From Candidatus Latescibacterota bacterium (lineage in GTDB: Bacteria; Latescibacterota; UBA2968; GCA-2709665), in assembly GCA_965226795.1 (NCBI GenBank), contig CBDDDZ010000005.1:2592001-2656000 (forward strand): a DNA stretch of 64,000 nucleotides, written 5' to 3'. Under the pieces are notes generated by a model, which worked only from the letters and a program-made list of their open reading frames with translations, was not told the DNA's origin and searched no databases. Both the position numbers and the translations under genes were made by a program. Of this stretch, positions 1-64,000 are shown piece by piece (positions within the stretch are counted from its first letter, which is position 1; every line of letters begins with the position of its first letter).

Positions 1-10
1 CGGAATCGCG

Positions 11-1240
11 CTACGCCAGGGTAAGCGCGGTGTCGATCAATCGCTGCCCGGCCTCCCACGTTATCGGTGCGGGCAAATCGGAATTGAACATGAAAGCCGA
101 CCGGACCTCGTAACCTCCTCCGTCCCATGCCTCTTTCGATGGGAAATAGCCGGCATGCGCGTTCGCCTGATTGACAATCAGCAGTCGATCGTCCGGCCAT
201 CGACGCCTTAACTCAAGCCCCCACGAACCGAAAAGCTGTCCCGGAAAACACGCCAAAAACACATCCCCGATACGAAACCCCTGCACCTCCAACTGCACCG
301 AGGTGGAAACCGCCTCACCCGCCGCTCGCATCGTCAGTTGATCCCGTGCCCAGCCCGCCTGGTACGAATCAGGCCTGGAGCGCGCCATCTGTTCGTTTAA
401 GTCGGCCACGGTCGGTATGGCATCCAGCGGGCACGTGCAATAAAGCCGTTGCGCGTCGAGTCCACGATTGCCCTTTTGCGTGATGTCCCTAGCCATATTC
501 AGCACCGAACCCGCCAGCCCGCTGCCGATCTTTTTCACTTCAGCGAAGTTCTGTTGCGGCCGGTACGGCCCTACATCGCCCAGGCAACCGTTGAAAAACG
601 CGGCCGAACCGCCCCAGGCGTCTTCCAGTTTGTCGCAGACCACTCCGGGAAAGTCCGGGGACCAATGGAGATTCGCCCCAGTCAGGATCGTCGGATGGCA
701 GCCGTAGTTGACCCAGGCTGCCACGACCCGTCCGTCCGTTCCCGAAAACCGCACCAGCCCGAGCGTGGAATCAATCGGTTGATCGTCTTTGCGCCGGTTG
801 TGATGAAACTCGGGCTCCTGCATATGGGCGAACCCCATCGTTACCGGCTGCAGATCATCGGAAGCCCCGACCACCGCCTCGACGATCCGTTCGACAAGAT
901 CCGCCATATACCCGGGATCGGGTACGGCGTCACGGAAACGGGTGGTTACCGGTCCAGAGTGCGTGTGTGTTGTTGCAACGAGGATATGGTCGATCGCAAT
1001 TCCCGTCTGCTCCCGGATCGCCGTCCGAATTCCCGCCGTGGTCTTCGCGCTGAAACCGACCACGTCCACCACGACAAGCGCAACACGCACTGTAGCCTGT
1101 TCGCACACAAATGCCCTCGCCCACAGCGGCATATGTGTACCGTTGGCCGTGCTCTTTCGACCTGAGTAGCCGGCCATTGACAGACCGACTGGCGGCGTCA
1201 CGTCAACCTTCGCGGCGCCCATCGTCAGGTTATCCGGCAT
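11..1240 (-). CDS. Neutral/alkaline non-lysosomal ceramidase-like protein
   Basis: Motifs VDVTPPVG..MAGY, ATTHTHSGP, NYGCHPT, GxxGDV, GYFP..GGYE. Start taken at MPDNL (1240) because the longer ORF runs into the tRNA promoter. Confidence 0.8.
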   Translation of the reverse strand: MPDNLTMGAAKVDVTPPVGLSMAGYSGRKSTANGTHMPLWARAFVCEQATVRVALVVVDVVGFSAKTTAGIRTAIREQTGIAIDHILVATTHTHSGPVTTRFRDAVPDPGYMADLVERIVEAVVGASDDLQPVTMGFAHMQEPEFHHNRRKDDQPIDSTLGLVRFSGTDGRVVAAWVNYGCHPTILTGANLHWSPDFPGVVCDKLEDAWGGSAAFFNGCLGDVGPYRPQQNFAEVKKIGSGLAGSVLNMARDITQKGNRGLDAQRLYCTCPLDAIPTVADLNEQMARSRPDSYQAGWARDQLTMRAAGEAVSTSVQLEVQGFRIGDVFLACFPGQLFGSWGLELRRRWPDDRLLIVNQANAHAGYFPSKEAWDGGGYEVRSAFMFNSDLPAPITWEAGQRLIDTALTLA

Positions 1241-1295
1241 ATTCTGCTCTTTCGATCTCGTTGTACCCGATGCGGCGGGTTCCATAGAATTACCC

Positions 1296-1324
1296 TTGAC
1301 ACGCAAACATCGCTTATGTATTTT
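1296..1324 (+). promoter_or_regulatory. sigma70 promoter of the tRNA
   Basis: TTGACA-17 bp-TATTTT about 50 bp upstream of the tRNA. Confidence 0.65.
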
Positions 1325-1371
1325 ATACGCGCCGTATTCTGGACGATAATGATCTGTTTTTCATTGCCTTA

Positions 1372-1447
<76 letters not shown>

Positions 1448-1454
1448 CTTACAG

Positions 1455-1491
1455 AAAAGGGCCTGTGTGATTTGATACACAAGCCCTTTTT
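1455..1491. terminator. Bidirectional intrinsic terminator between tRNA and transaldolase
   Basis: AAAAGGGC..GTGT-loop-ACAC..GCCCTTTT hairpin with T-tracts on both strands, between convergent genes. Confidence 0.75.
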
Positions 1492-1527
1492 CGTCGTCGT
1501 CTGTTTCGTTGGCCAAAAATCGACGGC

Positions 1528-2196
1528 CTATACGACAACCGTCTCTCGCTGATGATCCTTCCACGCGTTCCAATCGCGCAAGAAACGCTCCACGCCGTCA
1601 TCCGTCAACGGGTGCGCCAACAGCTTCTTCAGCACGTCCGGAGGTAACGTGGAGACATCCGCTCCGGCTCGAGCCGCGTCGATGACATGGAGGGGGTGCC
1701 GCAGGCTGGCTGCCAGAACCTCGGTCTGGAAACTGTAATTGTCGTAAATCTGCCGTATGGTCTTGATCAGGTCCATCCCAACATGCCCGATATCGTCCAG
1801 GCGCCCCAGAAAAGGACTGATATATGCCGCTCCGGCCTTCGCGGCCAGCAGCGCCTGATTGGGGGAAAAGCACAGCGTCACGTTGGTTCTGATCCCTTCA
1901 TCGCTGCAGGCCTTGATCGCCTTCAAGCCGTCCAGCGTTATGGGAACCTTAACGACCACGTTGTCGTGAATGCTTGCCAGATGGCGTGCTTCCTGAAGCA
2001 TTGATCGCCAGTCGGTACTTACGACCTCGGCGCTTACCGGACCGTCCACCAACTCACATATTTCCAATATTATCTGCTCAAACGTGCCTTCTTCCTTTGA
2101 AATATGCGTCGGATTGGTTGTGACACCATCCAGAACCCCCATTTCGTTGGCCTCACGGATCTCGTCCATATTGGCGGTGTCGATAAAGAACCTCAT
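1528..2196 (-). CDS. tal: Transaldolase / fructose-6-phosphate aldolase (short MipB/TalC family)
   Basis: FFIDTAN, GVTTNP, VVKVP (Schiff-base Lys), YISPFLGRLDD, LAASLR. Confidence 0.93.
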   Translation of the reverse strand: MRFFIDTANMDEIREANEMGVLDGVTTNPTHISKEEGTFEQIILEICELVDGPVSAEVVSTDWRSMLQEARHLASIHDNVVVKVPITLDGLKAIKACSDEGIRTNVTLCFSPNQALLAAKAGAAYISPFLGRLDDIGHVGMDLIKTIRQIYDNYSFQTEVLAASLRHPLHVIDAARAGADVSTLPPDVLKKLLAHPLTDDGVERFLRDWNAWKDHQRETVVV

Positions 2197-2315
2197 CGCT
2201 CGCCCTCCTGTAGAGTGGTTATCGGGGGAGACTTAATTTTCTATAACATCGGTGAAACTTCAGATGGTTTTTTCAAATAACTCGTTTGGCGGGACGAGTA
2301 CCGGTCGCATGTGAC

Positions 2316-3365
2316 TCAAAATACTCTATCGACCAGAAAACTGCACATCTCGCGCATCGTTTCCCGGGCATCGGACGGAGGAATCTCGTTCAGATGCGCT
2401 TCCGCGGCTGCCGCCCATTCCCGGCACGCGTCTTCGGCCCGTTCGATCGAACCGTAATGCTCCATAAGTGAGATCGTCCGCTCGACCTCGTCCATCCTCG
2501 TCTCGGAACGATCCCGATTCAGTATATCCCGCACCCACTCCTTTTCATCCGGAGAACAACGGTGAAAAAGATCGATCACCATCAGGGTCCGTTTGCCCTC
2601 CGCAATGTCTCCGCCGCGTTCCTTGCCGTAACCACCGGAGGTCGTCGCGGGGGCCTGGAGTGCATCCTCGGCCCGGACCGTCAGATTCAGCAGATCGTCC
2701 TTGATTTGAAACGCCACCGCCATTCGCTCTCCGAACGCGCCAACAGCCCGTTTACAATCCGGGGATGCGCCGGCAACGATTGCACCTGCGGTACACGGCC
2801 CCCTGCCACTGTACCAGCCCGTTTTCAGGCGTAGCATCTCCAGAAAAACATCGACTTCGGGAACCTCGCCCGACTCGATCCAGCCGATATCGTAAGCCTG
2901 TCCTTCAAATGTACGCTGCGCTCCGTAAAGCATCTCCTGAATCAGATCAAGCGCCACGGCATCGCCGAGAATCTCCCGATTGGAAGCGAGAATTTCGAAC
3001 ACCTTCGAATGTAGTGCATCGCCTGCGTTGACGCTCAGCGGCACGCCGTGGATGCGGTGCAGACAGGGTTTTCCCCTTCGCATTTCCGACCCGTCTTCAA
3101 TATCGTCGTGAACCAGCGCAAAAGACTGGAACATCTCAAACGCCGCCGCCGTCCTCAATGCCTTTTGCACGGCACCTCCCAGCCCCTCGCAAGCCAGCAA
3201 CACCAGTACCGACCGAAACCGCTTTCCACCCCGGATCGGATAATCACGCATCGGTTCGTACAGAAAGCCGAGTGGTTCGGCCTGAGGCAGAAACTTGAAC
3301 AGCTCTGCATCGATGAGAGGTACAAAGGACTCGAGATATGCCTTCAAACGATCGTTCACCGGCAA
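2316..3365 (-). CDS. Polyprenyl diphosphate synthase, probably type I GGPP synthase
   Basis: GGKRFR, FARM FALVHDDIED with Phe at -5, RRGKP, GQAYD, LKTG, FQIKDD, GDIAEGKRT. Confidence 0.88.
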   Translation of the reverse strand: MPVNDRLKAYLESFVPLIDAELFKFLPQAEPLGFLYEPMRDYPIRGGKRFRSVLVLLACEGLGGAVQKALRTAAAFEMFQSFALVHDDIEDGSEMRRGKPCLHRIHGVPLSVNAGDALHSKVFEILASNREILGDAVALDLIQEMLYGAQRTFEGQAYDIGWIESGEVPEVDVFLEMLRLKTGWYSGRGPCTAGAIVAGASPDCKRAVGAFGERMAVAFQIKDDLLNLTVRAEDALQAPATTSGGYGKERGGDIAEGKRTLMVIDLFHRCSPDEKEWVRDILNRDRSETRMDEVERTISLMEHYGSIERAEDACREWAAAAEAHLNEIPPSDARETMREMCSFLVDRVF

Positions 3366-3649
3366 GACCCTCGGCTTCCCCGGGGCTCGAACGCCGCTCT
3401 ATTTTGGGGCTCTTCACCCCATTGGCGTGGCGCCACCTTGTATATGCAATCCGTCAGCGGCAATCGTACCCGTTCCGAAGAGGGGCTGGACACTCGACAA
3501 TATTCGTTCAGGATAAATCGGTGTGATGGAGTAATACGAAGGAAGGGAGAGTTTGGGGAAGAGTACGCACGACAATATAGCGACAAGCATGAATTCGGTC
3601 AACTGTTTTTGTATTCAAGGCGAGGATATCTTGAAAGGGCGCGGCGTTT

Positions 3650-4585
3650 TCACCACCGGTAGGCTTCAAACACGATTCTCAGATCCTGACTGGCTCTCAG
3701 AAAATCCGAATACGGCTTCCGGCTTCGATCTTCAAGACAACACAGGAAATCCCGGGTCATCTCCCGATAACCCATCAGATCCGACATTCCGGGAAAATAC
3801 ATCCGGACGCCGCGATCACCGGTCCGGAGTACATAGAGGCCATTGCTCTCAAATATGATCTGGCCACGCGTACCACGAATTCGGGAATGCTGGAAGATAC
3901 CCCTTGTGCGGCTCCTCGTGTTCCACGAATACCTCAACTCTGCCGTCGCGTCGCCGGTATAGGTCAGCCTCGTCACCGATGACCGCTCCGGTTGTCCCTC
4001 GCGGCGTCCGGGAAAACGCCCAATGACGCGTTCCGGTGCACGCTCGAACAACGCGGAAATCAACGCGACGAAGTGGATGCCGCCTTCCAGCAACGCGCCG
4101 TACTGACGTTTCCAGCCGAATGTCGACTGCGTAAACAGCTTTTTCACCAGTATCGACCTGATGTCTCCGATGCCGCGCTCCCCTGTCAGTGTCCTGATTT
4201 TCTTGAGCAATGGCTTATAATAGTAGTTTTCGGCCACCATCAACAGCGCTTCCGGATGCATCGCCAGCGCTGTTCCAACCCTCTCCAACTCCTCCGGAGA
4301 AACGCACATGGGTTTTTCGACCATCACAGCCTTATTTGCTGACAGCGCGCAGATCACCTGTTCCTTATGGAACGCCGGCGGGGATGCGATCACGACTGCG
4401 TCCACTTCGGGCGATGCCAGCGCATCCTCCAGACAGCTGAAGATACCGCTGCCGCGAAATTCAATATTGAATCGTCGGGCGCTTACTTCGGATCGACTGC
4501 AGAAAAACAGCTCGGCGGCGCCTGTCAGATTCTTCGCGTGCAGCCGAGCGATGTTCCCGCATCCCACCAGACAGATCTTTTTCAT
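3650..4585 (-). CDS. Gfo/Idh/MocA family oxidoreductase
   Basis: GCGNIA Rossmann motif, EKPM, GALLEGGIH. Confidence 0.88.
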   Translation of the reverse strand: MKKICLVGCGNIARLHAKNLTGAAELFFCSRSEVSARRFNIEFRGSGIFSCLEDALASPEVDAVVIASPPAFHKEQVICALSANKAVMVEKPMCVSPEELERVGTALAMHPEALLMVAENYYYKPLLKKIRTLTGERGIGDIRSILVKKLFTQSTFGWKRQYGALLEGGIHFVALISALFERAPERVIGRFPGRREGQPERSSVTRLTYTGDATAELRYSWNTRSRTRGIFQHSRIRGTRGQIIFESNGLYVLRTGDRGVRMYFPGMSDLMGYREMTRDFLCCLEDRSRKPYSDFLRASQDLRIVFEAYRW

Positions 4586-6081
4586 TTTCCGTATTCCGTG
4601 CGGATGACATCCGCGACTCGTATTGCGTTGGCCGCGATCGTAAGGCTCGGATTCACCCCTCCCGACGTGGGCATAAAACTGCCGTCGAGGACGAACAGAT
4701 TGTCAATACCGCGAAATCGGCAGAATTCGTCGAGAACGCTGTCTCGGCCGTGGTTGCCGAAACGCAGCGACCCCACCGCGTGGGAGAATGTATCCAGCTT
4801 GTAAACGCGGCGGTAGAGGCTGCCCGCCTGCTTCAAAATGCGTTTGGCCCTTTCTGTCAGATATTTTCTGCGGATGCGGTCTTCATCCGAATATCGATGG
4901 AGGACGCCGGTGACCGCGATTCCGTAGTCGTCCAGGCGGGTCGTTAGACGCACTCGATTTTCAAATTGGGGATCGTCTTCCGCGATGCAGAGCAGATTTT
5001 GTACGTAGCCCGCTACAAACGCGGACATATTTCCGTATCCGAACGGTGCGTAGTGCTTCAGTACCTCCGGAGCGGGGGTGTAGATATCCTGAATCGTCCC
5101 CACTGATGTGCCCAATCGATCCCTCAGGTCTTCGTAGAAATCCGTAAAGCACAACTGCTTGTGAAATACACGGTCCGGATTGGTGCGAAATGGAAAGAGA
5201 CCGGTGACCACTGCATTACAATGCCGCATCAAAAATCTGCCGACCAGCCGATGGTTGTCGAGTCGCTCCAACCCGGAACGCAGCAAAATCGCCGGGCTAT
5301 GCAGGGCTCCGGCACTGAGAATCACGATCTTGGCACTGAAGTCCACCACCTGTTTTGAAGTCCCATCCAGACATCTGACCCGGACGACCCTTCCACTCCG
5401 CGTCTCCAGTTGCAGAACGATCATCCCGGGCATTATTACCAGGTCGAATTCCTGCGCTCTTGCGAGAAGTGTCATGGTCACATCGTTTTTGGCCTCGATT
5501 CGGCATGGAAAACCATCGCAGGTCGAACATCGGATACACGTCGGCCGATCTCTGTTCGTGAAATTCAGCGCCAGCGGTATCTTGAAGGGGCGGTGCCCGA
5601 GTGCCTTCGCGGCTTGGTTTATCCGCTTCGCCGGAGGCGTGAGTTCAATCCCTTCGAACGGATAGGCCCCGGACCTCGGCGGCTCGTGCATGTCCACCCC
5701 AGCCTGACCATGTACCTCCAGCAAATGCTCCGCCTGCGTATAGTACGGCTCCATTTCCGCGTAATCAATCGGCCAATTCGAGAAATCCTTCTCGCGCAAC
5801 CGCAGCGACGCGCCTCCGTAAAAAACCGACATTCCACCGACCGCTTCGTTCGGATAAACGGATTGAAGGCCTCGGTCACCTTCCACCGCCACAGGCGAAC
5901 GGCTTCTGTACCTCTGATCAATCAGGATCCCGCGCGGGCTCCAGTCCAATGCATCCCGTTTCACCCACCCGCCGCGTTCGAGCAGGAGCGTCCGGATACC
6001 CGCCCGGCTGAGCGCATACGCCGCGGCGCCGCCTCCGATACCGGACCCGATTACAATTGCTTCATAGGACCGTGAGTTCAT
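4582..6081 (-). CDS. GMC family flavin oxidoreductase
   Basis: IVIGSGIGGG, LLERG, SHAVGSLRFG, DGSFMPTSGGVNPSLTI. Confidence 0.9.
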   Translation of the reverse strand: MNSRSYEAIVIGSGIGGGAAAYALSRAGIRTLLLERGGWVKRDALDWSPRGILIDQRYRSRSPVAVEGDRGLQSVYPNEAVGGMSVFYGGASLRLREKDFSNWPIDYAEMEPYYTQAEHLLEVHGQAGVDMHEPPRSGAYPFEGIELTPPAKRINQAAKALGHRPFKIPLALNFTNRDRPTCIRCSTCDGFPCRIEAKNDVTMTLLARAQEFDLVIMPGMIVLQLETRSGRVVRVRCLDGTSKQVVDFSAKIVILSAGALHSPAILLRSGLERLDNHRLVGRFLMRHCNAVVTGLFPFRTNPDRVFHKQLCFTDFYEDLRDRLGTSVGTIQDIYTPAPEVLKHYAPFGYGNMSAFVAGYVQNLLCIAEDDPQFENRVRLTTRLDDYGIAVTGVLHRYSDEDRIRRKYLTERAKRILKQAGSLYRRVYKLDTFSHAVGSLRFGNHGRDSVLDEFCRFRGIDNLFVLDGSFMPTSGGVNPSLTIAANAIRVADVIRTEYGK

Positions 6082-6862
6082 AAATGTATAGAATCATCAG
6101 ACCAACGATAATGATCCACGCCATATAATGGTATTTTTCGCGCGTCTCGATATACCGTGTTATCCGCGGGAGGTCCGGTCTGAACTTGCCGGACATGGTG
6201 CGTTGCACGTAGGTCTTGTAATACTCGACCAGAAATCGCTCCAATCCTCCGTTCAAGAAAATCAGATAACCGAGCGGCACCGGTGACAGCGGATTATTTG
6301 AAAAGAAAAACAGTGGAGTACAGATGGCCAGCACCGTTGCGGACCGGAAAAACTTCAGGGGGGCGAATCCTTCAAAGGGAGCGTCCTTATATGCCCCTCC
6401 AAGAGAAACCAGCAATCCCGTCGAAAAGGCGACCGCTGCAAATTCCGTGAAATCCTCGATTCGGACTGAAAGAAACAGCAGGGAAAAGACCCCCGACACC
6501 AGAACGACCCCAGCGAAAAGTCGCAACGGTTCGCTCGCAACCGACCGGCCAAAAAACGTAATTCTGGACGGCACAGCGTATTTCGACTGATCCTCCGATC
6601 TGAAGAATCCCTTGTACAGCTCCGCGAGGAACCGTTCCAGGCCCATGATGGCAAAGAAGACCTGGAAAAGGCTCAGTTGACGGAAGCTCCCGTGAAAAAG
6701 GGGCAGCCAATAAAGCGCAGAAAAAATAACGGCATGAAAATATACGCTGCGGGGAAAAGTGCGCCGCTTCAGCCCCTCATACGGAGAATCCTTGAAAGCA
6801 CCCCACAAAGAGGTGTACAAACCTGAAATTAAACTGACGACAAAAGAAATCCAGAAGTGCAT
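6062..6862 (-). CDS. Uncharacterised integral membrane protein with internal duplication
   Basis: Several hydrophobic helices; repeated GA(F/Y)KD(S/A)P(Y/F)EG..F.RS and GLERFL.E.YK motifs; overlaps the GMC start. Confidence 0.7.
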   Translation of the reverse strand: MHFWISFVVSLISGLYTSLWGAFKDSPYEGLKRRTFPRSVYFHAVIFSALYWLPLFHGSFRQLSLFQVFFAIMGLERFLAELYKGFFRSEDQSKYAVPSRITFFGRSVASEPLRLFAGVVLVSGVFSLLFLSVRIEDFTEFAAVAFSTGLLVSLGGAYKDAPFEGFAPLKFFRSATVLAICTPLFFFSNNPLSPVPLGYLIFLNGGLERFLVEYYKTYVQRTMSGKFRPDLPRITRYIETREKYHYMAWIIIVGLMILYIYELTVL

Positions 6863-7046
6863 GGATGGCCCTGGTCGGCTCCCGCAGGAATGCGAAACAA
6901 ACGAAATGGATACTTCCGCCAGCCTCACGGACCAGGTTTAGCCCGGAAGGATAAAAAAGACAGAACACGCGGCGGTGCGCATCTTCTGTCTTCCAAAAAC
7001 AGGGTTTTCGAACGGACCGTCCGGCGTCCAGGAACCGGGCGTCAAC

Positions 7047-9509
7047 CTACTTGGCCATGTCGGACGGCCGCGCACTATTTGCTCTCGCCGCGCCCCGGTT
7101 CCGTTTCCATCGATCGAGAATCTCGAGCACCGCGGGCAATACCACAATGGCCGCGACAAAACAGGTCAGCAGGCCGATCACGGCCAGTTTTCCGATGGAG
7201 TTCAACCCGGGATGTCTGGCGGTAATCAGGCCGAAAAAGCCGACCATCGTGGTCAACATAGATACGAGCATTGCGCCGCCGGTATTCCTGAGGATCACAG
7301 GCATCGAATTCGCACCCTCCTCCTGATACCGGTGGAACAGATGTACGCCGTTATCAATACCCATTCCGATGATGGTCGGCAAAGCAACCATATTGTAAAA
7401 GTTCAATTTCATCCCGAAAAGAAACATGCTCCCGCACATCCAGACCGCGCCACAGATGAGCGGCAACATCACAAGCAGCCCGTTGCGAATACTTCGAAAG
7501 TCGATGAACACAATCAGCAGGACGACAAGAAGCGTGATGCTGATCGCCCACCTGCTGTCCCGAATCATCAACTTAAGCATGTCGGCAAAAACGATGCTGG
7601 AACTGGAGGAATAAAACGTCTTGCCGGATTCGGTCGTTATCAAATGCGTGTCGTCCGCAAACTCAATGGCCTTTCGACCGTCTCGAAGTGGCACGCTGGG
7701 ATAAATGAACGCAAAGTGCGCCCGGCTTCCGTCGACGGTGGAGAATTTGCGCAGGATATTCCTCGGCAGGTCATCCACGTTTAGCCTGTTCACATCCATC
7801 AGCTTACGTAAGGCGTCCACCCGCTCCTTCTGCTCGCCCTTCAGCAACTTCGCGCCTTCACCGTCCACAAGCTCCCGCAGTTCGGCGACGACCGCCAGCT
7901 TTTCCTCCTGTTGTTTGGGAAGGAAGGTCCAGATCGTCCTGATCTTGTCGATCGTCGGCGTCGGGTCGTCCCCCGCAATCCTGACGTTCAAGACCGCGAC
8001 AATTTCTTCCAGTTCTTCTTTGCTGTCGGCCAGAACCACGCTCGGAGAATGGGACTCGCCTCTGAATTTGGAAAGCGTATTGATCTTGTCTTTCACCTTC
8101 TTGGATGTGGCAAGATTGGACCGCAAATTAGTAAAATCGTATTCGAATTGTATCCGGCCCAGATTGTAGCCCAGATAGACCGTGACCGCGACAGCAACCG
8201 CGAACACCAACCGCGCCATCGGAAACTTGCCCTTCCGGCCGCCTCGTTCGTGCCCCAGTACGTGTCGCATTCGAACCAGCTTCAGGCGTTCGTCAGCCAG
8301 AACGAGGAAGGCCGGCAGAACCATCGTCATCGACACCAGCGACATAACAATCCCCGTACCCACAATGAAACCGAATTCGGAGAATCCCTTGAAATCCGTA
8401 ATCGTCAGTGAATAAAACGCCATCGACGTGGTCAATGCGGCCGTCATGATTGCCTGGCCCGTCTGGATCAACATCGTCTCGACGGACTGCCTGACATCCA
8501 TCTTCGACATGCGGTCTTCCAGGTACCGGGCAAACATGTGAATCCCGAAATCGATCCCCAGACCGAACAGAATTACAAACAGAAATCCGGTCATTGTATT
8601 CAAGTTGCCAATGGTCCAATAGGTGATGGCAAAAGCCCATGTCAGCCCCATAACGAGCGGGATGGCAACAAAAAAGACAGCCAGCGGCTGCCTGAAATAA
8701 ATCGTGAGAATCAAGACTACACCCACAAAACCGAAAATCAGTGTCGACTTAATATCGTCTAGAATGACGTTATATTCATCGATCTTATTCTTGTACGACC
8801 CTCCAATGGAGATCGTCATCTCGGGATGATAGGATCCCGGATCCAGCGTCTGAGCGGCATTCTGGATTACGCCGTACATCTCTTTGGCGAATCCGATATT
8901 GCTCACCGTTCCCGATGCCATTACCTCCACGGCGACGATGGTGCTGTCCGGATTGGTATAATAGATTTCGTGGCCACGGTCGCCGTCTTCCTTGTACTTC
9001 GCTTCAATATCCGAAAGGTCCAGCGGCTCGTCGCCTTCGTCGTCGTCAAGCTTGAAAAACAACGGGGATAACTTCAGTTTCTCCTGGCGGATGCGATCGT
9101 CGATGCGAAGCTGGATTTCATCCAGATCCTCAAGATCCATATACAACAGCGCGTTTTCTTTGAAAAAATCCACTTCTCGCTTGTAATCGACGTAATTTAC
9201 GTATTTCCAGTACTTTTCGGCCTTCAGTTCTACAGCCAGATCTTCCACGAATTGCCTGGACGCCGTGAAATCCCCACACTCCGCCAGAACAACCAGACTT
9301 CCAACGCCACCCAGCCGTGCCTTAATATCCTCGAGCGTCTTCACGCTCGGATAGTACTCCGGAATCAGGGACGCGATATCCGTCTCGAGGCGCTGGATCA
9401 GACGATAGACAAAAAAGCCGCAAAAAATGGAAAGGAGGGTCGAAACAATAATAATAGCGGCGTACCGTCGATAGATGAAGTCCGCCAGAAACCGCAACCA
9501 TTCCTGCAT
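7047..9509 (-). CDS. MMPL/HpnN-like RND superfamily lipid transporter
   Basis: Two RND repeats with GLGIDFGIH and GMGIDNGVH motifs, about 12 TM helices, two periplasmic domains. Confidence 0.92.
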   Translation of the reverse strand: MQEWLRFLADFIYRRYAAIIIVSTLLSIFCGFFVYRLIQRLETDIASLIPEYYPSVKTLEDIKARLGGVGSLVVLAECGDFTASRQFVEDLAVELKAEKYWKYVNYVDYKREVDFFKENALLYMDLEDLDEIQLRIDDRIRQEKLKLSPLFFKLDDDEGDEPLDLSDIEAKYKEDGDRGHEIYYTNPDSTIVAVEVMASGTVSNIGFAKEMYGVIQNAAQTLDPGSYHPEMTISIGGSYKNKIDEYNVILDDIKSTLIFGFVGVVLILTIYFRQPLAVFFVAIPLVMGLTWAFAITYWTIGNLNTMTGFLFVILFGLGIDFGIHMFARYLEDRMSKMDVRQSVETMLIQTGQAIMTAALTTSMAFYSLTITDFKGFSEFGFIVGTGIVMSLVSMTMVLPAFLVLADERLKLVRMRHVLGHERGGRKGKFPMARLVFAVAVAVTVYLGYNLGRIQFEYDFTNLRSNLATSKKVKDKINTLSKFRGESHSPSVVLADSKEELEEIVAVLNVRIAGDDPTPTIDKIRTIWTFLPKQQEEKLAVVAELRELVDGEGAKLLKGEQKERVDALRKLMDVNRLNVDDLPRNILRKFSTVDGSRAHFAFIYPSVPLRDGRKAIEFADDTHLITTESGKTFYSSSSSIVFADMLKLMIRDSRWAISITLLVVLLIVFIDFRSIRNGLLVMLPLICGAVWMCGSMFLFGMKLNFYNMVALPTIIGMGIDNGVHLFHRYQEEGANSMPVILRNTGGAMLVSMLTTMVGFFGLITARHPGLNSIGKLAVIGLLTCFVAAIVVLPAVLEILDRWKRNRGAARANSARPSDMAK

Positions 9510-9512
9510 GTA

Positions 9513-10136
9513 TCAATCCTTCCCTTTCCCGTCGGCCTCGTCCTCGTTGATTTTGTCCCTCAGTTTCTCTACAAGACCCTCGTACGACGACTTGCGAATT
9601 TCCTTGTAGAATTGGGATCGATTACTTCTGGCAACACTCAAATCGTCGATCACCATATCGTAAACCCGCCATTTTTCGTTAACCGGATGGAGTTTATAGT
9701 TGATGTCGCTCTGCTCATCCTTGTAATGCACGATGGTCTTCACAAGACCTTCCGTACTGTCGACTGCCGATCCCACATATTCGATTTTATCGGACTTCGT
9801 ATAGAGTTTCGGATCCGCGTAGTTCTTTACGATCAGACGACGGCAGAGGTCCGCGAATTCCGCCTGCTCGGCCTCGGTGCGCTGCTGCCAATAACGGCCC
9901 AGCGCGACCCTGCTGAACCGGTGGAAATCGAACATTTCTTCGACAATCGTCTTCAGTTTTTCCCGTTCCTCGGCCCTCTCTCCCCCTGTTTCCGAACTTA
10001 CAATCGCCTTTATCGATCTGTCCCGAGTCTTCATCATCTCGAGCAGCATCTCCGCCTGATCCGCACCCCACGCGGAGACGTCGCCTCTAAAACCAACAAA
10101 AGCATAAAACACAGTAATATATAACAATATTCTCAT
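9513..10136 (-). CDS. MlaC/Ttg2D (HpnM-like) periplasmic lipid-binding protein
   Basis: Signal peptide; FDFHRFSRVALGRYW, WRVYDMVIDDLSV..NRSQF motifs. Confidence 0.88.
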   Translation of the reverse strand: MRILLYITVFYAFVGFRGDVSAWGADQAEMLLEMMKTRDRSIKAIVSSETGGERAEEREKLKTIVEEMFDFHRFSRVALGRYWQQRTEAEQAEFADLCRRLIVKNYADPKLYTKSDKIEYVGSAVDSTEGLVKTIVHYKDEQSDINYKLHPVNEKWRVYDMVIDDLSVARSNRSQFYKEIRKSSYEGLVEKLRDKINEDEADGKGKD

Positions 10137-10251
10137 TTTAGCCAGTTCCTCGTGCGGTCTGAAATAAAACCAACCGGCAGAAGGACACCTCCCCGGCCGG
10201 CTCGATACCCGTTCAACGCTTCCAATGATTTTCGCAAACCCATTTCCTTCT

Positions 10252-11691
10252 TCAATCCGCCTTTCCCGAAACCAGCTTATCCGCTTCCGTCGTGCGGGTT
10301 CGCATAATATGTCCGATAAATCCGAAAACGGCGCTCACGACCAGGCCGGAACCGAGCACAAAAATCCAGAAAATCGCTTCGACGCAATTCAAAACCGCCA
10401 GGACACAGAACAAAGCCGCGGAGAAGTCTCGACGACAAGCGAACTTGAGTCCACAATAGATCCGGTGCAAATGTCCGCGACGCTCTTCGGGAACCTCGCT
10501 TGAAAACCCCATATTGAAGCTGACAATACTGCCCGACCCACTCTGCTTGAGGTACACGCAGATGAGCAAGACCGCCAGTACGTGCAGCGCGAGGGCAATG
10601 AATCCCAGGGCGATCATGACCTGTTCACCTGTCAATTTGTACATGCCGTAGATGACACCTGAGAAGAAAGCCAGATAGGATACGTTGTCCGCCACCGTAT
10701 CCAACCATTCCCCAAGGCGGGACCCCGAAAGTTTGAGCTTGGCGATCTCCCCGTCGCACCCATCCACAATAGAAGCAAACTGGAACAGTAGTCCGCCCAG
10801 CGCCACGTGGAAATGGCCCCCTTCCGCCATCGCCCAGCCGGCAAGAAAGGTCACCATCATCGTGGCGATCGAAATTTGGTTGGGCGTCACCGGCGTTCTT
10901 ACCAACAGTCTGGAAATCCAGGAGGAGATCTTGCGGTTGAAATGGCGCGATACAATCCCGTCGGTCGGCTTGCCCAACAGGCCGAACAACGCCCGTTCTC
11001 CCTGGAGCAATGCTTCCGGCGTATCCACATCCTGCCAGAACAGGCCATCGATTTCCACCGCCCGCATGTCTCCTCGCGAAGCCAGGACACGGACACCTCC
11101 CGAGAGCGTTTCGTCACCGCGGGCAACAGAACGCTCAAGCCCGTCAAACAGCGCCGGACTGCAGAGAAAAATACCGGTATCCACCGCGTCGTATTGGCCC
11201 AGCGCTTTTCCGATCTGCAGAATCCGGTCGCCGTCCAGGACGACTTTGGTTGCATCGTCCAAATCCTGAATTCGGTCCAGCCGGGTGTCAACGCACAGCG
11301 CCGATTCGCCGGTGCCCAGTAACAGGCACCGCATACGGGTGATTACCTGCGGTTCGAACAGATGGTCCGCCATCAACAGAAGAAACGGACCCTCCACGCA
11401 ATCCCGGGCTTTAAGGACGGAAAGCCCGTTGCCACGCGTCCATTCCGGGTTTTCAACCCAATCTATGTGCACGTCGATCTGCGGATCGTTTGCAATGGCC
11501 TCGCGTATCTCATCACCTCGATGTCCGATAACAATGGCAAACTCGATAATCCCGGCCCGTTTCGCGGTCAATATAGCCCGCTTCAGCAACCCGACGCCGG
11601 CCACTTTCACCAGCGGTTTTGGCTGGCCGCATCCGTGCCCGTTCAGGCGGCTGCCCATACCGGCAGCAATAATCACTGCCTTATCTACCAT
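10252..11691 (-). CDS. Bifunctional NTP-transferase (inositol-1-P cytidylyltransferase-like) / CDP-alcohol phosphatidyltransferase
   Basis: N-terminal IIAAGMGSRL..PKPL, MADH, DTGIF, WQDVDTPE; C-terminal DGCDGEIAK..G..LDTVAD motif plus TM helices (IPCT/DIPPS architecture). Confidence 0.9.
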   Translation of the reverse strand: MVDKAVIIAAGMGSRLNGHGCGQPKPLVKVAGVGLLKRAILTAKRAGIIEFAIVIGHRGDEIREAIANDPQIDVHIDWVENPEWTRGNGLSVLKARDCVEGPFLLLMADHLFEPQVITRMRCLLLGTGESALCVDTRLDRIQDLDDATKVVLDGDRILQIGKALGQYDAVDTGIFLCSPALFDGLERSVARGDETLSGGVRVLASRGDMRAVEIDGLFWQDVDTPEALLQGERALFGLLGKPTDGIVSRHFNRKISSWISRLLVRTPVTPNQISIATMMVTFLAGWAMAEGGHFHVALGGLLFQFASIVDGCDGEIAKLKLSGSRLGEWLDTVADNVSYLAFFSGVIYGMYKLTGEQVMIALGFIALALHVLAVLLICVYLKQSGSGSIVSFNMGFSSEVPEERRGHLHRIYCGLKFACRRDFSAALFCVLAVLNCVEAIFWIFVLGSGLVVSAVFGFIGHIMRTRTTEADKLVSGKAD

Positions 11692-11705
11692 GACGCCCTC
11701 CCCTG

Positions 11706-13088
11706 TTACTCCAGAATCGAATTACCCGTCGCACGCTTTAATGCGACCCAGGCCAGATTAAACTCCAACACCGCCTGATAGTACTTGGCGCGGATAATGC
11801 CGTACTCTTTGACCGCGTCGACCATCTCCCCCGCCTCCTCCAACCCCGCATTGAACCCATCTCTCGCCGAAATAAACCACCGTCTTGTCGCCCGGCGGGC
11901 TTTTCGTGCCGCCCTGATATTGGCTTCCGCCTCAATGAGCGACCGATAGGCGCGTTCGATTTCCAGCCGGGCGCCCTGTACTGCAAGTTGAGCCTGAAAG
12001 CTGAGTTTTTTATAGGCCAGACGGGCTTCTTTCACCTTCGTTGTCGTGGTCGCGAACGACAATGACTGCCGAAAGCCAAGGACGGCGCCAAACTGAGTAA
12101 CGTTAAACTCGTCTTTCAGGAAGGGATTCCGCTGCCGGTCCCTGTTCGGCGCTTTACCGTATTTAAACTGGCCGGCGATAAAAACCTGCGGAAACAGATC
12201 GGTTCGGATGGCGCGCACCTGCGCCGACTGCACCCGTAACCCCTCCCGTAGTTGCCCCAGATCCGGTCGACTCTCGACCAGCGACAGGTAATGTTCCAGC
12301 GGACGGATCTCGACGTTAACCGGTTTGAGGCTCCCGTCGGCGAGAACAAGGGAGTCGGACGGAGAAAGCCCCACGAGGACACGCAACGCCGACCGTGCGA
12401 GCGCCTGACTCTTGTCGACCTTATTTGCATTTTCCTCCACGTCGTACACAAACCTGTCAATCCGGAAAAGATCGGTATACGTAAAATCCCCTGTATCGGC
12501 TTCCAGCTTTTCGAAGATCGTTCGCCGCGCACCGTCAATCTCCGTCCGCGACTCGTTCGCCAAAGCCCGAAGCTGATTTGCCAATAAAAACAGATAGTAT
12601 GCCCTGGCTACCTGCCGCTCCAGGTCGAATCGGGATCTGTTCAGTCCGGCGCGCCGCGCACCGATGCCGCCGGATGCGGCCTCCACGGCCGCATCGAGTT
12701 TGCCGAAGGTGAAGAGTGGCTGAACCAGCGACAATTCGGTTCTCGAAAACACACTCATCTGCCGCCAATTGCTGACCCCTGTAATGGCGTCGCCCCGAGC
12801 TTCCGGCGAGGGTCCTAATATCCATGTCAGATCCAAACGGGGAAGAAATCGCGCGGCATGTACCTGCCTAAGCCTATTCTCAGCGATCTCCAGATCCGCG
12901 TGGGCGGCCTGAATGGACGGACTCGACGCGAGTGCCATCCGCACGCACACGGCGAGATCGTATCGACCCTGTCGCCCGGATTCCGAGTAACACGGACGGA
13001 TACCGATCCCCATCACGCAGATCAGCACAATTAAAACGGGAAGCCTTAACCGCTGTGAATTTTTACTACATGTGTGGATAAATTGCAA
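11706..13088 (-). CDS. TolC family outer-membrane efflux protein
   Basis: Two OEP repeats (LSLVQPLFTFGK; RPDL..DLFPQV), C-terminal LKRATG. Start uncertain (13088 TTG or further downstream). Confidence 0.88.
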   Translation of the reverse strand: MQFIHTCSKNSQRLRLPVLIVLICVMGIGIRPCYSESGRQGRYDLAVCVRMALASSPSIQAAHADLEIAENRLRQVHAARFLPRLDLTWILGPSPEARGDAITGVSNWRQMSVFSRTELSLVQPLFTFGKLDAAVEAASGGIGARRAGLNRSRFDLERQVARAYYLFLLANQLRALANESRTEIDGARRTIFEKLEADTGDFTYTDLFRIDRFVYDVEENANKVDKSQALARSALRVLVGLSPSDSLVLADGSLKPVNVEIRPLEHYLSLVESRPDLGQLREGLRVQSAQVRAIRTDLFPQVFIAGQFKYGKAPNRDRQRNPFLKDEFNVTQFGAVLGFRQSLSFATTTTKVKEARLAYKKLSFQAQLAVQGARLEIERAYRSLIEAEANIRAARKARRATRRWFISARDGFNAGLEEAGEMVDAVKEYGIIRAKYYQAVLEFNLAWVALKRATGNSILE

Positions 13089-13229
13089 CGCATCACCCGT
13101 CGCCCTCCCTGTTTTTCGGCGCGTCAGTTTATGCACAAAAACTATATAAATATTTGTATATATTAATGATAATGTCATTCGATCCGGATTTTTCCGTTTG
13201 AAGAATCTATGAAGAATTTATATATCACT

Positions 13230-13245
13230 AGCGAAAGCCGTGCCA
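13230..13245 (-). promoter_or_regulatory. Probable sigma54 promoter of the TolC-led operon
   Basis: TGGCACGGCTTTCGCT, with -24 GG and -12 GC at canonical spacing. Confidence 0.6.
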
Positions 13246-13271
13246 CGAAACAGTGAACCTGCGACACATGT

Positions 13272-14528
13272 CTAAAGACCCAGCGCCTCAAACATAATGG
13301 TCTGCACCCGCCGGGCTACTTCGACTGCGTCGTGACGTTGAACCGCTGAAACGCGTGCGGCCGAACCCATTCGTTGTCGCAATTCCCTATTCTCAATCAC
13401 CCTGAGGATCGTCTCCGCCAAGCCGACGTCGTCGTTTGGCTTCACCAGAAATCCGTTGTATCCATCACGGATCAACTCCGGAACACCGCCGATTGCAGAC
13501 CCAACCACCGGAGTACCCAGTGCAAGAGACTCGATAACGCTTCGCGGACAGGGGTCAGGCGCCACTGAAGGTACAAGTGTGACATCCATATCCTTCAAAT
13601 ACGGTCTGACGTCAGTACGGAATCCCGTAAACACAACCCGGCCCGAATACCGCCCGTTCGCCACCTTGCGGCGATAGTGATCCAGCAAGTTCAACGACCG
13701 CTGCGGGCTCCCGCCAACAACCACGAGAACCACGTCCTTACGCCGGGCCAGGACATGCTCCATCGCCGACAGCAGAGTATCGATACCCTTCCATGCGACG
13801 ATACGACCGACGAAGCCAAGAACCACTTCGTCCGGTCCGATTCGGTACATCCGGCGCACACACCCCCGAACTCTTTCCGGGTCGAAACTGACCAGATCCG
13901 CGCCATTGTAAACAACACGTACCTTGTCTTCAGCCGACGGAAAATTTCCGGCGCACGCCTCGGATACTGCGACAATTCTCGTCACGGTCGAAGACCGCGC
14001 GAGCCTGTCGAAAAACCAGCCCCTGAAGGATTTACCGTAAAGCGTGCGGCAGTGCCAGACGACCGGAGTGCCGCACGCCATACCGGCCACAGTGCCCATG
14101 AGTTTCACCATCATCTGGTTGCAATAAATCAACGCAACACGCTCTCGGGAGACCATGCGAATCAGATCGAACGTAAACCGCACGCTATCGATCGCATTCA
14201 GAACCACCGACGCGATTCTGCAGACGCGGGTCTGACTCCGGTACCGCATCTCCGCCAGACGTTCCTTCAGTCGGGGTTCAATACGGTATCGGATCCGGTT
14301 TTCCACGAGCTTACTCTTCAACACGCCTTCGTTGGGCATTACGACAAGGGGCTCGATCACCGAAGGATCGAGATGTTTCAATAGGTAAAAGAGACTGTTT
14401 CCGGCGCCTCCCCGGCCCGTACATCCCGTAAGGAAAAGCACCTTGACTCTCTTTTCGCCTTTACCGACGTACAAAACGGGCGACGATACACCGGCCTCGT
14501 CGCCCGTTTGTGCGAATCGCACAGCCAT
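13272..14528 (-). CDS. Glycosyltransferase family 4
   Basis: GGAG, VYNG.D, FVGRIVAWKG, FTGFRTDV, E-x7 region IESLALGTPVVGS..GGVPELI. Start may be about 28 codons later. Confidence 0.88.
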   Translation of the reverse strand: MAVRFAQTGDEAGVSSPVLYVGKGEKRVKVLFLTGCTGRGGAGNSLFYLLKHLDPSVIEPLVVMPNEGVLKSKLVENRIRYRIEPRLKERLAEMRYRSQTRVCRIASVVLNAIDSVRFTFDLIRMVSRERVALIYCNQMMVKLMGTVAGMACGTPVVWHCRTLYGKSFRGWFFDRLARSSTVTRIVAVSEACAGNFPSAEDKVRVVYNGADLVSFDPERVRGCVRRMYRIGPDEVVLGFVGRIVAWKGIDTLLSAMEHVLARRKDVVLVVVGGSPQRSLNLLDHYRRKVANGRYSGRVVFTGFRTDVRPYLKDMDVTLVPSVAPDPCPRSVIESLALGTPVVGSAIGGVPELIRDGYNGFLVKPNDDVGLAETILRVIENRELRQRMGSAARVSAVQRHDAVEVARRVQTIMFEALGL

Positions 14529-16159
14529 CAGTTCAGCCGCCTGACAATGTGATAGCCCAGAGGCGTCTGAACGACCCCGCTGGTCTCACCCACCCGCAAT
14601 TTCAGCACCGCTTCCTCAAACGCAGGATTCAAATCGCCCGGGGAAAAAAACCCCAGGTCGCCCCCGATCTCCGCTGAAAAATCATTGGAATGTTCACGGG
14701 CGAGTGCCCTGAAATCCTCACCCGCCCTCAGTTTTTCGAGCACTTCCTGCGCCTCGGCTTCAGTTTCCACCAGGATATGGTACACCCATAGCTTACCCGA
14801 TTGTATCCCCTCGATCTCGTCAATCTTCATCTGGGCCGCCCGTTCGATCTCCTCGTTCGGACTGAAGGCTATGGCCTTTGAAAAAGCACGCGCCGCCCGA
14901 TCAAACTCCCGCCTTGACGTATGGGCAAGTCCTATATTGAAATGCACACCCGCATTGGTGGAATCCACCGCCAATGCCCTATTGTACACCTCAAGGGCCG
15001 AGTCGAGGTCCTGCTGCCCCGCATAAATCAAGGCAAGATCACCATAGGGCTCCACTATGTTCGGGTTCAATTGAATAGTCGCCTCCAGCGCTTTCTTCGC
15101 CTGCTCGACGTCTCCTTTCTGCAGATAGACCTGCGAGACGCCGTACTGAATGCGCGCCCGTTCCGCCTCGGGAGCTATTTCCATAATCAGACGATACTCC
15201 TCCAGGGACCGGTCCCAGTTCTGTTGAACGGTATACAGCCTGGCAAGCGCGGACCGCGTATCCAGATCGCCCGGCACCAACCGCGCCACTTTCTCCCACG
15301 CCTCCCGGGCAACGTCCAGTGAGTCCACCTCGGCCGCCATCTGACCCATGGATCGGTGCACCTCCGGATCGTCCGGCGCCACGGAAGCCGCCTGACGGTA
15401 GGCGGCGAAGGCTTCCGTGCTCCGCCGCATCGAATGGTAGATGGCACCCTTGTTTACCAGCAAGGAAACGTCGTTCGGACTCTTCTCCAATTCCTTTTCG
15501 AGCACCAATATCGCCCGTTGGTACAGCTGATTCCCATCCTGATGTTTGCCCAATGCCCCGTAGATCTGCCCCTGATTGATCATCAATACAACACTCTCAG
15601 GGTTGTTCTTCAATCCCTGGTCGAAAACCGAAAGCGCTTTATTGGGGTCCTTAAGTGCGACATGCAACGCCGCCAGGGACTGGTACGCCTCGATATTTTG
15701 AGGATCCAGGGAAATCGCCGCCCTGAGGTCCTGCACAGCCAGCCCCGGATTACCGGCCTGCTTATACAGCATTGCCCTGTCCATCAGCAAGAGGACGGAA
15801 TTCGGAATCTGCCGCAACCCCTCATTCAACACCTCCAGCGCCTCACGACCCCTGTTAAGTTGTACATGAATTCTGAAGAGCGCGTCGTATGGCGCTTCTA
15901 TATTCGGCCCTGACTCGATCGCCTTCTCAAAGGCCCTGATTGCGCCTTCCGCCTGTCCCATCTGCGCAAATACCATGCCGAGGACGCCATGAGCATTTGC
16001 GCTATCCGGAAACATCTCTGCGAACAACCGCGCCGTGACCAGCGCGGAATCGGCTCGACCTCGAGCCCCATGGGCGCCAATCTCCGCCAGGAAATCCCTG
16101 GCAGCCGCGCCTTCGTTCCACAGTATCAGGCAACAGATTACGATAATCGTTCGTTTCAA
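14528..16159 (-). CDS. Exported TPR-repeat protein with C-terminal parvulin (PpiC) PPIase domain
   Basis: Signal peptide, more than 10 TPRs, HILV..FRALAREHS..GGDLGFF..FEEA..TPLGYHIV. Confidence 0.9.
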   Translation of the reverse strand: MKRTIIVICCLILWNEGAAARDFLAEIGAHGARGRADSALVTARLFAEMFPDSANAHGVLGMVFAQMGQAEGAIRAFEKAIESGPNIEAPYDALFRIHVQLNRGREALEVLNEGLRQIPNSVLLLMDRAMLYKQAGNPGLAVQDLRAAISLDPQNIEAYQSLAALHVALKDPNKALSVFDQGLKNNPESVVLMINQGQIYGALGKHQDGNQLYQRAILVLEKELEKSPNDVSLLVNKGAIYHSMRRSTEAFAAYRQAASVAPDDPEVHRSMGQMAAEVDSLDVAREAWEKVARLVPGDLDTRSALARLYTVQQNWDRSLEEYRLIMEIAPEAERARIQYGVSQVYLQKGDVEQAKKALEATIQLNPNIVEPYGDLALIYAGQQDLDSALEVYNRALAVDSTNAGVHFNIGLAHTSRREFDRAARAFSKAIAFSPNEEIERAAQMKIDEIEGIQSGKLWVYHILVETEAEAQEVLEKLRAGEDFRALAREHSNDFSAEIGGDLGFFSPGDLNPAFEEAVLKLRVGETSGVVQTPLGYHIVRRLN

Positions 16160-16242
16160 CCGACCGCCTCCATTTGAATGGTTAATTCGGCAACCTTCCT
16201 GATATCCTCAAATCGTTCCGGATCCGCATATCCGCGAAACCC

Positions 16243-16271
16243 TTGACAAGTGCCTGGAATCCCGGTATAAT
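16243..16271 (+). promoter_or_regulatory. Perfect-consensus sigma70 promoter
   Basis: TTGACA-17 bp-TATAAT. Confidence 0.8.
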
Positions 16272-16449
16272 CCTGAGACTTTCGATTCACCCGTCGCTGC
16301 GGCGTCCATTGACTTTCGTCGGCGCCTGTCCTGCCGGTCGTCGACTCCCCGAACTCAGTTTGACAGTGCTTTTCCCGCCGCGGCAGGCGACTTCCGCCCC
16401 GCATCCCCGGTCAACGTCGACAACGCCTTAGAACCCTCTGTTTCCTTGT

Positions 16450-17073
16450 ATGAGTGTCCTTCAACGGGATCCCATTGCCGCCATACTGCTCTCCCTCGTG
16501 GCGAGCTATATGGCGTATGACCATCTTCCGGAACGGATTCCGGCACACTGGGACGCGTTCGGACGAATCGACGCGGAGTTGAATAAACGGGTGTGCGTCT
16601 TTCTGCATCCCGGAGCAATGACGCTCGTCTATATTTTCTTCCGACTGATCCCATATGCCGACAAAACCCGCGTGCGCCAACTGAAAGAGATCGGCCTTTA
16701 CGATCCGTTCCGCAACGGCGCCGTGCTGCTTTTCGGATACAGCCATCTCCTGCTGCTGGGCATCGGCCTCGGTTGGGTAGACCGAGGGGCAAACCTCTTT
16801 GCCGGCCTGCTCTCGCTCGCCACCATCTTCGCCGGAAACCACCTCAAGAGCATACGTCCGGTACGTTTCGATCGTCTCCTCCGCCGGATCAACATTTCCA
16901 GGGATCCACCTGCACTGAATTACGTCTGCAATATCCTCATCCTGTGCGGGGCGTTCGGGCAGCTGGGCACCGCAACTGGCATCCTGCAAGTCGCCTGGCT
17001 GCTTCTGCCGCTCGGCGTCGGTTACTTTCTCGCTCGGCGGCGCTTTCCCGCCGACCGGATACAGGCGCCGTGA
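16450..17073 (+). CDS. DUF1648 / SdpI-like membrane protein
   Basis: YDHLPERIPAHWDAFGRID motif after the first TM helix; several TM helices. Confidence 0.75.
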   Translation: MSVLQRDPIAAILLSLVASYMAYDHLPERIPAHWDAFGRIDAELNKRVCVFLHPGAMTLVYIFFRLIPYADKTRVRQLKEIGLYDPFRNGAVLLFGYSHLLLLGIGLGWVDRGANLFAGLLSLATIFAGNHLKSIRPVRFDRLLRRINISRDPPALNYVCNILILCGAFGQLGTATGILQVAWLLLPLGVGYFLARRRFPADRIQAP

Positions 17074-17963
17074 CCGTGCTCAACGAGCGCCTCACCGTCC
17101 AGGCCGGAAGCCTCGCCCTGCTTACGGCCATCCTGTGGGGCGGTAACTCCATCGCCATCAAAATTGCCCTGGACGGTCTGCCTCCGTTGGCCCTGGCTTC
17201 CGCCCGCTTTCTTCTGGGCGGGCTGGCTGTAATGCTATGGGCGATCTATGCCGGCATCCCCCTCTCACCGGGATCCGGCGAAAGAAGAGGCCTGTTTCAA
17301 CTGGTTCTGCTCTTTATCACGCAAATCTACCTGCTTAACGCCGGCACCCATTTCACGACGGCCGGCCGTTCAACCGTCTTCATCTCCACCTACCCTTTTT
17401 TTACGGCCGTCTTCGCCCACTTATTCATACCGGGAGACCGGCTCAGCCGCCTCAAAGTAATCGGTATGACCCTCTCTTTTTCGGGGGTGGTGCTCGTCTT
17501 TGCCGAAAGCCTCACAAGGGGCCACCTCGGCTATCTGCTTGGCGATGTTATGGTTCTCATGAGCGGTCTGCTGCTCGGCGCCCGGCAGGTCTACACCAAG
17601 AAGCTCACCCAATACATCCATCCCGCCCGTCTTCTGTTGTGGCAAGCCGCCCTCAGCCTGCCCGTATTTATCCTGCTCAGCGCCTTCCTCGAGAACCAGA
17701 TCCCCTCAGACATCCGACCTGACATCGTCGGCGCAATCTTCTACCAGGGTCTTGTGGTTGCCGGATTCTGTTTTCTTATATCCGTGTCTCTCCTGCGACG
17801 CTACAGAGCCAGTCGCCTGGGGGTGTTCGGTTTCGTTACACCCGTCGTGGGCGTCGTGCTCAGCAACCTGCTGCTGGGAGAGACCATCTCTGCGACACTT
17901 CTCGCCAGCGTGCTGCTGGTCGGTATCGGCCTGGCCATAGTCAATTCGGAGACCGGAAGTTAA
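17070..17963 (+). CDS. DMT/EamA family transporter
   Basis: LWGGN..ASARF, two EamA repeats; GTG start overlaps the upstream TGA. Confidence 0.88.
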   Translation: MTVLNERLTVQAGSLALLTAILWGGNSIAIKIALDGLPPLALASARFLLGGLAVMLWAIYAGIPLSPGSGERRGLFQLVLLFITQIYLLNAGTHFTTAGRSTVFISTYPFFTAVFAHLFIPGDRLSRLKVIGMTLSFSGVVLVFAESLTRGHLGYLLGDVMVLMSGLLLGARQVYTKKLTQYIHPARLLLWQAALSLPVFILLSAFLENQIPSDIRPDIVGAIFYQGLVVAGFCFLISVSLLRRYRASRLGVFGFVTPVVGVVLSNLLLGETISATLLASVLLVGIGLAIVNSETGS

Positions 17964-18035
17964 TCAGGTGCCACATAAGAGATTATTCTTCCACGGGTCG
18001 CGATCCCGGCGACCGCTTACAGGCGTTTCACCCGT

Positions 18036-19379
18036 CTAGGCCGCTCCGACCATGACAAACGCCACGTCCGCGACATTGGTTCCCGTCGGACCCGTCATCA
18101 CCAGATCGCCCAGCGGTTTGAAGAAGTGATACGCGTCGTTGTTCTTCAACGAACCGATCGCGGAAAGCCCCGCTGATTCCGCACGTGCGATCGTTTGGGC
18201 ATCCGCAATCGCCCCCGCCGCGTCCGTCGGACCGTCGGTTCCATCCGTCCCGCCGCTGAACAGTACCGTACCGTCCCATCCGGACAGATGCATGGCGCCG
18301 GCAAGCACCAGTTCCTGGTTTCGTCCACCCTTGCCACTTCCTCGAACCGTTACCGTTGTCTCCCCGCCGGCAATCACGCAGGCAGGAGCGGTCACAGGCA
18401 CCCCGGATGCGAGTATTTCCTTACCGATTGCCGAATATATGTGAGCGACCTCACGCGCCTCACCCTCCAGCCGCGTGGACAGCACCAACGTATTGTAACC
18501 CAGATCCCGGGCTCGTTCGTCGGCAGCAGCCACCGCCTGACCGTTGCTGCCGACAATCACGTTGTGGCATCTCTCGAGCACGGCGTCTCCAGGTTTCGGG
18601 GTTTCCGGAATCTCTCCCGCCACGCCTGCTTCGAACCGTTCTCGCACCGCTTCCGGCAGGAAATTCGAAACCTCGTACTTCTGAAAAATTTCCATACAGG
18701 TCCTGAACGTGGACGTATCGGGTACCGTCGGCCCCGATGCAATCACGTCCATCGGATCGCCGATGACATCCGATAACATGAGGGACACCACCGTGGCCGG
18801 AAAGGCTGTACGGGCCAGACCTCCGCCCTTCACCCTGGACATATGCTTGCGGACCGCATTCAACTCCACGATATTGGCGCCGCATTCGAGCAGCAACCGG
18901 GTTGTGGCCTGTTTTTCCGGAAGCGATATACCTTCCGAAGGAGCGGGCATCAATGCCGACCCGCCGCCTGAAATCAGGCAAATCACCAGGGTCCGGTCGT
19001 CGGCCGCCTCCAGCTCCCTCAGAATTTTCCGCGTACCCTCAACACCCGCCTCATCGGGAACGGGATGACCACACTCCACGATCCGTATTCTGACCAGCGG
19101 CTCCGCATGCTCGTACTTGGTATTGATGACCCCATCCGAAATCCTGTCGCCCAACACGGCTTCGAGCGCCACACCCATCCGCGGCGACGCCTTGCCGGTT
19201 CCCACCACTAGCACCCGGTCGAAGGTTTCCAGATCGTAGTCTACGCCCCCGATCCGAAACATCTGCCCATCCAGTCTCACGAATCGCTCCACGCATTCCT
19301 GCGCGTCCACGGCCACCACAGCCGATTCAAAGATCAACGCCGCGTCCGCGCGCATCCGGGCAACCGTGAATTCCCGCAT
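18036..19379 (-). CDS. Glycerate 2-kinase (MOFRL/TtuD family)
   Basis: GTGKAS, GHPVPD, ISGGGSAL, VKGGGL, ASGPT, GGRNQE, TDGTDGPTDAAG, TGPTGTNV. Confidence 0.93.
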   Translation of the reverse strand: MREFTVARMRADAALIFESAVVAVDAQECVERFVRLDGQMFRIGGVDYDLETFDRVLVVGTGKASPRMGVALEAVLGDRISDGVINTKYEHAEPLVRIRIVECGHPVPDEAGVEGTRKILRELEAADDRTLVICLISGGGSALMPAPSEGISLPEKQATTRLLLECGANIVELNAVRKHMSRVKGGGLARTAFPATVVSLMLSDVIGDPMDVIASGPTVPDTSTFRTCMEIFQKYEVSNFLPEAVRERFEAGVAGEIPETPKPGDAVLERCHNVIVGSNGQAVAAADERARDLGYNTLVLSTRLEGEAREVAHIYSAIGKEILASGVPVTAPACVIAGGETTVTVRGSGKGGRNQELVLAGAMHLSGWDGTVLFSGGTDGTDGPTDAAGAIADAQTIARAESAGLSAIGSLKNNDAYHFFKPLGDLVMTGPTGTNVADVAFVMVGAA

Positions 19380-19446
19380 GTTGAATGCTCCTCAAATTCG
19401 CAGACCGGCTCGTCCCGGGCGCCTGTTTACGACCTGGGCCGGGCAG

Positions 19447-21717
19447 CTACTGTCGAATATCGAAATTGATGGCCGCCCTGCCCGTTTGCCCGCTGTTTTC
19501 GTCGGTAACAGTAATCTTCAACAACTGCATCCCCGGTTCGGTCGCTCCCATATCCAGTTCAAGGTAAGCCCGTTCGTCCGGCCGGGTTCCGATATGATCG
19601 TATTCGATGCTGATGACGTTGCCCTCCTCCCGCTTCCCGATCAATCGCCCCAGGCCGCCCAATACCCGTGCACCCACGTTTGTCCGACGCAAGGACCGTA
19701 TCTGGTATGAAATGCGATATCGTGTGGCACCGAATTCATCACGCGTGAGGTTGTAAATTTCGTAATAGATAAACACCGGGTCGTCAGGGCGGTACGCTTT
19801 GGACGCCATAGGGATCACCTCGATATCGCCCTTTACAAATCGCCCCCGCTCCGCCACGTCGATTCGGGCGCCCATTTCCACGTCGCTCAACATCAATGCC
19901 GCCTCCGGATACGCCTTCAAGATGCGATCTTCCCTGTAAATTTGAGTCCTGCCTGAATTGCGGTCCATCACCTGCACATCCACCCGGTAGGTACCCGGAG
20001 GCAACACGACGCGATCTATCGCCGGAATGAACGCCCCGGCCGACGTATCCACCACGCCCGAAGCACGCAGGACCATTTCATCGTCGGTTCGGTACACGGG
20101 CTTATTCTCGTCGTCGTAGACCGCGACGCCCCGGACAAGGTGCGCCAACCGTCCGAGGTCACCGTCACGATACGTTAAATCGCGAGTTGGAATCCCGTAA
20201 TAGACCTCCATCGCCGTCTTCTCGTCGTCACCCCGAAAGGAGGCCGTATAGAAAAAAAAGTCCAACGGTCCCGTGGCAAATGTCGGACGATAGGCAGTCG
20301 GCTGCCGGGCCGCCTGATTGAGCATCACGGTTTTCGGGTTCATTCTTTGCCAGATTTGTGTGATTCGCCCGGTGCCCAAAGGCATTCTCGCGAACTCGTA
20401 CGGACCGGGAAAATTCGGCTGCACAAAGGTCAATTCGATACCCTGCCCCACGTGGGTATATATCCAGTATTCCCAAATCCCTCCCACAGGGTAGACCGGC
20501 CGACCCAGAATGGACGACTGGGCCACCTGTCCCAGGGATCGGACTTCGTCCTTCATAAGCTTCGCCGCGGCAGCCCCTGCCGCCGAAATCAGGCGATCCT
20601 TGACCGCCAGCACCCGCCGGTCCGTCTCGAACCGCACATCGCCGGACCGGCTGACATGATCCGGATCCCCGAAGCGCACGTAGACTTCCCCACGGTCGTC
20701 CCACGGGAATTTGTGCTTTCCGTGATTCTCCCTTGCCGTGGCCACGCGTCGATAATGCTCTACCATCCGCTCATTGGCGGCCGATGCCGGCGCCGGATCC
20801 TGCCAGACCCAGAATTCCTCGGCCGCGGCTTTCAGCTCCTCCAACGATTTGGTATCGGAATCATCCGCGGTATGGGTTACGAGACTCAAATCGTAGTAGA
20901 TCCGCTGTTTCTCAGGTTCCAGGCGGTCAATATAGGCGTCGTACAACGCCTGCGACCGGTCGTAATCCCGACGCCGCTGATGGATATCCGCCAGTTCCAG
21001 CACCGCCCGCCGCTGGTGCGGGTTCCGGTTCTGGACCACCGCCTTCAATTCAGCTATCGCCTGGTCGGTTCGATCCTGCAGTTTCAGAACAACCCCCAGC
21101 CGCAACCGCGCCTCGTAGTGATGTGGATTCGCCGAAATCTGATTCAGGTAGGCCTGTTCGGCCTTCCCGTATTCTCCCTTCGTTTCTTCAATCGCGCCAA
21201 CCTGGAACAACGCATCGGGATGGTCAGGGTCCATCTTGACCACCTTGTGGTAGGCTCTGAGCGTTTCGCTACTGCCGAACTGCCGGTAGGTCTCAGCCAG
21301 ATTGTACTGCGCCTCGACATACGCCTTATCCGCCCGCAGCGCGTTCCGAAACGCATCAATCGCCTGACGAAGCCCTTTGGGTCGGTTCCGGAAGACGAAA
21401 CCCAGGCCGTTAAAGGCGGACGCATACCGCTTTCTTTTGCGAAGCGCCTGCCGGAACAGCGCTTCCGCCGCATCCAGATCGCCCCGCTCGAGATGGATGT
21501 GCCCGAGACCCACATAGGACGGCGCGTGTCTGTCGTAAGCGTTAATGGCCGATTGAAACGATTCGGCCGCCTGCTCGGATGCACCCTCAGCCACCTGCGC
21601 GATCGCCCGATTGTAAAGCGCCTCAGCCCTGGCCCGGGCATCGTTGCCTTCGTCTCGCGCGTGTGCCGCTGCCACCAGCGCAAACACCGTGCAGAACAAC
21701 AGGGGCAACCGCCTCAT
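19447..21717 (-). CDS. Exported TPR + GWxTD-domain protein
   Basis: Signal peptide MRRLPLL, TPRs, FW..DP.P..NER..EHYRR, PWDDRGEVYVRFGDPD, beta-rich C-terminus. Confidence 0.82.
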   Translation of the reverse strand: MRRLPLLFCTVFALVAAAHARDEGNDARARAEALYNRAIAQVAEGASEQAAESFQSAINAYDRHAPSYVGLGHIHLERGDLDAAEALFRQALRKRKRYASAFNGLGFVFRNRPKGLRQAIDAFRNALRADKAYVEAQYNLAETYRQFGSSETLRAYHKVVKMDPDHPDALFQVGAIEETKGEYGKAEQAYLNQISANPHHYEARLRLGVVLKLQDRTDQAIAELKAVVQNRNPHQRRAVLELADIHQRRRDYDRSQALYDAYIDRLEPEKQRIYYDLSLVTHTADDSDTKSLEELKAAAEEFWVWQDPAPASAANERMVEHYRRVATARENHGKHKFPWDDRGEVYVRFGDPDHVSRSGDVRFETDRRVLAVKDRLISAAGAAAAKLMKDEVRSLGQVAQSSILGRPVYPVGGIWEYWIYTHVGQGIELTFVQPNFPGPYEFARMPLGTGRITQIWQRMNPKTVMLNQAARQPTAYRPTFATGPLDFFFYTASFRGDDEKTAMEVYYGIPTRDLTYRDGDLGRLAHLVRGVAVYDDENKPVYRTDDEMVLRASGVVDTSAGAFIPAIDRVVLPPGTYRVDVQVMDRNSGRTQIYREDRILKAYPEAALMLSDVEMGARIDVAERGRFVKGDIEVIPMASKAYRPDDPVFIYYEIYNLTRDEFGATRYRISYQIRSLRRTNVGARVLGGLGRLIGKREEGNVISIEYDHIGTRPDERAYLELDMGATEPGMQLLKITVTDENSGQTGRAAINFDIRQ

Positions 21718-21941
21718 TACCTGCCTCCCCTGTGGAATGATACATGTACCGACAGATTTGTCCAAATCGGTGTCTATCCGGACGTATTGAGTACGCCCGG
21801 ATAGACACCGAACGTGGCGGTTCATTTGGCAAGGCGCGCGGTCTGTCGTTTGTGCATTGCGGCCGACGCCATATACCTCCGCCACCGCGTGCTAATGATA
21901 CAAAAAACCCCTGAAAAACACAAGCTCGGCCTGGCGACAGA

Positions 21942-22907
21942 TCACATGACGTCGCCACGTTCCAGACGCTCGTACAGGGGCCAATAATCCCGTACCCAGG
22001 TCAATGCCCGATCGTTTGACCGGTCGATGTACGCGATTCGCATCCACAGCGTCAACCCCCTCAAACCCGCCAGCCGCAGCGCGTCCGGAAGCAGGACCCT
22101 CTCCATGCGGGTCAGTGCCGCCTCGTCGTCGTACGCACGCAAAAAAGCGGCCATTTCCTCCTTCGTGAGCGGGCTGTCCGTAACCACCGCCTGAAAAAAC
22201 GTCAGCGCGTAAGCCACATCCCACAGCCGCGTGGCATGACATGCGGTATCCAGGTCCAGAACAGCGGCCACCTTCCCTCCGCGAAAGAGCAGGTTCTGCG
22301 CACGGTAGTCTCCGTGGATAACCGTGCGTGGCAATTCCGCCCATTCCCGCCCACCCGCGCTACCACGCAAGACACGACGAAAACGCTTCAATTCGGGGAC
22401 AACATCACCCGACTCATCCAGCGCGCCCCACGCCTGCTCCACTTCCCGCAAAACGCTCTCATAAACGGACCCACGGGTCTGCCCCATGGGAATCGACATT
22501 GCAGAACCAACCGTATGGATTCTCCCCAATACCGCGCCCGCCTGTTCAATCTGCGTGGTTTCGCCGGGCACAAAGGCCTCACCTTGGACGAAAGCCCAAA
22601 GCTGAAAGAGATTCTCACCTTCGGCGACCACCGCCATCCCATCAGTTGCCGGAATCAGTTCCGCCACGGGGATTCCCGAATCGCGCAGCCGATTGCCCAG
22701 CTGCGCTCCGAATGCAATCTGGTCGGATGCCACCAGGTCACTGTCGAACACTTTCAGCAGATATACCTCAGTGTCTCTCGTCATCCTGACCGTCGTACTC
22801 ATCATTCCGAACCGAACGCGATCCACCAGAACACGCAGACCGTACCGATGAAACACCATTTCCACGATCTGTTCCAGAGGCATCCGCAGGCTACTCCGGT
22901 ACGTCAC
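21942..22907 (-). CDS. Phosphotransferase (homoserine kinase type II / APH family)
   Basis: LLKVF, IHGDYRAQNLLF, VLDLD; GTG start at 22907 preceded by AAGGAG. Confidence 0.8.
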   Translation of the reverse strand: MTYRSSLRMPLEQIVEMVFHRYGLRVLVDRVRFGMMSTTVRMTRDTEVYLLKVFDSDLVASDQIAFGAQLGNRLRDSGIPVAELIPATDGMAVVAEGENLFQLWAFVQGEAFVPGETTQIEQAGAVLGRIHTVGSAMSIPMGQTRGSVYESVLREVEQAWGALDESGDVVPELKRFRRVLRGSAGGREWAELPRTVIHGDYRAQNLLFRGGKVAAVLDLDTACHATRLWDVAYALTFFQAVVTDSPLTKEEMAAFLRAYDDEAALTRMERVLLPDALRLAGLRGLTLWMRIAYIDRSNDRALTWVRDYWPLYERLERGDVM

Positions 22908-23823
22908 GGCCGTCTCCTTCGGGTATGCGAAGCCCGCGATCGTTTCCAGATGCATTTCCAGGTACCTCAGAAACGCCGCAGCGGCACGTGATAGATGTCC
23001 GCCTTCGCGGCGCACCATACCCACCTGACGGGCCGGATAGCCCCGTCACTCGAAGCGCCGTCAGCCTGCCCGATCTCACTTCGTCCCGAACCGCCACTTC
23101 GGGCACAATTGCAATTCCCAGGCCGATCTCAACGAAGCGCTTGATCACTTCAATGCTGCCCAACTCCATCGTGACGTGCGGTTGTAACCCCGCCTCGGCG
23201 AACATCCGATCCATCAATGCTCTGCTTGTACTTCCCCTCTCGAGCATCAACATCGCACGGTCGCTCAGCGAATACAGATCGACCGTTTCCGTGGGGGCCA
23301 GGGGATGCGCGGGACTGCAGATGGCTACGTCTTCTCTGGTAAAAAAAGGCCTGGTCCTCACCCTGTGTTCGGTTACCGGCAGCGTCGCCAGCCCGAAATC
23401 CACCGCCCCCTCCAGCACCAGCCGCACCACCTCCGGAGACATCCGGTCGGTCAGGCGGATCTCGATTCCGGGATACGCCTGTCGAAACGCCTTTACCGCG
23501 GGAGGCAACGCATAGGCACAATTCGTATCGCTCGTTCCAATACTCAGTCGACCCGTTCGCAACTCGCCGAGGGCCGTCATGTCCTGCCGGATCTGCTCGG
23601 CCATCTCCAGAATGGCCTCGGCCCGCGCGAATAGAAACCGACCGGCCTCGGTCAATAGAATCTGCTTGCCGCGGCGTTCGAACAGGTCTTCGCCGAGTTC
23701 GTCTTCAAGTGCCTTCACCTGGAGACTCACCGCCGGCTGAGTCAGGAACAATTTCTCCGCTGCACGGGTGAAGCTCTTCTCGCGCGCCGTTTCCACAAAC
23801 CCCTTGAGCCGATCCAGATCCAT
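22891..23823 (-). CDS. LysR family transcriptional regulator (frameshift near 23035)
   Basis: HTH SFTRAAEKLFLTQPAVSLQVKALEDELG; substrate-binding domain; the canonical C-terminal tail lies in another frame. Confidence 0.9.
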   Translation of the reverse strand: MDLDRLKGFVETAREKSFTRAAEKLFLTQPAVSLQVKALEDELGEDLFERRGKQILLTEAGRFLFARAEAILEMAEQIRQDMTALGELRTGRLSIGTSDTNCAYALPPAVKAFRQAYPGIEIRLTDRMSPEVVRLVLEGAVDFGLATLPVTEHRVRTRPFFTREDVAICSPAHPLAPTETVDLYSLSDRAMLMLERGSTSRALMDRMFAEAGLQPHVTMELGSIEVIKRFVEIGLGIAIVPEVAVRDEVRSGRLTALRVTGLSGPSGGYGAPRRRTSITCRCGVSEVPGNASGNDRGLRIPEGDGRDVPE

Positions 23824-23910
23824 TTGTCGGTGCTCCGCTAACGCATTTGAGGCGCAGCGTTGTACCCGGACGCTATCTGTCGAAGCGATCGCGATATTTT
23901 TCAAAATATC

Positions 23911-23947
23911 ATAAAAATTCAATATAACAAAAATAAATTTTTATTAT
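23911..23947. promoter_or_regulatory. Two LysR-type ATA-N9-TAT boxes
   Basis: ATAAAAATTCAATAT (23911-23925) and ATAAATTTTTATTAT (23933-23947) in the AT-rich region upstream of LysR. Confidence 0.55.
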
Positions 23948-24144
23948 TTATCCTGAATAATTCAAGAAAAAGGTAGTTTCCTTACCCAAGTCATTGTATT
24001 ATATTATGGTTACGCAAATAACCTTACAACAATGAACTGGGGGAAACTACCGTGTATGTTCAAGATAAACATCACAGGATGTCTTTCGCAAGTCTTTCCG
24101 GCAAACAGGTGGAAGCCGCCTTCGATGGGGGCATTCTGACCAGC

Positions 24145-24174
24145 CTGCCTGTGCGTGTACGCACGCAGACAGGC
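24145..24174. repeat. Palindromic micro-insertion 1 (30 bp, in frame, LPVRVRTQTG)
   Basis: GC-CTGCCTGTGCGTGTACGCACGCAGACAG-GC; removal restores TSDSGVMLLRE. Confidence 0.85.
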
Positions 24175-24691
24175 GACAGCGGGGTAATGCTGCTGCGGGA
24201 GGTGGCGTCCAAAATCGGCATTTTGTGTCGGATCATTGAGGCCATAACAGATCGTCGGCATGCAAGTTACGTGGATCACCCGACGGCGGACCTGGTCAGT
24301 CAGCGTGTTTTTCAGATGGCGTGTGGGTATGAGGATGCGAACGACTGCAATGCGTTACGCGGGGACCCCGGCTTCAAGACGGCCTGTGATCGGTTGCCCG
24401 TCACCGGTGCGGATCTGGCCAGTCAACCCACGATGAGTCGGTTCGAGAACCGGATCACCAGAGGTGACTTATATCGGATCGCGAAGGCCTTTGCCGATGG
24501 GTTTATCGCCTCGTATAAGAAACCGCCCAAAGCCATCCTGCTGGATATCGATGACACGGAAGATAAGGTGTATGGGTCTGGGCAGTTGTCGTTATTCAAT
24601 GCGTATTTTAAGAGTTATTGCTACCAACCGTTGCATATCTATGAAGGGCAAACCGGCAAGTTGATCACGACGATTCTGCGTCCTGGCGTGC

Positions 24692-24710
24692 CTGCCTGCT
24701 GCAGGCAGGC
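24692..24710. repeat. Palindromic micro-insertion 2 (19 bp, frameshifting)
   Basis: GCCTGCCTGC-T-GCAGGCAGGC perfect inverted repeat; removal restores LRPGVRPSGKQIVSILKRVV. Confidence 0.85.
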
Positions 24711-25126
24711 GGCCTTCGGGCAAACAGATCGTTTCGATTCTCAAACGGGTGGTCGCCTACCTGCGTCGAGCCTGGCCCAATGTGGCGATCCTGTTGCGTG
24801 GCGATTCTCATTTTTCGTGTCCGGAAGTGCACGCGTTGTGTGACACACAGAATGTGTATTTTGCCCTTGGACAAAGCGGCAACGCTCTGCTGCTGCCCCT
24901 GGCGCAACCCTTGATGGACCAGGCCAAAGCGCTGTATGCCGTTTCCGGCAAAACCGTGCGCCTATATAACGCGTGGGACTATCAGGCCAGCACCTGGGCT
25001 TCGCCACGCCGCATCATCTGCAAGGCGGAAGTAACACCGCAAGGAGACAATATCCGTTTCGTGGCCACCAACCTGCAACGCGCCAACCCTTCATTCATCT
25101 ACAAAACCGTCTATTGTGGACGCGGC

Positions 25127-25147
25127 CTGTCTGCCGGCCAGGCAGGC
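25127..25147. repeat. Palindromic micro-insertion 3 (21 bp, in frame, LSAGQAG)
   Basis: GC-CTGTCTGCCGGCCAGGCAG-GC; removal restores YCGRGRMEGFIK. Confidence 0.85.
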
Positions 25148-25353
25148 AGGATGGAAGGCTTCATCAAGAATCACAAGACCTTTCTCCATTCCGATCGCAC
25201 CTCTTGTCACACCTTCGAGGCCAATCACTTCCGGCTCTTTCTCCACAGCGCCGCCTATGTCCTGTTGCAGACCTTGGCTGAAATGGGATTGCGCGGCACC
25301 AAGTGGACGAACGCCCAGTATAATACGCTGCAAAATCGCCTCTTGAAGGTCGC

Positions 25354-25383
25354 CTGCCTGCGCCGGATGCTCGGCAGGCAGGC
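25354..25383. repeat. Palindromic micro-insertion 4 (30 bp, in frame, CLRRMLGRQA)
   Basis: GC-CTGCCTGCGCCGGATGCTCGGCAGGCAG-GC; removal restores RLLKVAGRV. Confidence 0.85.
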
Positions 25384-25741
25384 CGGACGCGTCTGTGAGA
25401 TGAAAACCAAAATCACGTTCCATCTGCCAACGGCATTTCCACTCAAACACCTCTATGCCAAGATCCTCTACAATCTGGCAACGTCCGTACCATAACGCAT
25501 CGTCCGGTTAAATCCGCCTTCACGTCTTGATCGACACCACCAAAACACAGGGAGACCTCTGTGCTTTTGACCGCGACAACAAGGTCAACCTGACGCCCCC
25601 GCCCTACCGTGTTACCAGCACGTGCCACTGAAGCGGCTTGAAAACTCCAAATCCGGCACAGCCAGGTCTTTCCTTCCGTTTCTCGATTCACTCGGAACCT
25701 GTTTCTGCTTCCTGAAACTGCAATCCGTGACGATTCATGAA

Positions 25742-25770
25742 TTGATCAGGTTAACATGGTTCGCTATAAT
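25742..25770 (+). promoter_or_regulatory. Hybrid sigma70 promoter (-35 inside the IS right end, -10 chromosomal)
   Basis: TTGATC (25742-47, within the IR)-17 bp-TATAAT (25765-70). Confidence 0.65.
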
Positions 25771-25846
25771 ATTTCCGTTCCGCCCAACCTGGCAAGTCAG
25801 ATGTTTTCGCAGAATTAACCGACAATGCCCGACGTAGAGGTGTATT

Positions 25847-26863
25847 GTGTGCGCAACCCTTGTTGTGGACGCGCTTTGGGGCGATTCCGGAAAAGGAAAA
25901 ATCTCCGCTTATACCGCCCTCAAACAGGAAGCCGCCTTCTGTGTACGCGCAGGCACCGGCACCAATGCCGGTCACAGCATCTACTTTGAAGACGGCTCTG
26001 AAATTCGGACGCATCAACTGTGCTGCGGTTGGTTACATTCCCGAACGCAGCTTCGAATAGGAAGCGGAGTCGCGGTAGACCCTGAAATGTTCCTCCGTGA
26101 AATACACAGCTACAAACTCGCCTCACGTACCGGGGTGGATCTGCGCTGTCCTGTGATTACGCCCGAACATCGCGCGCGTGAGGCCCGGGACAGGCATCTT
26201 GCTGACACTTTGGGCAGTGTATGCAGCGGCAGCGGCAGCGGCGCCGCCAGAGCGGACTTTGTCCTGCGCCGCGCCAGGCAGGCCCGCGACATCCCGGAAC
26301 TTCAGGATTTCCTCACCGACGTACCACGAGAAATCAACACGGCCTGCACACAGGGACGGGCCGTTGTCATCGAATCCAGCCAGGGCACACACCTGTCTCT
26401 TGCACTAACCACGGACTATCCCTACTGTACTTCCGACAATTGCACCGCTGTTGCCGCGGCGGACGATGCAGGGCTGAACTGGCAGTTTATAAAGGAAGTC
26501 ATCCTGGTGGTCAAGGCCGTACCGAGTCGCGTGGGCCCGGGTCCGCTGCCGTTTGAAATGTCTGCGGGTGACCAGGATCGACGCGGTATCGTCGAATACG
26601 GTGTCACTACCGGGCGACGCCGCAGAAAAGCCCACCGGATCTCATGGCGGTACCTGGAAGAGGCGGTTATGCTCAATGGCCCCACCCAGATTGCCCTCAC
26701 TTTCTGCGACCACCTTGACCCGGATGTGAGGGGCGCCCGCGCCCGTGAGGCGCTCACGGAACCCGTGCTGAAACTGATTCACGACGTTAAAACCCACACA
26801 GGCGTACCGGTAACGATTGCAGAAACGGGCAGGTATTTCGGTGACATTGTGGACCTATCCTGA
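25847..26863 (+). CDS. purA: Adenylosuccinate synthetase, short (archaeal-like) divergent form
   Basis: WGDSGKGK, NAGH, QGT.LSL..YPYCTS, SRVGPGP, EYGVTTGRRRR, ALTFCD; 338 aa. Confidence 0.8.
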   Translation: MCATLVVDALWGDSGKGKISAYTALKQEAAFCVRAGTGTNAGHSIYFEDGSEIRTHQLCCGWLHSRTQLRIGSGVAVDPEMFLREIHSYKLASRTGVDLRCPVITPEHRAREARDRHLADTLGSVCSGSGSGAARADFVLRRARQARDIPELQDFLTDVPREINTACTQGRAVVIESSQGTHLSLALTTDYPYCTSDNCTAVAAADDAGLNWQFIKEVILVVKAVPSRVGPGPLPFEMSAGDQDRRGIVEYGVTTGRRRRKAHRISWRYLEEAVMLNGPTQIALTFCDHLDPDVRGARAREALTEPVLKLIHDVKTHTGVPVTIAETGRYFGDIVDLS

Positions 26864-26890
26864 CAACGGATCGATTGCACAGAAAACCGA

Positions 26891-26918
26891 GGGCGGATTT
26901 TCCAATGAAAATCCGCCC
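26891..26918. terminator. Terminator hairpin between convergent units
   Basis: GGGCGGATTTTC-CAAT-GAAAATCCGCCC, a perfect 12 bp stem. Confidence 0.7.
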
Positions 26919-27132
26919 ACCATAACCATCGGCGACCAACCTACCAATGCCAACTCTCTACCCACCTCCCTCGCAGGTCGAGTGGAAGAAGGATCGGCAG
27001 ACCCCGTAACGCGGCTGAGGCACTTGCCTTCCCGGCATTACAGGGTATTCGACGGGGCGCCATCCTCCGTTGATCGGAGTGGCGCCAGGTCCCCATCCGA
27101 ACAACATGACCCATACCCGCCACCGCGCCGCG

Positions 27133-27429
27133 CTAATTCCGTCTGTCACGCCCACTGCGGATTATTTCCAGCCATGCCGACTCATAGTCTAAGAGCGCGG
27201 TTCGCCAGGCATCACGGTCTCCAAGACCGCGTTGCAACTCCAGTGCCAGTGCATCGACGGTCTGCTCGGCTGCATCGACGGTTACCAGCCGTTTCGAATC
27301 CATTGCGTGCAAGGCGACGCCGTTGAGCTCGGTTTGTATACGTTCCACAACCCGTCGAAAGTCTTCGCTCAAGCACTTCACTGTGGATCCGCCGGTGATA
27401 TCCCTCTCCTGCACCGCATGGTCAGACAT
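27133..27429 (-). CDS. Small helical hypothetical protein
   Basis: 98 aa ORF with a strong AAGGAGGT RBS. Confidence 0.65.
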   Translation of the reverse strand: MSDHAVQERDITGGSTVKCLSEDFRRVVERIQTELNGVALHAMDSKRLVTVDAAEQTVDALALELQRGLGDRDAWRTALLDYESAWLEIIRSGRDRRN

Positions 27430-27861
27430 CTTGGACCTCCTTGCCTGGGCTCTACGCTCGCCTTTGCGACATCCCGTATATCGAAGATATACTAAACAAA
27501 TGTGCAGTTGTCAAGTCGTGTTATTATAAGAAAAATGACAGTCTTTGGACTATCTTCCAACGCATAGGCGGTGTTTTGGATATCAACTCCTCATTCAATG
27601 GCTGGCTACTGCCCGGCGCCCGAGTACTCTTGCGCTTCCGTGATTTGACTTTGCACGGGCTATGGTTCTCTCATATATTGGGTGTATCGGGCGACAGATG
27701 ATTCAACTTGAGGAAAAAAGAGCGTCTTTGCATTGGAGAGGGTATCGACGCCGGTTCTTCTGCACGCCCTGTCCTGGTTCAGCCGGATGACCGCTGGTCA
27801 GAAGTCAAATTTGAGTTCCTTGCGAGATATCGAAAACGCATTTCGTTTGCGGAGACAAGCT

Positions 27862-29383
27862 ATGTTCAGAAGAATTCGCCGTGCGTTCGTCCTCACACTT
27901 GCCGCAGGCCTTGGTATGGGCTGCGGTGGCGAACCCCCGACGACGCCACAGAATACTCGGGCAGAGAAACCCATAGCCCAGCCGTTGGGCAAACTGGCCG
28001 ACGATGAAAACAAGACGCAGGCCGTAGCGGTAGCGCGCCTTCGGCAGGACCAGTCACCGGTAAGCGGCACAACCGTTGAGTTCGCGCGGTCGGCCTCGGG
28101 CAGGGCGGCCAGCTACGAGTGGACCGGTACGACAGATGGCCGCGGGCAGGCGCGAGTTGAGGTCGGCCGTGTGCAGACGGGCGGATACTTTCGCGCGCAA
28201 GCCCTGAAGGACGGGGTCCTGATCGGGTCGTGGTCGAGCATCCGGATTAACCGTGGCGTCGAAGTCACGGTCGAACTACCGGTTGGCGCAAGGGCACGCG
28301 TTACGGGTACAACCGAACTGACGCCGGGCGGTCTCCCCGGGGAAATCGCGATCGGTGTCGTCGCGCCGCTAACAGGCAGGCAGACCCAATACGGGGCGGC
28401 CATTAGAAGCGGGCTTGAACTCGCTCTCAAAGAGATCAACGCCACTTCGACACTGGGGGGCGCAAGTATCGTGTTCATTGTAGAGGACTCACGGGGCACA
28501 GCGCAGGGCGCCGTCGACGCGTTCAACAAGCTGATTTTTCAGGATTACGTACCCGTCATCCTCGGCCCGGCCCTCTCCACCGAAGCCAAAGAGGCATTTC
28601 CCGCCGCGCAGCAGAACCAGGTTGTAGCCTTTAGTACTGACGTCAGCAGCCGCGGGGTTGAGCGCAATAGGAGACTTTATCTTCCGTGCGAGTCTGAGTG
28701 TTGAACTGCTCATCCCGGGAGGCGTCGCCAGGACAAGTGAAAAACTGGTCTACCGAAAGGTGGCCCTGATGGTGGACTCGACGGACGTCTTTTCCCGGAG
28801 CAGCGACCAGGCGCTGAGAAGCACACTCGCGGAAGTCGGTATCGAAATCCTGGCGAGAGAGACATTTGGAACTGACGATAGCACCTTTGCCGATCAATTG
28901 GCAAGAATAAGGGGCCTGAACCCGCATGCGGTCTTCGTTTCCGCTTTATCGCGGCAACGGATTCAAATTCTGGTCCAGGGCCGGAGCCACGGCATTTCTG
29001 CCAACGTCCCCTTCATTGTGCCAGTGATGACCCAGGATGAAGTTCAGGCCGCAGGCGATGCGGCGGAAGGTGCAATCGCCTTTACGGGCTGGACGGGCGC
29101 GGCATCCACACCTGGAAATCAATCTTTCGTTGAAAATTACAGGACGAATTTCGGCGCTGAACCGAACAGGTGGGCGGCACAGTCGTACGCCGCGCTGCAT
29201 GTGCTCTCTGAGGCGATCGCAGATGCCCGATCCACAGATCCCGGCGCGATTCGTAACGCGATGGCGGAAATCTCGGACCTGGACACCATATTGGGCCAAT
29301 TCTCGTTCGACGTCAACGGAGACGCCGTTTACGATCCTAATGTACTGATCGTGAGAAACGGAAAATACGAGGTATTCGAGTAA
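27862..29383 (+). CDS. Lipoprotein: N-terminal beta-sandwich module + LivK-like (PBP type 1) substrate-binding domain; frameshift near 28639
   Basis: Lipobox LGMGC; IGVVAPLTG..YG, VEDS, AAQSYAA, TILGQFSFD..GD. Removing one base gives VVAFSTTSAAAGLSAIGDFIFR. Confidence 0.82.
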
Positions 29384-29412
29384 CGTAAACGAACAACAGG
29401 AGGAGAAATACG

Positions 29413-30237
29413 ATGTGCGAGATGCCGGTTGGTGTCATGATGAGCGTCGGATGGACAGTCGACCAACTCAGGGAAATCCGTGATCTGGGATTCGGAAACG
29501 TACAGATTGCCGCCCCTTCTGAGGATGTCCTGGACGATAAACTCAGTCGTGCCGGGCTGATTCGAGACATTCATTCGGTTGGCATTGAAATTACCACCGT
29601 CTTCGCGGGGTTTTCAGAAGAAAGTTACGCTGACATTCCCACGATCACCGAAACGGTGGGGTATCTCAATCCATCCCTCCGGGAGGAACGCATTAAAAAA
29701 ACCGGGCGCATTTCCGATTTTGCAAGAGCGCTCGGCGTTGACAATGTGGCCGCACATATCGGCTTCGTCCCGGAAGACCCGGATCACCCTGACCACCATG
29801 CGATGGTTGAATGTGTGAGAAGACTAGCGGACTTCTGCGGTGGGAACGCGCAGGACTTCTGCCTGGAAACCGGTCAGGAAACGGCTTCCGCGCTGCGCCA
29901 CTTTCTTGAAACGCTGAATCGAAACAACGTGAAAGTCAACTTCGATCCCGCCAATATGATCCTTTATGGAAGTGGAGACCCCATCGAAGCCCTCGGTATT
30001 GTGGCCGACTACGTCGTCAGCGTCCACGCGAAAGACGGAAAGTGGCCCCCGGGCGAAGGACAACTCGGTCGAGAGTACCCTCTCGGGCAGGGGGACGTTG
30101 GTATGGATCGTTTCATTGCCAAACTTAAACAGATCGTATACCGTGGTCCAATCACCATGGAACGCGAAATCCCGGATTGGGACCAAAAGGTGAAGGACTT
30201 GATCCAGGGCAAAAAACTCCTGGAAAGCCTGACGTAG
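29413..30237 (+). CDS. Sugar phosphate isomerase/epimerase (AP-endonuclease-2 TIM barrel)
   Basis: LETGQE, NFDPANMILYG, VHAKDG, TMERE; RBS AGGAGGAG. Confidence 0.88.
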   Translation: MCEMPVGVMMSVGWTVDQLREIRDLGFGNVQIAAPSEDVLDDKLSRAGLIRDIHSVGIEITTVFAGFSEESYADIPTITETVGYLNPSLREERIKKTGRISDFARALGVDNVAAHIGFVPEDPDHPDHHAMVECVRRLADFCGGNAQDFCLETGQETASALRHFLETLNRNNVKVNFDPANMILYGSGDPIEALGIVADYVVSVHAKDGKWPPGEGQLGREYPLGQGDVGMDRFIAKLKQIVYRGPITMEREIPDWDQKVKDLIQGKKLLESLT

Positions 30238-30261
30238 CGGATGCCGGTTGGGCCTGACACG

Positions 30262-30345
30262 CAAAAACGCCCTTTCTCCGTAGAGTAACCTTTTGGCGGG
30301 AGGGAAGGTCCAAAAGGACAACGACGGGAGAAAGGGCGTATCTAT
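30262..30345 (-). ncRNA. Candidate small RNA: long hairpin with CCUUCCCUCCC loop and U-tract
   Basis: Stems ACGCCCTTTCTCC/GGAGAAAGGGCGT and CCTTTTGG/CCAAAAGG; upstream TGAAAC-16-CGTA promoter. Confidence 0.45.
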
Positions 30346-30350
30346 GTCCT

Positions 30351-30378
30351 TATACGTCTGCGCCTTGTCAGAGTTTCA
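30351..30378 (-). promoter_or_regulatory. ECF-sigma-type promoter
   Basis: TGAAAC-16 bp-CGTATA. Confidence 0.5.
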
Positions 30379-30538
30379 ACATAAACGGAATCCGCTTCGG
30401 CGACAACGCCACCTGGCAGGGGTCTCGTTGACGATATCACATTGGCGTCTCAGATTCGGAAGATACGTCCTTCTTCTGACAACCACGCCCGGTGCGGCTT
30501 CATGTCGGCTATGGCGATGAACGATCGTTCGCACCGCC

Positions 30539-31432
30539 TCAGAAATACTTCCCGACGCCAATTGACAGGGAGAATCCACTCAGGTCTCCGGGGCTGCCCA
30601 GCGCATCCGAGAAACGCGCCAGGGTGTAACGCCCGTCGGTCGTTACGGCCAGATCCTTGTCCTTTCCAAATCGAACATTAAGCCCTGACAGAACATACCC
30701 GCCCAGCGTGAACGAAATATTCGAGAATCCGCCAACCGGACTCCCCCATTGCGTCAGCCTCACATCCATGCCGTTATACCCGCCTCCCGTCCCCGTACCG
30801 AAGTCCAATCCGCCAGAAGGGTAACCGCCGTAGCCGCCCCGATGGTCGAATCGAACGTAGGGTCCCACTCCGAACCCGACGTGGGGCACAATTCGTCTCT
30901 TCACCCCAAACTGCCGCTGCAGCCCCACCGGCATCGATATGAGTGTCACGCGCTGCACCCCGGGACGCAGATGCTCGCCAAGCTTCTCCGAGGCTTGCAG
31001 CGGACCAAACGTCATATATTCGTTCCCCGCAATCAGCCGAAGGAGCGGTGAGAGCCGCCGGTCGTACCCCATACGGAATCCGAAGCCGCCCGTGGCGCTT
31101 GAGAAATACAGGCTCAATCCATTCGTATTTCTCAAGCCATTTTGCGGCATGAGAATATCTACATCCTCCGCGTATTCGGTCCACCTGACCGGACGAACCC
31201 CATCCGAAGGAACGACCAACTGTCCAAATCCGGTCGACACCGACGGAACATCGTTATCCGGACCCTTCCACGGCATCTCGCCAGCGGGGGTTTCGCCGTT
31301 GCCATCCTGAATAACGCACGCCCACACACCCACACCAGGCGCCTCCGTGAGAGGGTCTGCCTGAGACGGTGCAGGTGACGACACCGCTGCCAATATCCCG
31401 AAACAGATCAAATTCGTCAGAACGCGTCTCAT
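30539..31432 (-). CDS. Putative outer-membrane beta-barrel protein
   Basis: Signal peptide, amphipathic beta-strands (PHVGFGVGPY), C-terminal SLSIGVGKYF beta-signal, GGAGG RBS. Confidence 0.7.
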   Translation of the reverse strand: MRRVLTNLICFGILAAVSSPAPSQADPLTEAPGVGVWACVIQDGNGETPAGEMPWKGPDNDVPSVSTGFGQLVVPSDGVRPVRWTEYAEDVDILMPQNGLRNTNGLSLYFSSATGGFGFRMGYDRRLSPLLRLIAGNEYMTFGPLQASEKLGEHLRPGVQRVTLISMPVGLQRQFGVKRRIVPHVGFGVGPYVRFDHRGGYGGYPSGGLDFGTGTGGGYNGMDVRLTQWGSPVGGFSNISFTLGGYVLSGLNVRFGKDKDLAVTTDGRYTLARFSDALGSPGDLSGFSLSIGVGKYF

Positions 31433-31504
31433 TGCGCACCTCCATTTGATAGGCCATTGGCTATCCGGACCGCCTTTGGATGGCGGCAGATTTCTCGCCC
31501 GAGA

Positions 31505-32671
31505 CTATGGCGTGACGACCAGGATGCGATCGTCTTCCGTCCGTGGCTGACCGCGGCCGTCCCGGTTGCTGGTGGCCAGGTACACCTCGCCTTCGGGCCC
31601 CACCAGCACATCCCGAAGACGGCCGAACCTGCCGTTGAACCGTTCGTCCCGCGCCATGACACGTTGGCCGTCGGCGGACAGGGAAATTACCCAAAGCGCC
31701 TGCCCCTTCAACGTCGTAAGCAGAAGGCTCCCTTTCCAGGCCGGTATCAGGTCCTCGTTATATATGTCTGCGCCCGCAGTTGCGATTGTCGGCGTCCACA
31801 CAGCGAGCGGTTCCACGACATTATTTGACAAGCAAAATGCAGTCTCCCCCGTTAAGACGTCATTGTCGCAAAACCCGCGCACGTCTGGCCAACCATAATT
31901 CCGCCCTGGCAAAATCAGGTTGACCTCGTCATTGTCAAGAGGTCCGTGTTCCGTATTGTATAACAACCCTGTCGCCGGGTGAAACACGAGGCCCTGCGGA
32001 TTCCGGTGGCCGAAGGAATAGACGGCGGTGCCAAACGGATTGTCCTGCGCAGGCTGTCCTTCGAGGTCCAGTCGAAGGACCTTACCCGCCAGCGAATTCA
32101 GATCCTGTGAAAGTCCGGGAGTCTGTGCGTCACCCGTCGTCATATACAACAGTTTATCCGGACCGACCATGAGGCGCGCGCCGTCGTGATTCGGCGCTCC
32201 GGGTATGCCATTCAACAGGATTTCAGGTTGGGCCAGCGCCGTACCGTCGTATCCCATCCGGACCAGACGGTTCCGAACACCGTCGCCTGTATTATAGGAA
32301 TAAACAGCATAAACAAACGGCTGGCTCTCGAAATCCGGGTGAAACGCGATCCCCATTAATCCGCTTTCGCTCAACTCGAACGCATCGATCCGCCCAACGC
32401 TGACTTTCGCGCCCGTCGCCGTATCCACCCTGGATATCGAACCGGTGCGTTCACTCACCCAGATCTGGCCATCGGGCCCCCACGCCAGATCCCAGGGTGT
32501 GTCCAACCCCGTGACCAGAGTTCGCACCGTAAACCCATCCACCCTGTTGTCGGCTACCGACCCGACCCCGTTATCCGTAGACGGATCCTCCGGTTGGGAG
32601 TCGTTCGCACCCTTTCCGCAACCCGCTATCACAAATATCGAAAGCAATACCGCCGCGATTCGGTGTTGCAC
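31505..32671 (-). CDS. PQQ-dependent soluble aldose/sugar dehydrogenase, lipoprotein
   Basis: Lipobox IAGC; GLDTPW, HDGARL, GHRNPQG, EHGP..DEVN, GRLRDV. Confidence 0.92.
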   Translation of the reverse strand: MQHRIAAVLLSIFVIAGCGKGANDSQPEDPSTDNGVGSVADNRVDGFTVRTLVTGLDTPWDLAWGPDGQIWVSERTGSISRVDTATGAKVSVGRIDAFELSESGLMGIAFHPDFESQPFVYAVYSYNTGDGVRNRLVRMGYDGTALAQPEILLNGIPGAPNHDGARLMVGPDKLLYMTTGDAQTPGLSQDLNSLAGKVLRLDLEGQPAQDNPFGTAVYSFGHRNPQGLVFHPATGLLYNTEHGPLDNDEVNLILPGRNYGWPDVRGFCDNDVLTGETAFCLSNNVVEPLAVWTPTIATAGADIYNEDLIPAWKGSLLLTTLKGQALWVISLSADGQRVMARDERFNGRFGRLRDVLVGPEGEVYLATSNRDGRGQPRTEDDRILVVTP

Positions 32672-32748
32672 AAACGTCCTTCTCCGTTATGACACTGTTC
32701 GCACAGGTAACCTGGCCTCAGTGCTGGTCTCATCCACGGCTGCACAGG

Positions 32749-35700
32749 CTAAAACAACCCTGTGTAGTCAATGGAAAAATACTGCTTGGGATGGCCCGTT
32801 TCCGCAAAATCGGTCGGCCACGCCAAGTCGTACCGGAACAGAAACGCTCCCATATTCACTCGAGCACCGAACCCATAACCCGCCTTCAGATCCCGAAGTT
32901 CAAAGCCACCATCCCGCGCCTCCCACGGTTCGAAACTGTCCCGATTGAACGCACTACCTACGTCCAGAAACAGTTCACCCTGCACGTTTTGAAAAAATAG
33001 CGGCAGCGGCCAGCCCATCGCCAACTGCCGCAACAGGGGAAAGCGAAAAGCGACATTGGCCAGCAAAAACGAGTCGCCGGCCATCTCGAACACGTCGGTG
33101 CCGCGCAGGGGCCAGACAAAGCTGGAGAAAAATACACGTTCCCGGTCAACGGACGCGAACGTGGCGTAATTCGGATTGATCGAGTTGTTCACGCCACCCA
33201 GGAAAAAGACCTGGCTGTTCCGCCCGAAACTGGTCCCGCCGGACATTCGAATGGCGAACGTGTACTCGTCCAGCATCGGAACATATTTGCGATAGTCGCC
33301 CTGAACGGTACCGAACCGCATTCCCGCCCAACTGCCCCTTGCGGACAACCTCGCCCGGCGGCCTTTTGTTGGCCCGTAAAGGGAATACAACGCGTTGTCG
33401 TCGACAAGGTCCAGGCTGCTGATAACGGCTTTGTTGTTGGAAACCGGCGTACCGCTCCCACGCAAAACCCGTCCGGTGTAGCCTGCCCGAAAAGGCTGGT
33501 TCGAGTAAAGGCCCAGGTTTTCGCGGGAAATACTGATCGCCTGTAGACTTGCCTCAAGCCGAGTAAATCGATTGAATGGCCGCTGGAAATCAACGCCACC
33601 TCCGTAGATGCGATCGGCCACGACCTGACCGTTCGATATAAAGAAGCTTCGGGTATGAAACGCGCTGAGGTAGTAGTTGGTCTGGTGTTTGAGGTTCTGG
33701 TATCCGAGGAAGAGGTCGCTGTCTTTCAGGGAGAAGCTCAGCCCTGACTGTATGATGACGCGGTGGTCGCCCATCACGTCGGTCAGCGACAACTGGACCA
33801 GGCTGCTGACGCCGTAGAAGGTGTCGAAGCCGGCGTTGGCACCGAAGAATTCCGGTTTGAGTTTTACGCTGTATTTGTTTACCATGAACTCTTTGTTCCA
33901 GTCGCGCAGCGTCAGTTCCCTGTCGCCGTCCGTCTCCAGCGTGTCGGCCCCGGCGGCGCCTTCGTCGTCGGTGGCGCCACTGGCTTCGGCTGCCGCCAGC
34001 GCCATCTGATCCGACACCCACGTCTCCACCTTCCTGTCCGCCGCCACCGCCGCCGTGTCCTGTTCCGCACCGCCGCCAGCGCTGTCGGCCGCCGCGCTGG
34101 CCTTCACCTCTTCCTGCCTGCGCTCACGCTGCAGTTCCACGAACGGACGGTCTTCGATCCCCGCCAGACGCTTCGCATAACGCGTCAGCGGCAGATCTTC
34201 GGTCCCCCGCTTCTGCTTCAGCGGGTCCTTCATCACGAAGATGTCATAACCGCCCTTGTGAAACGTCGTAAACGCCAGCTTCCTGCCGTCGGCAGACCAG
34301 TCGATATACCGCGCCCCCGACAACAGATTGCTGATGGGATACACCTGTGAGCCGTCCACGTGCGCGATGTAGACGTTGCCCACGCCCGTCCTGTCCGATA
34401 CGAACGCCAGCTTCTGCGAGTCCGGCCCCCACGTGGGATGGCTGTCGTTCGCCTCGCTTTCCGCCACGCGACGGATCTCGCTGCCATCGCCCCGGAGTAC
34501 GAACACGTCATACGTGCCGTAAACGAAATCCTTCGACCCGTCATACGTCAGATCCGCCGACGGACGGTCCGAACTGATCGCGAGCCACTCCCCGTCAGGC
34601 GACCAGTCCAGGTGCTTCTCGTCATACGGATCACGCGTCATGCGACGCAGCGACTCGTCCGCCACGTTCACCACATACACGTCCGACCACCCGTCCTTCA
34701 ACCCCACGATTGCGATCTCCTTCCCGTCAGGCGACCACGTGGGCTCGAACAAACCGTCCAGATCGAACTTGAAGCGCTTCGTCACTCGCTTCTTCCTCAC
34801 GTCCAGCGTATACAGCGTGTTCTTGTTGCGCGACTTCGCCGCAAACGCGACCTGCCTGCCGTCGGGCGACCACGTGATGCCGGGACGCAGCACGAACAGC
34901 CCCTCGAAGTCCGACGATCGCTCACCCTCCACCAACCGTCCCAGATCCTGTCCGTCGATCGCCGACATCAGATAAATGTCGAACGTACCCTGACGCTCCG
35001 TCACATACGCGATCTTGTCGCCCTGCGGCGAAAACGACGGCGCGACATTGTAAAAACCTCGCCCCGCAGACGCTTCCGTCAACTGCTTCGCCACCTCCTC
35101 CGACGGGTGATGCAGGTTGATCTCGTTCCAATACTGACGCTTCAACCACAACTGCCACTTCTCGTCCAGCTCTTCCACACCCTCCCCCACCGACGCCTTC
35201 AGAGCCTTGTCCACAGAACGCGCCGACCGGAACGACGAGATAAACTCCGCCACCTTGTCCTTCCCATACTCCTCCTCGATCATCACGAAAACCGACTGAC
35301 CACCCTTATACGCAAACGCACCGCTCAACGCCATCATCCCCGGCACATACCCCGTGATCGTCGCGTGACGCATGAAGTTGTCACCCTCACCGTCCCACCC
35401 CCCCTGCGACAAATACTCCGCCACGCCCTCCGCAATCCACAACGGCGGCAACGTCGCCGCCTGCGTCATCATCGCACCCAGCCACCCGCCGCCCGTCCAC
35501 ATCTCCAATGTCACCACGTGCGCCAACTCGTGGTGGATCACGTGACGGAAATCGCCATAAGACCCCGTATACGGGATTACCACACGACCCTGTGCAAACT
35601 CCGTAAATCCACCCGTGAACTCCGACTGCTCCGTCGGCGTGATGTTCGTCACCGAAAAACCGTTGTGCGAGTTGTAGATCACAATCGGATATCGATCCTT

Positions 35701-35940
35701 CAGCGTATACTTCAGATCCTTCTCCAGACGTACCAGCGAACGCTCCGCCTCCTTCGCCGCAAACTCCGCCGCAGGCTGCGACGCCCGGTCAAAATAAATC
35801 TTGAAATGCTCCGTCTCCAGATAGTGCCAGTCGTAATCGTCATACGTCACCTTGTTCTTGCCAAAATACTCCTGGCCGCCAGCTATACCACACGTGAACA
35901 AACTAATGAGAATCGCAGACATCAAATTACGCCTGATCAT
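32749..35940 (-). CDS. Peptidase-MA + PD40/TolB-like propeller + Omp85 (BamA-like) barrel protein
   Basis: YFGKNKV.Y, HHELAH..WIAEGVAEY, repeated WSPDG, FFLGG..PLRG, GFGAR..RYDLAWP; AAGGAGG RBS. Confidence 0.88.
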   Translation of the reverse strand: MIRRNLMSAILISLFTCGIAGGQEYFGKNKVTYDDYDWHYLETEHFKIYFDRASQPAAEFAAKEAERSLVRLEKDLKYTLKDRYPIVIYNSHNGFSVTNITPTEQSEFTGGFTEFAQGRVVIPYTGSYGDFRHVIHHELAHVVTLEMWTGGGWLGAMMTQAATLPPLWIAEGVAEYLSQGGWDGEGDNFMRHATITGYVPGMMALSGAFAYKGGQSVFVMIEEEYGKDKVAEFISSFRSARSVDKALKASVGEGVEELDEKWQLWLKRQYWNEINLHHPSEEVAKQLTEASAGRGFYNVAPSFSPQGDKIAYVTERQGTFDIYLMSAIDGQDLGRLVEGERSSDFEGLFVLRPGITWSPDGRQVAFAAKSRNKNTLYTLDVRKKRVTKRFKFDLDGLFEPTWSPDGKEIAIVGLKDGWSDVYVVNVADESLRRMTRDPYDEKHLDWSPDGEWLAISSDRPSADLTYDGSKDFVYGTYDVFVLRGDGSEIRRVAESEANDSHPTWGPDSQKLAFVSDRTGVGNVYIAHVDGSQVYPISNLLSGARYIDWSADGRKLAFTTFHKGGYDIFVMKDPLKQKRGTEDLPLTRYAKRLAGIEDRPFVELQRERRQEEVKASAAADSAGGGAEQDTAAVAADRKVETWVSDQMALAAAEASGATDDEGAAGADTLETDGDRELTLRDWNKEFMVNKYSVKLKPEFFGANAGFDTFYGVSSLVQLSLTDVMGDHRVIIQSGLSFSLKDSDLFLGYQNLKHQTNYYLSAFHTRSFFISNGQVVADRIYGGGVDFQRPFNRFTRLEASLQAISISRENLGLYSNQPFRAGYTGRVLRGSGTPVSNNKAVISSLDLVDDNALYSLYGPTKGRRARLSARGSWAGMRFGTVQGDYRKYVPMLDEYTFAIRMSGGTSFGRNSQVFFLGGVNNSINPNYATFASVDRERVFFSSFVWPLRGTDVFEMAGDSFLLANVAFRFPLLRQLAMGWPLPLFFQNVQGELFLDVGSAFNRDSFEPWEARDGGFELRDLKAGYGFGARVNMGAFLFRYDLAWPTDFAETGHPKQYFSIDYTGLF

Positions 35941-36495
35941 AATCGGCCTCCTTACGCGTGCCGGAGTTGCGGCGGCCATCTCTTCCATGTAGCACATGGT
36001 GCCGATGGCTGTGGCACGACTTGCGTGATCTGTATCCGTCGGCGTATTTCGCTTTCGTCCAAGGCGATGGGGTGGGGGTCGGCCGCCGGGATTTTACCGC
36101 CCCCACCCCTGCTCCCGCACGATATCTGCGGGAAAACGCTATTATTAAATCCGCCGTCATTTGCTTCAAAAGGAGTTGCCGATCCGTCCTTCACACTTCA
36201 TTATTTAGAACGACGGTGGTCTCAAATCGTTCCCTCAATTTTTTCAATGACATCCGCTATCTCTTCCATATATTAGCTGCAAAGGAAGTCGAACTTCACA
36301 AATCTCGATTTAGCCTTTGTGTTGTCATTCCCTTAAAGATAAAAGGGGGACAACGACCAATTGGCGGCCCGATCGGGCGAACCACCTTGCGGATGGATTT
36401 CAGCTTCCGGAACCGTCCGGCGGTGCACGCCGAATCGCGGCATTCATTCGAACGCCCATGTCACCGTACGCCACTTTTCCGGGAACACGTAAACG

Positions 36496-37683
36496 ATGGA
36501 GAAAATGAGACTCGGCATCCTCGGCCTGCGGCGGGGCATCGCCCACCTGCGCAACTTTCTGGCCACCGAGAACGCCGAAGTCATTGCCGCTTGTGACCGT
36601 TTTCCCTACTACCGGGAACAGGCTCGTTCAATATTGGACAGGGAAGGCGCGTCAACGGAACTGTTGGCGGAGTACGACGACCTCCTGGAACGTAAACCCG
36701 ATGCCGTGGTCATTGCCAGCAACGGCAAACTTCAGGTTGAACACGCCTGCATGGCGATGGAAGCCGGCTGCCACGTTCTATCGGAAGTGCCGGGCGCAGA
36801 CACCGAACACGAACTGGTTCGCCTCCGCGAAACCGTGGAACGCACCGGACTCACTTACATGCTGGCCGAAAACGCCTGTTACGCCGGCTTTGTGCCCTAC
36901 TGGCGCAAGTGGATACAGGAAGACCGCTTCGGACCCGTCTCCATCGCAGAAGCCGAATACCTTCACTACCTGCCGCAAACGCTCTACTCGTCGGACGGCA
37001 AACGCCTTTCGCCAAGCCAGGCGCATTCCGCCGGTGGCGTGAATGCGAAACCAATATGGCGTGCCGACCAACCCCCCATCCAATACCTTACCCACGACCT
37101 GGGCCCCCTGCTGGAAATCCTGGACGATCGCGCTGTTTCGGTTACCTGCCTGAGCGCCCCCTGGCGCTGCAGGGAAGCACCATTGAGATCAGACGGCCAA
37201 ATTGCTCTGTTTCATACGCAGAAGGGCACGCTTATCAAAATCATGGTTACCCTGAACACAATTCGACCCTCCGAGCACCGCTATCGACTCTTCGGAACCG
37301 AAGGGAGCGCGGAGATGTTTACCTACGAAGAATTCACCCGTTATTTCGATAAAGGTTGCAGTCACAAAGACGGTTGGTTAGTTCTGCCGGTAAGCCGGGC
37401 CGCTGTAGACGATGCCACAGGCGGCCACGGTGGAACGGACCTGAAAGTCGCCCGGCACTTCACAAACACCGTGCTTGGCGGCCAGCCGTCTCCCATCGAC
37501 GTCTACCGCGCCATCGAATACGCGCTGCCGGGCATAATAGCGGCCCGCTCAGCGGAACTTGGCGGCGCCCCGATTGCAATCCCCGACCTGAGACGAGATC
37601 CGTTTTCCGGGACTACCTTCTGGGACACTGTACAGGTCCCCGAAACCGACCCCCCATCCACCGTTTACAGACCGCCCGTGTAA
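36496..37683 (+). CDS. Gfo/Idh/MocA family oxidoreductase
   Basis: GILGLRRG, HVLSEVP, YMLAEN, EAEYLH, GGHGGTD. Confidence 0.88.
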   Translation: MEKMRLGILGLRRGIAHLRNFLATENAEVIAACDRFPYYREQARSILDREGASTELLAEYDDLLERKPDAVVIASNGKLQVEHACMAMEAGCHVLSEVPGADTEHELVRLRETVERTGLTYMLAENACYAGFVPYWRKWIQEDRFGPVSIAEAEYLHYLPQTLYSSDGKRLSPSQAHSAGGVNAKPIWRADQPPIQYLTHDLGPLLEILDDRAVSVTCLSAPWRCREAPLRSDGQIALFHTQKGTLIKIMVTLNTIRPSEHRYRLFGTEGSAEMFTYEEFTRYFDKGCSHKDGWLVLPVSRAAVDDATGGHGGTDLKVARHFTNTVLGGQPSPIDVYRAIEYALPGIIAARSAELGGAPIAIPDLRRDPFSGTTFWDTVQVPETDPPSTVYRPPV

Positions 37684-37742
37684 TCGATCCGCCTTCATGC
37701 AGGTCCGCCGCACCTCCGTCTGGCGCCTCATATCCATCTCCC

Positions 37743-39464
37743 ATGATGTACACATCTATCGAACTCCAACTCCTTAAGAACAGGCTGGAATCCATCGCGG
37801 ACGACATGGCGCTCACGGTCGTTCGTACCGCCTATTCAACCAATCTCAGAAACTCCATGGACTTTTCCACCGGCTTCTGCGACCCCGGCGGCCGGCTGGT
37901 TGCACAGGGACTCTGTCTTCCCTTGCATCTTGGCAGCCTTCCGGATGGGATCGCCGCCGTCCTGAACCGGTTTGACGGCGCCATCGAAGACGGCGATGTA
38001 TTCATTCTTAACGACCCGTATGAGGGTGGTACTCACCTGCCGGACATCTACATCTACAAGCCCGTGTTCGTCAGCTCCCGGCTGCTGGGATTCGTGGCCG
38101 CCATCGCGCATCATACCGATATCGGCGGACGGGTCGCCGGCGGAAACGCTTGCGACTCGACGGAAATCTACCAGGAAGGCCTGCGCATTCCGCCGCTCAA
38201 ACTCTACGTTGCCGGCCGTCCGGTCCAGGCGATATTCGACCTTATTGAACGCAACGTCCGCGTCCCCCGCAACGCTTTGGGTGACCTTCGCGCCCAGCTG
38301 TCCGCCTGCCACACTGGTGAAAAAGCAATCGTCGCCCTGGCCAGGGATCAGGGATTCGATCGCCTCCAGATCGGATTTTCCCAACTTCTGGACTACTCCG
38401 AACGCCTCACGCGGGCAGAAATCGCCGCCTTGCCCGACGGGCGTTTCAGCTTTACTGATGTACTTGATGGCGACGGTATCGATCCGAATCCAATCGTCAT
38501 CGCCGTCACAATCGAGGTAGCGGGCAGCGCGCTGTCCGTAGACTTCACCGGCACCGCACCTCAGGTAACGGGGGCCATCAACTGTGTCGCTTCATTCACC
38601 AGGTCGGCAGTGTACGCCTGTCTGCGCTGTCTCATGCGCGCGGACATCCCCACCAATTCCGGCTTCTTTCGTGCCGTTGACGTGCACATCCCATCCGCCA
38701 CGATTGCCAACCCGGTGCCGCCCGCTCCCGTGGCCGCCCGTGGCCTTACCGGCTTTCGATTGGCCAATACTATTATGGGCGCGCTCGCTCAATTGGCGCC
38801 GCATATCGTGCCAGCCTGCGAGGTCGGAGGAGACACGGGTATTTCAATTGGGGGATACCGTACGGACCGTACCCCGTTCGTCTTTCTCGAGTTCCTCTTC
38901 TGCGGCTGGGGGGGGCGCCCGGACCGGGACGGCATTGACGGCTGCGCCAGTATTGTCGTCAATTTCTCCAACAACCCCGCCGAAGTCATCGAAGCCGAAT
39001 ATCCTCTACAGATCCTCGAATACGGATTCCTGCCCGACACAGGCGGGGCGGGCAAATATCGCGGTTCCTGCTCGATTGTACGCGAGTACCGGTTTACGGA
39101 AACACAAGCGACCCTGCAGATCCGCTCGGACCGCCACGACTTCCTGCCCTACGGCCTGTCGGGCGGTCAGCCGGGATCCCCTTCGAAAAACATCCTGAAC
39201 CCGCACACCGAGGCCCGGGAGTTGCCCACGAAGACGTTGCTCACCCTCAACAGAGGCGACGTTCTGCGGCACGTACTCGCAGGCGCAGGCGGCTGGGGCA
39301 ATCCGCTGGAACGCGACCCCCAACGCATACTCGACGACGTCAGAAACGGCAAAGTCTCAATCCGGTCCGCCGAACGGAACTACGGCGTCGCTATCGACCC
39401 TGACACGTTGAAAATCGACGTTGCACGGACGAACCGGCTCCGATCCCGGTCCGGATGCACATAA
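37743..39464 (+). CDS. Hydantoinase B / 5-oxoprolinase beta subunit
   Basis: RTAYS..DFS, NDPYEGGTHLPD, HHTDIGG, IYQEGLRIPP, GAGGWGNPLER. Confidence 0.92.
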   Translation: MMYTSIELQLLKNRLESIADDMALTVVRTAYSTNLRNSMDFSTGFCDPGGRLVAQGLCLPLHLGSLPDGIAAVLNRFDGAIEDGDVFILNDPYEGGTHLPDIYIYKPVFVSSRLLGFVAAIAHHTDIGGRVAGGNACDSTEIYQEGLRIPPLKLYVAGRPVQAIFDLIERNVRVPRNALGDLRAQLSACHTGEKAIVALARDQGFDRLQIGFSQLLDYSERLTRAEIAALPDGRFSFTDVLDGDGIDPNPIVIAVTIEVAGSALSVDFTGTAPQVTGAINCVASFTRSAVYACLRCLMRADIPTNSGFFRAVDVHIPSATIANPVPPAPVAARGLTGFRLANTIMGALAQLAPHIVPACEVGGDTGISIGGYRTDRTPFVFLEFLFCGWGGRPDRDGIDGCASIVVNFSNNPAEVIEAEYPLQILEYGFLPDTGGAGKYRGSCSIVREYRFTETQATLQIRSDRHDFLPYGLSGGQPGSPSKNILNPHTEARELPTKTLLTLNRGDVLRHVLAGAGGWGNPLERDPQRILDDVRNGKVSIRSAERNYGVAIDPDTLKIDVARTNRLRSRSGCT

Positions 39465-39532
39465 CGCCTCCGGTATTCCCTGCGTGCCGTCTCCACCCGC
39501 ATTTCAAACAGGACATAACGCGAAGACTGCGG

Positions 39533-41579
39533 TCAATCCACATCAATCACGATATTCCTCCAGTCGTCCAGGTGGACGCGGGCTTCCGGTGGAACCAGAG
39601 TGGTTGCGTCATAGTCCTCCACAATAAGCGGGCCCCGTACGGGCGAATTCTGGAGGTAACGCCGAGGCAAAACCGGAGTCTCGATCCATCCTCGAATCTC
39701 CCCGAAATATGCTCGCCTGCTGCCCGGTCTTCGGCCGCTTCCGTCCGGTTCGGAGATGTCTCTCCCGTGGGGCAACGACGGCTCGGGCAGAAACGCACGA
39801 ATCCTCAAGGTAACGACCTCGACAGGGTCGGTCTCGGAGCGGTGCCCGTATGTGCGCTCGTGTTCCGCTTCAAAAGCGTCCCTGAGATCGGCCAGGGTGT
39901 CGCCGTTCCACAGGCTTGTCGGTTGTCCTGATCGACAGTTCATAGGACTGCCCTGCATACCTGAGATCCACGGTATTCTCTATTGCTGAACCGGGCAATC
40001 TTTCCCTGGCTTCGACAGCCATCTCTTCAAATGCCCTCTGAAGCTCAACCGGTTCCGTTTCCGTAAGTTGCTTTAGACAGGTGCGTGCCAGATCGTACTG
40101 CAATCCTGCCGAGACCAGACCGATCGCGCTGAAAAGACCGGGCGCTGGTGGAACCAGTACCCTCTGTATGCCGAGCGCCCTAGCCATCCCGACGGCGTGC
40201 AGAGGACCGCTCCCGCCGAAAGCCAGCAACAAATACCCCCGGGGGTCACGGCCGCGCTCAGATGAAACCGCGCGTACAGCCCTCACCATACGGGCAACCG
40301 CGATCCGGTGCGCTCCCAGGGCGGCCTCGTCCTCCCCCACGTCCATCCTTGACGCGACCCACTCCCGCATTGCGCTTCGGGCCGGCGCTACGTCCAGAGG
40401 CAAACTGCTGCCAGCCGGTCCATCGGGATTCAGGTATCCCAGCAACAGACTGGCATCGGTAAGCGTAGGCCGGTACCCTCCGCGCCGATAGCTGACGGGA
40501 CCGGGGTCCGCTCCAGCGCTCGCCGGCCCCACCTGAAGTGCTCCGCCGCCATCAACATGTAAAATACTTCCGCCGCCGGCTCCTATTTCGGCCAGCTCGA
40601 TACAGGGTACTCGGATGGCGTACCCGCCACCGCCCATCAATCTTCCCGCGACGGACAACCCGCCGCCGACCTCGTAATCCGATATCCGGGAGATACGCCC
40701 GTCTTCGATAAGCGACGCCTTGGCAGTCGTCCCTCCCATATCGAACGCAATCAGATCCCCGCAACCGATGCGACGCCCCAACGCCGCGGCGGCGACCACA
40801 CCCGCGGCCGGCCCGGATTCGAGAATCTGCACAGGGCGCTCGACCGCCGTCATGGCCTCGGTGACGCCTCCCGCGGACTGCATGATCCGTAGCGGCGCGT
40901 CGATATCCAGGTTCTGAAGACGCGCGCGAAGATCGCTCAGATAGCTCCGCACCACCGGCATTACATATGCGTTTATCACCGTGGTACTGGTCCGCTCATA
41001 TTCCTTGATCTCAGGCAAGACTTCAGACGAAAGCGTCACTGTCCACCGCCGGGCCGCCCGCAGCAACTCTCCTATCCTGACTTCGTGACTCGGATTCACA
41101 TACGCATTGAGCAGACACACCGCAACCGACACAACACGCTCCTCAATGAGCCGTTCGATTGCGAGATGAACACTCTCCTCGTCCAGTGCTTCCATTACCT
41201 CGCCGTCGGCGCCAATCCGTTCGTTCACCTCCAAGCGGAGATACCGTGGCACGAGAGGTTTCGGCTTCTCCCAGGAAAGATCGTACAACCGGGGCATCCG
41301 CAGCCGCCCGATCTCCAGCACGTCGCGAAAACCCCTTGTTGTGATCAGGCCGGTCCGCGCGCCCGTGCCGCTGAGTACGGCATTGGTCGCCACGGTGGTG
41401 CCATGGATGACTTCCGTCACCTCCGCCACCGATCCCTTTGCAACGCGACTTACGCCGTCTACGATGGCTCTCCCGTAATCTCCGGGCGTGGAAGGCAGCT
41501 TGCAGAGTGCCATACGGCCGTCTTCGCCTATAGCCACAACATCCGTAAAAGTGCCGCCGATATCGATGCCGATACGCAT
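39533..41579 (-). CDS. Hydantoinase A / 5-oxoprolinase alpha subunit (frameshift near 39909)
   Basis: IGIDIGGTFTD, HGTTVATN, ESGPAAG, DMGGTT, GPASAGADPGP, RYAGQSYEL; C-terminus (HERTYGH..GPLIVED..TT) continues in another frame. Confidence 0.9.
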
Positions 41580-41607
41580 AGTCGAGCAATCCGGGAAGGG
41601 GGTGTTC

Positions 41608-42921
41608 TCAATCCACAAACAGGTATCGGGCGATGAAAATCACCGCCAGCAGGTCCACCAGGGGATTCACTTCTTCTCCACGTCCTCCCAGCCTTTTCAC
41701 AATGGGAAACGCTACAAACCCCATCGCAAGACCGTCCGAAATACTGAAGGTCAACGGCATAGCGATCATCGTCAAAAAGGCCGGCAACGCGTCCGTGACG
41801 TCGTTCCACTTCACGTTAACCACCGATGCCATCATCAGCACGCCCACCACGATCAGCGCGGGCGCGGTCGCAAACGCCGGAATGGCCTCCATCAAAGGCG
41901 TGAAGAAGAGCGCCACCAGAAACATCACACCTGTCACCACACTGGCGAAACCGGTGCGCGCTCCGGCCGAAATGCCCGCCGCGCTTTCTATATAGGTCGT
42001 TACGGTCGACGTCCCGAAGAGCGAACCGATCACCGTGCCCAATGAATCGGCCAGTAGCGCCCGGTTTGCCCGCGGCAGCCGGCCGCGTTTATCGAGAAAC
42101 CCCGCTCTCCCCGAAACGCCGACCAGCGTTCCCATCGTGTCGAACATATCCACAAACAAAAACACAAAGACCACACCGATTAAACCGAAATCGAACGCCG
42201 CCGGCAGGTTCAACACCGCGACGCCAAACAACCGCTCCGGCCACGCCGGCAAACTGAAAAGCCCTTGGGGTGTTGAGGTCACACCCGTTACCGTACCCAG
42301 AACAGCCACACCCAGCATCCCCAGCAATATGGCTCCCTTGACACCTCTTGCCAACATCACACCTGTGCCCAGCACGCCCAACAGCGTAAGACCCACGGGG
42401 CCACTCCTGATGTCGCCCAGTGCGAGCAGCGTTGCCGAATTTCCCGCTACGATTCCGGCGTTTTTCAATCCGATAAACGCGATGAACAGACCTATGCCGC
42501 ATGCCGTCGCCTGTTTTATGGTATCGGGCACCGCATTAATCAGGGCTTCCCTGACTCGCATCAGCGTCAGCAATGTGAATAGAATGCCGGACGCAAGAAC
42601 CACGCCCAATGCCAGATCCCAACGTACGCCCATGCCCAGTACCACCGAATACGTGAAAAAGGCATTCAGTCCCATCCCCGGCGCCAGGGCAAACGGGTAA
42701 TTCGCGACGATGCCCATTATCAACGTCGAAAGGGCGGCTGAAACGCAGGTTGCGAACAACAGTTCTCCAAAAAGATCCTTACCCAGCGCTTCCGCCAACA
42801 TACCAGGATTCACCGCCACTATATAGGCCATCGTTACAAACGAAGTAAGCCCTCCGATCACCTCCGTACGGTAGGTTGCCCCCTTCTCTTGAAATCGAAA
42901 ATACCTCGCAATCGCCAGCAT
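41608..42921 (-). CDS. NCS2/AzgA family purine (guanine/hypoxanthine) permease
   Basis: TMAYIVAVNP, APGMGLNAFF, FDTMGTL, TTYIESAAG..GARTG. Confidence 0.93.
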   Translation of the reverse strand: MLAIARYFRFQEKGATYRTEVIGGLTSFVTMAYIVAVNPGMLAEALGKDLFGELLFATCVSAALSTLIMGIVANYPFALAPGMGLNAFFTYSVVLGMGVRWDLALGVVLASGILFTLLTLMRVREALINAVPDTIKQATACGIGLFIAFIGLKNAGIVAGNSATLLALGDIRSGPVGLTLLGVLGTGVMLARGVKGAILLGMLGVAVLGTVTGVTSTPQGLFSLPAWPERLFGVAVLNLPAAFDFGLIGVVFVFLFVDMFDTMGTLVGVSGRAGFLDKRGRLPRANRALLADSLGTVIGSLFGTSTVTTYIESAAGISAGARTGFASVVTGVMFLVALFFTPLMEAIPAFATAPALIVVGVLMMASVVNVKWNDVTDALPAFLTMIAMPLTFSISDGLAMGFVAFPIVKRLGGRGEEVNPLVDLLAVIFIARYLFVD

Positions 42922-43252
42922 ATGGCTCTCCAATTGGGAGTAGAAGATGCTAAAAGAAATTCAGCGACTCACCATCTCAAGGCTGAAGTGTTGCCATCCT
43001 CCCGCCTCAAACCAATCCGTGAATCCGTCGGTCGCTCCCCCGCTTTCTGCGTTCGTGGCATTGCCTGATCCGCTGTTGTCGAATTTCAGATTACATAATC
43101 CGGGCAGTCGGCTTTACGCTTGATTTTGTATGGCACTTATATACATTTATCTCTGTCGGCGATCCATCGAACCCGTCGATCAGCTGTTCTGCCGGTGGCC
43201 TTCGGCCAAGCCTTATGGACTGACGATTTTGTTCAAGCCCCGGAGCCCAGGG

Positions 43253-44017
43253 ATGTCAGAAGATATCGGACCGATCCTGAAAAACTGGCCTTACGATCCA
43301 CAGAATAGCATTCGTAAAGTAATCGATCCCCGGGGAGTGGAGAAAATCCAGGTACGTGTGGACCAGGGCGCGTTTCAGGGCGTTTTACAGATGGAACTGG
43401 ACGGCCGCCCCGACGGCCAGAAACCCTACAATCAGACCTTTGTCCTTGACTACCACAAGAAGCTGTTGCAAAAACACGTGGGCGCGTCCGGATCGACCGC
43501 TGGCTTCAATTTGGACGAGCACGCCTGTTCCGAAATATTCGATGAAAGCAGGCGGATATATGAGCGCTACGTATTTCTGCTCCAGATTCGAGACTACAGC
43601 CGGGTTGTGCGCGATACGGAAAGAAATATGGAAGTCTTCCGCTTTGTAAACCGGTATGCTGAACGCGCAGAAGACCGGGAAAACCTGGAAAAGTGGTGGC
43701 CATACATTCTCAGAATCCACGCCGTCGCCAGGGTGATGATCGCGACCCGGCAGGAGGACTACGACTCTGCCCTCGAAATTATCCGCGAGGCGCAAACGAA
43801 GATTGCGAACCTCAAGGGTGTGGAGGCGGAGGAGTTCGAAATAGAAAAGAAGCGCTCTCAGAATTCCCTTGGAGAACTGGAAGACGAAATACAGGGCAAA
43901 CGTCCGCAGAGCCCCGCGGAAAAACTCAAAGAGGAATTGGCTCAGGCCGTTGAGGAAGAGGACTTTGAGCGCGCCGCAGCCATCCGCGACAAAATATGGG
44001 AGTTGGAAGAGAACTGA
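43253..44017 (+). CDS. UvrB/UvrC-motif-containing protein
   Basis: LQMELDGRPDG.KP, V.RDT.RN, C-terminal AVEEEDFERAAAIRD; GGAG RBS. Confidence 0.8.
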   Translation: MSEDIGPILKNWPYDPQNSIRKVIDPRGVEKIQVRVDQGAFQGVLQMELDGRPDGQKPYNQTFVLDYHKKLLQKHVGASGSTAGFNLDEHACSEIFDESRRIYERYVFLLQIRDYSRVVRDTERNMEVFRFVNRYAERAEDRENLEKWWPYILRIHAVARVMIATRQEDYDSALEIIREAQTKIANLKGVEAEEFEIEKKRSQNSLGELEDEIQGKRPQSPAEKLKEELAQAVEEEDFERAAAIRDKIWELEEN

Positions 44018-44259
44018 TTTTCTGTCCCGGAAACATACGGTTGTTCTCTCGGATGCTGCCCAAGTGCAACGGGTTTCCGTTCCATTTCGTACGTCACCGC
44101 GAAAAAACATGGTTTCTTCACTCAAAATAGTCAAATTCCGCGGGCGCCTGCAAGACCTTTAACACACGGACGCAAGTGGTACCTGACACGATTCCCGGTA
44201 CGTCGTCCGTTCGAGTGGACGTGAACGCCCGCAGGAATCCGCACGGAATCAAAAACACC

Positions 44260-44288
44260 TTGACTTTTGGGTTCAAAATCGCTACAAT
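44260..44288 (+). promoter_or_regulatory. sigma70 promoter of the ilvB leader
   Basis: TTGACT-17 bp-TACAAT. Confidence 0.7.
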
Positions 44289-44419
44289 ACGTCCCTGAAA
44301 ATGCAGATCATCTGTCACCGCGTCGACCGCCGGCATTTCGCCGGGACGGGGTCTCAAGGCGGCCAGGCTGCCGGGAGCCGTCGTAAAGGATTTCCACCGT
44401 GTTTCTGGATTTTCGCGAT

Positions 44420-44506
44420 ATGCACGTTACAGTCCTGGTCGGCAATAGCGTAAACCGGAACGGCGTCCTTTTTGTATCCGTATCCCCGCGGCGGCAGGGC
44501 TCTTAG
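44420..44506 (+). CDS. Putative ilvB leader peptide MHVTVLVGNSVNRNGVLFVSVSPRRQGS
   Basis: 28 aa with 7 Val and 2 Leu, followed by antiterminator and terminator. Confidence 0.6.
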   Translation: MHVTVLVGNSVNRNGVLFVSVSPRRQGS

Positions 44507-44534
44507 CCGGATTGGCAAATACACGAATTCAGCC

Positions 44535-44568
44535 CGCCGTCGATGCCGATTCGACGGCGTTTTTGTTT
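44535..44568 (+). terminator. Attenuator terminator upstream of ilvB
   Basis: CGCCGTCGA-loop-TCGACGGCG-TTTTTGTTT. Confidence 0.78.
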
Positions 44569-44662
44569 GCTGGTATATACAACGCGAATTTGACGGATCG
44601 CCACTGCATGTTTATATTGCATAATTATAAAATGGTTTTTTAAACTCAGGAGTATACGGCAA

Positions 44663-46438
44663 ATGACAAAGGGAACAGAGCAAATTCGCGCTTCCGAGAC
44701 CAACGGACGCCCCGAACAGCGGGCGGGGTTCGGGGGTGTGTCTTCGCCCCCGGCATCCCCGGTGAAAGGCGCGGATATCCTGGTGGAAGCGCTGGTCAGA
44801 GAAGGTGTCGATGTCATCTTCGGATATCCCGGCGGCGCCAGCATGGAGATTCATCAGGCGCTCACCCGTTCCAGGATACGCAACGTCCTGTGTCGACACG
44901 AACAGGGTGAAATCTTTGCCGCGGAAGGATTTGCCAAGGCATCGGGCCGGGTTGGCGTGTGTCTGGCCACGTCAGGGCCGGGAGCCACCAACCTGGTCAC
45001 CGGTTTGGCGGACGCCAAGATGGATTCAGTTCCCCTGGTGGCTATCACGGGTCAGGTGGCGACACACATGATTGGAGGCGACGCCTTTCAGGAGACGCCC
45101 ATTGTCGAGATCACCCGGCAGATTACCAAACATAACTTCCTGATCGATCGTATTGAGGATATTCCACGCATTGTAAAGGAATCATTCTACATCGCGAACA
45201 CGGGCCGTCCCGGACCCGTGTTGATCGATGTGCCGAAAGATATGCAGCAGGCAATGCATACTCCGGTCTGGCCGGACGGCGTGGCCATTCGAAGCTACAA
45301 TCCTCATATAAGAGCCGACGCCAAAGCCATCGATAACGTCGCCCGCGCCATCCGCGAAGCCAAACGACCGATCCTTTATGTCGGCGGCGGCATCGTGGCC
45401 GCCGGCGCGGCCGAGCAGCTTCGCGAACTGGTCCGGAAGACCAATATTCCCGTTGTGCAAACGCTCATGGGGCTGGGCGTTTTCCCGGAAACACATCCGC
45501 TCTCGCTCAGGATGGTTGGCATGCACGGCACCGTTTACGCCAACTACGCGATCAACCATGCGGACCTGTTGTTGGCTATGGGCGTCCGTTTCGACGACCG
45601 TGTCACCGGAAAGCTGGAGGAATTCTGCAAACACGGCAAAATCGTGCACGTCGACATTGACCCGTCCGAAATCAACAAGAACAAAATCGCGCACATTCCG
45701 GTTGTCAGTGACGTCAAATACGCCCTAGCGGATCTGAATAAACAGGTGGAGCCCGGAGACTACGCCGCCTGGCATGCCGAATTGGAAACCTGGCGACAGA
45801 AACATCCGCTCACGTACCAGGAAGTGGACGACGTGATCCTGCCCCAGCATGCCATAGATCTGCTGTACCGAATGACCGGAGGTAAAGCCGTGGTCTCTAC
45901 CGGTGTGGGACAGCATCAGATGTGGGCCGCCCAATATTACCTCTTCGACGAACCCCGCAACTGGCTCACGTCGGGCGGGCTGGGCGCCATGGGCTTCGGT
46001 CTGCCCGCCGCTCTGGGCGCCCAACTGGCCCGACCTGGCGACCTCGTCGTCAACATCGACGGCGACGGGAGCTTTGTGATGAATGTGCAGGAGCTTGCTA
46101 CTCTATATGTGGAGAAACTGCCCGTCAAGACAATCATCATCAACAACCAGCACCTGGGGATGGTGGTTCAGTGGGAAGACCGGTTCTACCAGAGCAACCG
46201 CGGGCACACGTTCATAGGCGATCCGGATGGCGGCATCCATCCCAATTTTGTCAAGATTGCAGAGGGTTTCGGCATTCCGGCCGCGCGCGTGGAACACAAG
46301 AAAGACCTTTGCGGAGCTCTGGAACGCCTGCTCGAGACGCCCGGCCCCTATGTGCTCGATGTGATCGTGCCCTACCAGGAGCAGGTCCTTCCCATGATTC
46401 CCGCCGGCCATACATTTGCAGATATAATTACCGAGTGA
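44663..46438 (+). CDS. ilvB: Acetolactate synthase large subunit, biosynthetic type
   Basis: [52 protein letters not shown]. Confidence 0.96.
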
Positions 46439-46670
46439 ATACACGGAAAAAGGATCAACCGCCGGATGTTGTTCAACAGCATCCGGATTTTCGTGCGTGC
46501 AGGGAACGCCGGCCGCAGCGTGCGTGTCTAAGAATGTGGAATGACAAAATGCGGGCGGCGCGCCCAACCCTAGAAGCAGTGCGGGGCGGTTTATCGGATC
46601 ACAGCCAGTTGCCCCAATGCAGCCACCTTATCTGTTGGTTTGGATCTACGCCGTGTTTCCGGGAGCCCGA

Positions 46671-47261
46671 ATGGGTGAAGATCTGGATCTGGTCAGACGC
46701 TGCCAGGAGGGAGATCATCAGGCATACCGCGTCCTGGTAGAACGTTACGAAGGGCGCCTCTACAACCTTGCCTGTTCAATTCTGGGAGACCGGGAGGTCG
46801 CCAGGGATGCCGCCCAGACAGCCTTCATTCGAGCATACCAGGCCCTGCCCAGATTCCGGGCGGAATCGGGGTTTTACACCTGGCTCTATAAAATCGCCGT
46901 TAACGTCTGTCTCAACGCGGCCCAGAAAGAGAAGCGCCGTCGAGATTCAACCTCGCTCGATACCCTCCTGGAGTCCGGACGCTTCTCTTCCGAACACCTC
47001 TGGGAATTCCGAACACCCGCCGGCGATTTCGAGCGGCTGCAACTCCAGGAATCCATACAGAAAATTCTTAATCAACTCTCGCCCGACCATCGGCTGGTTA
47101 TCGTGCTGAAAGATATCGAGGGAATGTCGCAGGAAGAGATTTCAGAAACGCTGAATTGTTCGGTAGGTACGGTCAAATCTCGTCTCTCTCGGGCCCGGGC
47201 ACGTCTCAGGGATCTTCTACGGCCCGTATACAACGAGTGGAAAGAGGGGACATCGCCATGA
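46671..47261 (+). CDS. ECF RNA polymerase sigma factor (RpoE-like)
   Basis: DAAQ..F, FYTWLYKIAVN, region 4 EEISETL..SVGTVKSRLSRAR. Confidence 0.93.
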   Translation: MGEDLDLVRRCQEGDHQAYRVLVERYEGRLYNLACSILGDREVARDAAQTAFIRAYQALPRFRAESGFYTWLYKIAVNVCLNAAQKEKRRRDSTSLDTLLESGRFSSEHLWEFRTPAGDFERLQLQESIQKILNQLSPDHRLVIVLKDIEGMSQEEISETLNCSVGTVKSRLSRARARLRDLLRPVYNEWKEGTSP

Positions 47262-47701
47262 AAGATTCCGAAGTCAAGGCCCTTTTACCCGATTACCTGG
47301 AATCCAACCTGCCGGCCGAACAAATGCGCGAGGTTGAGGCGCACCTCTCCGCCTCAGCCGCATGTCGGAAAGAACTGGATTATCTTAAGCGCATACAACG
47401 CCTGCTTGCCGCCAGACCCGAATCCGCGCCGCCTGGGCTCTGGCGGAACATTGCGCGGCATATTGTCGTCGAAGACGTCGCGGAGCCGTGGAAACAGTTT
47501 GAATGGGTAGGCAAGAGGTTTCTTCCAATTCTGGCCGCCGCGGTCCTGCTTCTGGCCGTGCTGGGCAATCTCACCACCGAAGCGCCCGCATTTACGCTGG
47601 AAGACTATCTGAAAGTGCAGTGGGCGGAAACGGACGTTGGCATGCTCTCCCAGGGTGAACTTTCCCGCGACGACATTCTATATATACTGCAGACGAGGTA
47701 G
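47258..47701 (+). CDS. Transmembrane anti-sigma factor (degenerate zf-HC2)
   Basis: LLPDYLE..L..VEAHL...AC, one TM helix, ATGA overlap with the sigma gene. Confidence 0.8.
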   Translation: MKDSEVKALLPDYLESNLPAEQMREVEAHLSASAACRKELDYLKRIQRLLAARPESAPPGLWRNIARHIVVEDVAEPWKQFEWVGKRFLPILAAAVLLLAVLGNLTTEAPAFTLEDYLKVQWAETDVGMLSQGELSRDDILYILQTR

Positions 47702-47704
47702 CCC

Positions 47705-48598
47705 ATGTCGACAAACGCCACCCGCATGAAGGCCGTCCTGCTTGCGTTGGGCATTTTCGTCCTCGGAGCAGCCCTGGGTTCCACGTACCATCGCTGGCTT
47801 CCCACCGGCAAGGGTCAAGGGATTTTCGACCGGTCTGAACGCCGCCGCACGCCCCCGTTTGGCTCAACTTCGGAACGCCTGCTCAATCGATACGTTCGAA
47901 ACCTCGAACTGACCGGCGAGCAACGGACCGAAATCGAAAAGATCCTGGATGAAGGTCGGATAACGATGGGCAAAATGCGCAGGGAAATCCGCGCGAAGAC
48001 CGAATCGGTCACCCGAAAAACGCGGGCCGGGATTCGGGATATACTCACGCCGGATCAACAGGAGAAATTCGACGAATTGACAAGCCCTGTGTCTCCGGAA
48101 ATTATCCTGCGACAATTCACGAGGGATCTCGACCTCGACCTTGAACAACAGGCGACTGTGAGAAGTATCCTCAAAAAAAATTGGGCGTCGATGCAAAAAA
48201 TGCGCAGGAAGATCCGAAAGCAGTTGAGGACAAGGGAGGAACAGACACGCGAAAAAATGTACGGCGTGCTCACCCCGCAGCAGTTGAAACAAATCAAGGC
48301 ACGCAAACCGGTTCCCTTTCGGGGACTCAACCGAAGGTGGAACCTGGATTTATCGGATGAGCAACGAGCCAAAATCGAACAGATCGAGAAAGACGGACGA
48401 GGGGCAACCCGCCGGATATTCCAGGAACGCGACGAGCAACTCGCATCCATAACGGGGACGACATGGTCGGAAATCAAAACCGTGCTGCGTGCAAATCAGG
48501 TTGAGAAGTTCATAGAAATCACCGCCGGCATCGAGCGACGCATGGGATGGGAGCGCCAGTTCAGACGTAGATCCGACGGCAGGACGTTCAATTTCTGA
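47705..48598 (+). CDS. Membrane-anchored Spy/CpxP-like protein with three LTxxQ repeats (basic)
   Basis: N-terminal TM helix; LELTGEQ..ILTPDQ, LDLDLEQ..VLTPQQ, LDLSDEQ..VLRANQ. Confidence 0.72.
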   Translation: MSTNATRMKAVLLALGIFVLGAALGSTYHRWLPTGKGQGIFDRSERRRTPPFGSTSERLLNRYVRNLELTGEQRTEIEKILDEGRITMGKMRREIRAKTESVTRKTRAGIRDILTPDQQEKFDELTSPVSPEIILRQFTRDLDLDLEQQATVRSILKKNWASMQKMRRKIRKQLRTREEQTREKMYGVLTPQQLKQIKARKPVPFRGLNRRWNLDLSDEQRAKIEQIEKDGRGATRRIFQERDEQLASITGTTWSEIKTVLRANQVEKFIEITAGIERRMGWERQFRRRSDGRTFNF

Positions 48599-48740
48599 TC
48601 GCATCGGGGAACGCACGGATGCAACCATCGGTCCAAGGTGTAGAGCCATTGTTGGATGTATATCCTCAACACGCTGGGTAACCGTCATTAAAGACGACAA
48701 GTCGGGAAAACCGAAAGGAGTAGAACCATGAAACGTCTAG

Positions 48741-50374
48741 GAGTCTGCGCCGCAGGAGTTTTTACAAAGGGCGAGATGTGTGTGTGTTGGGTTCGGTGTT
48801 ATGTTGGGAGTGGTATGATGAGTTTCGGGCGCGGTCATCGTGGCAGTCAGGCGTGTTGAGGACGAGATATTAGGGAGGTTGGCTTCCCGTATGTCGAGTC
48901 CACAAGGACAGGACGCCCTAACTCATGCCTCAACACATCGTCAACGCTGCCATCCGCTTGGCGTTCAACGCCAGGCAGACCAGGTACCACTCGGCACGCA
49001 CCTTTTCCAGACCCCGGAAGCTGAAGCGTCGGAAGCCCAATATCTCCTTGATCCATCCGTTGGGCGCCTCCGAGAGCCACTTGCGCTTCGCATACAGGCC
49101 CCGACCTTCCGGGCTCGCCAGTTTTTCGCCCATGCGATGCGTCGCCGGAAGCGTCTCCGAATCGACGTCCACCCTTTCCTTGCCCTCCCGCCCCAGCGCC
49201 ACGTAACCATCGATGCCACGTTCCTCAAGCGTGGCCAGGTCCTCCTCGTTGCAGTAGCCCGCGTCCGCCAGAACCGCACCGGGCTTGACCCCGAATGTCT
49301 CTTCCACCCCGTCGAGTAAGGGAAGCATGAGGCCCTGGTCGGTGGCCGCGGACCCCAGATGCGCAGCCACGATGATCTGACGCTCGGCGTCCACCACCGT
49401 CTGGGCGTTGTAGCACTGCTGGAAACCCTCCGCGCTCGTCTTCATGATCCGAGACTCGGGGTCCGTGAAGTTGCTCTGAGCTTTCGGGTCGGGCTCGCCA
49501 TAGGCTCTTTTGTACGGCCGCCCGCCCTTCGGGTTGCGATCCTGACCGGGCTTGCGCCCGCGCGCATCGTCGACGGCTCGTTGCGATGCTTTTAGACGCT
49601 CCCGAGCCGCCCTGATCGCCGCCAGACGAACCTGCCTGCGCTGCAACTCGACCGGCAACTCGTCGCCACGAACATCCGCGCCGTAACGCGCGTCCTCCTC
49701 GGCATCAATCGACACAGCCCCCGCCAGCAACGCCTCGATCTCTTTCTCCAGACGAGCCTGTTCCTTCAACATCCGCTCGTAACTCATGGCCTTGCGCTTG
49801 CTCGCCTTCGCTCGTACCTTCGTGCCGTCTAAAGATAGCGTCCCGAAATGTACCAGACCCATCTCCCGCGCCACACCAACCACCTCCACGAACAAACGCC
49901 CGAAATCTTTTAGGTGACGACGACGAAACTCGCAGATCGTCCGGTGTTGTGGAAAATTGCCTGCCGCCAACATACGAAACGCCACGTCCTCCTCCAGCTT
50001 CCGAGCGATCGCACGAGACGAATACACACCCGTCGCGTACCCATATATCAATACCTTCAACATCATCGATGGCTCATAAGGCGCGTTGCGACGCCCATCG
50101 CCTTCATACGGCGCGTAGAATGATCCCAGATCCAGTGAATCCACCAGATCGCTCACCTGATGCGACAGATGACCTTCAGGCACCCACTCCCGAAGATCAG
50201 GCGCCAACAGCAATATCTGGTCCGGGTGATACGCACGAAAGGTCGTCGGCATCGATAGCTCCCTCCGTTGACACAACGCACAACCTCTTTACTGCTTGAC
50301 ATTTCTAAACTGCACGACCCATTATACCTACCATTACCTGTCCATTGAAATGAATTTTCCTGCGGCGCAGACTC
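48741..50374 (-). mobile_element. IS1182 family insertion sequence (1634 bp)
   Basis: Perfect 17 bp IRs GAGTCTGCGCCGCAGGA and a CTAG target duplication (48737-40, 50375-78). Confidence 0.96.
48930..50252 (-). CDS. IS1182 family DDE transposase (intact)
   Basis: PYEP.MMLKVLIYGY..SSR, LDGTKV, NFTDPESRIM, YNAQ, ADAGY, EAPNGWIK..GFRRF..RG. Confidence 0.93.
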   Translation of the reverse strand: MPTTFRAYHPDQILLLAPDLREWVPEGHLSHQVSDLVDSLDLGSFYAPYEGDGRRNAPYEPSMMLKVLIYGYATGVYSSRAIARKLEEDVAFRMLAAGNFPQHRTICEFRRRHLKDFGRLFVEVVGVAREMGLVHFGTLSLDGTKVRAKASKRKAMSYERMLKEQARLEKEIEALLAGAVSIDAEEDARYGADVRGDELPVELQRRQVRLAAIRAARERLKASQRAVDDARGRKPGQDRNPKGGRPYKRAYGEPDPKAQSNFTDPESRIMKTSAEGFQQCYNAQTVVDAERQIIVAAHLGSAATDQGLMLPLLDGVEETFGVKPGAVLADAGYCNEEDLATLEERGIDGYVALGREGKERVDVDSETLPATHRMGEKLASPEGRGLYAKRKWLSEAPNGWIKEILGFRRFSFRGLEKVRAEWYLVCLALNAKRMAALTMC

Positions 50375-50912
50375 CTAGACCTCATCGTTGCAATCGTCAT
50401 TCCCATTGTTGTCATCGCGTGGGCGCTGCCCTCGAACGCCCATCGCGGCAAGCGCGGCTGGAAAGCCCGGAAGTCGCCAATGGCAGCCCTGGAGCTCTCG
50501 GCAGAGCAGCGGACCAAGTTGGAAAGCTTCAAGCTGGAGCGGGCCAAACAGATGGCGCAGTTGCGTGCCGACCTGAAGGTGGCCAGGCTGGATCTCCAGG
50601 CCGCTATGCGGCAAGACGAGCCCAATCCCGCCGAAGTCAAAACGCGAGTTGCCGCCGTCAACAACGCACGATCCCTGATCCTGGAAAGCCGGGTCAACCA
50701 CCGGCTTAAAGTCAACAGCGTCCTGACCCCGGAGCAGCGGAACAAGCTTCGCGAGATGCGAAGGGATCGATCCCAGGGAGGATGGGGAAAGATGTGGCGC
50801 AAAGGTCGTTACCAGAAACGCTTACGGGGAATGGGACATCCACGCCCGGACCGCATCGACGAAGGTCCATCTTCGATTTGACTGAACCTTCCGGGATAGA
50901 AAGGTAACAGAG

Positions 50913-51689
50913 ATGTCGTTTCGCCGATTTGCCATCGCGTCCGTCGTTGTCTCCTTCACACTCCTCGGGTGCGGAAACAAGATCCCGATCGAGTCCCCTA
51001 CCGGCTCCACCGAAAGTTCAACTCAGGCCTCAAAGGCATCCACAGATGAGATAAGTTCCAAACTTGGTGACGAAAGTTCCAACAAATCACGGCGCGGTCA
51101 CCACAAAGGATGGGAACAATATATCTCGGCGCTGACCGACTCGCTGAGCCTCAGCGACGAACAGGTCGCGGATCTCAATGAACTCTTCGAGGACTATCGG
51201 GCTGACGTCGAGGCCCTGATGGATAGCGCCAAAGCGTCGGGCGACCGTACAGGGCTTCGGGAGAGTCTGAAGGAATCGAGACACGGATTTGAAGACGACT
51301 TCAACGACGTCCTCACGGAAGAGCAACAGACCAGACTCGCCGAAATCAAGGCCAATGCGGCCGCCCGAAGGAAGGACAGCGGGTGGGAACAGCGCATTGC
51401 CACACTGACCGACTCTCTGGGCCTCAGTGAAGAACAGGTCGCGGATCTGAATGGACTGTATGAAGACTACGAGGCAGACGCCCAGGCCCTGATAGATGCC
51501 GCCAAAGAATCGGAAGACCGTTCGGGTCTCATAGAGAAGCTGGACGAATTGAAAGAGAATTTCGAGGAAGACTTCAACGCCATCCTTACGGATGAACAAC
51601 AGGCGAAGCTGGACGAAATGAAATCCGAGGGGCGGAAGCGCACCGGGAATGGCCATCGACACGGTTGCAAAGGCCGAAAGGGCCGGTAG
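50913..51689 (+). CDS. Lipoprotein with two tandem acidic Spy/CpxP-like repeats
   Basis: Lipobox LLGC; GWEQ..LTDSL.LS.EQVADLN..F.EDFN..LT.EQQ repeated twice. Confidence 0.75.
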   Translation: MSFRRFAIASVVVSFTLLGCGNKIPIESPTGSTESSTQASKASTDEISSKLGDESSNKSRRGHHKGWEQYISALTDSLSLSDEQVADLNELFEDYRADVEALMDSAKASGDRTGLRESLKESRHGFEDDFNDVLTEEQQTRLAEIKANAAARRKDSGWEQRIATLTDSLGLSEEQVADLNGLYEDYEADAQALIDAAKESEDRSGLIEKLDELKENFEEDFNAILTDEQQAKLDEMKSEGRKRTGNGHRHGCKGRKGR

Positions 51690-51777
51690 TAACCCGAATT
51701 GCCTTGAAATCACAAGGGCGAAGGTCTATCTCTCGATGAATTCAAACCCTGAAACCTCAAACATAGAACGAAGAGCC

Positions 51778-51903
51778 ATGAACGCCACCGGCCACAGGTT
51801 CCTGGATCTTTCGCCGCTGGGCAGCGTAAACGGCGTCGTACGCCCTGTAATCGATTCTAATTCGGTCAATAATCACAGGACTCCGTGGCGGATTATGGTA
51901 TAG
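51778..51903 (+). CDS. Putative Val-rich leader peptide upstream of valS
   Basis: MNATGHRFLDLSPLGSVNGVVRPVIDSNSVNNHRTPWRIMV; 6 Val, 4 of them GTA; its 3' end can pair with the terminator arm. Confidence 0.5.
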   Translation: MNATGHRFLDLSPLGSVNGVVRPVIDSNSVNNHRTPWRIMV

Positions 51904-51926
51904 CAGCGCAAGCGAAAAACATCAGT

Positions 51927-51968
51927 AACCCGCCATCGAGCCCACTCGATGGCGGGTTTTTTTTATTG
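51927..51968 (+). terminator. Intrinsic terminator / attenuator
   Basis: AACCCGCCATCGAG-CCCA-CTCGATGGCGGGTT followed by a T-run. Confidence 0.88.
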
Positions 51969-52031
51969 CTATTTACACCTCGAGGAATTCTGATCGCGAG
52001 GCAAGAACGCAGAGTGCGGCAATCCGTACAA

Positions 52032-52178
52032 ATGGCTACCGAATATAATTATCGGGAGGACAAACAGGCCAACATGCGGGCCGCCGCAGAGGTACCCTGC
52101 GATTGGCTGCGGCAGACAGGATTTCGGAATGTGGACTGTTACTACAAGATCCTCGAACTCGTCGTCTTCGACGGTTGA
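52032..52178 (+). pseudogene. C-terminal remnant of a class I SAM methyltransferase
   Basis: EDKQAN..CDWLRQTGFRNVDCYYKILELVVFDG resembles a methyltransferase C-terminal tail; no N-terminus present. Confidence 0.5.
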
Positions 52179-52241
52179 AGATTACGAGGTACGGAACCAA
52201 CGGATTCAGAGAATGGATAATTCCCTCCCGGGAGAATCAGA

Positions 52242-54690
52242 ATGGCCTTATCCAAACGCTATCGCCCACAGGAGACAGAGCCTCGCCTTCAGGCGCGCTG
52301 GCAACTGTCAGACATCTCTACAAATTCGAGAGGCCGGCCGAGGGTCCCGTATACGCCATCGACACCCCTCCGGCAACCGTGTCCGGAAAACTCCACATGG
52401 GCCACGTCTATTCCTACAGCCATGCAGACTTCATGGCTCGCTTCTGGCGAATGAACGGACGGCGGGTGTTTTACCCGATGGGATATGACGACAACGGCCT
52501 CCCAACGGAACGGTTGGTGGAAAAACGCCTGGGAACAAGCGCATCGGGACTCGGCCGTCAGGCGTTTATCGAAAAATGCATGTACCACGGTGAAGCCATT
52601 GAATGCGAATACGAGAACCTCTGGCTTCGCCTGGGGCTTTCGGTCGACTGGTCACATACCTATCGCACAGCGGGCGACACCGCCCGCCGCATTGCACAGA
52701 AGTCATTTATAGACCTGTTAGACAAAGGACTGGCCTACCGAAAAAAGGCGCCGGCTATCTGGTGCCCGGCATGCGGAACCGCCATCTCGCAAGCCGAATT
52801 GAACGACGTGGACAGAGAAAGCGAGTTCATCACCCTGGACTTCCGCCTTGCCGACGGAACCTCGCTGCCGATCGCCACTACCCGGCCGGAACTTCTGCCC
52901 GCATGTGCGGCGATTTTCGTCCATCCAAGTGACGAACGCTACCGTTCATTCACCGGCCGCAATGTCTCAGTCCCACTTTACGGCCATCAGGTGCCCGTAC
53001 TGCAGGATACAGGGGCGGATCCCGAAACAGGCACGGGCGCTGTTATGTGCTGCACCTTCGGCGACGCAGCGGACGTGGCCTGGTGGCGTTCCCACAACCT
53101 GCCGCTGGTCTCCGCCATCGACAAACACGGCCGGATGACCTCCGGTTCCGGCATTCTCGAAGGCCTTTCCGTGTCCGATGCCAGGCGGCAAGTCTTCAAG
53201 GCGCTCAATGAACGCGGCGTGATCCTGGACCGACGGCCCGCGCCTCAGTCCGTTCGGGTCCACGATCGCTGCGACACGCCGGTGGAATACATCGTCGCTC
53301 CGCAGTGGTTCATCCGTGTCCTTGACTTCAAAAGCCGATGGCTTGAACTGGGCGAAGAAATCAGGTGGCATCCTCCGCACATGAAAGACCGTTACATTGA
53401 ATGGATCGAAAACCTGCACTGGGACTGGTGTATCTCCCGACAGCGGCGCTTTGGTATCCCGTTTCCCGTGTGGTATTGCGGCGACTGCGGAAAATCGACG
53501 TGGCGCCGGACGATGAACTGCCAGCAGACCCGCTTGAAACATCCCCGGCCTCCGGCTGTACTTGCGGCGCCGACTGCTGGGTAGCCGATACGGATGTTAT
53601 GGACACCTGGGCTACCTCATCGCTCAGTCCTCAGATCGCCGCAGGTTGGTTATCCGACAGCGAGCTCTATCAGAACGTCTACCCCATGTCCATGCGCCCT
53701 CAGTCACATGAAATCATTCGGACGTGGGCTTTCTACACGATTGTCAGATCTCACCACCATTTTGGTCAGATACCCTGGAAGGAGATTTGCATTTCCGGAT
53801 GGGGCCTGGCTCCTGAAGGCACGGGGAAAATCAGCAAGAGCCGCGGGGGCGGGCCGACCGCGCCGATGGCCGCAATCCGGAAATACTCGGCTGACGCCGT
53901 GCGTTATTGGGCGGCCGGGACCGGATTCGGCAAAGACACGGTCATCAGCGAAGACAAATTCAAGGCCGGCAGCAAACTGGTCACCAAACTCTGGAACGTA
54001 GCCCGCTTCAGCGAACGGTTCCTTCAAGGATATCGCCCTCCTGTGGAACCACAGGCCCTCACCTCCGCGGACCGCTGGATCCTGTCTCGCACACAACGCC
54101 TTATCGATCGGGCAACCGGCTTTTTCCAAAACTATCAATACGCTCTCGCCAGGAGTGAAACCGAAACCTTCTTCTGGAGAGACCTGGCGGACAACTACCT
54201 TGAAATGGCCAAGCGGCGTCTGTATGACGAGACCGGGATCGGAACCGGTGGTGCGCAATATACACTCAGCCATGTACTTCGAACCTGCATCCACCTCTTT
54301 GCACCGTTTCTGCCGTACGTAACCGAAGAGATCTACGTTGGACTGTTCGCAGAGAACGGTGAATCCATCCACACCTCAGCCTGGCCGTCCGTGAACCCGC
54401 GACTTTTGGACGAACGCGCCGAAACAACGGGCAACCACCTGGTTGAAATCGCCACTGCGGTTCGACGTTACAAGAGCAACGCCAATCTCTCACTCAGCGC
54501 ACCCCTGAAACGGCTGCAACTGACCGTAAAGGATCAGGCGTTCTCATTGTCACTGAAGGAGGCTGAATCGGATCTGACCAGCATCACGCGTGCACGTAAT
54601 TTTGACGTCGGGCTTAACAACCCGCACGATCCTGGCCTTCACGTCGTGCTGAACGGCGAGACCGTCACGGCGGCCATCGAAGCGCAATAG
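52242..54690 (+). CDS. valS: Valyl-tRNA synthetase, type 2 (archaeal-like, no C-terminal coiled coil); two apparent frameshifts (about 52316 and 53492)
   Basis: DTPPATVSGKLHMGH, ATTRPE, GTGAVMCCTFGD, WCISRQR, DVMDTWATSS, KISKS, KLWN. Confidence 0.92.
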
Positions 54691-54959
54691 GGCTTCCCGG
54701 CACCTTGACCGCGTTCTGCCGTGAGTTAGAGCAGGCTAACAGGACAACGATCGACGAAACGGGGATGTTATAAGAAAGAAGAACCGGAAAGGGAGGTCAA
54801 ATAAGATTTCGGAAGTCATTGCGACTGCATTCAAATCCCGATACACGCTGTGTTTTTCGACCTTAGGGGGAGTCAAATGCGATTGCTTTTGGTACATGCT
54901 CAGCCACGCGTTACCTTGAAACTTATGGTCGTGGAATGCTGACCGTCAGGACGAATACG

Positions 54960-55125
54960 ATGCCCGACTCTCGACGAAACACCTTCGACAGCGTCGCATG
55001 CCGTTACGATGAAATCAGGCCCGGGTACCCCGACGAGCTAATTGACGACATCGAATGTCTATCGGGGATTCCTGACGATGGAAGAATCCTGGAGATCGGA
55101 TGCGGCACCGGGCATGCAACGAGTC
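54960..55125 (+). pseudogene. N-terminal fragment of a class I SAM methyltransferase
   Basis: FDSVA.RYDEIRPGYP..ILEIGCGTGHAT, after which similarity ends. Confidence 0.65.
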
Positions 55126-55236
55126 AACACCTTTCGTCGTGCTTTCGGACTGCGCCTTTCGAACGCTGCGAGTTGGGATTGGACAATCGTGATGGTTTCA
55201 TTCTGTTGAACATCCCCGATTGCAGGTGCGTCTACC

Positions 55237-55533
55237 ATGGGAGGAATTGTGAGCCTTTTCATTGACATGATCTGGGAACTTGTGGCGTTGTTGGTAATCG
55301 ATGGTTTTCCTTCCCTCTTCAGGCGAAACCTGCCGAAGCCGGTTCATCGACTCCGAGTTTCGGCTTGGATCCTTATTCTTTTAAGCCTGGTATGCTTTGT
55401 TTCTGTCTATGTCCCTTCGTTCGAAGCCCATCGAGGTTTACTCAAGCGCGTTACAATTGGCAGCCTGATGATTCTATTGGCCGTCATGGTGGCCATGACG
55501 CTTCTCCTGAAAGCCGGGAAGACTCGTGGCTGA
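55237..55533 (+). CDS. Small hypothetical membrane protein
   Basis: 98 aa with 2-3 hydrophobic segments. Confidence 0.45.
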   Translation: MGGIVSLFIDMIWELVALLVIDGFPSLFRRNLPKPVHRLRVSAWILILLSLVCFVSVYVPSFEAHRGLLKRVTIGSLMILLAVMVAMTLLLKAGKTRG

Positions 55534-55718
55534 ATATCGACTCGAATCTGAAACGGAACACCTCGATGTGGTTCGGATGCAGGGAACGCAACGAAGGGTG
55601 TTGGCAACATCATCTGCCGGCGTGCGGCGTTTCACCCCCCAAGGGAAGCCAAAGACGTAATCGCGAGTCTCTGCCCACGCGGTCCGCTCGGCAATTGGTT
55701 GTCGCTCGAATTTCTGTC

Positions 55719-55759
55719 AAAAAACGAAGGCGCCGGGGCGAAGTTCTCGCTCCCGGCGC
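55719..55759 (-). terminator. Intrinsic terminator
   Basis: GCGCCGGGAGCG-loop-CGCCCCGGCGC followed by TTCGTTTTTT on the minus strand. Confidence 0.65.
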
Positions 55760-55948
55760 GTTTGGTCTACCGCAGGGTGGGTCTCTTGTCCGTCATTCTT
55801 CCTTAATGGACGTGATCAAGGAAGCACAGGTCCCCGGATCTTCAGATTCTGATATTTTATCTTCTCTCCTCCAAGTCAGGAATAAACCTGTCCGGAGGTT
55901 GACGAGGCGTGAACGACTATGGCCGCGGGACTTCCTTTCATCCCGCGG

Positions 55949-56926
55949 CTATCGGGCTTCGAAGAAGAACCGGATCACGTCGTCCTCTTTGAGCATGGCA
56001 TCGAAGAACCTCTGGTCCTCTTCGTTCAACTCGCCCGCCGACTGCAGGACAATCCGCATGTATTGCTCCCTGGTGAACGTGAGCGTCAGGTTGTCCCCCT
56101 CCACGTCGAAGGAGCATTCCATAATTAGCCCCTCTTCTTCCACCATTGTGAGAATATCGCCGTTCACCGACCACGTTCCCGTACCGGACCACGTACCCGT
56201 GCTGTCCTGGTCTGCAAAAGTGCCGGCTGCGTCAATACGCCGGATCGGCGACCAGACACTGTCGCGGAGGCCGGTCTCCAGATTGCCTGTGAACTCCTGG
56301 ACGAGAAAGGCGGCAGTCGCACTATCCACCAGGCCTTGTTCCAGAATCGCGGTTACCAGGTTCTCGCTTATCGTTTCAACCATATCGGTTCCAACGTATC
56401 CCCACGATCCGACAATACCAGGTGACGAAAGCGAAGATGAACCCGTAACGCGCGCCGTTCCGTCAACGGGCAGATCGACCGCCACTTCGTATCCTCCGTT
56501 TACCGGAATGCTCGACCAGGAACCCAGCACGGCCCCATCCTGCACGGCGCGCGCCCGATAGTAACCGCTCACATTGCCTCCCCCAATCTCCACACGCGCC
56601 TCACCGTTCGCATCGGTAGAGCCCGACCAGGAATAATTCGCCGGCAGGCCAGAGACAGACCGGAAAAACTCCACGGTCACGCCACTCAACGGCCCACCGT
56701 CCTGCCGCACCATTGCCACCACAACGGCTTGTCTCACATTTCCGCTTACTGCCAATTTGCCCAACGGCTGACCTGCATACACCTGCCGGGTTGCAGGGTT
56801 GACCCCCTCAGCGGGCGGATCCACTTCCGGTGCCATAGAGGTGGTAACGCGGTCCCCTCCACAGCCCCACGCCAGGCCGCCAACCACGACCAGGGCAAAC
56901 ACATTGCGGATCGGACTAAACATCAC
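55949..56926 (-). CDS. Lipoprotein: shared N-terminal beta-sandwich module + lipocalin-like C-terminal domain
   Basis: Lipobox AWGC; QPLGKLA module as in the 27862 protein; IVGSW and GTWSVNGDILT lipocalin-like motifs; AGGAGA RBS. Confidence 0.72.
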   Translation of the reverse strand: MMFSPIRNVFALVVVGGLAWGCGGDRVTTSMAPEVDPPAEGVNPATRQVYAGQPLGKLAVSGNVRQAVVVAMVRQDGGPLSGVTVEFFRSVSGLPANYSWSGSTDANGEARVEIGGGNVSGYYRARAVQDGAVLGSWSSIPVNGGYEVAVDLPVDGTARVTGSSSLSSPGIVGSWGYVGTDMVETISENLVTAILEQGLVDSATAAFLVQEFTGNLETGLRDSVWSPIRRIDAAGTFADQDSTGTWSGTGTWSVNGDILTMVEEEGLIMECSFDVEGDNLTLTFTREQYMRIVLQSAGELNEEDQRFFDAMLKEDDVIRFFFEAR

Positions 56927-57412
56927 GATCTCCTTTCCTTAGAAATTTACTTGCGAAAGACGCCGGCATGTCATCCACCGATTCATGGATCCGTTTACGG
57001 TTGGTAACTGTGTTTAACTATCCGAATGCCAAAACACATCCAACCATGTTCTAACGACTCATGAGAACGTGAAATGTTTCTACGCTGTGCTGTTTGTGGC
57101 GAACGACACGATGTCTACCAGCATCGGTCGGGCGTGCGGCGCGCATATTTTCAGTAGGCTGTCGACAGGATTCCACAAGGCAATCCTCAACCAATCCTTC
57201 CTTTTACGCCCGGCCCGACAGTGTATGGCGACCCGAACCGACGGATGTCGTACAAAGCCGTTCATCCCCTGATGCCCGTGCGCCGAAAATCTGAACAAAA
57301 TACTTGACATATCGAACGAATCCTATTATCTAATCTTTTCGGCGCACATCCGTCAATGTTTTCTAATATATGGAAACGGAGAGGTCGGGTCAAAAAAAAA
57401 GGAGATCGGCCG

Positions 57413-57757
57413 ATGGAGGTTAACACCGAGCGGGACAACGGTACGTTGATCGCGAAGGCTGCGGGCCGCGTCGACGGGTCCAACGCCCGTGCGTTCGAGG
57501 AAGCTCTCGATTCCGCAATCACCCAGCACGAAGACGGTCAAGCCGTGATTGTGGATTTTGAAGGGCTTTCATACATAAGCAGTGCGGGACTTCGGGTCAT
57601 CCTGCTAACCGCCAGGACGCTTCGAAAACAGGACAAGGAATTCGTGGTCTGCTCACTCTCCGATCCAATCAGGGAGGTCTTTGAGATCAGCGGATTCGAC
57701 AAAATTATACCGGTTTACACCTCCCGATCCGAAGCGCAGGCAGCGGTCGGAGGATAG
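57413..57757 (+). CDS. STAS-domain anti-sigma factor antagonist (RsbV-like)
   Basis: GRVD, YISSAGLRV, VFEISGF; AGGAGA RBS. Confidence 0.92.
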   Translation: MEVNTERDNGTLIAKAAGRVDGSNARAFEEALDSAITQHEDGQAVIVDFEGLSYISSAGLRVILLTARTLRKQDKEFVVCSLSDPIREVFEISGFDKIIPVYTSRSEAQAAVGG

Positions 57758-57963
57758 CAAAAGGTTGGTCCGGGACTGCTTCACGGAAGCATAATGCTTT
57801 TCGTTGAAGAAGCACGACGGGTGGAAATGACACCGTAGCCGCACCGTGTCCTCTGGACGATCATTCAGGTTATCGGCAAAATGAATGGATGGCGTGGCTG
57901 CCGCGTTGTGTCCTGGTTTCAAACGGTTTCCCCTGAATCTCCCGAGAAACTGAAAGGCCGACC

Positions 57964-59635
57964 ATGATCGAAAGACCTGCTGCCGATCGGGTTGCTCATC
58001 GTCGTAGCCAAGCTTCTCGAGTGCCTCCTCGACCGGATTGGCATGAGTTCGATCGCCGCCTACACGGCGGCCGGGATTCTCCTCGGGCCCGTCGCCGGGA
58101 TCGTTGTACCCACGAGCAAGCTTCAGGTCTTCCTGGGCATCGGCGTCTTCATCCTCTTCTTCCTTGTCGGCCTCGACGAGATCGACATCCCCGGCTTCGT
58201 GTCAACCATCCGGGGGCGTTTTTTTTATGCCGCTACACTGTCAGTCGTGATCTCCATGGTTGCGGCCATGATCGTGACATCGGACCTGTTCGGGGTCGAT
58301 TTGCCCTGGAGCTCCATTTCAAGGATGCGCTGGCACTCGCCGGCATCCTGTCGATGTCAAGCCTGGGGCTTGTGGCAAAGGTACTCGCAGACAAAGGATA
58401 CCTTAAAGAACCCCTTGGCCTCGAGATATTTACCACGGTGATCATCGCCGAGATGATCACACTCCTGGTGGTGGGATTCAGCATCGGCGAACATACCATC
58501 GGCGCACACGACCATCTCATGGGCGCCGTCAGCGTGGTATTTCTGCTCGCGGAAGTCGCGGCTTTCGCGGTCGTGGCGTGGATTCTGTCCGCCAGAATTA
58601 TGCCGACGACGATTCTCTATCTGAAACGAATCTTCAACGTCCCCGAGTTGTCGTTTGGGCTGCTGATCGGCGGCCTTTTTCTCATGGTCGTCGTGGCCGA
58701 AGAGGTGGGCCTGCACGGGTCTCTGGGAGCTCTGCTTTTCGGCGCGGCACTATCGGGCCTGCCGCGTCAGGTGCACGACGACATTATGCCCGGCATTCGC
58801 AGCGCGGCGGAGGGCCTTTTCGCTCCGCTCTTTTTTTGCCTTGGCCGGCTTGCGCCTGGACTTGTCCTTTGTTTCTCTGCCATTGGCGACCATTCTCGCC
58901 GTGCTGATTATTCCCGCTGCGGGAAAGTTTGCGGGCGCACTCATCGGCGCCTACGCGGCTCGACTCGACAAACCCTACGCACAGGCGGCCGGACTGATGG
59001 CCAAGGGCGTGGCCGAGATCGCGCTGCTGCTCGTCCTCCTGGAAAACAACGTGATAGGACAGGACGTGTTCTCGCTGGTCGTGCTCGTAATGTTCGGATA
59101 TATCGTGCTGATGCCACCGGCAATTACCGCGGCAGTTAACCGAGCGCGTAAGACCCACCGCCCCTCGCCGCCGGAGGTCGTGCCAACTTCCTTCGCGCGC
59201 CGCGCCCTGGACGATATTACAGCCGGTCACGTGCTGGACCCGTCCCGGTCCTATCCCGAAGCATCACTGTCTATCAGGAAATTTGCCGATGATTGGATCG
59301 CGCCGCATCAACAGGATTACGTCGTGGTCGACAATGGCGACGTTGTGGGGATCGTGTCGCCATCCCGATTGACATCAGTCCCCATGGGTTCCTGGGCGGA
59401 TACACCGCTGCAGAATGTACTGCGAACGGACCCACCGCATGCCGTAACCGACGAGCCCATCGAAGACGTTCTTCAACAGATGTCGCGTCATTCATTGTCG
59501 GTGATACCGGTCCTGGATAAGGACTCGGACAAGTTCCTGGGTACTATAACCAGCCACGATGTCGTCGACCTCGTCATTCTGATGGATGAAATCGCCGACG
59601 AGTTGGAGCAGATGGACGACAAAAGGACAAAGTAA
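57964..59635 (+). CDS. Cation:proton antiporter (CPA2) with C-terminal CBS pair; three apparent homopolymer frameshifts (about 57972, 58301, 58834)
   Basis: GILLGP, FLVGLDE, LGALLFG, PLFF, GKFAG, AKGVAE, followed by CBS domains. Confidence 0.82.
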
Positions 59636-59748
59636 CCCCACTTTTTCTACAGATCCACTTATGGGGCAGCGTCCGGATGTCAACCCGCTAACGCGCGTCT
59701 GCCGGATTCGACAATGCAGGTAACCATCCTATCGTGGGGTATTTCGAA

Positions 59749-60918
59749 ATGTCCGCACTCCCATACAAGATCCTGGTGGTGGACGACGAGCCCGACCTCG
59801 AACCGCTTATGCTGCAGCGTATGCGGCGTCCGATTCGCAAAGGCCGCTATACGTTCGTGTTTGCGCACAACGGGATCGAGGCCCTCGAGCGGCTTAATGA
59901 AGACGACACCATCGATATGGTGCTCTCCGACATCAACATGCCCCAGATGGACGGCCTTACGCTGCTCGAGCAAATCCCCAAGGTGGATCCGAATATCCGT
60001 TCCGTGATTATTTCGGCGTATGGCGACATGAAAAACATCCGGATCGCGATGAACCGGGGCGCGTTCGATTTCGTCACCAAGCCCATAGATTTTTCGGACC
60101 TGCAGGTGACTATTGATCGAACGATGCACCATCTGATCGAGTGGCGGGAGGCGCTCGAATCGCGCGACAAGCTGATCGCGTTGCAGAACGAGCTCGACGT
60201 TGCCAGTAAAATGCAGCAGTCGATTTTGCCCACACGGTTTCCGGAGAACCTCACCTATCAGGCATTCGGGAGCATGGAACCCGCTCGCAACGTCGGCGGC
60301 GACTTCTTCGACATCATCGGGCTCGAAGACGGACGCATCGGCATCGCAATCGCCGATGTCTCGGACAAGGGGGTGCCCGCGGCGCTCTTCATGATGTCAA
60401 GCAGGACGGTACTTCGGGGTGCGGCAATCGGGACCATCAATCCCGGAGAGGTCCTTTTCGAAGTCAACAATTCACTCTGCGAGAACAACGAAGCCGCCAT
60501 GTTCGTCACCGTCTTCTACGCGGTCTTCGATCCCGCCAATCGTCAGTTCGTGTATGCCAACGGCGGGCACAATTCGCCGCTCATCGTCAACGCGGACGGA
60601 CAAGCGACCAGGCTACCCCTGACGGGCGGCATTGCCCTTGCAATGTTGCCTGACATCGAATACGGATACAATTCGGTCACACTCGCACCCGGCGATACGG
60701 TTGTCCTATATACGGACGGTGTCACCGAAGCCATTAACGACGTGGAGGAAGAGTTCGGGATGCAACGCCTGCATAACGTCTTCGCGGGCGCACCTCCACA
60801 GGACGCCCGCGAAGCCAATGACGCGGTCTTTGAGGCCGTGAGAGGATTTGTAGGCGACACTCCCCAATTCGACGATATAACCTGCGTTACGTTCCGGTAC
60901 AGGGGGGCGGAAGCGTGA
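59749..60918 (+). CDS. Response regulator receiver + PP2C/SpoIIE phosphatase (RsbU-like)
   Basis: ILVVDDE, SDINMP, FVTKP; VGGDFFD, IADVSDKG, YTDGVTEA, DDIT. Confidence 0.93.
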   Translation: MSALPYKILVVDDEPDLEPLMLQRMRRPIRKGRYTFVFAHNGIEALERLNEDDTIDMVLSDINMPQMDGLTLLEQIPKVDPNIRSVIISAYGDMKNIRIAMNRGAFDFVTKPIDFSDLQVTIDRTMHHLIEWREALESRDKLIALQNELDVASKMQQSILPTRFPENLTYQAFGSMEPARNVGGDFFDIIGLEDGRIGIAIADVSDKGVPAALFMMSSRTVLRGAAIGTINPGEVLFEVNNSLCENNEAAMFVTVFYAVFDPANRQFVYANGGHNSPLIVNADGQATRLPLTGGIALAMLPDIEYGYNSVTLAPGDTVVLYTDGVTEAINDVEEEFGMQRLHNVFAGAPPQDAREANDAVFEAVRGFVGDTPQFDDITCVTFRYRGAEA

Positions 60919-61334
60919 GCGCGAAACAATCCTTTCGTATCGAGGCCAACCTCGACGAACTGCGTCGGGTCGCCGCCGCTGCCGAAGAACTCGGGCTGCA
61001 GGAAGATTGGTCGCCCGCGCTGGTTCATCAGATTGACCTCGCCATAGAGGAAATCGGCAATAACATTGTCCGTCACGGTCTCGACGGTGGACCTGGCGAG
61101 ATCGAGATCACGTTGACCTCGGACGACGATTCGATCACCCTCGAGATCGCGGACGACGGCCGGCCCTTCAACCCCTTGAAAGACGCGCCGAAACCCGATC
61201 TGGAAGCGGCGCTCGAAGATCGGCCAATCGGTGGACTCGGCATTCACCTGGTGCTGACAATGATGGACGAGATGCACTACCGGCGAGAGAAAGAACGGAA
61301 CCACCTTACGCTGGTGAAGCGGAGGACCCAATGA
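60915..61334 (+). CDS. Anti-sigma factor / Ser-Thr kinase (RsbW-like HATPase)
   Basis: LAIEE..NIVRHG, DDGRPFNP, GGLGIHLV. Confidence 0.92.
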   Translation: MSAKQSFRIEANLDELRRVAAAAEELGLQEDWSPALVHQIDLAIEEIGNNIVRHGLDGGPGEIEITLTSDDDSITLEIADDGRPFNPLKDAPKPDLEAALEDRPIGGLGIHLVLTMMDEMHYRREKERNHLTLVKRRTQ

Positions 61335-62512
61335 GATCGACGTTTCGCCACGGGGTGCGGCTGTTCGTCGCGTGGATTGCGCTTTCGCCCGTCCTGGAAG
61401 GCGCCGAGCTCGAAACCGGCGTCTCGGACGAGCGCATTCTGTTCGGACAGTCCGCCGCCTTCAGTGGCCCCGCCGCGCAACTGGGTACCGACATGAAACG
61501 CGGTATCGAAGCTGCGTTCCAGGAGATCAACCGGCGCGGGGGTGTCCACGGTCGTCGTTTGGAACTCATTTCTCGCGATGACGCATACGAGCCGGAAGCA
61601 GCCATCGCAAACACCCTGTATCTTATCAAAGAGGCAAAGATCTTCGCGCTCATCGGCGCCGTGGGCACGCCGACGTCGCGCTCAGCTACCCCTGTCGCCG
61701 CCGAATCCGATATTCCCTATATTGCCCCGTTCACGGGTGCGGCGTTCCTCCGGGATGCAAAGTGGAACAACGTGATTAACCTGAGGGCGTCGTACAACCA
61801 GGAGACGGAGGAGATGATCGCTCGGCTGACGGGCGACCTCGGCATAAAGCGTATCGCCGTCATGTACCAGGACGATTCCTTCGGCCGGGCCGGCTACCGC
61901 GGCGCGCGACGTGCACTCGAACGGCGGGGAATGGGGGCGGTGGCCGTGGGGTTGTATCCGCGAAACACCACGGCAGTTAAAACGGCACTGCTCGACTTGC
62001 GCATGGTGAACCCCGAAGCGGTGATCCTGATTGGCGCGTATGAACCGGTCGCGACCTTTATTGCATGGGCGCGGCACATCGGCATGGACCCCGTTTTCAT
62101 TACCATCTCTTTCGTAGGCAGCAACGCGCTCGCCACGCAGTTGGGTGCCGCCGGAACCGGAGTCTACGTCACTCAGGTCGTACCGTTTCCAGCCGACGAC
62201 TACTTCCCCGTCGCAACCGCCTACCGCCGGGCACTTTCGGCCTTCGATTCCGATGCTGTTCCGGGTTTCGTTTCCTTCGAAGGGTACCTGGCCGGCCGTC
62301 TGGCCATAGCCGCTCTCGAACGCTGTGGCCCGGAGGTCAGCCGGGCTTCTTTTCTCAACAGTCTCCGCAGTACCAAAATCGTCGATATAGACGGATTCGA
62401 ACTGCGGTATGGCAGCCAGGATAATCAGGGGTCGGATGCCGTTTTTCTGACCATGATAGGTCGTGACGGCCGCTACTATCCAATCGATACGCTCCAGGAA
62501 ACGGTGCCGTGA
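61331..62512 (+). CDS. Periplasmic ligand-binding protein (PBP type 1, LivK-like)
   Basis: FGQSAAFSGPAA.LG, DDAYEP, VGTPT, RASY.QE, SFEGY. Confidence 0.88.
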   Translation: MRSTFRHGVRLFVAWIALSPVLEGAELETGVSDERILFGQSAAFSGPAAQLGTDMKRGIEAAFQEINRRGGVHGRRLELISRDDAYEPEAAIANTLYLIKEAKIFALIGAVGTPTSRSATPVAAESDIPYIAPFTGAAFLRDAKWNNVINLRASYNQETEEMIARLTGDLGIKRIAVMYQDDSFGRAGYRGARRALERRGMGAVAVGLYPRNTTAVKTALLDLRMVNPEAVILIGAYEPVATFIAWARHIGMDPVFITISFVGSNALATQLGAAGTGVYVTQVVPFPADDYFPVATAYRRALSAFDSDAVPGFVSFEGYLAGRLAIAALERCGPEVSRASFLNSLRSTKIVDIDGFELRYGSQDNQGSDAVFLTMIGRDGRYYPIDTLQETVP

Positions 62513-64000
62513 TCCGTACGCTCAAACATCTGCTCGAGGGCCGCTTCCGCATCGCCGCGCAACTCTATCTGGGAATCGGAGGCGCCGTTGCCATAACCAT
62601 GGTCGCCAGTATGGTCGGGTGGTTCTCATTCGATCTCGTGGGCGACATCCAGAACCGTGTGAACGAGGGTAGCGTGCCGGAAATGGCCGCCGCCTTCGGA
62701 GTCGCCCGGCAGAGTGGTACTCTGGTCGCCGCTGCACCCCGTCTGACCGCGGCGGCAACGATGGATGACTTCGTCCGCGTAAAGGCAGATATCGCCGAAG
62801 AGCGCAAGGCCTTCGAAACACTGCTGGCAGCCCTGATGCACAGGGGCATCAGGAAAGAAGGCGAGGAGCGTTACAGACGAATTCACGACTATGCCGCCGC
62901 GCTCACGTCCAACATCGAAGCCATCGAGCGAGAGGTCGGCGAGTTGTTCGAGGTCAGCGCGCGCAGCGAAGCACTGCGTGCTGAATTGTCCAATTTGCGG
63001 GGCAAATTGTCCGGCATGCTGATTCCGGCCATCGACGATCAACTCTTCTACACGATGACAGGCTATCGTACAATAGGCCAGCCGCCCGCGCCCCGCGAGC
63101 GGCATTTTTCAAATGATGAATTAGATCGGTACCGCCACCTGGCCGATTTAAAGGCCGATGCCACCATCGCGACACAGCTCATGTCAAGTTCATTCAATCT
63201 GTCGGACGCCCTCCTGCTGGAACCGCGGCGGGAGCGGTTTGAGGCTGCTGCCGGGCGTATCGAGCGGAGCTTGTCGGCGCTGGGTACATCCCCGTGGCGC
63301 GATCAGATCGCCCCGCACCTGAACCGGCTGTTCGAGTTGGGTCTGGGGGAACAGGGCGGATTCGATCTGATCGTTCGTGAGTTCGCGCTCGCCGAGCGGC
63401 AGCGAAACCTCCTCCAGGACAACCTGAACCTCGAAATCAAACTCGGCACTGAAGTCGAGGGTCTCGTCAGTGCGGCCCGGGAGCGGACGCAAGAGGCCAC
63501 GCGGGCATCCACCCAGGCGATCGGGACCGGACGCAGTGTTCTGCTTGGACTGAACGTGGTTAGCATCACCGGAGCCGTGCTGATCGCGTGGCTTTTTGTG
63601 GGTCGGGTGTTGTTGCGCCGGCTCGAACGCCTGTCGAACAGGATGCGAGGTATGGCCGATGGCGACCTGGAAGCCAAGGTCGATATCAGCGGCAACGACG
63701 AAGTCGCCGATATGGCGGCGGCTCTGGAGGTGTTCCGGCGTCACGCCCTGGAAGTCCAGCGCCTGAACCTCGTCGAAAAGCTGGCCGAGGAATTGCGGGA
63801 TAAAAACGAACAGCTCGAAACCGTGCTCGTGGACCTCCGGCGGGCGCAGGACCAGATTGTGATGCGCGAAAAACTGGCGGCGCTTGGCGAACTGACCGCC
63901 GGTGTCGCACACGAGATCAAGAACCCTCTGAATTTCGTCAAGAATTTCTCGGAGGTCTCCGTGGAACTGTTGGAAGAACTCCAGGAGGAACTCCAGGAGA
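62509..64000 (+). CDS. Sensor histidine kinase (TorS-like periplasmic domain, HAMP, HisKA), truncated by the window end
   Basis: Open frame from GTG 62509, not in the ORF track: TM1, SVPEM..LVAAAPRL, TM2, HAMP GDL..GNDEVADMAAAL, LAALGELTAGVAHEIKNPLNF. Confidence 0.9.
   Translation, partial: MIRTLKHLLEGRFRIAAQLYLGIGGAVAITMVASMVGWFSFDLVGDIQNRVNEGSVPEMAAAFGVARQSGTLVAAAPRLTAAATMDDFVRVKADIAEERKAFETLLAALMHRGIRKEGEERYRRIHDYAAALTSNIEAIEREVGELFEVSARSEALRAELSNLRGKLSGMLIPAIDDQLFYTMTGYRTIGQPPAPRERHFSNDELDRYRHLADLKADATIATQLMSSSFNLSDALLLEPRRERFEAAAGRIERSLSALGTSPWRDQIAPHLNRLFELGLGEQGGFDLIVREFALAERQRNLLQDNLNLEIKLGTEVEGLVSAARERTQEATRASTQAIGTGRSVLLGLNVVSITGAVLIAWLFVGRVLLRRLERLSNRMRGMADGDLEAKVDISGNDEVADMAAALEVFRRHALEVQRLNLVEKLAEELRDKNEQLETVLVDLRRAQDQIVMREKLAALGELTAGVAHEIKNPLNFVKNFSEVSVELLEELQEELQE

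Follow-up and report, generated by a model that had tools for sequence, protein, structure and literature searches.

Mobile hairpins of 19–36 nt, with the unit CCTG(C/T)CTG-core-CAG(A/G)CAGG, form a real and widespread family of DNA elements, apparently undescribed in the literature searched, whose mechanism of movement we infer here. Four copies lie in one IS1380 transposase gene of a Latescibacterota genome (G000), within the window, that is the stretch of 64,000 nucleotides that was analysed. The unit pattern has exactly four matches in the window versus 0 in 100 shuffles. In the whole genome there are 106 exact-ended matches, five of which are nested re-readings of one copy, versus 0, 0 and 0 in three order-5 Markov genomes. 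Empty-site alleles support the proposal of the initial annotation that the inserts belong to a family of very short non-autonomous mobile hairpins. A CG bulge, a strand polarity and the reuse of insertion hot spots are features that the annotation did not contain.

Four inserts in an IS1380 transposase gene

The host of the four inserts is an IS1380-family insertion sequence (positions 23952–25750, + strand) with ends CCTGA...TCAGG and terminal inverted repeats at 23952–23964 (left, +) and 25738–25750 (right, +). Intact IS1380 copies are bracketed by a CTAG duplication, the 4-bp duplication of this insertion sequence being CTAG/TTAG. The window copy is flanked by TTAT (23948–23951) and TTAA (25751–25754), one base off the 4-bp duplication of other copies. 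Its transposase gene (PF13701; 24052–25495, + strand) is frameshifted by insert 2, and both ORF halves correspond to DDE_Tnp_1_4 / IS1380.

The inserts lie where they were initially annotated and have the lengths given there. Insert 1 (24144–24173, 30 nt) is a bulged form with the minus strand as its folding strand, and insert 2 (24691–24709, 19 nt) is an unbulged short form to which no strand is assigned. Insert 3 (25126–25146, 21 nt), a short form, and insert 4 (25353–25382, 30 nt), a bulged form, are on the plus strand. Deletion of all four units by script gives 448 codons with zero internal stops. Inserts 1, 3 and 4 keep the reading frame, and the three peptides attributed to them (LPVRVRTQTG, LSAGQAG and CLRRMLGRQA) are all present in ORFs of the window. 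In-frame status does not imply tolerance, however, as insert 3 separates the R from the E in the catalytic signature Y(2)R(3)E(6)K. According to the accessible text of PMC2266710, this motif was defined for IS4 and its glutamate is catalytic in IS4-family enzymes.

Alignment to other IS1380 copies, a check suggested at the outset, shows all four sites empty in the three intact copies of the same genome and in one copy of G058 (L205), which is 92.7% identical outside the inserts. Read support was examined on contigs of public runs. Logan contigs span without gaps site 1 (run X11), site 2 (X1 and X11) and site 4 (X1, X5 and X11), site 3 is covered by two overlapping contig pieces (X1), and one allele from run X5 has no insert at site 2. 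The locus is covered by contigs of four runs from four studies, one of which may be the source of the assembly. Several runs holding the stretch of the window are labelled sponge metagenome; contigs from RNA-labelled runs cover the locus and do not demonstrate transcription.

A mosaic IS1380 copy (G000:C5:1913436-1914752) has a 438-codon open frame despite inserts 3 and 4, and offers a natural experiment on whether activity survives a split catalytic signature. Another copy (G000:C5:1553150-1554672; L765) differs from the intact copies by 10 substitutions and by 28 deletions of 1–27 bp, the deletions arising from some unusual process or from a consensus error at this locus.

Mapped onto intact IS1380, insertions of the family occupy five positions in all. 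Site 1 has received 30-, 27- and 19-nt variants across IS1380 copies, site 3 the 21-nt variant and, in G045, a 33-nt variant, and site 4 the 30-nt variant and, in G053, a 21-nt variant. The IS1380 copies of G053, 71% identical, have flanks of their own lineage up to the junction, which indicates separate insertion events. Counted conservatively, with one messy fragment dropped and the 27- and 30-mers of close copies merged, there were eight events. Their confinement to five positions or fewer has a p value of 3e-5 when 340 R^C/G^Y positions are considered and of 0.17 when the 15 G^CNGG positions are considered. Thus, sequence preference suffices to account for the hot spots. Protein tolerance is no explanation, since site 1 also took a frameshifting 19-mer and an insert at site 3 splits the catalytic signature.

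Unit, target and distribution of the family

The GC present on both sides of each insert had been taken for a target duplication, and this is wrong. A unit CTG...CAG within a duplicated GC is formally equal to a unit CCTG...CAGG, starting one base earlier, between G and C, which is how the inserts of the window sit; sites with other flanks are therefore decisive. In a group II intron, a site with a G^T junction has an identical empty allele in two copies, without duplication, and A^C, C^C and G^T sites in repeats have empty alleles without target duplication as well. A 33-nt in-frame insert in a homocysteine S-methyltransferase gene is missing in five of five relatives, again with no duplication. 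The empty alleles put the whole flank outside the unit. Insertion of IS200/IS605 elements likewise leaves no target duplication. Along the folding strand, position +1 of the target is C in 182 of 241 distinct sites and position −1 is a purine in 192 of 241; G is enriched at +3/+4, and the flank logo of these 241 sites holds no conserved 4-mer comparable to a GTAG-like tag. Local folding at empty targets is slightly stronger than at controls (p = 0.04). A search for guide–target covariation brought out no second family, CCCG-ended patterns giving chance-level matches or one match.

Long forms consist of an 8-bp outer stem, a one-sided unpaired CG, a variable inner stem of 3–6 bp and a small loop. 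The inner stem occurs in 60 of 120 distinct matches from phage contigs versus 6 of 99 for a control pattern with one base changed per arm. At arm position 5, where the pattern allowed both bases, the 61 stem-bearing phage sites have T-G 31 times and C-A once, which indicates that one strand is the folded one. A wobble count of 74:2 and the inner-pair table are partly forced by the search patterns and the stem filter, and the phage set alone was used. An unbiased scan of the genome for CG-bulged hairpins placed the family first, with 65 and 14 matches versus at most 6. Lengths of long forms are divisible by three at 223 of 241 sites versus 34 of 99 controls. Short forms (19, 20 and 21 nt) have neither the bulge nor the triplet rule; the form most often met in phages is the perfect 20-mer (28/132), and the 21-mer folds poorly (z −1.5). 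Elements are also nested within one another, and the peptides that they add to proteins have 7–12 residues.

The 106 matches in G000, together with eight relaxed copies, fall into 33 site clusters. IS1380 is thus not the particular target that had been considered, the ∼33 distinct sites genome-wide being found in IS1380, IS256, IS4-like and DUF772-type insertion sequences, a group II intron, REP-like repeats and single-copy genes. One larger repeat carries 49 copies, and another 11 copies with seven different cores at one position. DNA present in at least three copies holds 20 of the 33 sites, versus 71 of 400 control sites in intergenic DNA and 22 of 400 in coding DNA, as set by crude in-house gene calls. 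Two larger dispersed repeat families of ∼80–90 copies each (for example at C1:9200-9400 and C2:556770-556900) host most element copies; one of the larger host repeats is ∼250 bp long with T-rich hairpins and one begins with GTGTCCCGTCC. A loop of type I HsdM (G000:C5:356292, L023; L743–L747) contains differing in-frame repeat inserts in five of six genomes, namely CCTG-family units in two and a longer hairpin repeat in three, with none in G053.

The bulged pattern is found in 40 of 168 genomes of the phylum, and also in phage contigs and metagenomes. Record titles among the matches listed cover Verrucomicrobiota, Desulfobacterales, Brocadia/Kuenenia, Methylomirabilis, Bacteroidota, Nitrospinota, WOR-3, Zetaproteobacteria, Gallionella and others, and the cross-phylum sample yields at least 71 distinct stem-bearing sites from at least 130 matches. 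Related phage or prophage contigs (L379, L380, L392, L401, L406, L407, L411, L416 and L431) carry short forms near head-tail, cement and capsid genes, with several copies in some contigs.

Over 22 genomes of the bacterial family, copy number is bimodal, with eight rich genomes (53–179 copies) and 14 poor ones (0–14), these counts including hitch-hiking copies. In a recA tree covering 20 of the 22, rich and poor genomes are sisters (117 copies in G053 versus 4 in G057, 179 in G060 versus 14 in G059, 97 in G040 versus 2 in G041), and G045, with 122 copies, sits inside an otherwise poor clade. Many different cores are listed for G053 and G040. Bursts or losses of the element are recent and repeated. 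Between G053 and G057, orthologous spacers have been reshuffled so much that they give no clean junctions. IS608-type elements insert preferentially into the lagging-strand template. Along two complete chromosomes the orientations of the present element are interspersed (49/48 in G040; 54/63 in G053, with 100 of 117 places listed), hitch-hiking copies confounding the comparison. An apparent replichore bias was a listing artefact, the fuller listing showing interspersed orientations.

Mechanism of movement and the mobilising enzyme

The explanation to which we give an even chance is that a trans-acting HUH (Y1/RAYT-like) enzyme excises the 19–36 nt element in the form of a folded single strand and ligates it into its target. 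Such an enzyme would read the stem and the bulge of the hairpin, nick both of its feet and attach the unit at an R^C target. The survival of frame-keeping variants in genes would maintain the triplet lengths, and the enrichment in insertion sequences and repeats would stem from neutrality, from amplification by the host repeat and perhaps from preference. The lineage of the window insertion sequence would have taken four hits; it is frameshifted, and gene conversion or copying in trans then likely brought it to three loci. Precise ends, absence of duplication, a single folded strand and a mark made of unpaired bases fit a single-strand cleavage–ligation enzyme, and jumps in copy number on several branches are what the gain or loss of a helper gene should produce. 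Folded single strands are read via unpaired bases by TnpA-REP and IS200/IS605 transposases, and also by relaxases and integron integrases, according to the accessible text of PMC8266576.

Several observations weaken this HUH model. No enzyme gene of G000 is flanked by the element, no tag is found and the R^C junction is unlike the CT/CA of TnpA-REP. Orientations are not clustered along the two chromosomes, where hitch-hiking copies confound, and Y1 genes overall do not track copy number. Moreover, short forms have no bulge, the 21-mer folds poorly and folding at empty targets is only slightly above that of controls. A broader proposal is more doubtful, although conceivable: a cross-phylum class in which one hairpin of 19–36 nt would be its own left and right end, served by an enzyme outside the described RAYT groups. 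Its 5′ CCTG may pair with the CNGG target, and its members would be seamless peptide cassettes and triplet-selected hyperparasites of genes and mobile elements.

No mobilising enzyme resides in the window, as initially annotated, and the suggested co-occurring enzyme gene flanked by the same ends was not found in G000, where no gene is bracketed by the element. Nor was any gene found enclosed by unpaired half-sites, and clustering of 2027 ORFs by 190 element loci brought out no recurring enzyme, only related phage genes. Tests of enzyme presence in the 22 genomes (8 rich versus 14 poor) led to rejection of many helpers: Y1_Tnp overall (in 15/22 genomes, absent from rich G045), GIY-YIG (absent from G000), DUF559 (strong matches in 8/8 rich but also 6/14 poor), GxxExxY (19/22), IS91 Y2 (mainly in poor genomes), a four-helix-bundle protein (absent from three rich genomes), an integron-type integrase (in 4/8 rich genomes) and IS1380 itself (at least 15 copies in G049 but 6 elements, and short matches only in rich G040, G050 and G060). 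A GIY-YIG match, mostly in a frame of ∼630–700 aa, exists in 20 of the 22 genomes; that G000 has none may be due to an assembly gap.

An RM-linked RAYT (G000 C2:153689), alone among the candidate families tested, follows copy number in part: it has orthologues of 72–87% in 6/8 rich and 0/14 poor genomes (Fisher p = 0.0004, the genomes being kin and not independent), is missing from rich G045 and G060, and is flanked by its own REP. Since five of the genomes with this RAYT also have a type I RM locus in common, a shared mobile gene pool may explain the match, and the RAYT is a lead only among candidate mobilisers. RM-linked RAYTs as a described group are not borne out by the accessible text of PMC5581495. 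Two near-identical DUF1156 methyltransferase-like ORFs of ∼1200 aa (G000:C2:163365-172746; L011 and L012), each with a Y1/RAYT domain inside, flank an IS1380 copy; a stand-alone RAYT, accompanied by a REP array of its own, is found 10 kb upstream. Among 34 Y1 loci examined, none has the element in the flanking arrays of its Y1 gene; seven hold one or two copies which, where examined, are inside other repeats or an adjacent insertion sequence. A GTGG-tagged REP flanking a second RAYT clade (L183, L757 and L758; G000 C2:236281 and ∼50 more) shares the 8-mer CCTGTCTG with the arm of the element, a resemblance possibly due to common origin or to chance. Rich G060 lacks this REP, which each of the 14 remaining genomes of the genus carries. 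In G053 it is itself an insertion target of the element.

Other explanations account for parts of these data. An integron-integrase-like tyrosine or serine recombinase, acting on the folded bulged strand as IntI does on attC and inserting into R^C, is rather unlikely. IntI also reads attC by extrahelical bases and on one folded strand (accessible text of PMC8266576), a PF13495 integrase match exists in G000 and the lack of target duplication fits a recombinase. On the other hand, strong PF13495 matches are found in four of the eight rich genomes (G000, G056, G058 and G040) and in four of the 14 poorer ones (G041, G042, G043 and G059), element junctions are not G^TT as in integron recombination, and a crossover at the very foot of a 19–36 nt hairpin would probably leave no room for two binding sites. 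Equally improbable is the absence of a dedicated enzyme, with stable hairpin DNA, or hairpin RNA after reverse transcription, being trapped where the nucleases of other mobile elements, or repair, have nicked or broken the DNA. Break capture usually leaves ragged ends, whereas the 106 matches are exact at both ends and, by comparison with empty alleles, nothing of the flank is lost or gained; the target has an orientation with respect to the bulge strand, a one-base change of the arms leaves chance-level matches only and the same nucleotide is reused. Capture would nevertheless explain why so many sites, above controls, sit in multicopy DNA; copies are found inside one another and inside RAYT-linked REPs, reverse transcriptases are present and the yeast mitochondrial GC clusters are an analogue, of unresolved mechanism in the accessible text of PMC4478555.

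A role for the host insertion sequence or for the host itself is harder to sustain. Host defence, disabling mobile genes by hairpins at conserved catalytic motifs, is very unlikely even though the hot spots fall in conserved transposase motifs, one of them within the catalytic signature, and many sites are in insertion sequences (IS1380, IS256, IS4-like and DUF772-type) and a group II intron. The G^CNGG preference explains the hot spots (p = 0.17), the three intact IS1380 copies of G000 are untouched, triplet lengths spare reading frames, copies are also found in the homocysteine methyltransferase gene and in phage structural-gene regions, and one host repeat has 49 filled copies. Least probable, and largely refuted, is a DDE-type MITE with a GC duplication moved by the IS1380 transposase, the ends of that insertion sequence being likewise CCTG...CAGG. 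The first four bases do match and most junctions have GC on both sides, but the G^T, A^C and C^C empty alleles are without duplication while IS1380 makes one of 4 bp (CTAG/TTAG), and the copy numbers of insertion sequence and element disagree in G049, G040, G050 and G060 as given above.

Relation to known systems and significance

The element works like REP/REPIN DNA yet departs from it in three defining REP tests. In the accessible parts of PMC8266576, PMC6006769 and PMC3733652, REPs and REPINs with their TnpA-REP (RAYT) are likewise multicopy imperfect hairpins (20–40 nt) with a stem bulge and one active strand; copies lie in frame inside genes, those of subclass 2.4 even inside tnpA-REP genes, and a trans-acting enzyme is presumed. 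The irregularity of the stem-loop on one strand, a REP criterion, appears in the present sequences as the CG bulge and the T-G bias. In the same sources, however, REPs have a GTAG, GTGG or CGTC tag at the foot of the hairpin, which the element does not, and a REPIN is a doublet, whereas the mobile unit here is one hairpin ending at the stem feet. TnpA-REP cleaves at CT (or CA) outside the hairpin (PMC8266576), whereas the junction of the element is R^C at the stem feet. REP families are lineage-specific, whereas identical variants of the element span phyla and phages, and a cognate RAYT is flanked by its repeats, whereas RAYT genes at the 34 Y1 loci are flanked by other repeats.

The ends of IS200/IS605 elements (IS608 and ISDra2) are comparable in that hairpins are recognized on a single strand by unpaired bases and the target is short and one-sided (accessible text of PMC8266576). 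The element differs from them by having no separate left and right ends, a total of 19–36 nt, a loose target (R^C / G^CNGG) and no lagging-strand pattern, as far as hitch-hiking copies allow a comparison. It is neither a MITE, having no duplication, nor a Rickettsia palindromic element, given its size. MITEs, these palindromic elements included, are similarly non-autonomous with terminal inverted repeats and in-frame gene fusions, the Rickettsia elements measuring ∼150 bp in the accessible text of PMC10969869. Unlike for MITEs, no autonomous insertion sequence with the ends of the element was found, the four bases shared with IS1380 not being accompanied by co-occurrence. Yeast mitochondrial GC clusters are short GC-rich palindromes too, mobile, merging together and of open mechanism, but carry AG/ACT duplications and are organellar (PMC4478555, in its accessible part), neither of which holds for the element. 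Integron attC sites have R boxes, a G^TT crossover and a cassette array, whereas the element is without a GTT junction and its copies are dispersed. In line with the initial annotation that no named family fits, no description of a CCTGYCTG-core-CAGRCAGG family was found in the literature searched, most subscription papers and the supplements of REP papers, which could list the sequences, lying outside it.

Few DNA units for which clean filled and empty alleles exist are as short as these hairpins. Near-identical genomes with 117 versus 4 and 179 versus 14 copies make the hunt for the enzyme a direct subtraction. If a dedicated enzyme exists, it would be a new case of single-strand DNA transposition, and its ability to insert a short payload of variable core without a scar, at a loosely defined target, would make it a useful tool. 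Across many bacterial groups, the element adds peptides to proteins, breaks transposases and confounds annotation.
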